Part shown: in pieces, positions 1 to 64,000 of the stretch
How positions within the stretch are numbered: the stretch's first letter is position 1
How the letters are laid out: each line of letters starts with the position of its first letter
NCBI GenBank assembly: GCA_030390025.1
Contig: CM059437.1
Coordinates: 53,258,001-53,322,000, forward strand
Length of the DNA stretch: 64,000 bases
Direction: 5' to 3'
Source: Squalus acanthias
Lineage: Eukaryota
Program-made: the position numbers and the translations under genes
The notes under the pieces: model-generated
Databases searched by the model: none
What the model saw: only the letters and a program-made list of their open reading frames with translations
What the model was told of the DNA's origin: nothing

Positions 1-152
1 TGATAGACTTCAAAGTCACAGACAGATTTGAGTTGCAGAGTATTCTTTGCTTTGGAAAGTGGATGGCCAGGTGTGTGGTAAGGACAGATAATGCAGAATA
101 GTAAGTAGTCCACTGGAGTTACAGCAGAACATACAAAATAAATGTTAGAAGG

Positions 153-1862
153 TGTAAGAAAGGGGGTAATCTTTATTTCTTAGTCTCCATACTAACTAAC
201 TGGACTAAATGAAATAAGTATTATTAGTTATAATCTTAAGTTTGTATTGTTTTTATTATGTAACTGATATGCAATGCACAATGATGCTTGAATAATCATG
301 CTTTCAAAACTCGTGTAATATGCCCTGGGTAGAAGCAGTTAGATTTTAAAATAGTGTTGGGCCTCTTGACTAACATTCTTGACCAACATTTTAAAAGTGC
401 TTCTCAGCAAACTTATTGTTTAAAAAACAGACAGTTTGTCTGTGGGAACAGGACTAACAAGGTCATATGTGGCTGCCACTGTGTGGAATGTTATGATATC
501 TTCAGTGAATTAAAAACATAGGCCAACAGCAAGGAAGCCATATCTCTACACATGGAGACATGTTCCGGTTGTGTTGCCATAACTACCCCAGATAGGGTGT
601 CATGAGATGAGGACCTGACGGGGCAGGTGGGATCATTAGGTACGTGGCATCCCTGTAATTGGACGGGGGGTTCAGGTGCAAGTCAATCATTAGGTTAACT
701 GGTTCCCATAGGCTTTGCTGGGAAGAAGAATAAGAAGGGGTCTCTCAAACACTTACGTTGTAAAGGAAATCGGCAAGAGGCTTGGGAACATCCACCAGAC
801 GAGCAGAGGAGGGTTTCGGGTTGGCGGAGGACCCATATGTGTCACACCGGGCGGTCGAGCAAGCCCAGAGGTCAGGTCCGACGGGGGTTGACCCGTGGAG
901 ATCGTGTATCTCCCCAGGGCCCAACGGGTAATATAAACCTAGATTGTGTGTTGTTTAACTACTGCTCAGTTGCTGTAATGTATCAAGTCTGACTTTCACT
1001 GAATAAAATTTAATGGGCCAGAAATTCGGCTCTCCGGCTTCCCGCGGGTGCAAGGATCGCACGCGTACTTACCTACCGTGCCTGCCGTTGTGCTTCGGAC
1101 CTGCGTGGACTTCAAGTCCTGGGCCTCCTGCAGCTGCCGGCGTGCAGTGCTTGCGTATCCCAGTGGTGCAGTTAGTTCGAAGCATTCCCTGGGATCACGT
1201 GGGCCATGGAGAGCCAATCGGAGCAGGGAATCTCCATTCATAGATTTTGACAGGAAGACCTGCCAAATCTATGAATCGAGATCACCCCCCAAAACCTAAC
1301 TAAAACTTCAAATAATTTTTTTAAAAATTACATTTTTAAAATAACTATAAATTACATAAATTAACTACTTTAAACAAAAATTTAAATTTTTGAAAAAATT
1401 AATTACACTTTTTAACGGTGCTAAAAATAAACTTACCTTTCTTTAAAATATGTAACAAAGATAAACCTGTTGAAAAAATGTTTAAATTATACTTAATTCA
1501 CCACTTACCTTGTTAAAAGCAGGCCTTGTGCCTCCTTTTTTCCTGCGCAGCTTCTCGGTACGTACCCCCACCGAGAGTCCTGAAAAAAAAACCGAAGTTC
1601 GCTGTGTGCGCTGCCTCTCAGGCGCACGCAGTTGACCCTGGAACCCCTTCTTTCACGAGACCGGAAGTTCCGGTTTCCCGTGCATGCGCAGTGCATGCGC
1701 GAAACCGGCACTTCCGGTGGCCGTACGGGTGAGTACATAGCGCGTACTCACCCGTGGAGACCGGAATTTCTGCCCCATTTACTCTCAGCAATTTTGGTCA
1801 AGTCAAATCTTTCAGAACTTAGGAGTGAAAGGGTTAATTTGCATGGACCCAGAAACTCAACA
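153..1862 (+). repeat. 5' LTR (split by a MITE at 1015-1776)
   Basis: Starts TGTAAG, ends CAACA. Colinear with 5602-6579 apart from substitutions, a ~32-bp deletion near 593 and the MITE. Confidence 0.9.
1015..1776. mobile_element. ~760-bp MITE (non-autonomous DNA transposon, probably PIF/Harbinger-related)
   Basis: TIRs GGGCCAGAAATTCGG / CCGGAATTTCTGCCCC, flanks AAT/ATT. Absent from the equivalent position of the 3' LTR. Homologous to 36923-37687. Confidence 0.85.
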
Positions 1863-2026
1863 AATTGGCAGGATGACTTGACAGATAGTAATTAATAAAC
1901 ATTTTGTTCAGTGGAACTGGGGTCCTGAGATCTGTGGCCCGGCCAGGCTATTGATCCAGGAAGGAAAACCTCTGGGGGTTGTAGGACTAATCTCCTACCA
2001 GTAGTTGAGCGATCGGTTTGCTAAGC

Positions 2027-2314
2027 ATGGCTAGCCTGACAGCTGTAGAGCGTGCCAGGGACAGGGAACATGGGGAGCTGTTCCCTACCACTGACTTCCT
2101 CGCGACTACAGAAGGCGACTCCTGCCGAAACGTGGTTGCTTGGGTCCAGAGTCAAACTAACGAGGACTAGTTCAAATTGGACAAAGGGAAGCGTATGTTG
2201 GCTTATGCAACCCACCTCTGCACGCAACGTGGAGACAAAAAAGATGAACAGGTGAGAGAGGAGAAGCATAAAGGGCAGGAGCGACAGTGGGAGCTAGAGA
2301 GGGAAAAGATCTAA
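2027..2314 (+). pseudogene. Possible gag N-terminal remnant
   Basis: Good-context ATG (AGCATGG) about 160 bp after the PBS opens MASLTAVERARDREHGELF..., with one in-frame TAG, ending in a charged coiled-coil-like REEKHKGQERQWELEREKI. The gag call rests on position only. Confidence 0.35.
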
Positions 2315-4566
2315 GCTGCATGCTAACCCGTCTGAGAACTCAGCAAAGGAAGGGAAAAAATAGGGAATTAGGGACTAAGTTGCTGAGACAACAATTTAAA
2401 AGGCGAAAAAAAGAAACTTAAAGTCGAAACTGACACTGAAGCTGCCAGCTTCTCTGCCGAGAAAAATAAAACACAAGATTACTGAATGAAAGGAACCTTA
2501 AAGGATGCTGGAATTTCAGTTAGTGCGAAAGTGTGTGTTGAAGTGTGGAAGTTTTCCTGACTATGAATGTTTAAGAAGTCACAGTATTTCTTTTGTCTGA
2601 AAGTCTGTCTTTTAAAAAAAGTGTCTTTTGTGTTTGTTTTACCTCCACCCACTTTTCTGTGCATAGAACTAAAAGCCATTTAACCCTTTGTAATCTTGTC
2701 GTGGATGTTGGGAGTTTTAATAAAGTGTGAATATGTTGAGTATGTTAATTTCAATTTAAGATAGTGCATCTAGAAGTGGGAAAACTTTGTGATTTACATT
2801 TTAAATTAAAGACACTGCTGTGGATATATTTTGACTGGGGAGCTTGTACAACTCTGAAAGCTAGGCAAGAGTTTGTTTTACAAAAGATAGGCTTCAGCCT
2901 TGAAGTTACGGTTGCTATGGTTCCTGATACTTCGTTTGAAAATTACAAAGCGCTTTGATTTGATTGGTTTAAATGTGAAAACTATTTTTTTCCAGTTATA
3001 TTCAGTTTTTTTACTCATTTGGAAAAACGCCTGAAGGTAAAGATGACGTAATTTACTGGTTTGTTGTAGTCCCATGTTTTTCTTCTTGTTTTGTTTTATC
3101 CGTTCTGTATTGTGTTTAGTTAATAAAATATTGGTCTGAATTAAATTTGAATTATTGAAGTTAGCTATTAAATTGTGAAAACCCGACTTACATTGTGGCC
3201 ACAGTGAAATTCTGGTTATTATTTTAAGTTATGTGACGGTTTCTCGTTCTGGGTGTGAGACTTTCACATTGGCAGTTTTGAATTTCTTCAATGTTTCATG
3301 ATTTGAATTGGAATTTTGAGACATTTAAGGTGCTTCTGCCTGTTAAACATTTTAGTTGTACTGGAAAATCTTGGGGTTGGAAACCTCTTGAAAAAAAATC
3401 TAAAAAATGTAGAAACAATTGAAGTTTAATCTAAAATTGAACATTGACAAAACCTGTCAGTCCAACAAACTGCATTGATAAAATGGACTCCGGCATAATA
3501 TCGGGTTATTTTGGGAAATAAAAAGGTCCTCTAAAATAAAGAATAAAAAACCCATAACTGGGACCAAGTGGGAATGTTTAATCTATGTTTCCTATCTTTA
3601 ATATTGTATTTGGACAATAAAGTTCCTCCAAGGCTCATGAATGAGATAGAATGGTAATTAATGGGATGTATAAAATGGAGTGAGAGGAAATGATTGAGGA
3701 TGTAAGATAGAAACAGGCGAATTAAACCACCAAATTGAATTTTCCTAACATTCTAATGAAAGTCAGGAAAGTGTAGTTAAGAATAGTAAATTGATAGCTT
3801 TCTGTTGGAGACATTTGTGTACTTGCCTATGAAATTGTAAAAAAAAAGCTGCATTTGATAGCCTGGCCACTACATGAGACAGCGGGACCGTGCAGTGGGA
3901 CATGACCAAAGGTCTCTAGACACTCCAAAATAATATCACCCGAAAGCCCAAGAATGGCTTGGAACAGATGTCACGTGTGGCATGATATTGGTGTGTGTGC
4001 CAATGTAAATGCGTTACGTGTGGAGTAACTAGCGTGCGGGAATGCATGATGAATTTGCACTGAAGAACGGGTTTCAGACATGCTCAGTTACTTGACAACA
4101 GCACGACATGAAATGGTTTATGTGGCTCAGGAGAGTGAGATTACTTTTTAAATCATCACGGGATTGACACATACTCTGAAGAGAAACCGACTTTGAAACA
4201 ATCAGGATAGAGTTAAACACACTGGTACCTGTCAGAGGGATTGAAATTGAAGTTGAAGTGGAGAGGGACATAGAATTTGGATTGGGACAATTGAGGGCTA
4301 GGGAGAAATAAATTTAGCAAGAATTATCCACAAGATGGATACGAGTAAAGAGAGATCTGGAGAATCTTTTCAGTCCATGATTTGTTGATCGGATGTTAAA
4401 CTGTAGCTTTCTTTACAATGACTGTATTCTTTGTCTGCATCGTTGTCGCTTGAAATGTATGTACTTAGTCGACGTGCTAATAATTGTAAGATTGAATTAT
4501 AACTTTGACTGTAATAATTTTGCTTTGTAGGCAACAGAGTGTTGAAAAAGCCAGTACGAATCCAGT

Positions 4567-5364
4567 ATGAGGTGGTTTTGGTGGTGCCTCCTGTGTGAAG
4601 CAAGGGGACCGTCAGGTACACTGACTAACGCGAGTAAGGTGACACAGTGGGATTGGGAACCGAGTGTGGTGGGAGATGGAATGAGTATGAAGGAGGAGAT
4701 AGGTGCCTACTCGATCTCTAGTCTGAACACCAGCGAGGGATTGTTCCTTAGAATGTACAATGTTACCCGGACTGTGGTGACGACATACTTGATTGAGGAA
4801 GGAACGGGCGTGTGTGTAAAATGATCAAGGAAAAGGACCCTACTGTGTCACTACCACCGCAACTATTATGTTGTATGGGACTAACAGGATCTGTCCCATT
4901 AATTGTCCCAGTTTATGCTTCACACCGCATCTACCGACAACCATCAACCAACACGTTTTACTCAATATCAATACCTCTACCCAAATGAAACTAACAGTAA
5001 ATGAAATACTCAAGTGTGGACTTCACTACTATGTGGCACGATTCGGGTACAATATTCCCCTGTTGTTTGAGGACTTTAGTGAACTCGTGATGTGGTTGAA
5101 CTCCTCCCTAAAGTATGTTTACGTGCTGGAGCAAGACAACTCAAGACTAGATGTTGAAATTGAAAGCATAGGGGATGATTCGCACTGGTGTGATATTGGG
5201 CACACCCTTGGGTTCGTATTATTTCTCGCACTCTGGTAGTTCTCCAACTTGTAATGACAGTATATTTGATATATGTAACCCGTGTAGTAAGAAATATGTT
5301 AAAAGGGCTTCAGCACCGTACTGGACAGCAGGAAGTGGCTCAACTCTGGAAGGAAATTAAGTGA
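4567..5364 (+). pseudogene. Frameshifted env-like type I membrane glycoprotein remnant
   Basis: Splice acceptor TTTTGCTTTGTAG ending 4530, signal-peptide-like MRWFWWCLLCEARG, several N-x-S/T sequons and Cys. After a frameshift it reads HPWVRIISRTLVVLQLVMTVYLIYV (TM-like) plus a basic tail. Lies just upstream of the 3' LTR. Confidence 0.5.
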
Positions 5365-5601
5365 AGGAAGAACCTTTTACTTTGATACATAAGCCAAATG
5401 TGTATCTATAATCATGACTAATTGTACTAACAAATTAATGACGGAAAAAAGTCTGAAGCAATGTAGAGGAGACCCCAGGGGTAAGATCAGGAAGAAATGA
5501 GGAACAGGGGATATCCCATGTGGGGCAGAACTGGAACCGGAACAGTGAATTGAATCTGTGTGAGGGGTCGGAGGTTGCTCCTCTCCCTCAAAGGAGTGGA
5601 C

Positions 5602-6579
5602 TATAATAAAGGGGGAAATCTTCATTTCTGAATCTCCCTACTAACTAACTGGACTAAATGAAATAAGTATTATTAGTTATAATCTTAAGTTCGTATTGTT
5701 TTTATTATGTAACTGATACGCAATGCACAATGATGCTTGAATAATCATGCTTTTAAAACTAGTGTAATATGGCCTGGGTAGAAGCAGTAAGATTTTAAAA
5801 TAGTGTTGGGCCCTCTTGACTAACATGCTTGACCAACATTTTAAAAGTGCTTCTCAGCAAATTTATGAATAAAAACTGACAGCTTGTCTGTGGGAACAGG
5901 ACTAGCAAGCTCATACGTAGCTGCCACTGTGTGGAATGTTATGATATCTTCAGTGAACTAAAAACATAGGCCAACAGCAAGGAAGTCATATCTCGACACA
6001 TGGAGACATGTTCCGGTTGTGTTGCCATAACTACCCCAGATATGAGTCTTGATGGTCAAAAACAGATGATGTCAGGGTGTCATAAAATGAGGACCTGACG
6101 AGGCAGGCGGGATCATCAGGTACGTGGCATCCCTATAATTGGACGGGGGGTTTCAGGAGCAAGTGAATGATTGGGTCAACTGGTCCCCATAGGCTTTGCT
6201 GGGAAGAAGTATAAGAAGGGGTCTCTCAAACACTTAGGTGATAGAGGCATTCGGCAAGAAGCTTGGGAACATCCACCAGACGAGCCGAGGAGGGTTTCGG
6301 GTTGACGGAGGAGCCACACACATCACACCAGGCGGACGAGCAAGCCCAGAGGCCAGGTCTGACGGGGGTTGACCCGTGCAGATCGCGTCTTCTACCCAGG
6401 GCCCAACGGGTGATATAAACCTTGATTGTGCCTTGTTTAACTACTGCTCAGATGCTGTAATGTATCAAATCTCACTTACACCGAATAAAATATAATTACT
6501 GTCACCAATACGGGTCAAGTCGAATCTTTCGGAACTTAGGAGTGAAAGAGTTAATTGGCACAGACCCAGAAACTCAACA
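5602..6579 (+). repeat. 3' LTR
   Basis: Direct repeat of 153-1862, preceded by a polypurine tract and followed by the AAGG TSD. Confidence 0.9.
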
Positions 6580-6889
6580 AAGGGTTATTTAAGGAGACAG
6601 GACGGTAACCATTGAAAGTCATCCATGTAGGGGCAAACAACATAGGTAGAAATAATATAATGGTCTTAAAAGCCACAGACATGAGGATCACATGAAAGCT
6701 CATTGATAGCAAAAGCAACACAATGTTCTCTGGTAGACTTCTGGCGTTTGACAAAGCATTTCAGCTCACCAACAAAAATGAGGATGTAAGTAAGCGACTG
6801 GCAATTTGGTGCTTAAACCTAATGGTACCTTCATAACTAAATCAGAACGTTTCTAGAAATGTTTGTAAGTGTCTTCAGCGAAAGCTCAC

Positions 6890-9070
6890 GAATGGATTGT
6901 CCTACTTGGCCTGGACCTGAGAACCCCACTATCATAGATACCAGTGTTCACCTAAATCGATTCACTCGATGTGAGATTAAGAAGTGGCTAACTGTACTAG
7001 ACACAGCGAAGACTATAGGCCCTGATAACATCACAGTTGTAATGCTGAAGACCTATGTACCAGAACTAGTGGCTACTCTAGGCAAGCTCCTCCAGTATGA
7101 ATAATGATATTTTCAAAGATGGTCGAGGTATGCTCTAATCGGAAAAAAAACAGAATAAATCTAACACAGCCTATTTACTGCCCTATCAACTGCCTCCCAA
7201 TCATCAGTAAAGTTTTGCAACGAGCAATTAATACTTCCATCAACCAACAACTATTCAACAATATCTGGCTCACCATGCTCAGTTTAGGTTCTACCAGAAC
7301 CACTCAGTTCAAGACTCCATCACAGCCTTGTTGTAGAAACAGCTGAATAGAAAAGGAGATGTAAAAAAAAGCTGCCCTTGACATCAAGGCATTATTGCAC
7401 CAAGTATAACAGCAAAGAGCCCTAGCAAAATCTAAATCAAGGGCTTCAAAGGGAAAAATCTTTTGTACCCAGAGTCATACCTTATGCAAAGGAAGGTGTT
7501 TGTAGTTGTTAGAGACCAGTCATCACAGCCCCAGAACATCACTGCAGGACCTCTGTAGGCTTCGCAAAATCCCCCAGAAACTCGAACAGAGCCCTAAAGG
7601 GAGTGATTTTTGGACTTTTCATACAAACTTGGGATGATGGGGCCTAAGTGAAGTGATTTGATGAAAAAACCTAAAGATCAGGGAAGAAAAAAACCTGAGG
7701 AAACTGACTTTTTGAATCTTACTGTTGGGGGAGACACCTTTCACAGACACAAGCTGCGAGGGGCGTGGCCAGGCAGTGAACAGATCAAGCTGTCAGGGAA
7801 TTGTTTACACTGCAAATCCTACCAAGGTGCAAGAGACAAAGCAAAAACTCACAAACACATTCAAATATGAATCCCCAGGGGCAAACAAGATGCTGGAAAT
7901 CTAAAAACGATTCAATGACAATAAAACTTCGATCACACAGTTTCATAGCCATTATCCCATCAAAAAAACCAATCAACCAGGTATCCACAGAACAGATTTA
8001 AAAGCCCGCCAACAGACCTAGGACAATAGAGTGGAGATTTGGCGCATAGATAAGGCTGTGTTTAAATCGGAAAACGATCAAGACATGTTTAACACTGAGC
8101 AAAAGCCATAGGAACTGGCAAGCCCGCCAAAACTAGACAATTGGACTAAGCAAGGTTCATTTGCAACCAAAAGGAATCCGTTTTAGTAAGGGTTTTTTGG
8201 GTGCAAAAAAGAAACAGTATAATTTGAAAGCCTGTGCCATAATCTTTCTCTCTTTCGGACTGGCTGACCACGCGGACACAGCTCTCTCCCTGCTCCAGCA
8301 AAACCGACCACAAGCCACGAGGAAGAAGGCCAGAAAACAGACCAGCACGCAAGAAGACACCAGAGCGACTGCCTCAGTGACCATTGGACACCTCGCAGCA
8401 ACAAGGGCCTTACGGAGTCTTTTAAACAAAAGACTCTAAAAATCCTGTCAAGGATTCGTTGGTGAGCATTATCCCTGATCTCCTGAAACCAAAAACCTAG
8501 CCAGATAGTGGGATCTTTGGAAGGGATAAGGTTTTGTTTGATATATTGTCATTTCCCTCGCTTGTACCGTGTGCTCCCCATCTGTGTTTTAAGTAATAAG
8601 TGTGTTTCAAGTTTGTTACCTTTTTCTTTTAATAAAGTAAAATTCTTTCATCAGAACCTGTCGTTTACTGCAATTTTGTTCACAACCCCTAAATAAGTCC
8701 AAATTCTAGGAACCGGAGGGGTGTGGGAGCGATTAAGATACCCCTTACAACCTCCTCAAGGAAGCATCTTCAGCCCACCCATTTTCAGTTACTTCGTCAA
8801 TGGCCTTCCCACCTTCATAAGGTCAGGATGGTGACTGTTCGCTGATGATTCCACAGTGTTCAGCTCCATCAGGATTCCAATAACGAAGGAGTCCACACTA
8901 GCCTGCATCAGGACTTGGATAACATTCAGACTTGGGCTGACTTGGAAATTACCATTTACACCATATAATGCCAGGTAATGACCATTTGGAACAAGAGAAA
9001 GCCCAGCCCTGTTCCCTTGACTTTCAAGGACATCATCATCGCCGAGTCCCCCACCATCAACGTCTTGGGG
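6890..9070 (+). mobile_element. Decayed L2/CR1-clade LINE RT fragment, interrupted by a solo LTR
   Basis: Remnant RT motifs (LDTAKTIGPDNI, YCPINCLPIISKV, FADD-like at ~8840). The GVPQG-like motif is split at 7553/8755. Confidence 0.75.
7554..8749 (+). mobile_element. Solo LTR (~1.2 kb)
   Basis: Termini TGTAGG...CCTTACA, perfect 5-bp TSD ACCTC (7549-7553, 8750-8754), AATAAA at 8631. Confidence 0.85.
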
Positions 9071-9074
9071 TTAC

Positions 9075-9240
9075 TTAAGGCATTTGGCAAGATTCCACAC
9101 AATTTACAACAACCAGAATTTCATTGTGGCCACAATGAAGGTCGGGTTTTCACAATTTAATAGGTTAGTTAACCTCCATAGTTCCAATTTAATTCAAACC
9201 AATATTTTATTAATTAAAAACACCATAGAAAAAACTGTTT
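9075..9240 (-). mobile_element. Fragment of LTR-element internal sequence
   Basis: Reverse complement matches 3110-3240. Near-identical direct copy at 16815-16960. Confidence 0.7.
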
Positions 9241-10170
9241 AAAACAGATTTTTCCCTTCAGTCCATCCTGAAGTGCAGCGACAGAACTTGTCTCCCGGAT
9301 ACAATTTCCAACTCCATTACAGGCCTCATTAATAGATTATAAAGATATTATACAGATTATACTCGTGGCATCATTATTTAGGAAAACTTGTTCCTTTACT
9401 TCTAATTTTTCAGTAACTGTATCATTTCAATTTAGTGTAAGCGGGTTCTTGCATTCTGTAACAATCAACACAAACAGCACAGGGTTATAATCAGAACAAT
9501 ACTCAAAAAAGCTTAAACAAACATAAAAGCATATTACAATAGACGGACCCAGGTGGTTTCTCGTGCATTTTAAATGACTTCCCACCGTTCGTTTATGCCC
9601 AATTCTTGTATATATCGTCTTAATCTCCAGATTGTTCTATTGCATATGAACCCGATGCTATTGAGAGGCCATGGCCACGAAATTCCCCTTCTTAGTGCCG
9701 GTATTTAAGGCTAGTTTCAGCAGAGAAATAGCTGCCACCTCGCTTCCAGCATGGGCCGTGGCGGTCGCCATTTTGCGCAGGTTGGTAAAGCAGCCGTTAT
9801 CTGCGTTCGGCAGAAGAATGCAAACAAGGCAGATCGTGACGTCAATCAGCGTGCAACGTTAACTTGATGCATGACCTGTTATTTTGGACGTCACCACTCG
9901 GCTGCACACCTTCTCCAAAGCACACACAGCTGAACACCCCCCCCCCCCCCACCCCCCAACACCACCACCACAGGCGATATTTACAAGGATCATCAACAAC
10001 TTTCAGATAACTTGATTTTTGATTTCTACTGGCTCTATGTAAGTTTGTGGAATTGCTTGGAGCTTTCTACAGTTATTTAAAGTTGGTGAGGTAACAGGGA
10101 GTGATGCTGAAAGTGGAGAAGGCCTCCCTTCTGAATTCAAGGGTTCTGCTCAGATCACTTGCTCCCAGTC

Positions 10171-11353
10171 ATGGGGGCTCTAGCTGCAGACGCCCTCGAG
10201 CTACAGCATGACAGGGAGCTGGAGCAGAGGCAGAAAAGATGAGGACAAGCTGCTCGCAGAGGGAGGAGGAGGAGGGGGAGAATGGCTCTCAGCAGGAGGC
10301 CTTGCCCACCTAGGGTCTTCCGAGAGCACTTCTCCTACCTGCACTTAAGCCAGGAGCAGTGTATTCTAAGGCTCCACTTAATCAAGGAGGTGGTCACAGA
10401 AATCTACCACCTCTTGGAACCAGACCTGCAGCCTCAGAGTAGGGTGACGATGGCGCTTCCAGTGGCCCTCAAGGTGACCATGGGCCGAAATTTCTTCACC
10501 ACCGGATCCTTCCAGTCTGAAGCAGGCAACATAGCTAACATCTCCCAGTCTGCAATCCATCGCTGCATCCAGGAGGTCACAGAGGCTCTGTACTCCAGGA
10601 GAAGGGACTTCATTGACTTCTCTCTGAACAGAGAGAAGCAGGAGGAGCGCGCATGTGGCTTTTCCAGGATTTTGGGGATCCCCATTGTGCAGGGCACCAT
10701 CGACTTTGTGGGCGCGGCATGTCAAGCATGAGATGTACCGCTAATGCAAGGGCTACCACTCACTTAATGTGAAGTTGGTGTGCGACCACGCCCAGCACAT
10801 CATGATGGTGAATGCCCAGTATCCTGGCAGCAGTCATGATGCCTTCATCCTGCGCCGGTCCGGTATGCCAGCAATCATCCAGCCACCACGTTAAACCCAA
10901 GGGTGGCTGCTCGGAGGCAAGGGCTATCTGATCTTTATCTGGCCGATGACTCACCTCTAAAACCCCACCACTTGTGGCCAGCAGTCATATAATAACAGCC
11001 CTGATGCCACAAGGGGCCTCATCGAGCAGACCATCGGGGTTCTGAATCAACGGTTCCACTGCCTTGGCAGGTCGGGAGGAGTCCTCCAATACACGCAGGA
11101 GCGGATGTCCCAGTTCATGGTGGTCTGCTGCATCCTCCACAACTAGGCCATCATGAGGGCGCAGCCCTTGCCACCACGGGTTCCATGACCACCTCAGGAG
11201 GAGGAAGAGGAGGAGGGAAAGGAGGAGGAAGAAGAGGAAGAGGAGGTGGAAAAGGAGGTAGAAGAGGAGGAGGATGAAGGAAGGAAGCAGGAAGCAAATC
11301 CTCATTCTGGACGGGCTGTCCGTGAGCGTCTCATCAGACTCTGGTTCCAATGA
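10171..11353 (+). pseudogene. Harbinger DDE transposase pseudogene
   Basis: Motifs ALPVALKVT..FFTTGSFQ, ISQSAIHRCIQEVTEAL, VQGTID, KGYHSLNV, YPGSSHDAFIL, GWLLGGKGY, IEQTIGVLNQRF, VCCILHN and an acidic tail. Several stops and frameshifts. Confidence 0.9.
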
Positions 11354-12132
11354 ATGAAACCCCAGATCCCCGTTACTCAACACTTCACCACATTACCATC
11401 CCTCTGTCATGGAACATCACAGTGTCCTCTTGGGCACAAAGCTGAAATGAAAGCCACCACAAAAAAACATTCCAAACATAATTTATAAATGATTCCGTCC
11501 AATACGACATAACAAAGTCAACTAATCAACCTTGTGCATTCCCTTAGTGTCTGTCTTTCATGTTCCTTTGCATAGTCTAGTGCTCCTAAGCAGTGCTACC
11601 CCAGGGGCTGCAGCATGTCTGGTGGAAGACTGCTGACTTTCCATGGGGGACACTGCAGCTGGCCTTGCAGAACAACCTCAAGTAGCTCTGGGCCTAGAAA
11701 GCCCGGCTGAAGACTGCACCACCTCGACATGAGCGGCAGCAGTCCAGGCTGGTTGGCTGACAGGCAGCAGCAAAGCCACTGGCGGAGTGGCAGTGGTGGG
11801 AGTACGAATGCTATGAGAGGCCAGCAGATTCTTGCTCCACAGAGACACTGCCACTCCCCCGGTACAGCACCTCAGCATTCCTAGCCCTATCAAAGTCGTC
11901 ATCTGAGTCCTGTGCAGCAGAACTCATGTACGAACTCACCCTGGCACCTGAGGTACCTTGACCCCTGGACTGGCTGCAGCCCACTGGTGCCCAGTGACTC
12001 ACCGCATGAACATTCCACCTCTATACTACCCTATCAAGTTTGCGCAGTGCCGTTTTTTGAGCTGGTGCCTGGGAGTGTCAAATTGAGTGATGGTGCCTCT
12101 TCTTCTCCATTCTCCATGTCTCTCCTCCTCTA

Positions 12133-12565
12133 CAACAAAAACAGAAAATGCTGGAAACACTCAGCAGGCCAGGCAGCATCCGTGGAGAGAGAAACAGAGT
12201 TAACATTTCAGGTCTGTAACCCTTCATCAGAACTGGAAAAAGTTAGAAATGTAACAGATTTTAACCAGGTGCAGGGGCAGGGAAAGGGGGGGGGGTGGGG
12301 GAGGAAAGAACAAAAGGGACGGTCGATTATAGGGTGGAAGGCAGGAGAGGTTAAATGTTGCAAATGGGATGGCAGAATCATCAACAGCTGCCGCCTGTAA
12401 AAATAGGGGCAGAGGTTATGGTCTGAAATTGTTGAATTCGATGTTGAGTCCAGAAGGTTGTAAAGTGCCTAATCAAAAGATGAGGTGCTCTTCCTCGAGC
12501 TTACGTTGAGCTTCATTGGAACAGTGTAAGAGGCCGAGAATGGAGAGGTCAGAGTGGGAGTGGAG
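12133..12565 (-). mobile_element. Penelope-like element 3' fragment (GIY-YIG C-terminus plus tail with hammerhead motif)
   Basis: Minus strand encodes HSHSDLSILGLLHCSNEAQRKLEEEHLIF*LGTLQPSGLNIEF. 13-bp TSD CTCTCCTCCTCTA at 12120-12132 and 12566-12578. Confidence 0.85.
12198..12235 (-). ncRNA. Minimal type I hammerhead ribozyme motif (probably decayed)
   Basis: AGTT-CTGATGA-AGGGT(TACAG)ACCT-GAAA-TG-TT-AACT: core boxes, stem II, and stem I AGTT/AACT. The stem III palindrome appears mutated from ACGT to ATGT. Confidence 0.6.
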
Positions 12566-13489
12566 CTCTCCTCCTCTAGTTGGTGGTGGACTGGCTGGGC
12601 TGCTGGCAGCTCTTGGGTATCTGAAAGGAGAAAGGCACAAGGGTCAGGTTGTGGTGAGGGGAGGGGGCAAAACAAGATGTGCATGCTTGCACCATCAGCA
12701 GCTTGTAAGTGAGAAGAGATTGTGAGATGAGGGGGTAGTGGGATGTGAGAAGGATTAGTTATGCACATATCCTCATCAGCAATGCTTTCAACCTCGCTGG
12801 TTGCCATGGACTCAGTGACGGCCCCTCCAAATATCTCCAGCACAGTCACCTCGAGTGCAGTAAGGTTCAGCAGGCATGCTTCACCCCCGCCTGCCTGCTG
12901 CTGCTCACGTCTTTTGTGAGCCACCTTGGCCCGCAAGAGGAAGAGAAGTGTGTCAGTGAGTGTGGTGCAATGTGTTTGGGTGATTTCCCTGTCATGGTTG
13001 AATAGCTGACATTGTGTGAAAGGTGTGAGACATGGGTGTGAGGCTTGCCACAGTGGTAAGTGTGTGAGGATGAGATGAACCAATGATTGTGAGCTATGAG
13101 TCATGATTGCTGGAGATTGTTGGTAGGTGAGTGATGGGGGTGTGTGAGGTTAGTGGTGCAGTTGGTGGGATAAGGCATTTGAAGATGCATTCACTCATCT
13201 TGAGTCATTAAACTTCTTGCGGAACCAGATCCAGGTCCTCGAGGCAACACTGGAGGCAGTGACAGTTTGGGCTAGCTCCTCGCACTGACTTCTGGTGTTC
13301 TGTCCTGAAGTCCTTCTTCCCCCTGCGTGTAGAGGACCTGTCTATTTTTGTATACCTCCTGGACTAAGGCTTCTAGTGCCACATCTGAGAGGCGAGGTGC
13401 CCTTTCTCTTCCCTGTTGCGACATGGCTGCATCCACAGTGACAATGAGGTACTTCTGCAACAAAGCACCTCCCCTGCAATTTCACCCCT

Positions 13490-16400
13490 ATACCTCGGTT
13501 TATCAATGATCCGAGACTAAATTATAGAGGTGTCAAAACCTATCCTTTTTTGAGGTCCTCTGCTTCCTCATGAAGGTCGCTTCTCACTTGGATCCATGTT
13601 TTTTATGGAACCTGTAAAGTATGGCCTCCTTGGCTCCTACCTGCAGCTTGTAGCTGATTTGTACACAACGGTGGCCCCCTCTTTCCGATCATGGGGTCGG
13701 CACATACATGTCCAGACAGAGACAAGGCCTGTGCCTCCATTATCTTTGACAGGATATGCAGCCAGCAGGTGGTTTGACACGTTGGACCCCCTGGGACACA
13801 TCTCATTGTCTTGGCTGTGCTCTTTGATGTAGGAAAGATTTGAATATATTTTGTCTGTGTTTAAATTGTGAATTCTGGGAGATTCTCTCACTGCTAACTT
13901 ACCTAACGAAGGAGCGAACTGTTCCGAAAGCTTGTAAAATTAAATAAATCTGTTGGACTATAACCTGGTGTTGTGCGACTTCTCATTTTTGTCCATTATC
14001 TTTGTTTTTAGCCTCCCTACAAGCTTTCTTTCTTCAGCAGTTAATGGAGGCCTTGAATCCAACGACCATTCTAGCTGTAAAGAAATCCTAATTTAAGCAG
14101 CAGTCTCTTTACTAATTCTAATAAAGGAGACATAAAACTGTCGTCGACCAAACTTAATCTTAAATTGCAACCTAGCAAAGCTTTAATACTGAAAAATAAA
14201 AAAGGGAATTATATTTGAGAGTTAGTTAGTACACATTACTACATCTAGGAGTGATAATTGATTACAGTACAGATGGTGTCATGTCTCAAACTGGTCCTCC
14301 CTTCCTTCACCTGTGATAACAACATTCTTGTGGAAATCAGGCATCCTCCACGTGCCACCAGTTGACTTGAAGACCTGAAAGCAGTTTATTTTGAAGAACA
14401 GTCATTCCAGACAAAGCGTTAGTTATTTAAACCTTTCAAGCCTAGTCGCCCTAAATACTCTCCTAAGCCTACATTTTTACAGTCACTGCCTTAAGGGAGA
14501 GGAGCTACCTCCGACCCCTCACTCAATCTTATTTTTCATCCTTTTGCAGGAAGGCCACTAATGTTAGGTTGCTAGCGCACTGACCGAGTACATAGATTTC
14601 AAGCAACACATCATGATACAGACAAAGAAAATCATAATACATTGTACAGAAAGCTAAAGTTTACCATATAATCAAGAAATCATGGACTTATAAAATTCTC
14701 CAGCTCTTCCTTTACCCGTATCCATCTTGTGGATAACTCTTGCTAAGTATTATTTCTCCCTAACCTCAATTGTCCCAATTTCATTGTTCTATATCCCTCT
14801 TTACTTTAATTTTAATCCCTCTGACAGATATCAGCGTGTCTACCTCTATCCTGATTGTTTCATTAGTCGGTTTCTCTATGGAGTATGTGTCATTGCCTTG
14901 ATGATTTAAAAAGTTGTCTCCTGAGCCACATTAACCATTTCATGTCGTGCTGTTAAACTGTGCATGTCTGAGACCCGTTCTTCAGTGCAAATGCATTTCC
15001 GCATGCTAGTTGCCTCACACGCAACAAATCACATTTGCACACACACACATATATCATGCCACATGTGACATCCGATTCAAGCCATTCTTGGGCTTTCAGG
15101 TGATCTTATCAAAAGATCGGGGGTGTCTGTCTGGAGATCTATCCTTATATCCCCCTGTATGGTCCTGATGTCTAATGCAGTTTTTTTTTATTTCCATAGG
15201 CAATGACACCAACATCTCCAAGGAAAAGTTATCAATTAACTATTCTTAACTACATTTTCCTGACTTTCACTAGAATGTACATTAATACCAGATTGATATC
15301 TTTTGGCGAATTGTACCCAGGTGATTTATTCCAATTCATCTAAGAAAATTATTTTAGAAAAATTCCCATTTGGTGGTGTAATTTTCCAGTTTCGATATTA
15401 TATCCTCGATCACTTCCTCTCATTCAATTTTACACATTAATTACCATTTCATCTCATTCATGCGCCCTGGAGTAACTTTACTGTCCAATACAATATTATC
15501 ATAATATCTTTAAAACATAGATCAAACGTTCCGACTTGGTGCAAGTTATTATTACATATTATTTGTTTCTTTTACTTAACCAAACCTCTTCTTGGACCTT
15601 TATTTCCCAAAATATTGTGCCAAAGTGCATTTTATCATTTCAAAGTGATTCAAAATCCAAACAGCAGTATAGTTGGACTGACAGGTCTTGTCAATGTTCA
15701 AATGTATTTCCGCAAAAAACATTCTTCCTTGATACACAGGAACCACCGAGACTGCACTCCTTTCTTTTTGTTCAATGAAACATTTGATTATCCCCTTCAA
15801 CATCAGGTAAATTTTCCCTTCGCAAGTGCTTTTAACAGCAACTCATATCAATTTATCTTTTCAATTCCAATTTCAGAAATAAATGATGCCCAGGCCTGGT
15901 GAATTTACATTGGAGACAAAAGTTTGGAGCTAACTTTCATATCTCTCCCTCGCAAGCACCCTGTCTCAGAAGATAACAAATGACCCTTAATGGGTTAAGT
16001 TCGAGGCTTTGAAAGGCAAAATCTTAAGTCCAAAACGTCACCATTTGATGTCTGCCAATGTCTGCAGATAAGTTCTTAAATTCCTAAAACTGCTGGATCT
16101 CTTGCTGTGCCATCAACCTCCATGGTCCCCTGTTTATAAGAAAAGGAAAACAGAGAATCCATTGTGGCCCTGAGAGACCAAGGGTTAATTTGTCAATTCA
16201 TGAATTCCTTCTGTCACTGTGGGGAAATATCCACTTAAATTAAGAAACTTAAATTTACTAATGCCCATTATATAAATTTACAATCAGCAATACAAAAGTT
16301 GTTGCTTGGTTAATTAATGAGAACATCTGTCAGTGGAAAGGGTTAACGCCTTTGTAGGCTTATAAGAAGGTGATCAAAATATCGTCAGACGCAGTTTCAT

Positions 16401-17050
16401 CGCTTTACATAATAAAATATTTTAAACGTTCCCAATCGAAAAAGAACCAAACATCATCTTACTTCTTTTTCCAAGTCGTTGTATCTTTTAAAATTTGCAC
16501 AAAATTTTGTTTTTATCCTTAGGAATTGAAAATCTGTTAAATCAGCAGAAATCATTAGAAGCACCACTATTAACGTTGAACGTTCTGTGAAGCAGATCTG
16601 TAGTACATTCCAACCACAAGATGTCTTCAGACCGTTATCATACTGCTCGATAACAGTAGCATTCCCCCTTTTTTTGTTATTGGTCACACATTCCAGTACC
16701 ACCAAGATGATTAAACAATCAGAATCACCTCAAATCATTGAGTCCATGACATTGGTCAGAAATTCAAAATTGCCAATTGTTTAATGATAATCTCATGTCC
16801 GGAGCTAGAGACTTTCGCACAATTTACAACAATCAGAATTTCATTATGGCCACAAAGAAAGTCGGGTTTTCACTATTTAATAGGTCAGTTAACCTCCATA
16901 GTTCCAATTTAATTCGGACCAATATTTTATTAACTAAAAACCCAATATAGAACAGATAAAAGTATCAAAATAGCACGTGCTTACAAAAAAAACCCAGTAA
17001 ACTACTTCATCTTTCTTTTTTCTTTCTTCAGGTGGCTTTCCAAATGACTG
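13490..17050 (-). mobile_element. Antisense internal region related to the LTR element at 153-6579
   Basis: Reverse complement of ~14990-15720 matches ~3400-4050 (e.g. AAGCCATTCTTGGGCTTTC), and 16815-16960 matches 3110-3240. Intervening parts not matched. Confidence 0.6.
13899..13996 (+). mobile_element. Short Penelope-like terminal fragment with degenerate hammerhead
   Basis: TTAC-CTAACGA-AGGAGCGAACTGTTCC-GAAAGCTT-GTAA...TGTTGGACTATAACCTGGTGTTGTGCGACTTCTC, same family as 17700-17900 and 61577-61684. Confidence 0.75.
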
Positions 17051-17149
17051 TAAAAAATATTGAATATAACTGAAAAAATAGTTTTTTTAGTGAAACAAAA
17101 TCTTTAACACTCTTACACAGAAGGGATAAAAAGGATGGACCGTCCCACA

Positions 17150-20100
17150 GCGTAACAAGATAGATGAGTTGACAGCACAAATAGAAATAAATGGGTATGA
17201 TCTGATACCCATAACAGGGACGTGGTTGCAAGGTGACCAAGGCTGGGAACTGAATATTCAGGATACTTGCCATTTCGTAAGGATAGGCAGAAAGGAAAAG
17301 GGCGTGGTGTCGCTCTGTTAATAAGGGATGAGATCAATGCAGTAATGAGAAATGATATTGGCCTAGAAGATCAAGACATAGAATCAGTTTGGGTGGAGAT
17401 AAGAAATAATATGGGTAAAAAGTCACTGGTGGGTGTGGTCTACAGGCCCCCAAAAAGTAGCCACACTGTAGCACAGAGAATAAATCAAGAAATAATAGAG
17501 GCTTGTAAGAAAGGTACGGCTATAATCATGGGAGATTTTAATCTTCATATTGATTGGACAAAGCAAATTGGCAAAGGTAGACTTGAAGAAGAGTTCTTAG
17601 AGTGTATTCAGGATGGTTTCTTGGATCAATATGTTGTGGAACCAACCAGGGAGAAGACTATTTTCGATCTGGTAATGTGTAACGAGGCTGGATTAATTAA
17701 GATGTGGAGATGCCAGTGTTGGACTGGGGTGGACAAATGTGAGAAGTCGCACAACACCAAGTTATAGTCCAACAGCTTTATTTGAAATCACAATCTTTCG
17801 GAGCACTGCTCCTTCGTCAGGTGACGAAGGAGCAGCGCTCCGAAAGCTTGTGATTTCAAATAAAGCTGTTGGACTATAACCTGGTGTTGTGCGACTTCTC
17901 GGATTAATTAGTGATCTGGAAGTGAAGGATCCTCTTGGGAAGAGTGATCATAGCATGGTAGAATTTCAAATTCAGTTTAAGGGTGAGAAAGCCAGGTCTC
18001 AAACTAGTGTCCTGAACTTAAACAAAGGTAATTACAAAGGTATGAAGGCAGACTTCGTTAAAGTACATTGAGAAAATATATTACAGGGTAAGACTGTAGA
18101 AAAGCAGTGGCAAACATTTAAGGAGATATTTCATAACTCTCAGCAAAGATATATTCCAGTGAGAAAGAAAGACTCTAAGAGAAGGAAGAACCATCCGTGG
18201 CTAACTAAGGAAGTGAAGGATGGTATCAAATTGAAAACAAAAGCATATAATGTTGCAAAGAATAGTGAAAGGCCAGAGGATTGGGAATTTTTTTTAAACC
18301 AGCAAAGAACGACTAAAAAAATTATTAAGAGAGAAGATAGCTTATGAGAGTAAGCTAGCAAGAAATATAAAAACAGACAGTAAGAGCTTCTACAGGTATA
18401 TAAAAAGGAAGAGAGTAGCTAAAGTAAAAGTTGGTACCCTAGAGGATGAGTCTGGGGAATTAATAATGGGAAACAGGGAAATGGCGGAGAATTTGAACAA
18501 ATATTTTGTATTGGTCTTCATGGTAGAAGACACTAAAAGCATCCCAATAATGAATAATCAAGGGGCTATTCGGGTGGGGGGGGGACTTAAAACAATCACT
18601 ATCACTAGAGAGAAAGTACTAGGCAAACTAATGGAACTAAAGGTGGACAAGTCCCCTGGACCCGATGGCCTGCAGCCTAGAGTCTGAAAAGAGGTGTCTG
18701 CAGAGATAGTGGATGCATTGGTTGTAATCTACCGACAGTCTCGGGATTCTGGAGAGGTCCCTGCGGACTGTAAAACCGCAAATGTAACGCCCCTATTTAA
18801 GAAAGGAGGGAGACAGAAAGCAGGCAACTATCGACCAGTTAGCCTAACATCTGTCATTGGGGAAATGCTGGAGTCCATCATTAAGGAAGTGATAGCAGGA
18901 CATTTAGAAAATTATAATATAGTCAAGCAGAGTCAGCATGGTTTTATGAAAGGGAAATCATGTTTGACAAATTTGCTGGAATTCTTTGAGGATGTAATGA
19001 GCAGGGTGGATAAAAGGGAACCAGTAGATGTTGTGTATTTGGATTTCCAGATGGCATTCGATAAGGTGCCACATAAAAGGTTACTACACAAGATAAGAGC
19101 TCACGGAGTTGAGGGTATTATATTAGCATGGATAGAGGATTGGCTAACTAACAGAAAACAGAGAGTCGGGGTAAATGGGTCATTTTCAGGTTGGCAAACT
19201 GTAACTAGTGGGGTACTGCAGGGATCAGTGCTGGTGCCTCAACTATTTACAATCTATATTAATGACTTGGATGAAGGGACTGAGTGTAATGCAGCCAAAT
19301 TTGCTGATGATACAAAGATAGGTGGGAAAGCAAATTGTGTGGAGGACAGAAAGAATCTCCAAAGGGATATAGATAGGCTAAGTGAGTGGGCAAATATCTG
19401 GCAGATGGAGTTTAATGTGGGAAAAATGCGAGGTTATCCACTTTGGTAGGAAAAATAAAAAAGTAAATTATTATTTAAATGGGGAGAGATTACAAAATGC
19501 TGAGGTAGAGAGGGATCTGGGGGATCTTGTACATGAATCACAAAACGTTAGCATGCAGGTACAGCAAGTAATTAGGAAGGCAAATGGAATGTTGGCCTTT
19601 ATTGCAAAGGGAATGGAGTATAAAAGTAGGGAAGTCCTGTTACAACCGTGCAGGGCGTTGTTGAGACCACACCTGGAGTACTGTGTACAGTTTTGGTCTC
19701 CTTATTTAAGGAAGGATATACTTGCATTGGAGGCAGGTCAGAGAAGGTTCACGAGGTTGATTCCGGAGATGAAGGGGTTGTCTTGTGAGGAAAGGTTGAG
19801 CAGGTTGGGCCTATACTTATTGGAGTTTAGAAGAATGAGAGGGGATCTTATTGAAACATATAAGATTCTGAAGGGGCTTGACAGGGTAGATGCAGAGAGG
19901 ATGTTTCCCCTCGTGGGGGAATCTAGAACTAGGGGGCATAATTTCAGAATAAGGGGAAACTCTTTTAAATCGGAAATGAGGAGGAATTTCTTCTCTCAGA
20001 GGGTCCTGAATCTTTGGAATTCTCTTCCCCAGAGAGCTGTGGAGGCTGGGCCATTGAATATATTTAAGGTGGAGATGGACAGATTTTTGAACGATAACTG

Positions 20101-20230
20101 AGTCAAGGGTTATTGGGAGCAGGCTGGGAAGTGGAGTTGAGGCCAAGATCAGATCAGCCATGATCTTATTGAATGGCGGAGCAGGCTCGAGGGGCCAAAT
20201 GACCTACTCCTGCTCCTACGTCCTACGTCC
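17150..20230 (+). mobile_element. CR1 LINE, near-complete ORF2 (APE endonuclease plus RT), disrupted
   Basis: VGVVYRPP, IIMGDFN, SDH, YRPVSLTSV, QHGFMKGKSCLTNL, YLDFQ.AFDKV, KFADD, RPHLEYCVQFWSP. Microsatellite tail (TCCTACG/TCTTATG). Stops and frameshifts present. Confidence 0.95.
17700..17900. mobile_element. Palindromic Penelope-like short insert with hammerhead motif, inserted in the CR1
   Basis: About 80-bp inverted arms centred at ~17820. 10-bp TSD GGATTAATTA (17690-17699, 17901-17910). Minus strand CTGACGA-AGGAGCAGTGCTCC-GAAA. Confidence 0.85.
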
Positions 20231-21790
20231 TACGTCTTATGTTCTTATAAGATTTAGATTAGCAATGGAGAGGAGCAAGGAACAATCTAGAGTGGAACTT
20301 CTAAACTGGAATAGGGCTAACTTCAATGGGATGCGAAAGGATCTAGCCAGGGTAAAATGGAACCAAAGACAGACAGGAAATACTGTAACAGAACAATGGG
20401 TGATCTTTAAGGAGGAGATGTTCCAAGTACAGGCTAGGTACATTCCAACAAGAGGGAAGGGTAAGGGAACCAAAGCAAGGGCTCCTTGGATGACGAGGGA
20501 GATAGAGAAGATGATGAAACAATAAAAGATGGTGTATGATGCATGTCAGGTGAATTCTTCAAGGGAGAACCAGACCAAATACAATAAGTTGAGAGGGGAA
20601 GTGAAGATGAAAATAAGATTGGCAAAGAGAGAATATGAGAGTAGAATGGCGGTTAACATAAAAGGGAACCCAAAAATCTTCTACCGGCATGTAAACAGTA
20701 AACGGGTAGTAAGAGACGGGGTGGGGCCTATTAGCGACAAAGAAGGTGTTATATGCTTAGAGGCACAGGGCAAGGCTAGAATACTCAATGAGTACTTTGT
20801 ATCGGTGTTTACTAAGGAGGTGGATGCTGACAAAATAGCGGTAGCAGTGGAAAAGGTAGAAGCAATGGAAGGGGTGAAAATTTGCCAATGGCACCAAACT
20901 TGGGGGAGTGGCAAACAGTGAGGATGATACCAATCGACTGCAACGGGACATAGAAACGCTAGCAGAATGGGTAGACAAGTGGCAGATGGAATTTAATACA
21001 GAGAAGTGTGAGGTGATGCATTTTGGCAGAAGGAACAGGGAGAGGCAATATACACCTAATGGCACCGTTTTAAAGTGTGTGCAGGGACAGAGGGACCTGA
21101 GAGTTAATATGCATAGGCCCCTGTGGCAGGACATATTGAGAGAGTGGTTAGCAAAGCATATGGGATCTTGGGTTTCATAAATAGAGGAATTGAGCACAAA
21201 AGTAGAGGAGTTATGCTGAATCTTTATAAAGCGCTGGTTAGGCCACAACTGGAGTATTGCATCCAGTTCTGGTCACCACATTTTAGGAAGGATGTGAAGG
21301 CCCTTGAGAGGGTGCAGAGGAGATTTACCAGAATGGTTCCCGGGATGGGGGATCTTAGCTACAAGGACAGGTTGGAGAAGCTGGATTTGTTTTCATTAGA
21401 GCAAAGGAGGTTGAGGGGTGATTTGATAGAGGTGTACAAGATTATGATGGGTTTGGATAGGCTAGACGGGGAAAGGCTGTTGGCCACTAGTTGATGGTAC
21501 AAGGACTAGGGGACACAGATTTAAGGTTTTGGGCAAGAGATTCAGGGGGGATGTGAGGAGAAACTTTTTTATGCAGCGAGTGGTGAGAACCTGGAATTCG
21601 CTGCCGATGGAAGTGGTGGAAGCAGAGACACACTCAATGTTTTCAAGGGGCGACTGGATAGGCACTTGAGGAAATAAACTTGCAGGGCTACGGGGATAGA
21701 GCAGGGAAATGGGACTGACTGGATTGCTCTGCAAAGAACCGGCACGGACTCATTGGGCCGAATGGCCTCCTTCTGTGCCGTTATGACTCT
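20231..21790 (+). mobile_element. Second CR1 LINE, internally deleted
   Basis: LNWNRANF, ILNEYFVSVFT, then a jump to LQRDIETLAEW..WQMEFN and RPQLEYCIQFWSP, plus CR1 3' UTR. The central RT is missing near 20880. Confidence 0.9.
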
Positions 21791-23103
21791 ATGAGTACCA
21801 GATGGGGACATAAAAGGTGTTAAGGAGGGAATTCGAAAGCGTGCGGCTTGGGCGTCTGAAGGAACGGCTAGCAATGGTAGGAGGAGGTTACAAGATAGGG
21901 AGAGGCAAAGCCACGAAGTGATTTAAATTGCCCTGGAGAAGCTATTGTTACAGTTGCGATTCACGGTCTATACCAGTGGACCTTTTGAACCCTACTATCC
22001 AATTATGCAGCATGTGCAGAAAAATAGCTATTCCTGTTTGATGTGTCAAATAATTGACGCCAACCTAGTGGGCTAAATGGGGGTAATTTTGACTTGATGC
22101 GATAGTGTAACACGGGTGATTTCCATTGACTTCACACCCTGCCTGCTCCACTCTCTGTACCACTTAAATGTTCTAGTAAGCCATTCAGTCCTTGAACAAG
22201 CACTTGAATAGAACAACCTTAAAAGACTTGCCTGTAATCCCCATTGACTACTGCTAATTCCACCCCAGTAGTTGCGTCTCCCTGTGTAAACTTCATAATG
22301 TCATTTGAGGTAAGCGTTTTGTCTGTTGCATTCTGTGGAAACCGATTGTTATATTTTCAGTAATATTGTGTATTAAGAGTGTAGAGTTTTCAGTCCACAC
22401 CCTCAACCTCGTCATCAACATAGTACGCTGGAATAGTAACCCCGTAGGAGTTATGAAAAATACCGTAAATTAATTATGAATTCCTAAAGAACCATGTAAT
22501 TTCAAGTGCAAACCAAAAGAATTGTATCATTTATGTTGGCTCCGTTTAGGCACATGCAAAGTGTAGAATGTCATTGGACATTTAACTGGAGAATCCAATC
22601 CACAACTGCTCTGTAAGTGTGGATCAAATCCCCTACCGCAACAGAAGTCGCAATTCAAATGTGTTTTAAGTTCCTCCGTCATAATTCACCTAGTCCAGCA
22701 CTACGGGTCTCAGCCCTTCAACTTGCCCCGTAATATTCTTAATTGTAATCTAAACTGTTGATAGAATAGGGTGGTATTAGTGTTATATAGTTTTAGACGA
22801 GTGCGCAAAATTAGCGGCCCTCAATTAATCTAAGATTACTTAACTGGGACTTTATCTCATTTGACACTCTTTTAATACGATTCTGTTTACGCATTAGCTA
22901 TGTGGCATTTCATTTTACAGAAGGCAAATAAAAGCCAACCTGTAACACTGGAATCTATAATGTAGAACAATCTGAAAGCTCCAATGCTCTTGATAGTCTA
23001 ACCCCCTTGTCACTGAAAGACCAGCAACCTTCCTGACACAGCAATTGCATATTACTTGTCATCAGTTTAGATGGTCCAATTGAGTTTTGCCGTTTCATTA
23101 ACG

Positions 23104-23111
23104 ATTTGCAT
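23104..23111 (+). promoter_or_regulatory. Ig light-chain octamer ATTTGCAT
   Basis: Perfect octamer in light-chain orientation, 130 bp upstream of the leader ATG. Confidence 0.85.
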
Positions 23112-23149
23112 GGATGAGGAACACGCGGTAACGCCTCGTTCACACGGTT

Positions 23150-23156
23150 GATAAAA
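23150..23156 (+). promoter_or_regulatory. TATA-like element GATAAAA
   Basis: About 40 bp downstream of the octamer, at the expected position. Confidence 0.5.
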
Positions 23157-23233
23157 AGAGCTGAGGAAGCCAGGTCATCAATCCGTTTCACCTGGATACC
23201 ATCGACATTTCTGCTCTCATTTCATTCTTCACA

Positions 23234-23282
23234 ATGTCTGAGTGGCTCGCTGTTTTCACCGTGCTGATACTTTTTCTGTCAG
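23234..23282 (+). CDS. Ig light chain exon 1 (leader)
   Basis: MSEWLAVFTVLILFLS(G), hydrophobic signal peptide. Phase-1 donor G|GTAAAT followed by a 115-bp intron. Confidence 0.92.
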
Positions 23283-23397
23283 GTAAATATGTTGCCAACG
23301 TTACGTTCTTGGTTTAACTCGCTGTGAGTAACGCTTTATTGCACAGAATTAGTTAGTGACTGGAGTGTCCGAAGTTCACCCCTCTGTTCTTTCATAG

Positions 23398-23754
23398 GCT
23401 CAAACGCGCAAATAACATTAAACCAAACACGTTCTCTTTCTACTGCCCCGGGAGGAAACGTCGAAATAAGTTGTACATTGAACGGAGTCACCTTGGGAAA
23501 CGCTCATGTATTCTGGTACCAGCAAAAATCTGGGAATGTTCCTCGGTATATTTTGTACCATAAATCCGACACTGTAGACAGAGGCTCCGGTATTACAGAT
23601 CGATTCTCCGGAAGGAGTAACCCGTCAACCAACGCTGGCTATTTAACCATCAGTCCGGTACAATCGGAGGATGAGGCGAACTACTACTGCTCTGTGTGGG
23701 TTGGTTCCATCAGTGCGCTTATCTTTGGGACCGGGACCATGCTGACTATTCCGA
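23398..23754 (+). CDS. Ig light chain germline-joined VJ exon
   Basis: TTTCATAG| (G)SNA-QITLNQTRSLSTAPGGNVEISCTLNGVTLGNAHVFWYQQKSGNVPRYILYHKSDTVDRGSGITDRFSGRSNPSTNAGYLTISPVQSEDEANYYCSVWVGSISALIFGTGTMLTIP, then A|GTAAGT. Conserved Cys, WYQQ, YYC and FGxG in one open frame, with no RSS. Confidence 0.97.
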
Positions 23755-24159
23755 GTAAGTAACTTTACTTCCTGCTGTTACAGGAAGACTTCTTATTCAT
23801 AATTTCCTCCTCAAATCAATAAGGTTCTAAACATCGAAAATCAGATGTCACATATTTATGAAGTATACAGCACATGTACAATGGTACTTAAGCATACAGT
23901 TAAAAGGCAGTACATACAACAGTCAATGTTAATACCTTTCTCTTACACCCTCCATGCGACATTCAAATACCTAACCCATTTTACTGATTAATCCCCCTCT
24001 TCCTTTCTCCATTGGATTCTAATGATTTAATTGTTGTTATTGGAGTCTAAAAGGACGCAGCATCAATGTTTGTATGGTTAATACATATTCTACCCCTACA
24101 GTCAGAGTTGCTCTTTTTAAGAGGGGCCAGGCAACTAAAGCCTGTGATGTAGTATACAC

Positions 24160-25945
24160 TAAAACGAAAGAACTTGCATTCATATAGCGACTTCCACAAC
24201 CTCAAAACGTTCTATAGGGCTTCATAGGCAATTCATTACTTTTGAAGTGTAGTCAGTGTTGTAATGTAAACGCGGCAGCCAAATTTGCCCACAGCAAGGT
24301 CCCGCAAACAGCATAGGAACAGGAGTGGGCTATTCAGCCCCTCGAGCCTACTCCGCCATTCAATGAGATCGTGGCTGATCCGCGACCTAACTTCATATAC
24401 CCGCCTTTGGCCCATTTCCCTTAATACCTTTGGTTAACAGCAAGCTATCAATCTCCGATTTAAAATGAACAATTGATCTAGCATCAATTGCCATTTGCGG
24501 AAGAGAGTTCCAAACTTCTACCACCCTTTGTGTGTAGAAGTGATTCCTAACTTCCCTCCTGAAAGGTCTGGCTCTAATTTTTAGACTATGCCCCCTAGTC
24601 CTCGAATCCCCAACCAGTGGAAATCGTTTCTCTCTATCTACCCTATCTGTTCCCCTTAATATCTTAAACTTCGATCAGATCACCCCTTAACCTTCTAAAT
24701 TCTAGGGAATACAACCCTAATTTGTATAATTTCTCCTCGTAAGTTAACCCTTGAAGTCCGGGTATCATTCTGGTAAACCTACGCTGCACTCCCTCTGAGG
24801 CCAATATATCCTTCCTAAGGTGTGGTGTCCAGAACTGCTCACAGTACTGCAGGTGTGGTCTAACCAGGGTTTTGTATAGCTGCAGCATAACCTCTACCCC
24901 GTTGTATTTAAGTCCTCTAGATATAAAGGCCAGCATCCTATTAGCCTTGTCGATTATTTTCTGCACCTGTTCATGACATTTTAATGATCTTTGTACCTGG
25001 ACCCCCAAGTCTCTTTGGACCCCCACTGTTTTTAGCCTTTCAACATTTAGAAAGTACCCTATTCTATCCTTTTTAGATCCAAAGTGGATGAACTCACATT
25101 TGCCTACATTGAAATCCATTTGCCACAGTTTTGCCCATTCACTTAATCTGTCGATATCCCTTTGTAATTTTATGCTTCCATCTACACTGCCTACAATGCC
25201 ACCTACTTTTGTGTAATCGGCAAATTTGGATATATAACTTTCTATGCCATCATCTAAGTCGCTAATAAATACTATGAATAGTTGAGGGCCCAACACAGAT
25301 CCCTGCTGGACACCACTAGTCACATCCTGCCAATTTGAGTGCCTACCCATTATCCCTACTCTCTCTCTCTCCTGCCGCTCAGCAAATTTCCTAACCAGGT
25401 CAATAATTTGCCCTCAAATCCGTGGGCTTCTACCTTAGTTAACAGTTTCTTATGTAGGACCTGATCAAATGTCTTCTGGAAATCCATATAAGTAAGCATC
25501 CATAGACATACCCCTGTCCACTACTTTAGGCACCTCTTCAAAAAATTCAATCAGGTTTGTCAGACATGACCTACCTTTCACAAATCCATGCTGGCTCTCT
25601 CTGATCAACTGAAAATTTTCGAGGTGTTCAATCACCCTATCCTTAATTATAGACTCTAGTAATTTCCCGAATACAGATGTTAGGCTAACTGGTCTACAAT
25701 TCCCTGGTTTCCCTCTCTCGCCATTTTTAAATAGCGATTATGAGATAAATGACCAGATCATCTCTTTTTGGTCCCATGTGAGAGTGCAATCCCATCCAAA
25801 AGACTCTTCCCCCGACAGCATTGCACTCTCTCAGTAGTGCACTGAGTTGTTCGTCTAGATTATGCTTACATTTCTACAGTGCGGCTTGAACCCACAACTT
25901 TTCAGTTCAGAGGTGAGTGTGCGACCATTGAAACAAGTTGACACT
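24160..25945 (-). mobile_element. Deu-domain tRNA-derived SINE split by a CR1 insertion (J-C intron)
   Basis: 24160-24312 and ~25735-25945 match the SINE copies at 31520, 47555 and 54090. tRNA B-box-like TTGAACCC near 25887. Confidence 0.7.
24313..25735 (-). mobile_element. CR1 LINE 3' part
   Basis: ORF 24664-25350 with VTSGV.QGSVLGP, KFAD and RPHLQYCEQFW, plus CR1 tail. Confidence 0.93.
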
Positions 25946-25948
25946 ATC

Positions 25949-26087
25949 GGGTAGATCTTGACGTTGTGTGATAGCGTAAAACGGGTGACAGTGAGTCGGC
26001 AGCCCGTCTTGCATCTCTCATGATTTTTATTTTCGTTGAAGTCAATCGTGAGAGATGTAAAACTCACGCAAAGTCAAGATCTACCCC
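25949..26087. mobile_element. Small palindromic MITE
   Basis: TIRs GGGTAGATCTTGAC / GTCAAGATCTACCC(C). Confidence 0.75.
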
Positions 26088-26402
26088 GAGAGTCTTTCTG
26101 AGTTCCCTGCCTAAAACATGAATTAGTGAGGTCGACACAGGAATGTGTGGGGCAGAGACAGAAAGGAGCGTGAGGTAAGGTAATACAGTATTAAGAGGAT
26201 GGAAGACAGCTTGCATTAAGCGTTCCTGCTCCGGGACGTCAGTGGCTGAATTTGGTAATGGACTGCAAAATTACACGGCATTGTGGGAAGGACCGAATAC
26301 ATGTCAGAGAGTAAAAGATCTCTACAATGTTTCACCGATAGTTTGCTCATTTTTTTATTGCTTTGCCATCAGATCGTTTTGTCATTTTAATGAGCCATTT
26401 TA

Positions 26403-26620
26403 AGAACATAAGAAATAGGAGCAGGAGTCGGCCATCGGCCCCTGGAGCCTGTTCCGCCATTCAATAAGATCATGGCTGATCTTCGAACTCAACTCCACTT
26501 TCCAGGCTGATCCTCATATCCCTTGATTCCCTTAATATCCAAAAATCTATCGACCTGTGTCTAGAATATACTCACAGCCTCCACAGCCCTCTGGGATAGA
26601 GAATTCCAAAGATTCACTTT
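26403..26620 (-). mobile_element. CR1 3' tail fragment
   Basis: AAGAACATAAGAAATAGGAGCAGGAGT..., reverse of the CR1 3' UTR. Confidence 0.85.
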
Positions 26621-27203
26621 ATAGGAGCAAATCAAATACTATGTGAACAGAGCAGTGTGTGTGCTGGGACATTTATTTTTTCTTATAACACCGTTAGGAT
26701 TGTAAGTGAAACGTCGGAAGCGCAACAACTATCCCGGGCAACAAGGCTAGCGAAAGATGAGCGGCTTTCCGATTGCGTGTTCGCTGTCTTTGATAGCTTG
26801 ATGTGTGTGCCCTCTCTAGTTTTATAGAGACTAAATCGTAAAATGTAAACGTGCAACAAGACTGTAGTTGGACATTTGATGTAATTGGAGCGTTATTGTT
26901 CTGTAGATCTATCAGAATGCATCGAATATGTGACGACCCTGATCTAAATACCTCAGTCAATTCGAATTACTATTCGAAATAATTAGCGACATTAACTATT
27001 TTCTTTATAGAAATGACCATTTTCAAGGCACTAGGAAAAATTCCATAGGCTTTGTGTCGTATTGCAGGGGTTTCCGCCAACGTTACGTCGAACAAGCGGG
27101 GCAACCTCCGCGAAAATCACCCGCAACTGCTTTGTTCCAGTATTGCTGGAACCCCTGGTTTATTTATTTTACTTATCTACCTTTAAATTATTTCCCTTTA
27201 CAG

Positions 27204-27532
27204 CCAGAAAGTCGTCCAGCCCTTCGGTGTCGCTTCTCCCGCCAGCGTCCGATCAGATCTCTGCAGCAAATGAGGCGACCCTGGTGTGTTTGGTGAATAA
27301 CTTTTTTCCGGATTCGGTGGAAGTTTCGTGGAGCGTAGACGGCCAGATCACGGACACTGGTGTCCTGACAACTCGGGCCGTACGGGACACCGACCAGACG
27401 TACAGTGTGAACAGTTATCTGACCCTGTCCGCCACCGAGTGGAACTCGCACGAAGTGTACACCTGCGGGGTTACACATGAGTCTCTCGGGTCTCAACTCA
27501 AGCAAAGCATCAAGAGATCAGGCTGCGAGTGA
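27204..27532 (+). CDS. Ig light chain constant exon (lambda / type II-like)
   Basis: TTTACAG| phase-1 acceptor, in frame with VJ: (T)RKSSSPSVSLLPPASDQISAANEATLVCLVNNFFPDSVEVSW...YSVNSYLTLSATEWNSHEVYTCGVTHESLGSQLKQSIKRSGCE*. C1-set motifs and a penultimate Cys for the H-L disulfide. Confidence 0.97.
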
Positions 27533-27588
27533 AAGAGAAAACCCGCCCACTCGGTGCAAAGTCTGGCATCGAACAAGTGGCAGGGACA

Positions 27589-27594
27589 ATTAAA
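27589..27594 (+). terminator. Candidate polyadenylation signal ATTAAA for the IgL gene
   Basis: 57 bp after the stop, followed by GT/T-rich TCATGTTTGTTCTTTG. Confidence 0.55.
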
Positions 27595-27973
27595 AGGACG
27601 TCATGTTTGTTCTTTGCCTGTAATCTCATATCTGATTTCTTAAGTGTATCAGAAATGGAACCTGTATTGTCGATTTAAAATATTGTTTAATACAATCATA
27701 TTTCATTCGCAGTTGTGGTGAATTTGTCAGTGGTTCTTATATAATTATAAAGTGGACAGTCATTTTTCTGAACCTACTGCCAGTGAATATTTTAGTTTAG
27801 CAACACTCATTGACATCAATTGCAAAAGGATAGTCATCAGCTACAACTTTAAAATTCTTATTTAATTCAACGCAGAATCATTTTCCAGGCCTACGTTTTA
27901 AATTATTTTATTAATTGGAAATATATAGGTGATATATATATATAAAACAGACACTCTTCAGTTTACAGAAGTT

Positions 27974-28120
27974 AGGATAGAAATACTGCGCGGTTCTCCC
28001 GATCTACCGCCTCAACGTCGACGGAAGATCGACGGAAACTGTAGCGAAACGGCGCGAGTAGCCATTTCTCCGAGGTTTCACCGATCTTCCATCGGAGAAC
28101 CCACTCGGAAATTCCAAGCG
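27974..28120. mobile_element. Small palindromic MITE
   Basis: GGTTCTCCCGAT..GGAAGATCG..GGAAAC..GAAACGG / CCATTTCTC..GTTTC..CGATCTTCC..ATCGGAGAACC. Related to 30247-30401 and 30847-30961. Confidence 0.65.
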
Positions 28121-29259
28121 AACGTTATCTATAAAATCCGCTCCTTAAATAAAACACATAGATGACTTCATGTTGGTGCGGCTATATTTCACTTGCAATT
28201 TCACCTAATAGTGTACAGAAAGTAAGACCCTTTAGGTTATCAACTAATTCTGCCAATGTCAGTCAATCATTCCTATATCACCCCCCACCCACCGCCCCCC
28301 CCCCTCCCCAATATCTCATCTCTTTTCATCCTCTCTAGTTACCTGTCACTGGTAGCCCAGCGCTCATTCTATGCCTTCTTTTTACTCTATTAGTAAATAC
28401 CTTCCACATTCTGATATATTTCGTTCTTTGCGTTTCCACTTTAAATACGCTTGGCTCATTGAGTAATTTATACCGCTTTATGGTGCGAGCTATATCGAGA
28501 ATGAACTGTTTCTCAGGCACGGCATTTGAACAAACTATTTGAAATCCACTTTCCGTGTTATATACTGGTCAGTCGTTCAGATATTCCATTCATCCCTGCA
28601 ATGTTCAGACACCTACATTAAAACAATTATATTGATAGTTCTTTTTAAGAAACAGAGAGATTGTGTGCGTGTGTGAGTATATGTTTGCGTGTGTGTGACC
28701 AAACGAGGACAGGAATAGAAGTCAATGCTGCAGAGTTTCTGACTGCACGGGGACATTAAGACCATTAGAAACAAGCAAGGGCAGCCCCATGGATGTGAAC
28801 CATAGAGGGGAGATGGCGATGAAGGATTGAAGGGTTGACCATGTGAAGCATGGGGACAGGTCAAGAAGAACGAGGGATGATACCTCGCGGTCACCGTCAC
28901 AAAGGATTTCATTTTTTTACTTTACCCGGGGTAGTAGCAGGGTGAAAGTTGGACGACATGATTAAAACAGAGAATTGTGAGAGATACTAATTGCAGAACA
29001 TATATAAAAGGGTTACTGTATCTACTGTCTCGCTTAGTTAAAACCCCCGTTATCTAATTTACTAATATAAATAGATGATTGGAGAAACTGAAGATCCTTG
29101 CCGGTGGAGTTTCTTCAGTGTGGACAGATCTTAAAGCGAACCTTCCTCTTTTAGTCTAACTCCTGAGGTAAATTGTGTGATCAGAAACAGAAACTCTTAA
29201 AAAAGTTTCCTTTACCGTCTCTCCTGAGCAATGCAACATCTCACCAAAATATGACACGG

Positions 29260-30120
29260 AACTCAGAAATGTAGTAAACAGTGAGGATGATAGTAACAGA
29301 CTTCAGGAGGACACAGTAGGACTGGTGAAATGGGCAGACACATGGCAGATGAAATTTAACGCAGAGAAGTGTGAAGTGATGCACTGTGACAGAAAGAATG
29401 AGGAAAGGCAATATATATTAAATGGCACCATTTTAAAGGAGGTGCAGGAACCGAGAGATTTGGGGGTGCACCTACACAAATCTTTGAAGGTGGCAGGACA
29501 AGTTGAGAAGGCTGTTAAAAAGGCATACGGGATCCTTCGTTTTATAAACAGAGGCATAGAGTACAAAAGCAAGGAAGTTAAGCTAAACCTTGATAAATCA
29601 CTGGTTAGGCCTGAGCTGGAGTATTATGTCTAATTCAGGGCACCACACTTTAAGAATGATGCCAAGGTCTTAGAGAGAGTGCAGAGGAGATTTACTGGAA
29701 TGATACCAGGGGTGCGGGACTTCAGTTACCTGGAGAGACTAGAAAGGCTAGCCTTGTTCTCCTTAGAACAGAGAAGGTTAAGGGGAGATTTAATAGAGAT
29801 GTTCAAAATCGTAAAGAGTTTTGTTAAGAGTAAATAAGGAGAAAATATTTCCAGTATCAGAAAGGTCCTCAACCAAAGGACACAAAATATTTAGCAAAAG
29901 AACCAGAGACGATAGGAGGAGATTTTTTTTTTACCCAGCGAGTTGTGATCTGGAATGCACTGCCTGAAAGAGTGGTGGAAGCAGATTCAATAATAACGTT
30001 CAATTGGATAAATACTGGGGAAATGTTGCAGGGCTATGGGGAAAAGGCAGCGGAATGGGTCTAATTAGACAGGCACCATCGGTCGAATGGCCTCTTTCTG
30101 TGTTGTATCATTCTATGATT
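29260..30120 (+). mobile_element. CR1 LINE 3' fragment
   Basis: WADTWQMKFNAEKCEVMH, RDLGV, RPELEY, and 3' UTR. Confidence 0.9.
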
Positions 30121-30246
30121 CGAAATATACCTGGTAAATTCAATAAGAACGCCCCTAATGGATAATTTAGCCTTAGAAAGAACCCTTCTGATTCAACCGA
30201 AGAGCCTCGGGAATTGAACAAGATCTTCTTGCACAGAAAACCTCGA

Positions 30247-30401
30247 GGGTAGAATTTCCGTGGGGTATTCTCCCTGTCATCCGCGTAATTTCAGCGGAAG
30301 ATCGTGCAAAACCAAGAGAAACGGCCACTTACACAGTTTCTCCAGGGTTTTCATCGAATATACGGTGGGAGATCGGGGAACCGGCCGGAAATTCTATACC
30401 C
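30247..30401. mobile_element. Small palindromic MITE
   Basis: TIRs GGGTAGAATTTCCG / CGGAAATTCTATACCC. Confidence 0.7.
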
Positions 30402-30846
30402 TTAAGCTGTTCCAAAGTTCTCGCTTTTAAACTCTGATGTGGAAATTCAACAAACATAGATGTATGCACGAACTAAGAGGATAAATATGGGGACGTGTGT
30501 CAAAAATAGTACGAGTATTAGATAATAAACAATTTCACAAATAACTTCCAATAAGGAATATGGCACAATTCTTTGCCACAATTCAATGTCACACAGATTT
30601 TCCTCGATAAATACGTAAACTACAAAAAGAGGTCTAAGAAAAACTGCTTACTGAGAATGTTCATGAGTCGGTGAGGAGGGAGCTGAACCGCAGCGAGCCG
30701 GGAACAGCATCAGAGAGTGGGGAGATGTAGGCTCTGAACATACACTGTGTCTATAGCCAGCAGTGCTAATGAGACACAGTTTAAAAATCAATCTTAGCAC
30801 AAATCTAACGGATTTCCCCATGTTCAGTCTTTATTCAGGACTCAGT

Positions 30847-30961
30847 GAGGTTAAATTTCCGCGGGGGTTCTCCCGGTCGTGCGCTGTTAGAACGGCGGAA
30901 GCTCCGGAGAAACACCCTGAACGGCGGGAGATCACAGAACCTCTGGGGAAATTCAACCGCC
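30847..30961. mobile_element. Small palindromic MITE
   Basis: TIRs GGTTAAATTTCC / GGAAATTCAACC, with the internal GGTTCTCCCG..CGGGAGA shared with 27974 and 30247. Confidence 0.7.
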
Positions 30962-31249
30962 TTTTTAATATTGGCGTCCCACGTGAGAAGTACAGATTGA
31001 CCTCCCCGAGAATATGAAGCTTAGTCAGCAGCAAAAATAGAAAGAAAAGCGATGGATGGGATAAAATATCAGAAAAGACACACGGCAATCGACAAAGGGA
31101 AAAGAGGCTCCAAAAGAAACAACATGAAATGAAACAACAAGTTTTTAAATCTCATTCAACGGCTCAGAGAGCGACCTGGTACTCAATCACACAGACTAGT
31201 CAGGGCCATAGCTAGAATCCCTGCTGCGTTAAGGATTAGTCAGGGACAT

Positions 31250-31350
31250 TAACAGAAAAGGCTGGAATCATTCGGCAGGTTAGGCAGCATCTGTGGAGGG
31301 AGCAGAAGTCATCATCTCGGGTATAAACCCTTCCTCAGCACTGGAAGATA
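31250..31350 (-). mobile_element. Degenerate Penelope-like tail
   Basis: Homologous to 12133-12240. Minus strand CTGAGGA-AGGGTTTATACCC-GAGA. Confidence 0.6.
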
Positions 31351-31519
31351 TTACAGACCAACAGTATTTTTTTTTAAAAGGAACAAAACGAAAGGAAAGG
31401 TGGGGGGGAGGGGGTGGTGCATGGCCACACATCAAGGAAAAGAAATAGAACGACCTGCAAAGTGCTTGGGTGGAGAACAGGAGATGTTTACGTGAGACAA
31501 GAGGCGGCATGCCTCTGAG

Positions 31520-31885
31520 TAAAAACGCCATGGGTTCAAGCCCCACTCCAGAGCCTTGAGCATATAATCCAGGCTGACAGTCCAATGCAGTACTGAGGGA
31601 GTACTGCACTGTGAGAGGTGCCGTCTTTCTGATTAGATGTTCTGGCCTCTCAGGTGGATGTAAAAGATCCTATTCGAAGAGCAGGGCTGTTCTCCTGGTG
31701 TCCTGGCCAATATTTATCCCTCAACCAACTTCACTGAAACAGACTTGTCATTATCACATTGCTGTTTGTGGGACCTTGCTGTGCGCATGTTGGTTGCTGT
31801 GTTTCCTATAGTACAACAGTGACTACACATCAAAAGTACTTCATTGGCTGTAAATTGCATTAGGATGTCCTGTGGTCATGAAAGG
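31520..31885 (+). mobile_element. Deu-domain SINE (SacSINE1/AmnSINE-like)
   Basis: GGTTCAAGCCCC B-box, GCTGTTTGTGGGACCTTGCTGTGCG core, L2-like tail TATATAAATGCA. Confidence 0.8.
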
Positions 31886-32409
31886 TGTTATATAAATGCA
31901 GAATATTTCTTCATTTTACTGAGAGAAATAAAATACATATAGGAGCCACAGAGAACGTGCAAGCAGCTAAAGGATAGATAGGTGAAAAGGGAAACATGAT
32001 AAACTGGTAAAGTGGAGCAGGCTCCAGTTGCCCAGGAATCTGGCAAAAGGAAAAAGCAAATCGACACCAAGGTTGCAGATCAACTCACCAACGCCATGTT
32101 CTGACGGGGGGAATCCCACCCAAGCACCAACTCAATGCTCCCCACCCCGCCCATCCTACATTAATTTTGAGGACAGGTTTATTACTTAAAACTTTGACTT
32201 TTATTCTTTCCGCAGATGCTCCTTGACCTGCTGAATATTTCCAGCCTTTTATGACTTTGTTTCAGATTTCCAACAGCTGCAGTATTTTGCTTTTTGTTCG
32301 CATTAGTCGGGGTTTCTGGTCGATGGTTGTCCAATGACCCCTGCTGGAGAGTGCATGTGAGTGCACGTCTCCCTTCTGATTCAGTTAATAGCATAGAGCT
32401 ATAGCACTT

Positions 32410-32860
32410 TACACCATAGAACGAGGCCTCTGACCCATTGAATCTGTGCCAACTTTTTGCTGGAGTAATCCAATCTTAATCCCCCTATTTTGCTCTCTCC
32501 TGATAGAACCAGAGAATATTACAGCCCAGTACGAGCCCATTCGACCCACTGTGTTGTGCCGGCTCTTTGATAGAGCTATCAAAGTCCCACTCCCCTGCTC
32601 TTTCCCCACAGCCTTGCAAACTTTTCTTTTTCAAGTACTTATCCAATTCTTTTTTGAAAGTTCCTATTGAAGCTGCTTCCACCGCCCTTTCAGGCTTTGC
32701 ATTCCAGATCACAACAACTCACTACATAAAAAAATTATCCTCACCTCCACCCGGGTTCTTTCACCAATGATCTTAAATCCTCTGTTTAACAAACCTCCTG
32801 CCAGTGGAAACAGTTTCCTCCTATCTACTCTATCAAAACCTTTCATTATTTTGAGCACCT
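32410..32860 (-). mobile_element. CR1 3' tail fragment(s)
   Basis: IWNAKPERAVEAASIGTFKKELDKYL and 3' UTR. Confidence 0.85.
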
Positions 32861-32864
32861 AACC

Positions 32865-34280
32865 AAGAAAGGAGGGAGCAGAAAACAGGGAACTATAGAC
32901 CAGTTAGCCTGACATCAGTAGTAGGGAAAATGCTAGAATCTATTATTCAGGAAGTGGTAACAGGGCACTTAGAAAAATAATATGATTGGGCAGAGTCAAC
33001 ATGGATTTATGAAACGGAAATCGTGTTTGACAATTTTAATAGAGTTTTTTGAGGTTTTAACTAGTAGGGTAGACAAGGAGGAACCAGTGGATGTGGTGTA
33101 TTTGGATTATCAGAAAGCATTCGATAAGGTGCCACGAAAGAGGTTATTATACAAAATTAGAGCTCATGTGATTGGGTAATATATTAGCATGGATTGAGGA
33201 TTGGTTAATGGACAGAAAACAGTGTAGGAATAAACGGGTCATTTTCGGGTTGGCAGGCTGTAACTAGGGGGCTTACCGCAAGGATCATTGCTTGGTCCTC
33301 AGCTATTTACAACCTATATCAATGGCTTCGATGAGGGGATCGAGTGTAATGTATCCGAGTTTGCTGACAATACAAAGCTAGATGGGAAAGTAAGCTGTGA
33401 GGAGGATACAAAGAGGTTGCAAAGGGATATAGACAGGCTAAGTGAGTGGGCAAGAACATGGTAGATGGAATATAGTGTGGAGAAATGTGAAGTTATCTTC
33501 TTTGGTAGGAAAAATAGAAAAGCAAAATATTTTTTAAATAGTGAGAAATTGGGAAATGTTGGTATTCACAAGGATCTGGGGGTCCTTGTACACGAATCAC
33601 TGAAAGTTAACATTCAGGTACAGCAAGCAAGTAGGAAAGCAAATGGTATGCTGGCCTTTATTACAAAAGGATTTGAGTACAAGAGTGAATACGTTTTGCT
33701 GTAATTATATAGGGCCCTGATGAGACCACACCTGGAGTATTGTGTACAGTTTTGGTGCCCTTACCTGAGGAAGGATATACTTTCCTTAGAGGGAATGCAA
33801 CAAATGCTCACCAGACTGATTCCTGGGAGGGGAGGATTGTCATATGAGGAGAGATTGAGTAGACTAGGCCTATATTCTCTAGAGTTTAGAAGAATGAGAG
33901 GTGATCTCATTGAAACATATAAAATTCTTACAGGGCTTGACAGGGTAGATGCAGGGAGGATGTTCCCCCCTGGCTGGGGAGTCTAGAAATAGGGGTCACT
34001 GTCTCAGAATAAGGGGCCAGCCATTTAGGATTGAGATGAGAAGAAATTTCTTCACTCAAAGGGTTGCGAATCTTTGGAAATCTCTACCCCAGAGGGCAGT
34101 GGATGCTCAGTCGTTTACTATATTCAAGACAGAGATCGACAGATTTTTGAATGTTAAGGGAATCTAGGGATATGAGGATAGTGCAGGAAGGTGGAGTTGA
34201 GGTCAAAGATCTTATTGAATGGTGGAGCAGGTTCGAAGGGCCGAATGGCCTACTCCTATTTCTTATGTTCTTAAGTTCTT
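32865..34280 (+). mobile_element. CR1 LINE 3' half
   Basis: QHGFMKRKSCLT, YLDYQKAFDKV, RPHLEYCVQFW, and TCTTATGT tail. Confidence 0.93.
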
Positions 34281-34519
34281 GTGTTCTCCCTCCTCATTGT
34301 CTTATTGGCAGTTTTATTTGATGATCCCTGATCATTAAAATGAGGAAAAGGTCTTTCCCGAATCACCATATCAAAACACTTCCTAATTAACAAATAATTC
34401 TATTACATCTCCTCTAGTCCCAGTATGGCACATTTCTTCTAATAACTAGAAGATGGACTTTAATATAGCTACAAACAAGGCTATAATCAAAACAAGATTT
34501 CATAATTAGGTCACATGGA

Positions 34520-35350
34520 AGTCCCCACCCAGAGTATATTCTGTGCTCTTGCTAACCTCAGTGTTTCTTCCAAGTAGTGTTCAACATGGACGAGTACTGA
34601 TCCATCAGCTCAAGGAGGGTGGTAGATGGCAATCAGCAAGAGGTTTCTTTGCCCATGTTTCAACTGATGCCATGAGACTTCATGGGGTCGAGAGTCAATG
34701 TTGTGGACTCCCATGGCCACTCCCTCCCAACTGTATACCACTGTGCCGCCACTTCTGGTGGATCTGCCCTGCTGATAGGAAATGGATGGTGATTGAGGAG
34801 TCTGAGACATTGGCTGATAGTTATGATTCTGTGAGTATGACTATATCAATTTGTTGTTTGACTAGTCTGTGGGCTCGCTCTCCCAATTTTGGGTCAAGTC
34901 CCCAGATGTTAGTGAGGTGGACTTTGCAGGGTTGACTGGGCTGGGTGTGCTGTTGTCGTGTCCGAATCCAATGCCTAGGCTGATGCCAGGTGGTCTGTCC
35001 AGTTTTATTCTTATTACACTTTTTTGTAGTGGTTTGCTACAACTGAGTGGTTTGCTAGGCCATTTCAGTGGGCAATTAAATGCCAACCACATTGCTGTGG
35101 GTCTGGAGTCTCATATAGGCCAGACCAGGTAAGGACAGCAGGTTTCCTTCCCTAAAGGATATTAGTGAACCAGTTGGATTTTTATGACAATCTGACTCCT
35201 CATGGTCACCATCACTGATACTAGCTTTTTATTCCAGATTTATTTAATTAACTGAATTCAACTTCACAAACTGGCATGGTGGGATTTGAACTCACGTCTC
35301 ATGAATTATTAGTCCAGGCCACTCGATTACTAGTTCAGTAACATCCTACG
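34520..35350 (-). mobile_element. LINE 5'/endonuclease fragment with SINE-like head
   Basis: HEVSWHQLKHGQRNLLLIAIYHPP (APE-like). GGGATTTGAACTC B-box-like sequence at ~35281. Confidence 0.6.
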
Positions 35351-35974
35351 ATGTGCCAGTTACAAATTTTAGGTCTGCACTAGATATTTTCCTGGTTCAG
35401 CATCACCTGTCTCTCTCATAAGCAGATCCTGTGTCCCTCATGATCAGGAGTTTATCTTTACTGCCCAATTTCTGGTCCTACAATAGAATGACCTGGCAGT
35501 GTAACAATCAAGCCCCTTGTTATATGAATTGGATGACGTAATCTCACATATGCCTCCAAATGCACTTTGCCAGCTTTCTCAAAGGAGGTCTGATGTTCAC
35601 TTTTACTAAATTGAGGCTATTTATAAATCAAGAAGCAGATTTTTTTTACAAACAATAAGTGAATAGATTAATATTCCATAGTCAATCTTACCTTATTTCA
35701 ACTTATTTTCATAACCCTCCTCGTAACATAGAAAACAACAAGTAGCCACACTGTCATTGTTAGCAGGCTAAGTCCACTATTCTAACCAGAGACTCTCTGA
35801 AACTGATCTACCCTGAACTTAAGGAGTGAGCTTTCTTTCTATAGGTCTGGTTTCCTTGACAGATCTTGTAGAATGTCCTTGTTAATGTGTTTCTTTAGTT
35901 CTCATTTCTTAGCTGGACAAAAAAGCCACAGGCTTGACCTGCGACCCTCTCCAAGTTCTTAGTGTCTGCGGATA

Positions 35975-38550
35975 GAAACATAGAAACATAGAAGATAGGA
36001 GCAGGAGTAGGCCATTCGGCCCCTTGAGCCTGCTCCACCATTCAATGCGATCATGGTTGATCATCCAAATTCAGTACCCTGTCCCTGCTTTCTCCCCATA
36101 TCCCTTGATCCCCTTAGCCTTAAGAAATATATCTAACTCCTTCTTGAATATATTTAATGAATTGGACTCAACTGTCTTCTGTGGTAGAGAATTCCACAGG
36201 TTCACCACTCTCTGGGTGAAGAAATTCCTCCTCATCTCAGTCCTAATAGGCTTACCCCTTATCTGTAGACTGTGACCCCTGGTTCTGGACTCCCCCGCCA
36301 TCGGGAACATCCTTCCTGCATGTAGTCTGTCTAGTCCTGTTAGAATTTTATAAGTTTCAATGAGATCCCCTCTCATTATTCTAAACTCTAGCGAATACAA
36401 GCCCAATCAACCCAATCTCTCTTCATATGTCATTCCTGCCATCCCAGGTATCAGTCTGGTGAATCTTTGCTGCACTCCCTCCATGGCAAGAACATCCTTC
36501 CTCAGATAAGGTGACCAAAACTGCACACAATACTCAAGGTGTGGTCTCACCAAGGCCCTGTACAACTGCAGCAAGACATCCTTGCTCCTGTACTTGAATC
36601 CTCTCGCTATGAAGGCCAACATACCATTTGCCTTCTTAACCGCCTGCTGCACCTGCATGCTTACCTTCAGCGACTGCTGCACAAGGACACCCAGGTCTCG
36701 TTGCACTTCCCCTTTTCCAAATCTATTGCCGTTCAGATAATAATCTGCCTTCCTGTTTTTGCCACCAAAGTGGATAACCTCGCATTTATCCACATTATAC
36801 TGCATCTGCCATGCATCTGCCCAATCACCCAACCTGTCCAAATCATACTGGAGTTTCTCTGCATCCTCCTCACAGCACACACGCCCACCCAGCTTTGTGT
36901 CGTCTGCAAACTTGGAGATATTGGCCCAGAAATTGGACTTCGATGGTTGCCGCGGGGGTAAGGATCCCCCGCGATATCGCACTCCGCGCCTACCTTTATG
37001 GTTTTGGCCCACACGAACTCCAGTTCCTGGGCCTCTCCCTGGTGCCGGTGCACAGTGTGTGCGTGTCCCAGAGGCGCAGTTAGTGCGATGCGACCTCTGG
37101 GATCACGTGGGCCAGTCAGAGCCAATGGCAGCACACCATCTTTCATTCATAGTTTTGACAGGAAGAGCTGTCAAAGCTATGAATACAACAAGCCCCCAAA
37201 AGAACAGCTAAACCTCAATTAAATTTAAAAAAAAGCCATCACATTAATAAAATAACTATAGTTAAATAAATTAACCACTTTAAACAAAAATTTAAATTTT
37301 TGAAAAAATTTAAATTCTTTTTAAAAGTTATAAAAATAAACTTACCTTTCTTTAAAGTCTCTAAAAAAGATAAACCTGTTGAAAAATGTTTTAAATAATA
37401 CTTAATTAATTACTTACCTTGTTAAAAGGGGGTCTTACGCCTGCTTTCTTTATGTGTAAAATCTTCAACAGTTACCTGCGCGTTCAAACCTGAAAAAAAA
37501 ACTAAGTGTGCTGCGTGCGCGCAACCTGTAGCGCGCACGCGGTTCACTTAGGAACCGCCCCCTTTGCCATACACGAAGTGCCGGTTTCCCACGCATGCGC
37601 AGTGCATGCAGGAATCCAGCACTTCGGGACCTAATACGCGAGAGTACACAGTGCGTACTCTCCCGCATTAGGTCTAATTTTCGGGTCATTACATCTAGTT
37701 CCCTCGTCTAGATCATTAATATATATTGTGAATAACTGGGGTCCTAGCACCGATCCCTGCGGTACCCCACTAGTCACTGCCTGCCACTCGGAAAAAGACC
37801 CATTTATTCCAACTCTTTGCTTCCTGTCTGCCAACCAGTTTTCTATCTATCCAAGTGAGTACCTTACCCCCAATCCCATGTGCTTTAACGTTGCACGTTA
37901 ATCTCTTATGCGGGACCTTATCGAAAGCCTTCTGAAAGTCCAAATACACCACATCCACTGGTTCTCCCTTATCTATTCTACCAGTTACATCCTCAAAAAA
38001 TTCCAGTAGATTAGTCAAGCATGATTTACCTTTTGTAAATCCATGTTGACTTTGTCCAATCCTGTCATTGTTTTTCAAGTGCTCTGCTATTACATCTTTT
38101 ATAATGGACTCTAGCATTTTCCCCACTACCGATGTCAGGCTTACCGGTCTATAATTCCCCGTTTTCTCTCTACCACCTTTTTTAAATAGTGGGGTTACAT
38201 TAGCTACCCTCCAATCCATGGGAACTGTTCCAGAGTCTATAGAATTTTGGAAGATGACCAGCAATGCATCTACTATTTCTAGAGCCACTTCCTTAAGTAC
38301 CCTAGGAGGTAGATTATCAGGCCCTGGGGATATATCAGCCTTCAATCCCGTCAATTTCCCTAACACTATTCCCCTACAAATACTGATTTCATTCAGTTCC
38401 TCCCTCTCATTAGACCCTATGTTCCCTGACATGTCTGGGAGGTTATTTGTGTCCTCCTTTGTGAAGACAGAACCAAAGTATGTATTTAATTGTTCTGCCA
38501 TTTCTTTGTTCCCCATTATAAATTCCCCTGATTCTGACTGCAAGGGACCT
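35975..38550 (-). mobile_element. CR1 LINE 3' half interrupted by a MITE
   Basis: ORFs 37770-38660, 36407-37012 and 36071-36406 carry RT motifs. The frame is broken at 36923-37687. Confidence 0.95.
36923..37687. mobile_element. ~765-bp MITE, same family as 1015-1776
   Basis: TIRs GGCCCAGAAATTGGAC / GTCTAATTTTCGGGTC. Exact 3-bp TSD ATT (36920-36922, 37688-37690), and removal restores the CR1 sequence. Confidence 0.9.
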
Positions 38551-40039
38551 ACGCTTGACTTCACCTGTGCCACCAAACTGACTAGGCTACAACCCTCACA
38601 GAGGAGGGTTTCCAGACAGCTATCCCCTGCTGCCCTCAAATGACTGAGCCATCTTAACATGATAGGTGTGAATATTTACTGGGATATTTTTTAATGAACT
38701 TCCATAGTCTGAAGCAATGCAGATATGTCTGAATTCTAATATACATTTCCCACAATATGCATTACAGAATAGTATATAATATAATAGGAAAAAAGCTTAA
38801 CAATACAGAAGTCAGTATTAATATCTTTGTATTGTGAGAATGTATTTTGTGTGAAAGAAGCTAACACATGGTATAGATTATATTTCAGTATTCCGAAGGG
38901 GAATGCTAAGTAAGCAGGAGGTGTCAGGTTAATGCAATGCAAGATGTATCAAAAGGGTCTGAGTGAGAATTATAGATAGTTTGGTGCTGAAATTAATCCA
39001 GAATCTAGCTGTTAAAGTGTGATAATTATAACCATGCAAAATTATCTCATCTTCTACTGATAAGAAATGAAATTACATTTATATTCCAGTGAGTATGGAC
39101 TATATGTGATGCAACATTGCCATCTACTAGTAAAGTAGCATATGACACAAAGATCATAATTTCAGAATTGATAGGTTTAGAGCAAGTCATCCAACATTGT
39201 CCATCTGGGTGAACAAATACACTCACTTTCAGCAATTCTTTGATATTCTGTGCTGAGAACTTGGCTGGATTTGTTAAGAGTTCACAAAGCCCCAGGGATA
39301 TCCTACTGTAAGTGTGTAGACATATACATTGCTTGTACGTTCTGTCAATATTAATAAAACCGACAAGTTGATTTATCTCTGTGCCTGAACCTATATAATT
39401 TGGATTAATCTACTCAGTTGATCTGCCATGCATGTTGTAGTTTTAACCTCTTGTGTGCTGATTTTAACCTAATATAATTTTAATGTGAATTATACCCAAA
39501 AAAATCCTCTGGTCAAATAGAAGTCCCAAAAGTGCACAACAGAAAACTGCTCACAATTCAAGAAAATATTGATACCAAATTGGCAACTTTATTTAGAAAG
39601 ACAGAAATAGCTAATGTAGAAAATAGAAATGTTACCTGTATAACTATGTATATGTCGTAAAGCAGATTACTGGATGAAAAATGGAGACTGGAAGGAGAAG
39701 AGCAAACAAGAGTTGGGAGCAAACAGATGGTTGACCAGGAGAGTTTTTAGGAGACTTCTGAAAATAGGGAGGGAGGTGGCAAAGTAGAGTGATTTAGGGA
39801 GGGAGCCTCAGAGGGCAGAGGAATGGTCAGTGGAAAGAACAACTGCAGCTGTTACTACAGAGGGATCAGGGAATGAGGACAAAATGCAGATTTGGAGCAG
39901 AGGCTGCATACAGGGACATACAGCTGAATGAGATCACTAGGGTAGGATGTATTTATGAATTGGATCAATACACTTCAGTGCTGTGTACAGGGCAAAAGCC
40001 AGACTGCAGTATGTGGAAAACAGGACTCATCCCTAAATA

Positions 40040-40230
40040 CTGCAGCTTGCCGTGATGGGAAGGCTTGCGTGCTTCTATGACCCAGAGAGCTATGCTGATG
40101 GAATTATAAGTCCTGGTAGGTCTACCCAAACCAGACAGGTCAAAAGGTAAGAGCCAGACTAAAGGTAATCTGCCAGTCCTCCTGCTAGCAGGTTGAGAGT
40201 CAGGCTACTGACTTGTCCATGTAAAAAGGC
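40040..40230 (+). mobile_element. RTE-clade LINE 5' UTR-like fragment
   Basis: CTTGCCGTGATGGGAAGGCTTGCGTG..ATGA.CC.AGAGAGCTATGC..CCTGGTAGG..CAGGTC..GCCAGACTAA resembles the RTE/BovB/Rex3 5' UTR (from memory). Confidence 0.5.
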
Positions 40231-40394
40231 ATTTTTTTATTGAAACAACCCAGAGGTAAGATGAGATAGACTTCCAAATATAAATATCGATTGTGGAGAA
40301 CCACAATTTGCTGGATGTAAGGCAAGGTGATACTCCAATAGTCAAATATATTGCTCTGGAGAAATGCAATGGAAGAAATGATTAGGCACAGGAG

Positions 40395-42270
40395 ATTAGG
40401 AACATAGGACCAGGAATAGACCATTCAGCCCATCAAGCTTTTTCCACCATTCAATGAGATTATGGCTGATTTGTATCTTAACTCCATCCATCTGCCTTGG
40501 CTCCATACCCTTTTACATCCTCATCCAGCAAAAATCTATCAATCTCAGGTTTAAAATTATTAATTAAGCTATCATCTACGGAGACTTCCACACCTCTACC
40601 ACCCTTTGTGTGCATATGTTTTTCCTAAATTCTATGCTGAGTGGCCTGGCTCTGATTGTAAGGTTATGTCCCCTTGTCCTAGACTCCCCCACCAGTGGAA
40701 AAAAATTCTCTCTATCTACCCTATTAATTCCTTTCAAAATCCTAAAAACCTCAATCAAATCACCACTTAACCTCCTATATTCCAGGGAATATAAACCTAG
40801 TTTCTGTAATCTTTCCTCATAATCTAACCTTTGTGGCCCTGGTAACATTCTGATGAATCTGTGCTGCACTCCTTCCATAGCCAATATATCCTTTCTAAAG
40901 TGCAGTGCCCAGAACTGCTCACAGTACTCCAGATGTAGTCTAACGAGGGCTTTGTTAGCTGTAGCAAAGCCTCCTCTTCTTTATATTCTAGCCCTCTAGT
41001 TATAAAGGCTAACATTCCATTAGCCTTTTTGATTATTTTTGTACCTGACTACAACATTTTAGTGATCTGTGCACAGGACCCCTAAATCTTTTTGGACCTC
41101 CAATGTTCCTAGCTTTTCACCATTTAAAGCATACTCAGATTTATCCTTTAGTCCAAAATAGATAACCTCACACGTACCACTGTTGAAATCCATCTGCCAC
41201 TGTTTCATCCACTCACTTAATCCAGCAAGGTCTCTTTATAATTTTATGCTCCCGTTTACACTAATCTTCGTATTATCGGCAAACTTGGATATATGGCTCG
41301 CTATTGTGTTATCTAAGACATTAATAAATATAGTGAATAGTTGAGGAAACACAGATCGTCACTCCCTTCCAATTTGGGTATTAACATTATCCCTACTCTC
41401 CAGTCTTCTACCATCTAACCAATCTTCTAACCAGGTCAAAGATTTGCCTCAATTCCATGAGCTTTAATTTTAGGTGACAGTCTCTTATGTGGAACCTTAT
41501 TGAATGTCTTCTGGAAGTCCATATAAACTACATCCATAGACATTCCCCGGTCTACTTCTTTAGTTACTTCCTCAAAAAATTCAATTAGATTCGTTAGGCA
41601 TGACCTACCCTTTACAAATCGACGTTGTCTCTCTCTAAATCAGCTCAGTCACTCTGTCCTTAATTATAGATTCTAATTTCTTCCCCACAACAGATGTTAG
41701 ACTAACAGGTCTATAATTTTGTGGTTTCTCTCTCACACCTTTCTTAACTAATGGAGTTGCATTTGCAATTTTCCAATTTAAAGGGACAATTCCTGAATCA
41801 AGAGAGCTTTGGGAGATTATGGCTAAAGCACTGCAATTTCCTCACTTACTTCCTTTAAAACCCTGGGGTGGAAACCATCAAGTCCTGGGGATTTGTTAGT
41901 TTTTAGTGCCATTATTTTTTCTAATATTGTTTTCTTGCTTACGTTAACTTTAGTGAGTTACAGTCCTTGATTCATTATTAATTATAAGTTCTACCTTATT
42001 CCTCAATTCTAACCATATAGTCGCCACTCATTGCTTTCCTTTACCTATATCCTCTCTTGCTAATGTTGTAATAATATCTTTAATCAATAAGGCTACCCCT
42101 CCTCCTCTTTCAGTTTCCCTATCCTTTCTAAAGACTTTATACCTGGAATATTTAACTCCCAATCATGACCAGCTTGCAGTCATGTCTGCGTCATGGCCAA
42201 CATGTCATACCCTCTAAGCTGTATTTGAGCCTCTAATTCACTCAATTTATTTCTTATACTCTGTGCATAG
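40395..42270 (-). mobile_element. CR1 LINE, internally deleted
   Basis: RT C-terminal ORFs 40576-41015, degenerate RT core up to ~41900, then an endonuclease-start fragment. Confidence 0.88.
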
Positions 42271-43299
42271 ATTTATTTACGTGTAAAATAATTAGGGATT
42301 AAGTCAGTTTTTTAAAACCAATTTCTATCAGAAATTCTCATTTTTTTAGGTCAGTGGCAAAAAATGGTTCTCTCCTGGCCTTAGAAAAACCTGAATTATC
42401 CCCAGTCTCCGCACTGAAACTCACACTGAAAATCGGGTGGGGAGATGAGTGAATGTCACATTAGTGGCACTATCAAGCATGTCGGCTGATGTACATGCAG
42501 TATGCAACGTGCACGGTAACATCACTAACACAATGCACATGCATCTCCGAACCCGATTTTCAGTGCCAAGTCATTTCAAAGGAGTCCCAGAGATTGAAGA
42601 CTTAAGGTAAGTTCAGCAGTGAGAGTAGCCTATGTGGTTGGAAATAAGTTAACGTGGTCAATATCATAAATAAGTTTAATTTTCTGGTAAGCAAGAGTGC
42701 AATACTATAAGAGTCCCAACAGATTATATATCAGTAAAATGGAAGCTCACAGAGGATTATATTGGGATTTGGAATACAGAGACTACCCAATGCAAGAAAA
42801 AATGTTCCCAACATTATTTTATTGCTTAGAAGTCCGTCTGACTATTTTATACACCACAAAAACATCCTTAATTTTATAACTAGAAATCAATCCCATACTA
42901 GCCCGATTCCCTTCCTGCCCACACCCTGCTATGTGAAGTTTTAAAGGTGGAGAAAAGTGGGAACTGTGCACTGAACTAAAATAATAAAGAATAGTGCTGC
43001 TCTGTAAAGAGCTTGTGTTTTTCAATTTTATCAACATTGCAGATAAACCCTCCCCAGCCACCCCACACTTTTTTTTTTTTACTGATTTTCTTTGAATTTA
43101 CAGGTGCCTGTTTTTTGGGGGGATACAATTACCTTTTCCAAATGTTGAATTTTTAATAAAAATAGAATCTGAAAACAGCCTAATAAAACTTTTTCTAAAT
43201 GGACGATAAACAAACAAATGATTATTCATAGCAATAATATATAGAAGTAAAAAGACAGTGAGCTAGTAATGCAGCACAAGATACTAATTGATCTGCAAG

Positions 43300-45420
43300 T
43301 TCTTGAAAAAACAGCCTCTGCTGGTCAGTGGGAGATGTTCAAAAAATAAATTAATGTGAAACAGAACCAGTTTATACCCGAGGGGTAAGAGCTCTACTTG
43401 CCAAAAAAACAGCCATGGATGACAAAAGAGGTAAGGGACAGCACAAAACTAAAAGAAAAAACATACAAAAATGGAAAAAATAGCACAGATCCTGGTGAAT
43501 GGGAAAGATACAGTGAACAGCAAAGGGTCACAAAACAGATAGTAAGAGCTACAAAAAGGGAGTATGAAAAGAAACTTGCAAGGGATATCAAAATCAACAC
43601 AAAGAGTTTTTACAATTATATTAGGAAAAAGGGGGTGGTCAGAAGCAACGCTGGCCTCTCGAAAAACTGAAAGTGGTGCTATTGTCAATGATAATAAGGA
43701 AATGCTGGACATGTTGAATAATTACTTTGTGTCAGTATTTACAATAGAGGAAGAGGATAGCATGTCAGAAATCCCAAGGAAACTAATATTGAATCAGGGA
43801 CAGGGACTCAATAAAAATTAACTTAAGTAAAATAACACTAATGAAGAAAATAATGGCACTAAAGAGTGACAAATCCCCAGGACCAAATGGTTTTCATCCC
43901 AGGGTTTTAAAGGAAGTAGGTGAGCACATTGCAGATGCCCTAACTATAATCTTCCAAAGTTCTCTCAATTCAGGAACCATTCCTTTAGATTGGAAAATTG
44001 CGCCTGTCATTCCGCTATTTAAGAATGGCAAGAGAGGGAAACCAGGGAATTATAGACCAGTGAGCCTAACATCTGTTGTCGGTAAATTGCTAGAGTCTAT
44101 AATTAAGGATAGGGTGACTGAACACCTCAAAAATTTTCAGTTGATCAGAGAGCCAGCATGGATTTGTGAAAGGTAGGTCATGCCTGACAAACCTGTTTGA
44201 ATTTTTTGAGGAGGTGACTAAAGTGGTGGACAGGGGAATGTCTATGGATGTTATTTATATGGACTTCCAGAAGACATTTGATAAAGTCCCACATAAGAGA
44301 CTGTTAACTAAGGTAGAACCCACGGAAAATTATTGACCTGGTTAGGAAATTAGCTGAGCGGCAGGAGACAGAGAGTAGGGATAATGGGTAGATACTCAAA
44401 TTGGCAGGATGTGACTAGTGGTGTCCCGCAGGGATCTGCGTTAGGGCCTGAACTATTCACAGTATTTATTAACGACTTAGATGATGGCATAGAAAGTATT
44501 TTCCAAATTTTCCAATGACACAAAGATAGGCGGCATTGTAGGCTGTGTAGATGGAAGCATAAAATTACAAAGGGATATCGATAGATTAAGTGAATGGGCA
44601 AAACTGTGGCAAATGGATTTCAATGTAGGCAAATGTGAGGCCACCCACTTTGGACCTAAAAAGGATAGAACAGGGTACTTTCTAAATGGTGAAAAGCTAA
44701 AAACAGTGGAGGTCCAGACACTTGGGGGTCCAGGTACATAGATCATTAAAATGTCATGAACTGGCACAGAAAATAATCAAAAAGGCTAATGGAATGCTGG
44801 CTTTTATATCTAGAGGACTAGAGTACAAGGGTGTAGAAGTTATGCTGCAGCTATACAAAGCCCTGGTTAGATCACACCTGGAGTTCTGTGAGCAGTTCTG
44901 GGCACCACACCTTAGGAAGGATATATTGGCCATGGAGGGATTGTAGGCTAGGTTTAAAAGAATGATACCCAGACTCCAAGGATTAAGTTATGAGGAGAGA
45001 TTACACAAGTTAGGGTTGTATTCGCTAGAATTTAGAAGGTTAAGGGGTGATCTGATCGAAGTATTCAAGATATTAAGGGGAACAGATAGGGTAGATAGAG
45101 AGAAACTATTTCCACTGGTTGGGGATTCTAGGACTAGGGGGCATAGTCTAAAAATTAGAGCCAGACCTTTCAAGAGTGAAATTAGGAAACACTTCTACAC
45201 ACAAAGGGTGGTAGAAGTTTGGAACTCTCTTCCGCAAACAGCAATTGATGCTATATCAATTGTTAATTTTAAATCGGAGATTGATAGCTTTCTGTTAACC
45301 AAAGGTATTAAGGAATATGGGCCAAAGGTGGGTATATGGAGTTAGGTTGCAGATCAGCCATGATCTCATTGAATGGCAGAGTAGGCTCGAGGGGCTCAAT
45401 GGCCTACTCCTGTTCCTATA
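43300..45420 (+). mobile_element. CR1 LINE 3' two-thirds
   Basis: KSPGPNGFHPRVLKE, YRPVSLTSVVGKLLE, RSHLEFCEQFWAP, and 3' UTR. Confidence 0.93.
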
Positions 45421-45991
45421 AATTACACGAGAAATTAATCGCTGCAGTGTTCCTACTGGTATGTGCTAGCAGTGAGTTGAGAGAACTAAAGACCCTGAGA
45501 AAGTCTCTGAGTTATAAGGTGTCTTTTCCTTTGAAGATTAAATGTTGTCTTCTCTATAGTCAGACAAATGGCTAACCATTCAAAACCTCAGTAGAAGTGG
45601 TGAGAGCTGCACCTTCTGGGTGATGTCAGGGGGTCAAAATATTATTACAACGACTAAAAAGCATAATTCTATCTGTCTAAACACTAACATTTCAACAACA
45701 ACTTGTATTTATATAGCACCTTTAATATACTAAAATGTCCCAAGGCACTTCACAGGAGTGTTATCAGACAAAAATTGACACCAAGCCACATAAAGAGATG
45801 ATAGGACAGGTGACCAAAAGCTTGGTCAATTAGGTAGGATTTAAATTTCAAATGAACATCCCAACTATCAATGAAACTATCTTAGTGGATCTCTCAACAA
45901 GGCACATGCCCCTTTCCTACCAATTGATCATTACTTCTATCTTGCATCTTATTGAAAGAGACAATCTTCATTCCAACACCAGCTATTTTAA

Positions 45992-46150
45992 TACAAAAGC
46001 AAAAGACTACATATGCTGGAAATCTGAAATTAAAACAGAAAATGCAGGTTGATGGTTCGGACAAAAGGCCATCGACCTGAAATGTTAACTCTGTTTCTCT
46101 CTCCATAGATGCTGCCAGACCCGCTGAGTATTTCCATCATTGTCTGTTTT
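45992..46150. mobile_element. Penelope-like tail with inversion and decayed hammerhead
   Basis: 45992-46048 is a reverse tail, joined to GTT-CGGACAA-AAGGCCATCGACCT-GAAATGTT-AAC and the forward tail. Homologous to 12133-12235. Confidence 0.6.
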
Positions 46151-47242
46151 TATTCCAGCTATTTTAAAACTATGTAAAAAATGACAGATTATGTTTCCAT
46201 TGCAAGATGAAGTTGGAGGTGTGACTACAGGGAATTGAGGCAGCAGGGATAAGGTGAGTGGGAGCTGGCATGGGCTGAGGGGGAAATGGTTTTGGAAACT
46301 TTGAAATTCGGGTAATTGGTCAGCAAGAGGGTGGGGAAGGGGATTTGTCAGAGTAGGGATGTTGGGATAATTGAGAGGGAACATATTCTGCATCTAACCT
46401 GTAAAGTATTTGATGAGGCTCTGTAGAGGAATCCCTCCCTTTCATACACAGAAAAACTGATTTCCTTCCCCTTCCCCAAAATGATTAGATAGTTTCATGA
46501 GAAAAATGTACTGGGATAGTATATTTGGACATGCTGTACATCTATCTAGTTGGAAGCTTGTATTTTACAGTTCTTTAAACTAGGTTTGCTCTTGGCTTGA
46601 CAGGATGAGGAACTGAAAGCCACATCTATTGACGCCAGGTAGCCAACCCAAAAGTCTAGCAGTGATAGCTTGGCTGTTGCTGCCCTCTGGTGGATAGAAT
46701 GCCAGGACCTCTCAGTCCCATCATTCAGTTCCACTTTCAGTCTTATGCAAGGGAGGTCAAAATAACACCCAGCAAAAAACTTAAAAATAAACACTCCCTA
46801 GTGAGCATTTTTTTTTGTTTATTTAAGTCAGTACGTGTACTTAGTTTTGTGAATCAGCTATGGCGCACGTCACTGCAATGCTGGAAATGTGAAGCTGAGT
46901 GTAATAAATGGCCAATCCAGAGCGTTCAAGTGACATAGGAGCATAGAAATAGGAGGCCATTCAGCCCCTCGAGCCTGTTCCGCCAAACCCTTCTGTAACT
47001 ACAGTTTCAGATGGCTGGTGATATTTCTTTCCATGTTGTAAGGAAGACCCTTTAAGAATTCCGTAGTATTTCTGTCAGGTCATCAATATTACTTACATCA
47101 GATTCTATACCTTATTCAATATTAACTTTCCCAGCCAATTTCACTCCTCAATGCAGCACATTAGACAATGATCTATTTATCTCAATCTGCCCACACTGGG
47201 CATACAAAAGGTGTGGGGACTGGAATATCTGATTAGCGTAAA

Positions 47243-47345
47243 TATTCTTCTTAGGCAGTCCCTCGGAACCGAGGATGACTTGCTTCCACATTAAAAATGA
47301 GTTCTCAGGTGACTGGAGTCCAATGCGGGACCTACAGCCTCTGTC
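47243..47345 (-). mobile_element. RTE-like LINE 3' end fragment
   Basis: Minus strand GTGGAAGCAAGTCATCCTCGGTTCCGAGGGACTGCCTAAGAAGAA, a hairpin plus (AAG)n tail. Confidence 0.45.
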
Positions 47346-47554
47346 GTAAATATTATAAGCTGAGAGAACCCTATTCTGTTCAAAGGAAGCAGAAGGCAAT
47401 GAATTTCGCTGATAATTCCCATGTGTATAATCAGAGATCATCCCGAATAAAACAACCTACTGTTATGAAAGAAATTCAAAATGAATGATAGTTATTAAAA
47501 GTCATATGTAGGTGTCAAATTGCCACATCATCAGTTTCGGATGCCTGCATAGAA

Positions 47555-47930
47555 TCTGGGCTGATACTCCAGTGCAGTGCTGAGGGAGTGCTGCACTGTC
47601 AGAGGTGCTGTCTTTTGGATGAGACGTTAAACCGAGGCCCCATCTGCCCTCTCAGGTGGCCATAAAAGATCCCATGGTACTAGTCGGAGAAGAGCAGGGG
47701 AGTTCTCCCCGGTGTCCTGGACTATATTGACCCCTCAACCAACATCACTAAACCAGATTATCTGGTCATTATCACATTGCTGTTTGTGGGACCTTGCTCT
47801 GCGCTAATTTGGCTGCCGCATTTCCTGCATTACAACTGTGACTACACTTCAAAAGTACTTCACTGGCTGTAAAGCACTTTGGGATGTCCTGGGGTTGTGA
47901 AAGGTGCTATATAAATGCAAGGCTTTTTTT
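47555..47930 (+). mobile_element. Deu-domain SINE
   Basis: Colinear with 31520-31885 and 54090-54515. Confidence 0.85.
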
Positions 47931-49220
47931 TCCTCCCGAAACCATGCATGTATTGTCTTGTGCTGGGGTATGGGTACCCCAGGTTCCAACTACTCTCCAG
48001 GACTTCAACTCATGTGCTTATTCCTCATGTCCAGGAGCCAGCTCACTATGCCCAATTCTGTCCTGAAACATCAGCCATACACTGGAATGTTGCAGTGGTC
48101 ACTGAAGAGCTCTCAGGAGGAGGAACCCATATGTTTCCCCTTCCCCGTCCAGAGGTGTTGAGGCCAACAGGAACACTCACCACTGTGCTGGTTCAGACCA
48201 GCATCCACGTACCACATCTGGGACCCTGCTTGCTCCATTTGGACCTCTATGCCTCAGTGTCACACCATGTGATGTATTTATCCAATGAGCCACCAGGGAA
48301 GTCTGAAACACATTAATTTCAACCAGAACGAAGATAGATATTTGTGTGTGTGTCTCTCTCTCTTCTGACTTTAAGTCCTCAAAACCTCAGGAGGATTAGT
48401 CCCCTGCAGCACCAAGGTATCAGGGAACATATCTTATTCAGACTTTTCAGCCCTACAGAGAGGACTCTGACCTCTGTGACGCAGCACAGCTCTGAACCCA
48501 GCCCACACAAAACTGAGAAGTAACCATGGGAGCGCACTTACACTGCAAACTGGCAGCAAATAATGCTCGAGTTCACTCTGGGTATGGAGGCCCGAATTAC
48601 ACCAGTTCTTTCAAGCCTGTTTCAGTTCCTCACCGTGAAGCTTAATCAACAGATTTCGTCGTGAGGTTAAGAAAGTATGAGAGTGGAGCCCAAGCAGCTC
48701 GAGACCGCGTTTGCACTGCAGTAAGTGGTCTGCAGTTCAGGTTTGAAACCACTAGTTCGAGGGTTTCACTTTGGACTTCCTAGTGTGAGGGGAGGGGTTC
48801 AGATTGCTACACTGCATCATCAAGGTCACAGTCCCTGACTTGACTCCATGTTCAGGACACTGGAAAGTCAAGAGTGTAACCTTCAGGCGCTAGTGGTTTC
48901 AAACTTAGACTGCAGACCACTTACTGCAGTGTAAACGCAGTCTTGAGCAACTTGGGCTCCATGCAAAGTGAAAATTGCTTAACTGTGATTGTAAAGTTGG
49001 TGTGTAAACACATTCTGTGCAATCCAGCTAGTGCAATCTGCACTGTTTGCCTAAATCCAGGACTCAGTAACACACAACCGGGCTTAGGGTTGTTTCTATG
49101 TGGGAGGTGCCTGCTCAGTGCCTTGCATGGAATGCATTTCTGTTGGTGATGACACATTTTTCCTGCAAATCAAAGAGGCTTCAATTCCAACAGGGAAAAG
49201 CAGAGATGCAATATTCTATC

Positions 49221-49226
49221 TTTATT
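49221..49226 (-). terminator. Candidate HIRA polyadenylation signal AATAAA
   Basis: TTTATT on + about 740 bp beyond the HIRA stop, at the end of an AU-rich 3' UTR-like stretch. Confidence 0.55.
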
Positions 49227-49964
49227 TTATAAAAAAAACGAAAAATTTGCCTGTATAAAGTTAAAAGGTACCAAAGGGCGGATTAAGTTTCTGTACATCT
49301 CCGCCATGTCCATGGTCGCTCATTAGAATTTCTTTTTTCCCCATTCACACTTTTAACAATGACAGACAGTAAACAAATGTGTCATTTAGTACATCAGGCA
49401 AACAGAAAACTACACCATGAAAAGTCTGAACTCAGTAGTTCATCCTCTAACCAAGAAGGCTCGAAGCCTGACAGCTTTCACGTCAGTGTTGCCCCTCCCT
49501 CTCCGAGGAAAGGAACAGCCAGTAAACTGCTGAGTGTCGTACAGCATTGGACTTGGTAGCTTATAGTGGGCAAGGGCTGCAAAGTCACTATCTGGCCAGT
49601 GTCCATTACACGTTGGATAGAGTCATTAATCTTGGTCGCTTGCAACCATTCTCTGGATGGAGCATTGGCCCCCTGGTCACTGATGTCCTGCAGTGTGGCC
49701 GCAAATCGTCTCTCGCGTGCGCTGCACGGCCACTTGTTGTGAAGTGATGCATTCAGACCAGCGCAATCAGCAGCGTTGTTTCCGTGAGCACGTCGTCGCC
49801 TGGAGTGGGCCAGCTTGGTGTAACAGAACGCGGACTCTTCTCCCAGGTTGAACCCCAAATCCTCAAAAGTCCGTCTCTCCCGAGCGGGATCACCGCTGGC
49901 CACAGCAAATCTCTCAAGAGAACTATCACGGTCAGATTCTCATCAAAAAGCTGCTGGGTTAGTG

Positions 49965-50081
49965 CTACTTGTCTCTCAGGAGATCCAGCTGGTCCTGATA
50001 CTCCGTGAAGAGTCTCTGGAATCGGAGGTTCTGTCCAATCACAGGAAGCATCTCCTTTAGCAGCTCTCTCTTCCGCAGTCC
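49965..50081 (-). CDS. HIRA: HIRA last coding exon
   Basis: ATGCAG| GLRKRELLKEMLPVIGQNLRFQRLFTEYQDQLDLLRDK*, matching the vertebrate HIRA C-terminus. Phase 0. Confidence 0.97.
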   Translation of the reverse strand, partial: GLRKRELLKEMLPVIGQNLRFQRLFTEYQDQLDLLRDK

Positions 50082-50181
50082 CTGCATAACGAATGGAGAG
50101 ATCTTTCAGACAGAGGCTTAGTAACTACAGCAGCATTGATTTTTGCATTACAAGAGTGAGGGGGGAAAAAAATGACAAAGC

Positions 50182-50620
50182 AATTATGAGGAGAGATTAC
50201 ACAAACTAGGGTTGTATTCCCTGGAATTTAGAAGACTATGGGGTGATTTGATCAAAGTTTTCAAGATTCTAATGGGAACTGATAGGGTAGATAGAGGGAA
50301 ACTATTTCCGCTGGTTGGGGAGTCTTGGACTAGGGGACATAGCCTAAAAATTAGAGCCAGATCTTTCAGGAGTGAAATTAGGAAACACTTCTACACGCAA
50401 AGGGTGGTAGAAGTTTGGAACTCTCTTCCGCAAATAGCAGTTGATGCTAAGTCAATTGTTAATTTTAAATCTGAGATTGATAGCTTTCTGTTAACCAAAG
50501 ATATTAAGGGATATGGGCCAAAGCTGGGTATATGGAGTTAGGCGACAGACCAGGCATGATCTCATTGAATGGCGGAACAGGCTCGAGGGGCTGAATAGCC
50601 TACTCCTGCTCCTATGTTCC
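50182..50620 (+). mobile_element. CR1 3' fragment in the last HIRA intron
   Basis: YSLEFRRLWGDLIKVFKI...FYTQRVVEVWNSLP, closely similar to 44990-45420. Confidence 0.9.
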
Positions 50621-50929
50621 ATATTGGGTGGCTACACCAGTGTCGCTACTCATGTAGAGGACAGCAATCTGCATCCTCACCTGCACCAAGGCCACCACTC
50701 CCATAACCACTGTCCCCTCGTTCTCAAATCCCTCCATATCCTTCCCAATCTTACAAATCTCCAGCCCTAGCTACCAGCACATACCCTCTACGCCTCTAAC
50801 ATCTACAGGTTACTCCTCACCCTCTTCACCTCACCATTGCTGGCCACATTTCCGGACACTACAGCCCTCTCTTCTGGAACTTCCGTCCTGGTTCCCTCTG
50901 CCTTTTCCCCACCCCTTTTCAAAAACTCC

Positions 50930-51310
50930 TCCTGCAGCATTCAATCCCTCACTCACAGTAACACTACAGACTGCAGCACCCAATCCCTCACTCACAGTAA
51001 CACTGCAGACTGCTGTATTCAATCCCTCACTCACAGTAACACTGCAGACTGCTGTATTCAATCCCTCACTCACAGTAATACTACAGACTGCAGCACTCAA
51101 TCTCTCACTCACAGTAACACTGCAGCACTCAATCCCTCACTCACAGTAACACTACAGACTGCAGCACTCAATCTCTCACTCACAGTAACACTGCAGCACT
51201 CAATCCCTCACTCACAGTAACACTACAGACTGCAGCACTCAATCTCTCACTCACAGTAACACTGCAGTACTCCATCCCTCACTCTCAGTAACACTGCAGC
51301 ACTCAATCTC
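50930..51310. repeat. Minisatellite, 39/30-bp units (TGCAGCACTCAATCCCTCACTCACAGTAACAC[TACAGAC])
   Basis: Direct tandem repetition, about 10 units. Confidence 0.9.
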
Positions 51311-52282
51311 CCACTCCTAATGGTGCAGTAGAGCTGGTCGGCCAGTCCTTCAGATAGCATTAAGCCCTTCACCTGCCTCTTCCCTTTTAGGCAGCCTGTA
51401 CACAGCAAATACTGCGCAAATGTGGATAAATGGAACAAATTAATTAATGGTCCATTTTTAGGGAGAAGTGATTTCCCGTGTTCCCTTGAAAGAGGATGAA
51501 CAACAGTTTTGATATGGTTAAAAACACCTGTACCAACTAATGGCGGCTGTGCCAGTGTACAGCAGCGCCTTATCCAGCAAAGAACGACGTTAATAAACCC
51601 AGGCTTCCTGGTGAAAAGGCTAAGACAGGAATCTTTCCTTTTTTCCTCTTCCCTCCCCCCCCACTCAAAATGTTCTCTTCTACCAAAGACACCAACACAT
51701 GCAGGAGCACGGTTCCATGCACATCAGCAGAACTCCAAGAGGCAATTCTTCATATGCGAGCCTGCACAGGGAGTTTCAACCATGGGGATGTCGCAGTCTT
51801 GATCCCAATGTCCACACATCTTTCCAGCAGGCTTAATGGTAACCGTCAGGTGCAGGACCCCTGACTGACTTTTCCCCTTCCTAGCCAAAGGTAATGGAGG
51901 TGACTTGTAACCCGCAGCACGGCCCTGCTGAGATCAGCTTACTCCGTACATGTATGGGAGTTTCCTAGTCTGTACATTCAGTACTACACTAGAGTGCAGC
52001 TGCTCACTGAACAAGACAAGATAAAACCCATGATAGTATACAGCAGCATTCTTGAAAATATGCAGATCAAATAGAATTGTACTGCTTGCAAGGTACTGGT
52101 CACATTCTGATTACGTCTGGGGATAAACTGCAGCCATACTCCAGTGTTTTAATGCTGTTATCGCGCACTGAAGATTTGTGCCTGAAGTGTTAATTTTTCT
52201 TTCTTTAAGCTGCTGACTACATTTTTAGAAGTTTATTTTTATCCTGAGTTTCTGGGGGTTTTTTTTTATTGAAAGTGCTTAC

Positions 52283-52371
52283 CAAGACAGTCGACTCCCA
52301 CTGGCTACTGGAAGAGTTGTGCACAGGGCCCAGCAAATCTTTGCACAGCTCTCTTAAGCGAGGCTCAAATC
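52283..52371 (-). CDS. HIRA: HIRA penultimate coding exon (89 bp)
   Basis: TTGCAG| (G)FEPRLRELCKDLLGPVHNSSSSQWESTVL |GTAAGC. Phases 1 and 0 fit the neighbouring exons. Confidence 0.97.
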
Positions 52372-52453
52372 CTGCAATCAGAAGCAACAGTCAGTGGAGT
52401 AGCTGCGCATGAATCGAATCACCGAATCAAGGAGACGCGAGAAGCTCTCCTAC

Positions 52454-52617
52454 CTTCGTTTACTAAATAGCGGGTGTAGATGAGAAGCCAGTGACGGTAT
52501 TCCTGGCTGGATTTTAGCGTCATTGCAGCCGCAACCTGATTCTCCAGATAGGCCAGCGTTGTCCCTCGCTGTAAGAAGTGGGGCATCGAGGAGAGTCTGG
52601 CAGCCTGGCGTCCAGCA
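52454..52617 (-). CDS. HIRA: HIRA coding exon (164 bp)
   Basis: TTTTCTAG| (N)AGRQAARLSSMPHFLQRGTTLAYLENQVAAAMTLKSSQEYRHWLLIYTRYLVNE(G) |GTAGG. Confidence 0.97.
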
Positions 52618-52714
52618 CTAGAAAACGCAAAGATCGCCTTTACAGCACGACAACAGTGAAAGGACAGCCTAGGCACAAAGTGAGCTGCAGGCATAGTAGC
52701 AACGTCCTTTTACA

Positions 52715-53020
52715 TAGAATTACATAGAATTTACAACACAGAAACAGGCCAACTGGTCTATATCGGTGTTTATGCTCCACACGAGCCTCCTCCCACCTTA
52801 CTTCATCGAACCCCATCAGCATAACCTGCTATTCCTTTCTTCCTCGTGTACTTATCTAGCTTCCCCTTAAATGCATCTATGCTATTTGCCTCAACTACTG
52901 CATGTGGTAGCGAGTACCACATTCTAACCACTCTCTGGATAAATAAGTTTCTCCTGAATTCCTTACTGAATTTATTAGTGACTATCTTATATTCATGACT
53001 TTCAGTTTTGGACACACAAG
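52715..53020 (-). mobile_element. CR1 3' tail fragment
   Basis: FRRNLFIQRVVRMWYSLPHAVVEANSIDAFKGKLD and (ACATAGAATT) tail repeats. Confidence 0.85.
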
Positions 53021-53839
53021 TGTCAAAATGTTTAACAACATTGAAAGTTTTATTGAAACACATGGTTCTTTCAGCCCGGATCACCCTGCAATCAATGCAG
53101 ACAAGAGAACAAGTACTGAACACTGAGAAGAACTAATAGGGCTTGGTACAAGAAGTGCTCCAACCAATACAAAGTTTTGGAAGGAACAAATTTGGCCAAT
53201 TCCCAGACTTTCTCAGCTGTAATAGATGGAATGGAGAATGGGGCAGTGCCGCCGACTACCACAGAGACCTCATGCTCCCTAGAAATGGGGATAAGTGCCT
53301 TAAATGTCAGTATTGTTGAACAGGCACAGGACGCTGGACCTGGGGAGTATAAAACCATAACTCTCACAGTGGCACAATACTGGGGCAGGAGCAGGGCGGG
53401 GTGTTCTGTGCAGGGGAGGACATGCACCGGGTACTCCAACCATAACCAGCGAGAACAGACCAAAAACACTCACAATACAAATGCATAAACAATATTTTGA
53501 CGGAGTGACAGAAAATAAAAGCACAGCACCACCTATGCAATATTCTTTTGTATCCTATTGCACAGCTTGCCGAGGTGCTAGGTCCCTTCAGGAAGCTGCT
53601 GCTAACTTTACAGTTTCGGGAATTGCATGCATGTGTGTACACAATACAGATCAAACTACGAACCGTTTCAATCACGGAGTGAACCACGGGGAATAAAAGT
53701 GATCACTCTTGCGGAAAATATATTGCAATAATGTTTCTAAATCAGCAACTTCGGAAAGGTTAATAAATGAATTCAAACAGCTCTATGCAACTTGTCCCTT
53801 TATCCCACTGATGGATGGATCAGCAATTCTGGCACTTAC

Positions 53840-53962
53840 TTTATCCCACAGCCCTGCACTGTAGCCAGGGGACCCGAGCACAACATGGCCTCCTGAGAAG
53901 TTAAACAACTGCGGTAATCCGCACACTGAACCAGTGAATCCTGCTTATCCGAGATCAAATTC
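53840..53962 (-). CDS. HIRA: HIRA coding exon (123 bp)
   Basis: TTTTTCAG| (W)NLISDKQDSLVQCADYRSCLTSQEAMLCSGPLATVQGCGI(N) |GTAAGT. Phase 2/2. Confidence 0.97.
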
Positions 53963-54089
53963 CTGAAAAACAAAGCAATCCACATGAGACAAAAGGCCTG
54001 GAGGAGGAGGACAGTGGTCGAGTTTACTGGACTGCCCATATCATCCCTCATTTGGTGTCAGATAATTGTAAATTCGCAAAGGATGTGAA

Positions 54090-54515
54090 AGAAAAAAAAC
54101 GACTTGCATTTATATAGTGCCTTTCACGACCACAGGACGTCTCAAAGCACTTTACAGTCAATGAAGTACTTTTGAAGCGGAGTCACTGTTATAATGTAGG
54201 AAATGCGGCAGCCAATTTGCGCACAGCAAGGTCCCACAAACAGCAACGTGATAATGACCAGATAATCTGTTTTTTGTTAACTCCCCTACGCTGCTTCGAA
54301 ATAGTGCTATGGGATCTTTTACGTCCACCTGAGAGAGCAGACGGGGCCTCGGGTTAACGTCTCATCCGAAAGACGGCACATCCGACAGTGCAGCACTCCC
54401 TCAGCACTGCACTGGAGTGTCAGCCTAGCTTTATGTGCTCAAATCCCGGAGTGAGACTTGAACCCACAACCTTCTGACTCAGAGTTGAGTGTGCTACCAA
54501 CTGAGCCACAACTGA
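54090..54515 (-). mobile_element. Deu-domain SINE with tRNA-like head
   Basis: Minus strand GTGGCTCAGTTGG A-box and GGTTCAAGTC B-box, Deu core, L2-like tail. Confidence 0.88.
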
Positions 54516-55264
54516 CAAAGTTACCTACAAAGCGGTGGAAAGTAACCTACAAAGATCAGAAGCTTCAGTCACACAAATAGATCACTGCATAGGAGTCTGC
54601 CCTCTGCCTGTATACGGTGGCTGTATTATTTTTCCCGTAATGAATAACCGGGCAGTAACGTTAACTTTGTCATCTCACTGGTACTTATTCTGGGTTGCAT
54701 CAATACTTATTTGGTAGGACCAGGCCCTCCATGGGACAATGCATTTCCTGTCAACTTATCACAGAATACTGACAGCCCTGGAGTACAGTGTGGCTCTTGA
54801 GAGCTGAGTGTGGTGGCAATACAGGAATTTTCATTCCAATTATTTGTGACCCATGCACTACACCCGGATTTATCTGGTCTTCTCTTTTACTCTTTTCAAG
54901 CTTGGTAGTGACCTGCTCCAGGGACATCAACAATTCACTTTGGGGACGGGGTACACGCACACACACACTCGCAAGGCTATTGTGAAGTGAACACCCAATT
55001 ACATGAAAAGTAATCTGCTCCCTTAGCCCACACTGATCAGAATAGTTGGCACGTCCCACTTCCAACTGGAACGACGCGCGAGTTCAAACTGGCAAACATT
55101 TCATGGCAGCTACCAGCTGCTGTCATTGCCAGGCTGTTTTAAACAGACTCGTCCCGTCCTGTACTTTAACAAGTTGCAACAAACCTTGGAAAATCCCGCT
55201 AGGGTTTCCTATTGTTGACGCGGGTCACAGTAAGAAACCCAGCTAGTGCTGCCCCTTTAAATGT

Positions 55265-55400
55265 TAGAACATAAGAAATAGGAGCAGGAATAGGCCACTT
55301 GGCCCCTCGAGCCTGCTCCGCCATTCAATAAGATCATGGCTGATCTTGGGCTCAAAGCCACTTCCCCGCCCGCTCCCCATAACCCTTCACTCCCTTAAGT
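55265..55400 (-). mobile_element. CR1 3' tail
   Basis: AGAACATAAGAAATAGGAGCAGGA... Confidence 0.8.
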
Positions 55401-56289
55401 TAGTACTTGTTTTCAGCTATCTGGAATAAAAACAATATTTAATGACAAACACACACTGTACAGAAAAAGACAGTTCAGCCCCGACACAATCAAGTTATTT
55501 GCATATGATAATCCAATAGTGTTCTGCACTAGACACCTTTGGAAGAGGCCATGGCGTGGATTGGCGTCTGTACATTATGGGATGTACGCAGCCGCACAGT
55601 ATGCTGGTCCTTCCTCTGTGTATATCCGGAGTGGTGCAACTATGCAGAAAGGCCGGTTTGTTATCTTTACAAACAGCACCAGTACTCTGCCCGCAAAATA
55701 GATTGTTTATACCAAGGGGAACTCCCAAGCACACAAAATATCTAAATCGGATTTTAAAAATACTCCAATGCGCTATTTATGAACTGTCTGACTGCTGGGT
55801 TGGTCTATTTGAAAGTACAGGCAGTTTGGTTACACTTCCCCAGTTAGTCAAATCAGTTAAATTGGTTTCAGTCACATATTTCCAGATCTGCTTAGGTTTA
55901 TTAATCACAAGATTCACAGAATGCATATTAAAATGATTAACAATGCATTAAAAAAAATCTCCTTAAAGAAGCCTAAAAGATGATTTGTTCCGACCATTCT
56001 GACACCACTTGAGGAATTGGGCTGTGCCCACGAGGCAGCTACACAATGACCATGTACACTGAAGAGCTACAGCACAAACGTTCCTACTGAAGAGGATTGG
56101 GCCAAAGGCAGTCTGTCACCCGGGAAGAGGGGGGGGGGGGGGGGGGGGCTTTCTTCCTAATGAAATGGTCATGGTATGACTCACCAGTCTGTCCATCGTT
56201 GTCCCATGAGCACTCAGAGGAGCCACATTGCACCGATCTGCATCGAGTCTCTGAATCCAAATCAACGATCAAAAGGGAATTGGATATAA

Positions 56290-57312
56290 ACTTGGTAACT
56301 AGTGGGGTGCCACAGGGATCGGTGCTGGGGCCTCAACTATTTACAATCTATATTAATGATTTGGATGATGGGACCGAGTGTAATGTAGCCAAGTTTGCGG
56401 ATGATACAAAGATGGATGGGAAAGTAAGTTGTGCAGAGGACTCAAAGAATCTGCAAAGGGATATAGACAGGCTAAGTGAGTGGGCAAACATTTGGCAGAT
56501 GGAGTATAATGTGGGAAAGTGCGAAGTTATCCACTTTGGCAGGAAAAATAAAAAAGCAAATTATTATTTAAATGGAGAGAGATTACAAAATCCTACAGTT
56601 CAGAGGGACCTGGTGGTCCTTGTGCATGAAGCACAAAAAGTTATCATGCAGGTACAGCAAGTAATCAAAAAGGCAAATGGAATGTTGGCCTTTATTTCAA
56701 AGGGGTAGGAGTATAAAAGCAGGGAAGCCCTGCTACAACTGTACAGGGTATTGATGAGACCACACCTTGAGTACTGCGTACAGTTTTGGTCTCCTTATTT
56801 AAGGAAGGATATACTTGCATTGGAGGCAGTTCAGAGACGATTCACTAGGTTAATTCCAGAGATGAGGGGGTTGACTTAGGAGGAAAGGTTGAGCAGGTTG
56901 GGCCTATACTCATTGGAATTTAGAAGAATGAGAGGTGATCTTATTGAAACATATAAGATACTGAGGGGGCTCGACAAGGTAGATGCAGAGAGGATGTTTC
57001 CCCTCGTGGGGAAATCTGGAACACGGGGGCATAGTTTCAGAATAAAGGGTCGCCCTTTTAGAACTGAGATGAGGAGGAATTTCTTCTCTCGGAGGGTCGT
57101 AAATCTGTAGAATTCTCTGCCTCAGAGAGCTGTGGAGGCTGGTTCATTAAATACATTTAAGGTGGAGATAGACAGACTTTTGCAAGATAAGGGAGTGAAG
57201 GGTTATGGGGAGTGGGCAGGGAAGTGGCTTTGAGCCCAAGATCAGCCATGATCTTATTGAATGGCGGAGCAGGCTCGAGGGGCCTATTCCTGCTCATTGT
57301 TCTTATGTTCTT
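56290..57312 (+). mobile_element. CR1 LINE 3' part
   Basis: [29 protein letters not shown], and 3' UTR with TCTTATG tail. Confidence 0.93.
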
Positions 57313-57624
57313 AGTCTGGTAAATACAGTCCTAACTTTTCAAGTCCGCTCTGATCCCTGCATTCGAGCAAATCCAAAACTGCATCTTTCCATGGCTTCAC
57401 TGTCCTTTCTATAATGGGAGCACCCAATACGTGGCGAGACTTGGTAGTGGAGTTGGATTTATATAATTCACTCAGCCTGCTGGTCGGCATGTTCTGATAC
57501 CACTTGTGGTTTCATTTTTGGCAAGCTACTGAGCCCCGTGGTAAATCTTCCACTTGAAACCGCGTAACATGCTAGTATTCACTCATCCCTCACTACATTA
57601 ATTTGTTACTGTGCTAAAAAAACT

Positions 57625-58190
57625 GCCACTTTTACGGTGCATTTAATGTAATAGAACATCCCAAATTGCCTCGCAGAGATGACAACCGGATACTGTGCGG
57701 TGATGTGAGGTAACTGAAGGCACGGTCAAAGAAGAGGCTTTTGAAGGAGGGGAGAGAGACAACAAGGTGTAAGGGTGTTGGTAGAGCTTTCCAGACTGCG
57801 GAGCAGAGGAAGCTGAAGGTATTGGCACCAAACATGGACTGCAGGGGGGAAGCAAAGGACGCTAGCGCCGGAAGAGCGGAGGGCACATGCTGACACATCA
57901 GGATGGAGGAGCTTGCAAGATGGGGGATGTGGAAAGTCGTGGAGGGACTCGCAAATGACAACAAAGATTTTGAATCTGATGCATTGTGGGAACGGGGAAC
58001 CAATGGGCGGTAAGGGGACGGGACTCTGTGCAGGTGGCAGGGTTTTGGACAGTTGCAGTTTATGAAGGAGAAAATTCGGGAAATCAGCGAGGACAGGATT
58101 GAAGTAATAGAGCCTAGAGGTGACAAAGGTACAAATAAGGGTTTTGGGGGTGGTGGGAGCGAGGTAAGAGAGAAAGCAGGCAATATTGTG
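57625..58190 (-). mobile_element. Old L2 LINE 3' fragment
   Basis: FSFLCSAVWKALPTPL..SLPSFKSL..FDRAF, typical of the L2 ORF2 end, plus tail. Confidence 0.65.
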
Positions 58191-58213
58191 TTAAGGAAAC
58201 ATGCCGTCTAGAT

Positions 58214-59906
58214 CAGGTGGCCAATTATTTGGGCTGGAGAGCCAAATAACAAGTTTTGGTGCGCTGTTGAGGGCCGCACACCAATGTTCCCGTTAAGCTG
58301 CACGGTCACACAGCGGTCTGGAGATCCCACGCAGGCCAGTTAGCAGCTTTTAAATTAATAGCTGTGTAATTAGTACAGTAATGAGCACAATTAAATTGCT
58401 CACCAATTGCCGAACAAGCAGAGGGTGTTACGTTAGTGAATAAATCTGTTTATTTATACTAACTGATGAATAGCAAATTAATTATCAGTGTTAAATAAAT
58501 AAATGAGATTATTTAAAATGCTAATTAGTAAACAAAAATCAGTTTTGCATTAATTAGTTAGTTGGTAGTTAATAACTGGTAAACAGGTATCATCCATCAG
58601 TCACCCCATCACTGGAAGTTTGAGATGGGGGGATGGATAATGGGGAGGGGGGGGTGGGATGGATGATGGGGAGGGGGGAGGTTGGAGGTTGGATGATGGG
58701 GAGGGGGGAGGTGGGGGGAGATGGGGAATGGGGAGAGCTGGGCTGGGGGGGGGGGGGGAGAGCTGGGCTGGGGGGGGGGGGGGGGGGGGGGGAGAGCTGG
58801 GCTGGGGGGGGGGGGGGGGGGGGAGAGCTGGGCTGGGGGGGGGGAGAGCTGGGCTGGGGGGGGAGAGCTGGGGCTGGGGGGGGGAGAGCTGGGCTGGGGG
58901 GGGAGAGCTGGGCTGGGGGGGGGGGGAGAGCTGGGCTGGGGGGGGGGAGAGCTGGGCTGGGGGGGGGGGGGGGGGAGAGCTGGGCTGGGGGGGGGAAGAG
59001 CTGGGCTGGGGGGGGAAGAGCTGGGCTGGGGGGGGAAGAGCTGGGCTGGGGGGGGAAGAGCTGGGCTGGGGGGGGGAAGAGCTGGGCTGGGGGGGGGAAG
59101 AGCTGGGCTGGGGGGGGAAGAGCTGGGCTGGGGGGGGAAGAGCTGGGCTGGGGGGGGAAGAGCTGGGCTGGGGGGGGGAAGAGCTGGGCTGGGGGGGGAA
59201 GAGCTGGGCTGGGGGGGGAAGAGCTGGGCTGGGGGGGGAAGAGCTGGGCTGGGGGGGGAGAGCTGGGCTGGGGGGGGGAGAGCTGGGCTGGGGGGGGGAG
59301 AGCTGGGCTGGGGGGGGAGAGCTGGGCTGGGGGGGGAGAGCTGGGCTGGGGGGGAGAGCTGGGCTGGGGGGGAGAGCTGGGCTGGGGGGGGGAGAGCTGG
59401 GCTGGGGGGGGGGAGAGCTGGGCTGGGGGGGGAGAGCTGGGCTGGGGGGGGAGAGCTGGGCTGGGGGGGGAGAGCTGGGCTGGGGGGGAGGGCTGGGCTG
59501 GGGGGGAGGGCTGGGCTGGGGGGGGAGGGCTGGGGAGGGATGGGGTGAGCTGGGCTGGGGGGGGGGATGGGGTGAGCTGGGCTGGGGGGGGATGGGGTGA
59601 GCTGGGCTGGGGGGGGATGGGGTGAGCTGGGCTGGGGGGGGATGGGGTGAGCTGGGCTGGGGGGGGATGGGGTGAGCTGGGCTGGGGGGGGATGGGGTGA
59701 GCTGGGCTGGGGGGGGATGGGGTGAGCTGGGCTGGGCAGTGAGGGGGGGGGGGGTGAGTTCGGGGGGAGGCGGTCCTTCGAAGGGGGGAAATGAGGGGGT
59801 AGGAGTGAGGGCCTGGGCTGGGGGGCGAGCTGTGCCTGCGCTCTCCCTGCTGCTGCACTCACCACCAGATCATGGGCCACTAGTGGGGAATGGGGGGAGC
59901 TGGGCT

Positions 59907-59941
<35 letters not shown>

Positions 59942-61481
59942 GAGGCGGGCTGGGGGGGGGGGGAGAGGCGGGCTGGGGGGGGGGGGGGGGAGAGCTGGGC
60001 TGGGGGGGGGGGGGGGGGGGGAGAGCTGGGCTGGGGGGGGGGGGGGGGAGAGCTGGGCTGGGGGGGGGGGAGAGCTGGGCTGGGGGGGGAAGAGCTGGGC
60101 TGGGGGGGAGAGCTGGGCTGGGGGGGAGAGCTGGGCTGGGGGGAGAGCTGGGCTGGGGTGAGCTGGGCTGGGCAGTGAGGGGGGGGGGGGTGAGTTCGGG
60201 GGGAGGCGGTCCTTCGAAGGGGGGAAATGAGGGGGTAGGAGTGAGGGCCTGGGCTGGGGGGCGAGCTGTGCCTGCGCTCTCCCTGCTGCTGCACTCACCA
60301 CCAGATCATGGGCCACGCTGCCGTCAGTAAAAGGCCCTCCCCCTCCCCCAGGGGGACGGGGCCCAATGTATCCCACAGAAGACTGAAAACTTTCTGCAAT
60401 ATGGGTACAAACTTGCGCATTCTCTAAAATGGCACACTGAGCAACAGTGATTAATATCACACCGACCAGTCAAAATGGCACTCATGTTGGTTGGTCACTG
60501 AAACAAATGATGCTGAAACTATAGCTGATGTGTTCCCAATGAAGTAAAAAGTCCCAAACTCCCAGAAAGTCTTCTGCAAAGTCACTTTCATACAGTGTGA
60601 CACGGACTGCAGCTTTACTACATTAATGTTCTGGGATTGATAGTTGCACTGGGAGCATCGGAGTTCTACGGTGGACTGTGCATGGCTACAAATCAACATC
60701 AGTGCTGCCATGAGCACGGTGTCCAGCCATGGTTACACATACGTGCATGGCTCTGCTGCCAGAAATCAAAGTTGAAATGTTGAGAGAGTGGGCACGGGCT
60801 CCCAAACTCTCAAAGCATTAAAAAAAAAGCTTTCTCCTTCAGTTTATAATATGCTCAGGTAAACGGAATCCCTCAGCACATTTTAAACTCGGCCGTACAT
60901 CACATTGGAGTTTCAATCCATACACTCCAGAAGCAGAGGGAACCCGACTTTGGAGTTACATCACCACTTTTGCAGTAACTCTCAGTTAGAGCGGTGCAAA
61001 AGTGAAGCATTAAGGCACCCCACTGAGAAACAGCTTACACGTTTTGACTAAAATTAGAGTGCAGTGGGATTGATGATCCCGGCCGCCAGTCTCCATATCT
61101 TGGCCTCCCAACACGAATAGGGAGTGCTGCCCCATATAACATTTAGGGTTGTGGAACAATTCAGGAGCTACAAATTCCATTGCAGAAAATTTCTCTTTTC
61201 TGGACACACTGGTTTGACGCAAAAGTTTAAGGCTCAGACTTATCAGAAGAAGCAAATCTCAGTTACTGTGCTGGAATAATTCACCTTAATCCTGATCGGA
61301 AGATCTTTTGCAGCTATCGAAAGGGCCCTGCTGCCTCGCAGACAATAACCCGGCTCCTGACGTTATGTGGGGCGGGGTCAGGCACAGCAGACGTTTGGCC
61401 TCGAAGCCAGGCCTTGGCAGGCCAGATTGAATTCATTGGCGGGCTGGATACAGCTCGCGGGCCGTATTTTGCCCGCCACTG
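58214..61481. mobile_element. hAT (Charlie/Buster-type) DNA transposon in a HIRA intron
   Basis: Termini CAGGTGGCCAA / TTGCCCGCCACTG, 8-bp TSD GTCTAGAT (58206-58213) / GTCTAAAT (61482-61489), subterminal GGGCCG motifs. Weak dimerisation-domain-like remnant in ORF 60457-60717 (-). Confidence 0.8.
58625..60316 (+). repeat. G-rich minisatellite of (GAGCTGGGCT-Gn) units with an internal ~160-bp duplication
   Basis: About 55 AGCT-containing units by manual count. Sub-arrays GAAGAGCTGGGCT-Gn and GATGGGGTGAGCTGGGCT-Gn. ~59720-59880 is repeated at ~60155-60316. Confidence 0.95.
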
Positions 61482-61576
61482 GTCTAAATAGTGAACTGAA
61501 TCTGGGTTTGAAGCTCAGCTCTCAAGGTCAAGCAGACACCAAGGTTGTGCACCATCAGGCTCACCTTGAGTAAGCA

Positions 61577-61684
61577 AAAGTGAGAAGTCGCACAACACCA
61601 GGTTATAGTCCAACAGTTTTATTTGAAATCACAAGCTTTCGGAGCTGCTGCTCCTTCGTCAGTCCAACACCGGCATCTCCGCAT
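61577..61684. mobile_element. Penelope-like short insert with inversion and hammerhead motif
   Basis: 12-bp TSD CTTGAGTAAGCA (61565-61576, 61685-61696). Minus strand CTGACGA-AGGAGCAGCAGCTCC-GAAAGCTT-GTG, joined to the inverted 3' end TCCAACACCGGCATCTCCGCAT. Confidence 0.85.
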
Positions 61685-61699
61685 CTTGAGTAAGCAGGT

Positions 61700-61823
61700 A
61701 GGGAAGGGGGATCGGGCAGGAAAGTGGAGTTGAGATGGAAGATCAGCCATGATTTTATTGAATGGCGGAGCAGGCTCAAAGAGCCGTATGGCCTACTCCT
61801 GCTGCTAATTCTTATGTTCTTAT
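61700..61823 (+). mobile_element. CR1 3' tail
   Basis: GATCAGCCATGAT...GAATGGCGGAGCAGGCTC...TCTTATGTTCTTATG. Confidence 0.8.
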
Positions 61824-62328
61824 GGGATGGAAACAGGCTCTTGGGTGAAGAATATTTTGTGGGAGCCAGGTTGGCTTCAGTCTCTCCAACATGTAGTTGA
61901 AGAAAGTTCTTTTCACCTATGACATGATGGCAGATAACAGTCGGACAACCGCAGTGGTGGTTGTGGAGTCAAGGATGGTGGCGACAAGGTACAGCATTCA
62001 TGTGAAAGCTGGCCCCATTCCCAGAATGATGCTACCAATGGGCAGGATGTAGAGCCTTGGGCACATCCATGTTGGGTAGGAAGAGAAGTCATTGCAGCAG
62101 CTGTGCTGGCTACGTTGGGACAGGTGACTGATGGTAAAGGACAAGAGTGACAACTACAACACAGGAGCACTGTATGGAACCCTCTCTCCCTTCCCTTTAC
62201 TGACCCACAACAACCCCCACCACCATGCAGTTATTTGTTCCTCCAATTAAAAAAAAATACAAACTGTGCCCATCCGCAGAGTGTCAGGCGAGATTCACCT
62301 TTTGACCAATCAAACTTTAATTCCTTAC

Positions 62329-62434
62329 CACGTGCAGAGGGAAGTGTTGAAGCAGTACGACTTGCCATTGGACAGAGTGACCACCGGGACACCGTGGTGT
62401 GTAAGCAGCGATTGTGTTATAGTGGTATCGTTAC
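62329..62434 (-). CDS. HIRA: HIRA coding exon (106 bp); further upstream exons lie beyond the window
   Basis: TTCACAG| (G)NDTTITQSLLTHHGVPVVTLSNGKSYCFNTSLCT(W) |GTAAGG, resembling human GSDMTVSQILLTQHGIPVMNLSDGKAYCFNPSLSTW. Phase 2 joins to 53962. Not in the ORF track. Confidence 0.95.
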
Positions 62435-62506
62435 CTGTGAACAAAACGTAAGCGTATATTAAAGCTGAGCCACAGATTGCATCATATTATACAGCTTCAA
62501 AGGCCA

Positions 62507-62991
62507 GGGACTACACCACATCCCTTCGCACAGCACCCAGGGTTAGGGACTACACCACATCCCTTCGCACAGCACCCAGGGTTCGGGACTACACCACATC
62601 CCTTCGCACAGCACCCAGGGTTAGGGACTACACCACATCCCTTCGCACAGCACCCAGGGTTAGGGACTACACCACATCCCTTCGCACAGCACCCAGGGTT
62701 AGGGACTACACCACATCCCTTCGCACAGCACCCAGGGTTAGGGACTACACCACATCCCTTCGCACAGCACCCAGGGTTAGGGACTACACCACATCCCTTC
62801 GCACAGCACCCAGGGTTAGGGACTACACCACATCCCTTCGCACAGCACCCAGGGTTAGGGACTACACCACATCCCTTCGCACAGCACCCAGGGTTAGGGA
62901 CTACACCACATCCCTTCGCACAGCACCCAGGGTTAGGGACTACACCACATCCCTTCGCACAGCACCCAGGGTTAGGGACTACACCACATCC
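62507..62991. repeat. 39-bp minisatellite GGGACTACACCACATCCCTTCGCACAGCACCCAGGGTTA, 12 units plus a partial one
   Basis: Near-identical units, with degenerate units continuing to ~63150. Confidence 0.95.
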
Positions 62992-63454
62992 TGTAATACA
63001 ATACCCTTGGTCAGGGATGAGAGTGCATTCTGTAATATAGCACCCTACAACAGGGATTACAGTGCATTCTGTCATACAGCACCATGTGTCAAGGATTACA
63101 CAGCGTCGAATAATATAGCACCCTGACAGTGATGGTATCACAGATTCTAAATAGTATCTGGTATATTTAGCCAGTGCACCATATAGTGTACAAGGGTTCA
63201 AATCCACATACTACTGTCTTATACCAGCTTATGCACTGCAGCATATAGCAAGTGATTACAATATAGCTTCAGTTTTACAGCTCGTGCTCAATTGGAAGTG
63301 ATACCATTTCAGCTAAGAAAGGGATCACAGTAAGAACACTAAAACTAAATCAAACCAAATAGATGTTTTTGTTTTGTGGAAAAGACTGTGGCAGTTAAAA
63401 GTTGTAGGTGAAACAATTTCTAATTGGCAAAACACTAGCTACTGAGCATTATCA

Positions 63455-63870
63455 TAGAATAATACAGCACAGAAGGAGGCCATCCGACCCATCGTGCCTG
63501 TGACGGCTCTTTGAAAGCTATGCAATTAGTCCCACTTCCCCGCTGTTTCACCATAGCCCTGCAAAAGTGATTTTAAGTATATATCCAATTCCCTTTTGAA
63601 AGTTAATATGGAATCTGCTTCCACCACCCTTTCAATCAGTGCATTCCAGATCATAACAACTCGCTGCGTAAAAAAGGTCTCGTCTCTCCGCTGGTTCTTT
63701 TGGCAATGATCTTAAATCTGTCTCCTCTGCCATCGACCCTCCTGCCAGTCAAAACACTTTCTCTTTATTCTCTTCTATGAATACCCTTAATAATTTTAAA
63801 CTCTTATTACATCTCCTCTTAACCTTCTCTGCTCAAAGGAGAACAATCCCAGCCTCTAGTCTATCCACAT
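63455..63870 (-). mobile_element. CR1 3' fragment
   Basis: Reverse of the CR1 3' UTR and ORF2 end (compare 29700-30120). Confidence 0.85.
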
Positions 63871-64000
63871 AATTTACAATGACATACTGTGTAATCTTTA
63901 CCCAGGGAAGGATTGGCCTTTTCACTGAAAATGCCAAGAGGTGGATGTTTCAGTGGGCAATTTATCCCTTTCAAACAGAAAATCATTTCTGAAGTAACTA

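Follow-up and report, generated by a model that had tools for sequence, protein, structure and literature searches.

A germline-joined lambda light chain gene of Squalus acanthias, probably encoding a conventional chain of an old shark-and-ray sub-lineage

What kind of light chain is encoded by a shark gene whose V and J are joined in the germline, and to which lineage does it belong? Reviews treat shark lambda as one uniform, entirely joined family, and all type II genes have been reported as joined (PMC5192425). A stretch of 64,000 nucleotides from Squalus acanthias, here called the window, contains one such gene (the window gene), and a preliminary description had proposed that it represents a divergent isotype or a surrogate-light-chain analogue. 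In this study, the structure, chromosomal setting and relationships of the window gene were analysed. The gene is intact and spliced, and it probably belongs to an old lambda sub-lineage of sharks and rays and encodes a conventional chain with a fixed CDR3 that pairs with IgM/IgW heavy chains. As judged from sequence, a fixed light chain of ordinary function is the most likely reading, rather than a stand-in for immature B cells.

Gene structure and chromosomal setting

The octamer, leader, fused VJ and C exons were read from the sequence as an intact gene with a stop-free spliced frame of 244 amino acids (Table 1). Both introns were spliced out in contigs of all four runs examined (nine listed), with junctions at 23280>23396 (leader intron, the cut read two bases to the right) and 23754>27204; the splicing was read from contigs, and the run kinds (RNA) are guesses, none being on record. 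The spliced contigs start at approximately 23187-23191. The single open frame of leader, fused VJ and C in the preliminary description was thus confirmed by sequence and contigs, and the CDR3 and C motifs that it quoted were found in the translation and the C exon. A processed pseudogene is ruled out because the gene keeps its introns. The J-C intron carries reverse-transcriptase-like repeat fragments. An identical VJ junction was recovered in runs of two studies, and the V contigs were unbroken, but of a depth too shallow to exclude hypermutation; a 23578 A>G change (Asp>Gly) in CDR2 was seen in both runs of organism B. The translation contains the VL interface residues Y36, Q38, P44, Y87 and F98 (Kabat numbering) as well as the C-terminal Cys, and the heavy-chain pairing features of the predicted protein are normal.

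Table 1. Features of the window gene (positions within the window)
Feature	Position	Strand	Evidence
Octamer ATTTGCAT, Ig light-chain promoter	23104..23111	+	sequence
TATA-like box GATAAA	23150..23155	+	sequence
Leader exon, ATG to splice donor	23234..23282	+	sequence and contigs
Leader intron, 115 nt, GT..AG	23283..23397	+	present in genome, absent from transcripts
Germline-joined VJ exon	23398..23754	+	sequence, genome search
Long CDR2, 7 residues (our own delimitation)	23559..23579	+	alignment and contigs
Fixed 11-residue CDR3, SVWVGSISALI	23691..23723	+	alignment with orthologues
J-C intron, 3449 nt, GT..AG	23755..27203	+	sequence and contigs
C exon with penultimate Cys	27204..27532	+	sequence, genome comparison
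Poly(A) signal variant ATTAAA	27589..27594	+	sequence

A scan of the 64-kb window found no RSS near the gene, in agreement with the preliminary description; four weak RSS-like matches (2-3 mismatches) at 11418, 16221, 62268 and 63390 lie apart from the Ig exons. The statement that no second cluster is present held within the window, where tblastn found no further Ig exon, but not beyond it: a sister V was located at G000:C13:53,247,017-53,247,349, in head-to-head orientation to the window gene and outside the left edge of the window by approximately 11 kb. The window gene is the end member of an array of eight clusters, of which the other seven have the same C type and promoter, the similarity being in the stretch behind the octamer. 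More than 35 lambda clusters are located on the same chromosome (C13), and the array is placed between type II arrays. SMARCB1 (43.1 Mb), BCR (43.9 Mb), MIF family members (47.8 and 48.7 Mb), TOP3B (51.6 Mb, 1.7 Mb from the window gene) and IFT81 (74.6 Mb, 21 Mb away) are on this chromosome, and type I clusters are on other contigs (C3553, C24 and C185). Tetrapod IGL is anchored on MIF and TOP3B (PMC9614664), and true lambda is linked to IFT81 (PMC5985310). The region is syntenic with the tetrapod lambda locus.

A related lambda-type cluster at C13:54.81-54.82 Mb, 1.5 Mb from the window gene, is split as V-23/12-J, and four somatic N-containing (N/P) joints were found in its transcripts. The window gene itself retains no RSS; the grouping of the related cluster's C has support of 92/86 and 87/83 in the two C trees. 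No description of a split shark lambda cluster was found in the literature searched, and earlier shark light-chain or repertoire papers may already cover it. Such a cluster with somatic joints would overturn the view that every cartilaginous-fish lambda gene is joined, and would serve as a living model of the state preceding germline joining.

Separate histories of the V and C domains

The VJ exon is single-copy in the genome (G000), and the next V has a DNA identity of only 68-70%. Thirteen orthologues of the window V were found across 12 shark and ray species, one per species in 11 of the 12 and two in Hemitrygon. All 13 have a CDR3 of 11 residues, versus 5-13 in classic type II. In sequence, the orthologues differ most in CDR2 and CDR3, where mean identity is 0.48 and 0.50, compared with 0.64-0.75 in the frameworks. 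No orthologue from carpet sharks, catsharks, skates or chimaeras was among the matches listed; these searches were word-limited, and loss is not implied.

In the V tree, 12 rows form a clade (100/97), whose sister group is the V of the neighbours (98/94, and 97/71 in a smaller tree). The window V falls outside the classic short-CDR2 type II V clade (99/96) and does not group with the type II V of sandbar and horn sharks; its Trp-to-RF distance is 29, and that of classic type II V is 25-27 in all but one of the 27 parsed. The V backbone is unresolved, all five AU tests being non-significant, and a sister relation to type II V was not rejected (p 0.30). The C domain forms its own clade (95/98, and 97/93 in a second C tree), and a type II C clade that includes chimaeras (98/94) excludes it. 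Nesting of the window C inside elasmobranch type II C was rejected (p-AU 0.0006), and in this tree the window C lineage predates the divergence of shark and chimaera type II C. Separate phylogenies of the two domains support the proposal that the gene, its VJ fixed in the germline, represents an old and distinct sub-lineage of lambda. No V or C tree contained a bony-fish or tetrapod C, lambda-2, named VpreB or human IGLV5 sequence, and the all-lambda C clade (87/76 and 92/81) is to be read without bony-vertebrate C. The assignment to lambda derives mainly from synteny, identity and linkage to type II. AU tests alone leave a grouping with type I (sigma-2, NS5) unrejected (p 0.26, and 0.27 in the C tree, where kappa was likewise unrejected at p 0.17); identity to type I is 29-36% in V and 50-52% in C, and its clusters lie on different contigs.

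The window C is 89-94% identical in amino acids to that of the seven sister clusters and 44-60% to type II C. Compared with five intact neighbours, dS is 1.4-1.9 and dN 0.25-0.30 in V, versus a dS of 0.04-0.07 in C, and DNA homology to neighbours at 97.5% is limited to the C exon and approximately 30 nt of flank. The C is near-identical to that of the neighbours, yet the V is old relative to them. Moreover, the C domains of the two V lineages pair within species in Heterodontus (100/98) and Pristiophorus. The shark-ray split dates to about 250-300 My ago, and since before it a single joined VJ seems to have persisted as a near-single-copy gene, its C exon being overwritten by neighbours.

An ancestral V-23/12-J lambda cluster, similar to the relative 1.5 Mb away, may have been joined once in the germline before the shark-ray split. 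Purifying selection would then have kept the V, and gene conversion would have repeatedly homogenised the C exon with its neighbours. B cells would activate the gene from the octamer promoter without need of RAG, and diversification, if any, would proceed by hypermutation only, as described for type II. The V genes of this one locus fall into at least five lineages and the C domains into two or three deep ones, and sharks and rays probably possess a second, very old lambda sub-isotype comprising a still-rearranging founder cluster and genes frozen by germline joining. No description of the window-gene sub-lineage was found in the literature searched, although earlier shark light-chain or repertoire papers may already cover it; the elephant-shark supplement gave only non-Ig matches, in two of the three places shown.

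Candidate roles and identities

That one copy, with an unvarying CDR3 length, has been retained over such a time is a hint of some specialised role, which the conventional-chain reading leaves unexplained. One candidate is an innate-like chain, conventional in build and with a pre-set binding site, which would serve chiefly in early life or as the partner of a single germline-joined heavy chain. The single V copy, the one orthologue per species in nearly all species and the invariant CDR3 length speak for it, and the nurse-shark pair of IgM1gj and joined sigma-2 provides a precedent (PMC4279169, PMC2193156). However, the low conservation of CDR2 and CDR3 argues against one conserved ligand, and the promoter resembles that of the neighbours; we consider this role possible but doubtful.

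A functional surrogate would be an always-productive invariant chain against which early B cells test their new heavy chains, a role that VpreB/lambda5 has in mammals and authentic lambda chains have in pigs. The window gene is independent of RAG and close to TOP3B, the neighbour of VPREB1, and its V has a long CDR2, with best single-domain PDB matches among long-CDR2 human and macaque lambda chains, one of them named IGLV5-37 (7czt_L). Authentic light chains are argued to be able to replace the surrogate (PMC8873125). However, all joined lambda genes are equally RAG-independent, so the window gene is not singled out. A long CDR2 is likewise found in type I, in a ratfish chain and in further lambda lineages of sharks, and at least four lineages of shark or ratfish besides the present one share it; it is thus not a VpreB mark. 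Identity of the V to tetrapod IGLV5-type V (45-54%) is no higher than to other shark lambda lineages (47-64%); the reptile and frog genes compared are unnamed, and their IGLV5-type label was assigned by us from a motif. Grouping with IGLV5-type V was neither shown nor rejected (p-AU 0.44), and the tree contains no supported joining; the suggested VpreB analogue was not supported. No VpreB chain was among the 60 PDB matches shown, and a frog IGLV5-type control likewise returned none among those shown; with both lists crowded by multi-domain constructs, this ranking says nothing either way. ESM Atlas returned generic V-set clusters, all at 0.96, with no discrimination among them.

VpreB is recognised as a V-only protein that lacks J and ends in a charged tail, and lambda5 as a separate J-C protein with a unique N-terminal region and a GPRC motif (PMC9614664). 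The translation is a single covalent chain in which V continues into J and is then spliced to C, and it has no VpreB C-terminal tail, lambda5 N-terminal region or GPRC motif; the origin of surrogate genes has been placed in tetrapods or eutherians (PMC9614664). An ordinary one-chain L-V-J-C gene among seven sister clusters on the true-lambda chromosome gives no support to the proposed surrogate analogue. That the window gene, as the single long-conserved member of the sub-isotype, tests heavy chains as a functional surrogate that predates VpreB/lambda5 is improbable, the surrogate role being the weak step. The window gene offers a concrete object of study for two questions, what purpose germline-joined antibodies serve and by what means heavy chains are checked in fish that lack VpreB/lambda5.

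It is still less probable that the window gene is the missing cartilaginous-fish lambda-2, predicted possibly to survive in unstudied species (PMC5985310), or another separate isotype. The age of the C lineage and its low identity to type II C are in favour. However, short CDR1 (5-7) and CDR2 (2-3) characterise lambda-2 V, whose locus is away from IFT81-linked true lambda (PMC5985310), whereas the window V has a CDR1 of 8 and a CDR2 of 7 residues and is flanked by type II arrays on the chromosome of IFT81 and TOP3B. With sister clusters sharing its C and promoter on a chromosome with true-lambda markers, the divergent isotype was not supported. A recent duplicate of the multicopy type II family or an assembly-captured somatic join, which the abundance of clusters on one chromosome and the joined state of type II genes might suggest, has a negligible probability and in its strict form is refuted by the junction shared by two studies, orthologues of equal junction length in sharks and rays, near-saturated V synonymous sites versus neighbours and the C tree.

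Comparison with known light chain systems

Sterlet IgL3, a true lambda with a single V-23/12-J-C cluster and a homogeneous junction (PMC5985310), is likewise a low-copy invariant lambda chain on an IFT81-linked chromosome; compared by description, it is split and rearranges somatically, whereas the shark gene is joined. Mammalian VpreB1/2 and lambda5/IGLL1 are also invariant, RAG-independent, lambda-derived and near TOP3B, but they are two proteins with unique tails, whereas the shark gene encodes one tailless V-J-C chain with a closed CDR3. Tetrapod IGLV5-type V share the long CDR2 and similar FR2/FR3 with the window V, but rearrange somatically in a translocon. Nurse-shark sigma-2 (NS5), the partner of neonatal IgM1gj, is germline-joined and invariant with a long CDR2 and provides a model for an early-life role, but is a different isotype. 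Classic type II/NS3 (e.g. sandbar shark lambda P0078) shares the germline-joined L-VJ-C minicluster, the chromosome region and related C motifs. The window lineage is only 37-48% identical to it in V, has a CDR2 region that is longer by 2-4 residues, falls into V and C clades of its own, and combines a single-copy V with a CDR3 length fixed across species.

Structure and transcription of the window gene

The germline-joined lambda light chain gene is a real feature. Its introns are of the GT..AG type and its reading frame covers 244 amino acids, bearing out the preliminary description of a leader, a fused VJ with an 11-residue CDR3 and a C exon in one frame. The reported absence of RSS was likewise confirmed near the gene by a sequence scan of the window. 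No Ig exons besides its own were found within the 64 kb; the claim that no second cluster exists holds inside the window but not beyond it, where seven more clusters were located, the nearest V lying ~11 kb to the left.

Transcripts were examined in four of nine listed runs, drawn from two studies, with the kind of each run being the tool's guess. A contig with the leader and J–C introns exactly skipped was detected in all four runs, which indicates that these contigs represent RNA. The V contigs showed no differences from the genome in two runs, and the other two had one common difference at 23578 (Asp to Gly, CDR2). Spliced contigs extended only 36 nt past the joint on the C side; longer C contigs differed from the window C at 3–8 sites and probably derive from sister clusters.

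Many reverse-transcriptase/endonuclease fragments, which we take to be LINE-like, were observed in the window (17237–21494, 24393–25737, 36071–38675 and others), one of them on the minus strand of the J–C intron. A transposase fragment near 10243–10731 is presumably Harbinger/PIF-like. Simple repeats occupied 58620–60160, 50932–51316 and 62506–63100, namely a G-rich, strongly GC-skewed minisatellite of 20–27 bp and two tandem arrays of 39 bp.

Coordinates of the window gene (window positions) and of related lambda features (G000, the assembly; C13, contig CM059437.1; L-handles, genomic stretches)
Feature	Position	Strand	Remark
Octamer	23104	+	window gene
Leader exon	23234–23282	+	window gene
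VJ exon	23398–23754	+	window gene
C exon	27204–27532	+	window gene
ATTAAA	27589	+	window gene
Sister clusters	L002–L005, L008, L010, L019 (G000:C13:53.01–53.25 Mb)	opposite to window gene	window's C type
Second long-CDR2 lambda V lineage	L006, L007, L009, L011–L013 (G000:C13:52.90–53.01 Mb)		type II-like C exons
Split lambda-type cluster (V-23RSS, 12RSS-J)	L075:550–1481 and L064:383–703 (G000:C13:54,814,550–54,820,705)		end of type II array

Lambda locus and orthologues

The window corresponds to G000:C13:53,258,001–53,322,000. V and C exon searches recovered the seven sister clusters, whose C domains were 89–94% identical to that of the window gene, against 58–63% for their V; the V was open in five and broken in two (a stop; a frameshift), and several had a CDR3 of 6 residues. 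Past them lay six long-CDR2 V genes and five type II-like C exons, of a V lineage occurring also in carpet sharks, rays and skates. The classic short-CDR2 type II array comprised 26 C exons at 54.07–54.80 Mb, with J fused in all 15 V genes read. The window V itself proved single-copy in the genome, the next-best DNA match across V being 68–70%. Further genes on the contig are SMARCB1, BCR, members of the MIF family, IFT81 and TOP3B, the last confirmed by comparison with PDB (E 3e-26, against 2e-9 for TOP3A). According to the accessible text of the sources, MIF and TOP3B flank tetrapod IGL (PMC9614664) and IFT81 is linked to true lambda in sterlet and gar (PMC5985310). The region is the lambda locus.

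Other Ig loci were observed elsewhere in the assembly. Dozens of type I/sigma-2 clusters were present on contigs C3553, C24 and C185 (L030, L068, L069, L071–L073), and the V genes read there had germline-fused J, as reported for skates. About five sigma clusters were found at C19:4.60–4.70 Mb (L066); a V-12 RSS was present in the single cluster that was read. Kappa-type C exons were few, with only four found (C75, L065). A divergent joined VJ and C gene at C284:278,780–281,109 (L067:2781–5113) was 33–35% (V) and 38% (C) identical to the window gene; its V grouped loosely with type I, and its C formed a long branch outside every light-chain group examined.

Among 191 candidates, 9 of 11 matches were orthologues of the window gene (V identity 58–79%), and a cluster look-up added four. 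The resulting 13 proteins represent 12 shark and ray species, and each bears the automatic name 'lambda-1 light chain-like'. CDR3 length was fixed at 11 residues in 13/13 orthologues, against 5–13 in classic type II (26 of 27 chains parsed). Variability was greatest in CDR2 and CDR3, where pairwise identity averaged 0.48 and 0.50, compared with 0.64–0.75 for frameworks and 0.74 for C. The simplest reading would be one germline join predating the shark–ray split.

Phylogeny and a split lambda-type cluster

For the V tree, 89 of 113 rows were kept after removal of 24 redundant or badly cut rows. The window V lineage formed a clade (100/97), with the neighbours' V as its sister (98/94; 97/71 in a 57-row tree). 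Classic type II, other long-CDR2 shark lambda, type I, kappa, sigma and tetrapod IGLV5-type sequences formed separate clades on an unresolved backbone; unnamed reptile and frog V genes were presumed to be IGLV5-type from a sequence motif. AU tests rejected none of five alternative groupings of the window V (p-AU 0.26–0.46), whether its partner was type II, type I, the IGLV5-type sequences, shark lambda as a whole or the remaining long-CDR2 shark lambda. In C trees of cartilaginous fish only (69 and 36 rows), the window and neighbour C lineages formed a single clade (95/98 and 97/93), which fell outside a type II clade that takes in chimaera chains (98/94). Nesting of the window C within elasmobranch type II C was rejected (p-AU 0.0006), and grouping with type I (p-AU 0.27) or kappa (p-AU 0.17) was not; the window C lineage is therefore old. 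The separate phylogenies did not place both domains within ordinary type II, and the window gene is probably a member of an old lambda sub-lineage.

The C of the split cluster shared 63% identity with the window C, and the two grouped together in both C trees (92/86 and 87/83, not starred). The cluster has a leader and a V whose RSS consists of heptamer CACACGG and a poor nonamer separated by 23 nt. A perfect nonamer and, after a 12-nt spacer, a heptamer lead into the J, which lies ~260 nt past the V RSS; this order is the lambda-type 23/12 arrangement. Comparison with transcript contigs of four runs revealed four distinct V–J joints with non-templated letters in two runs of one study. Three joints were in frame, all in one run, and in our reading two of these finish with the two letters that P additions would leave where the J end is untrimmed. 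A run of the other study contained the unrearranged stretch spliced to C, and point variants occurred in contigs of one run. The assembled V carries a one-base frameshift, common to two runs and absent from the run with in-frame joints. Orthologue proteins were found in five other sharks. Somatic joints at a split cluster contradict review statements, in the accessible text, that cartilaginous-fish lambda genes are all joined (PMC5192425, PMC4279169, PMC12227049); no description of a split shark lambda cluster was found in the literature searched, key subscription papers lying outside reach.

Role of the window chain

V dS between the window gene and five intact neighbours was 1.4–1.9 (dN 0.25–0.30) and C dS was 0.04–0.07. 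Strong DNA similarity to the closest neighbour did not extend beyond the C exon, and the C domains of both V lineages paired by species in horn shark and sawshark (69-row C tree). We infer that an old V has been maintained under purifying selection and the C exon homogenised with neighbours by conversion. The gene most likely encodes an invariant light chain of the conventional kind, which would be expressed free of RAG and pair with heavy chains as other type II chains do, these being all germline-joined as far as the available text of the reviews states (PMC5192425, PMC4279169, PMC12227049). A putative early-life or fixed-partner role has precedent in the accessible parts of two sources (PMC2193156, PMC4279169).

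The preliminary description further regarded the long CDR2 as VpreB/IGLV5-like and the chain as a candidate surrogate-light-chain analogue. The long CDR2 is real, with a Trp-to-RF distance of 29 against 25–27 in classic type II, but it is not VpreB-specific: distances of 29–30 also occur in the neighbours, the second shark lambda lineage, a ratfish chain (P0102) and type I, and being common to these it is likely ancestral. V identity of the window lineage was 52–64% to neighbours, 47–61% to other long-CDR2 shark lambda, 45–54% to tetrapod IGLV5-type, 37–48% to classic type II and 29–36% to type I, and the top single-domain PDB matches were long-CDR2 lambda chains, one named IGLV5-37. The surrogate reading is unsupported. 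The window promoter is similar to those of the six sister clusters where the octamer was found. In principle the chain could take on a surrogate-like role, as argued for authentic light chains in pig (PMC8873125, accessible text), but nothing singles the window gene out for it. In the available part of PMC9614664, surrogate chains are defined by the C-terminal tail of VpreB and by an N-terminal lambda5 region containing GPRC; the translated window protein has neither. Compared with VpreB/lambda5, the window protein lacks the surrogate tails and has normal VL interface residues and a C-terminal Cys.
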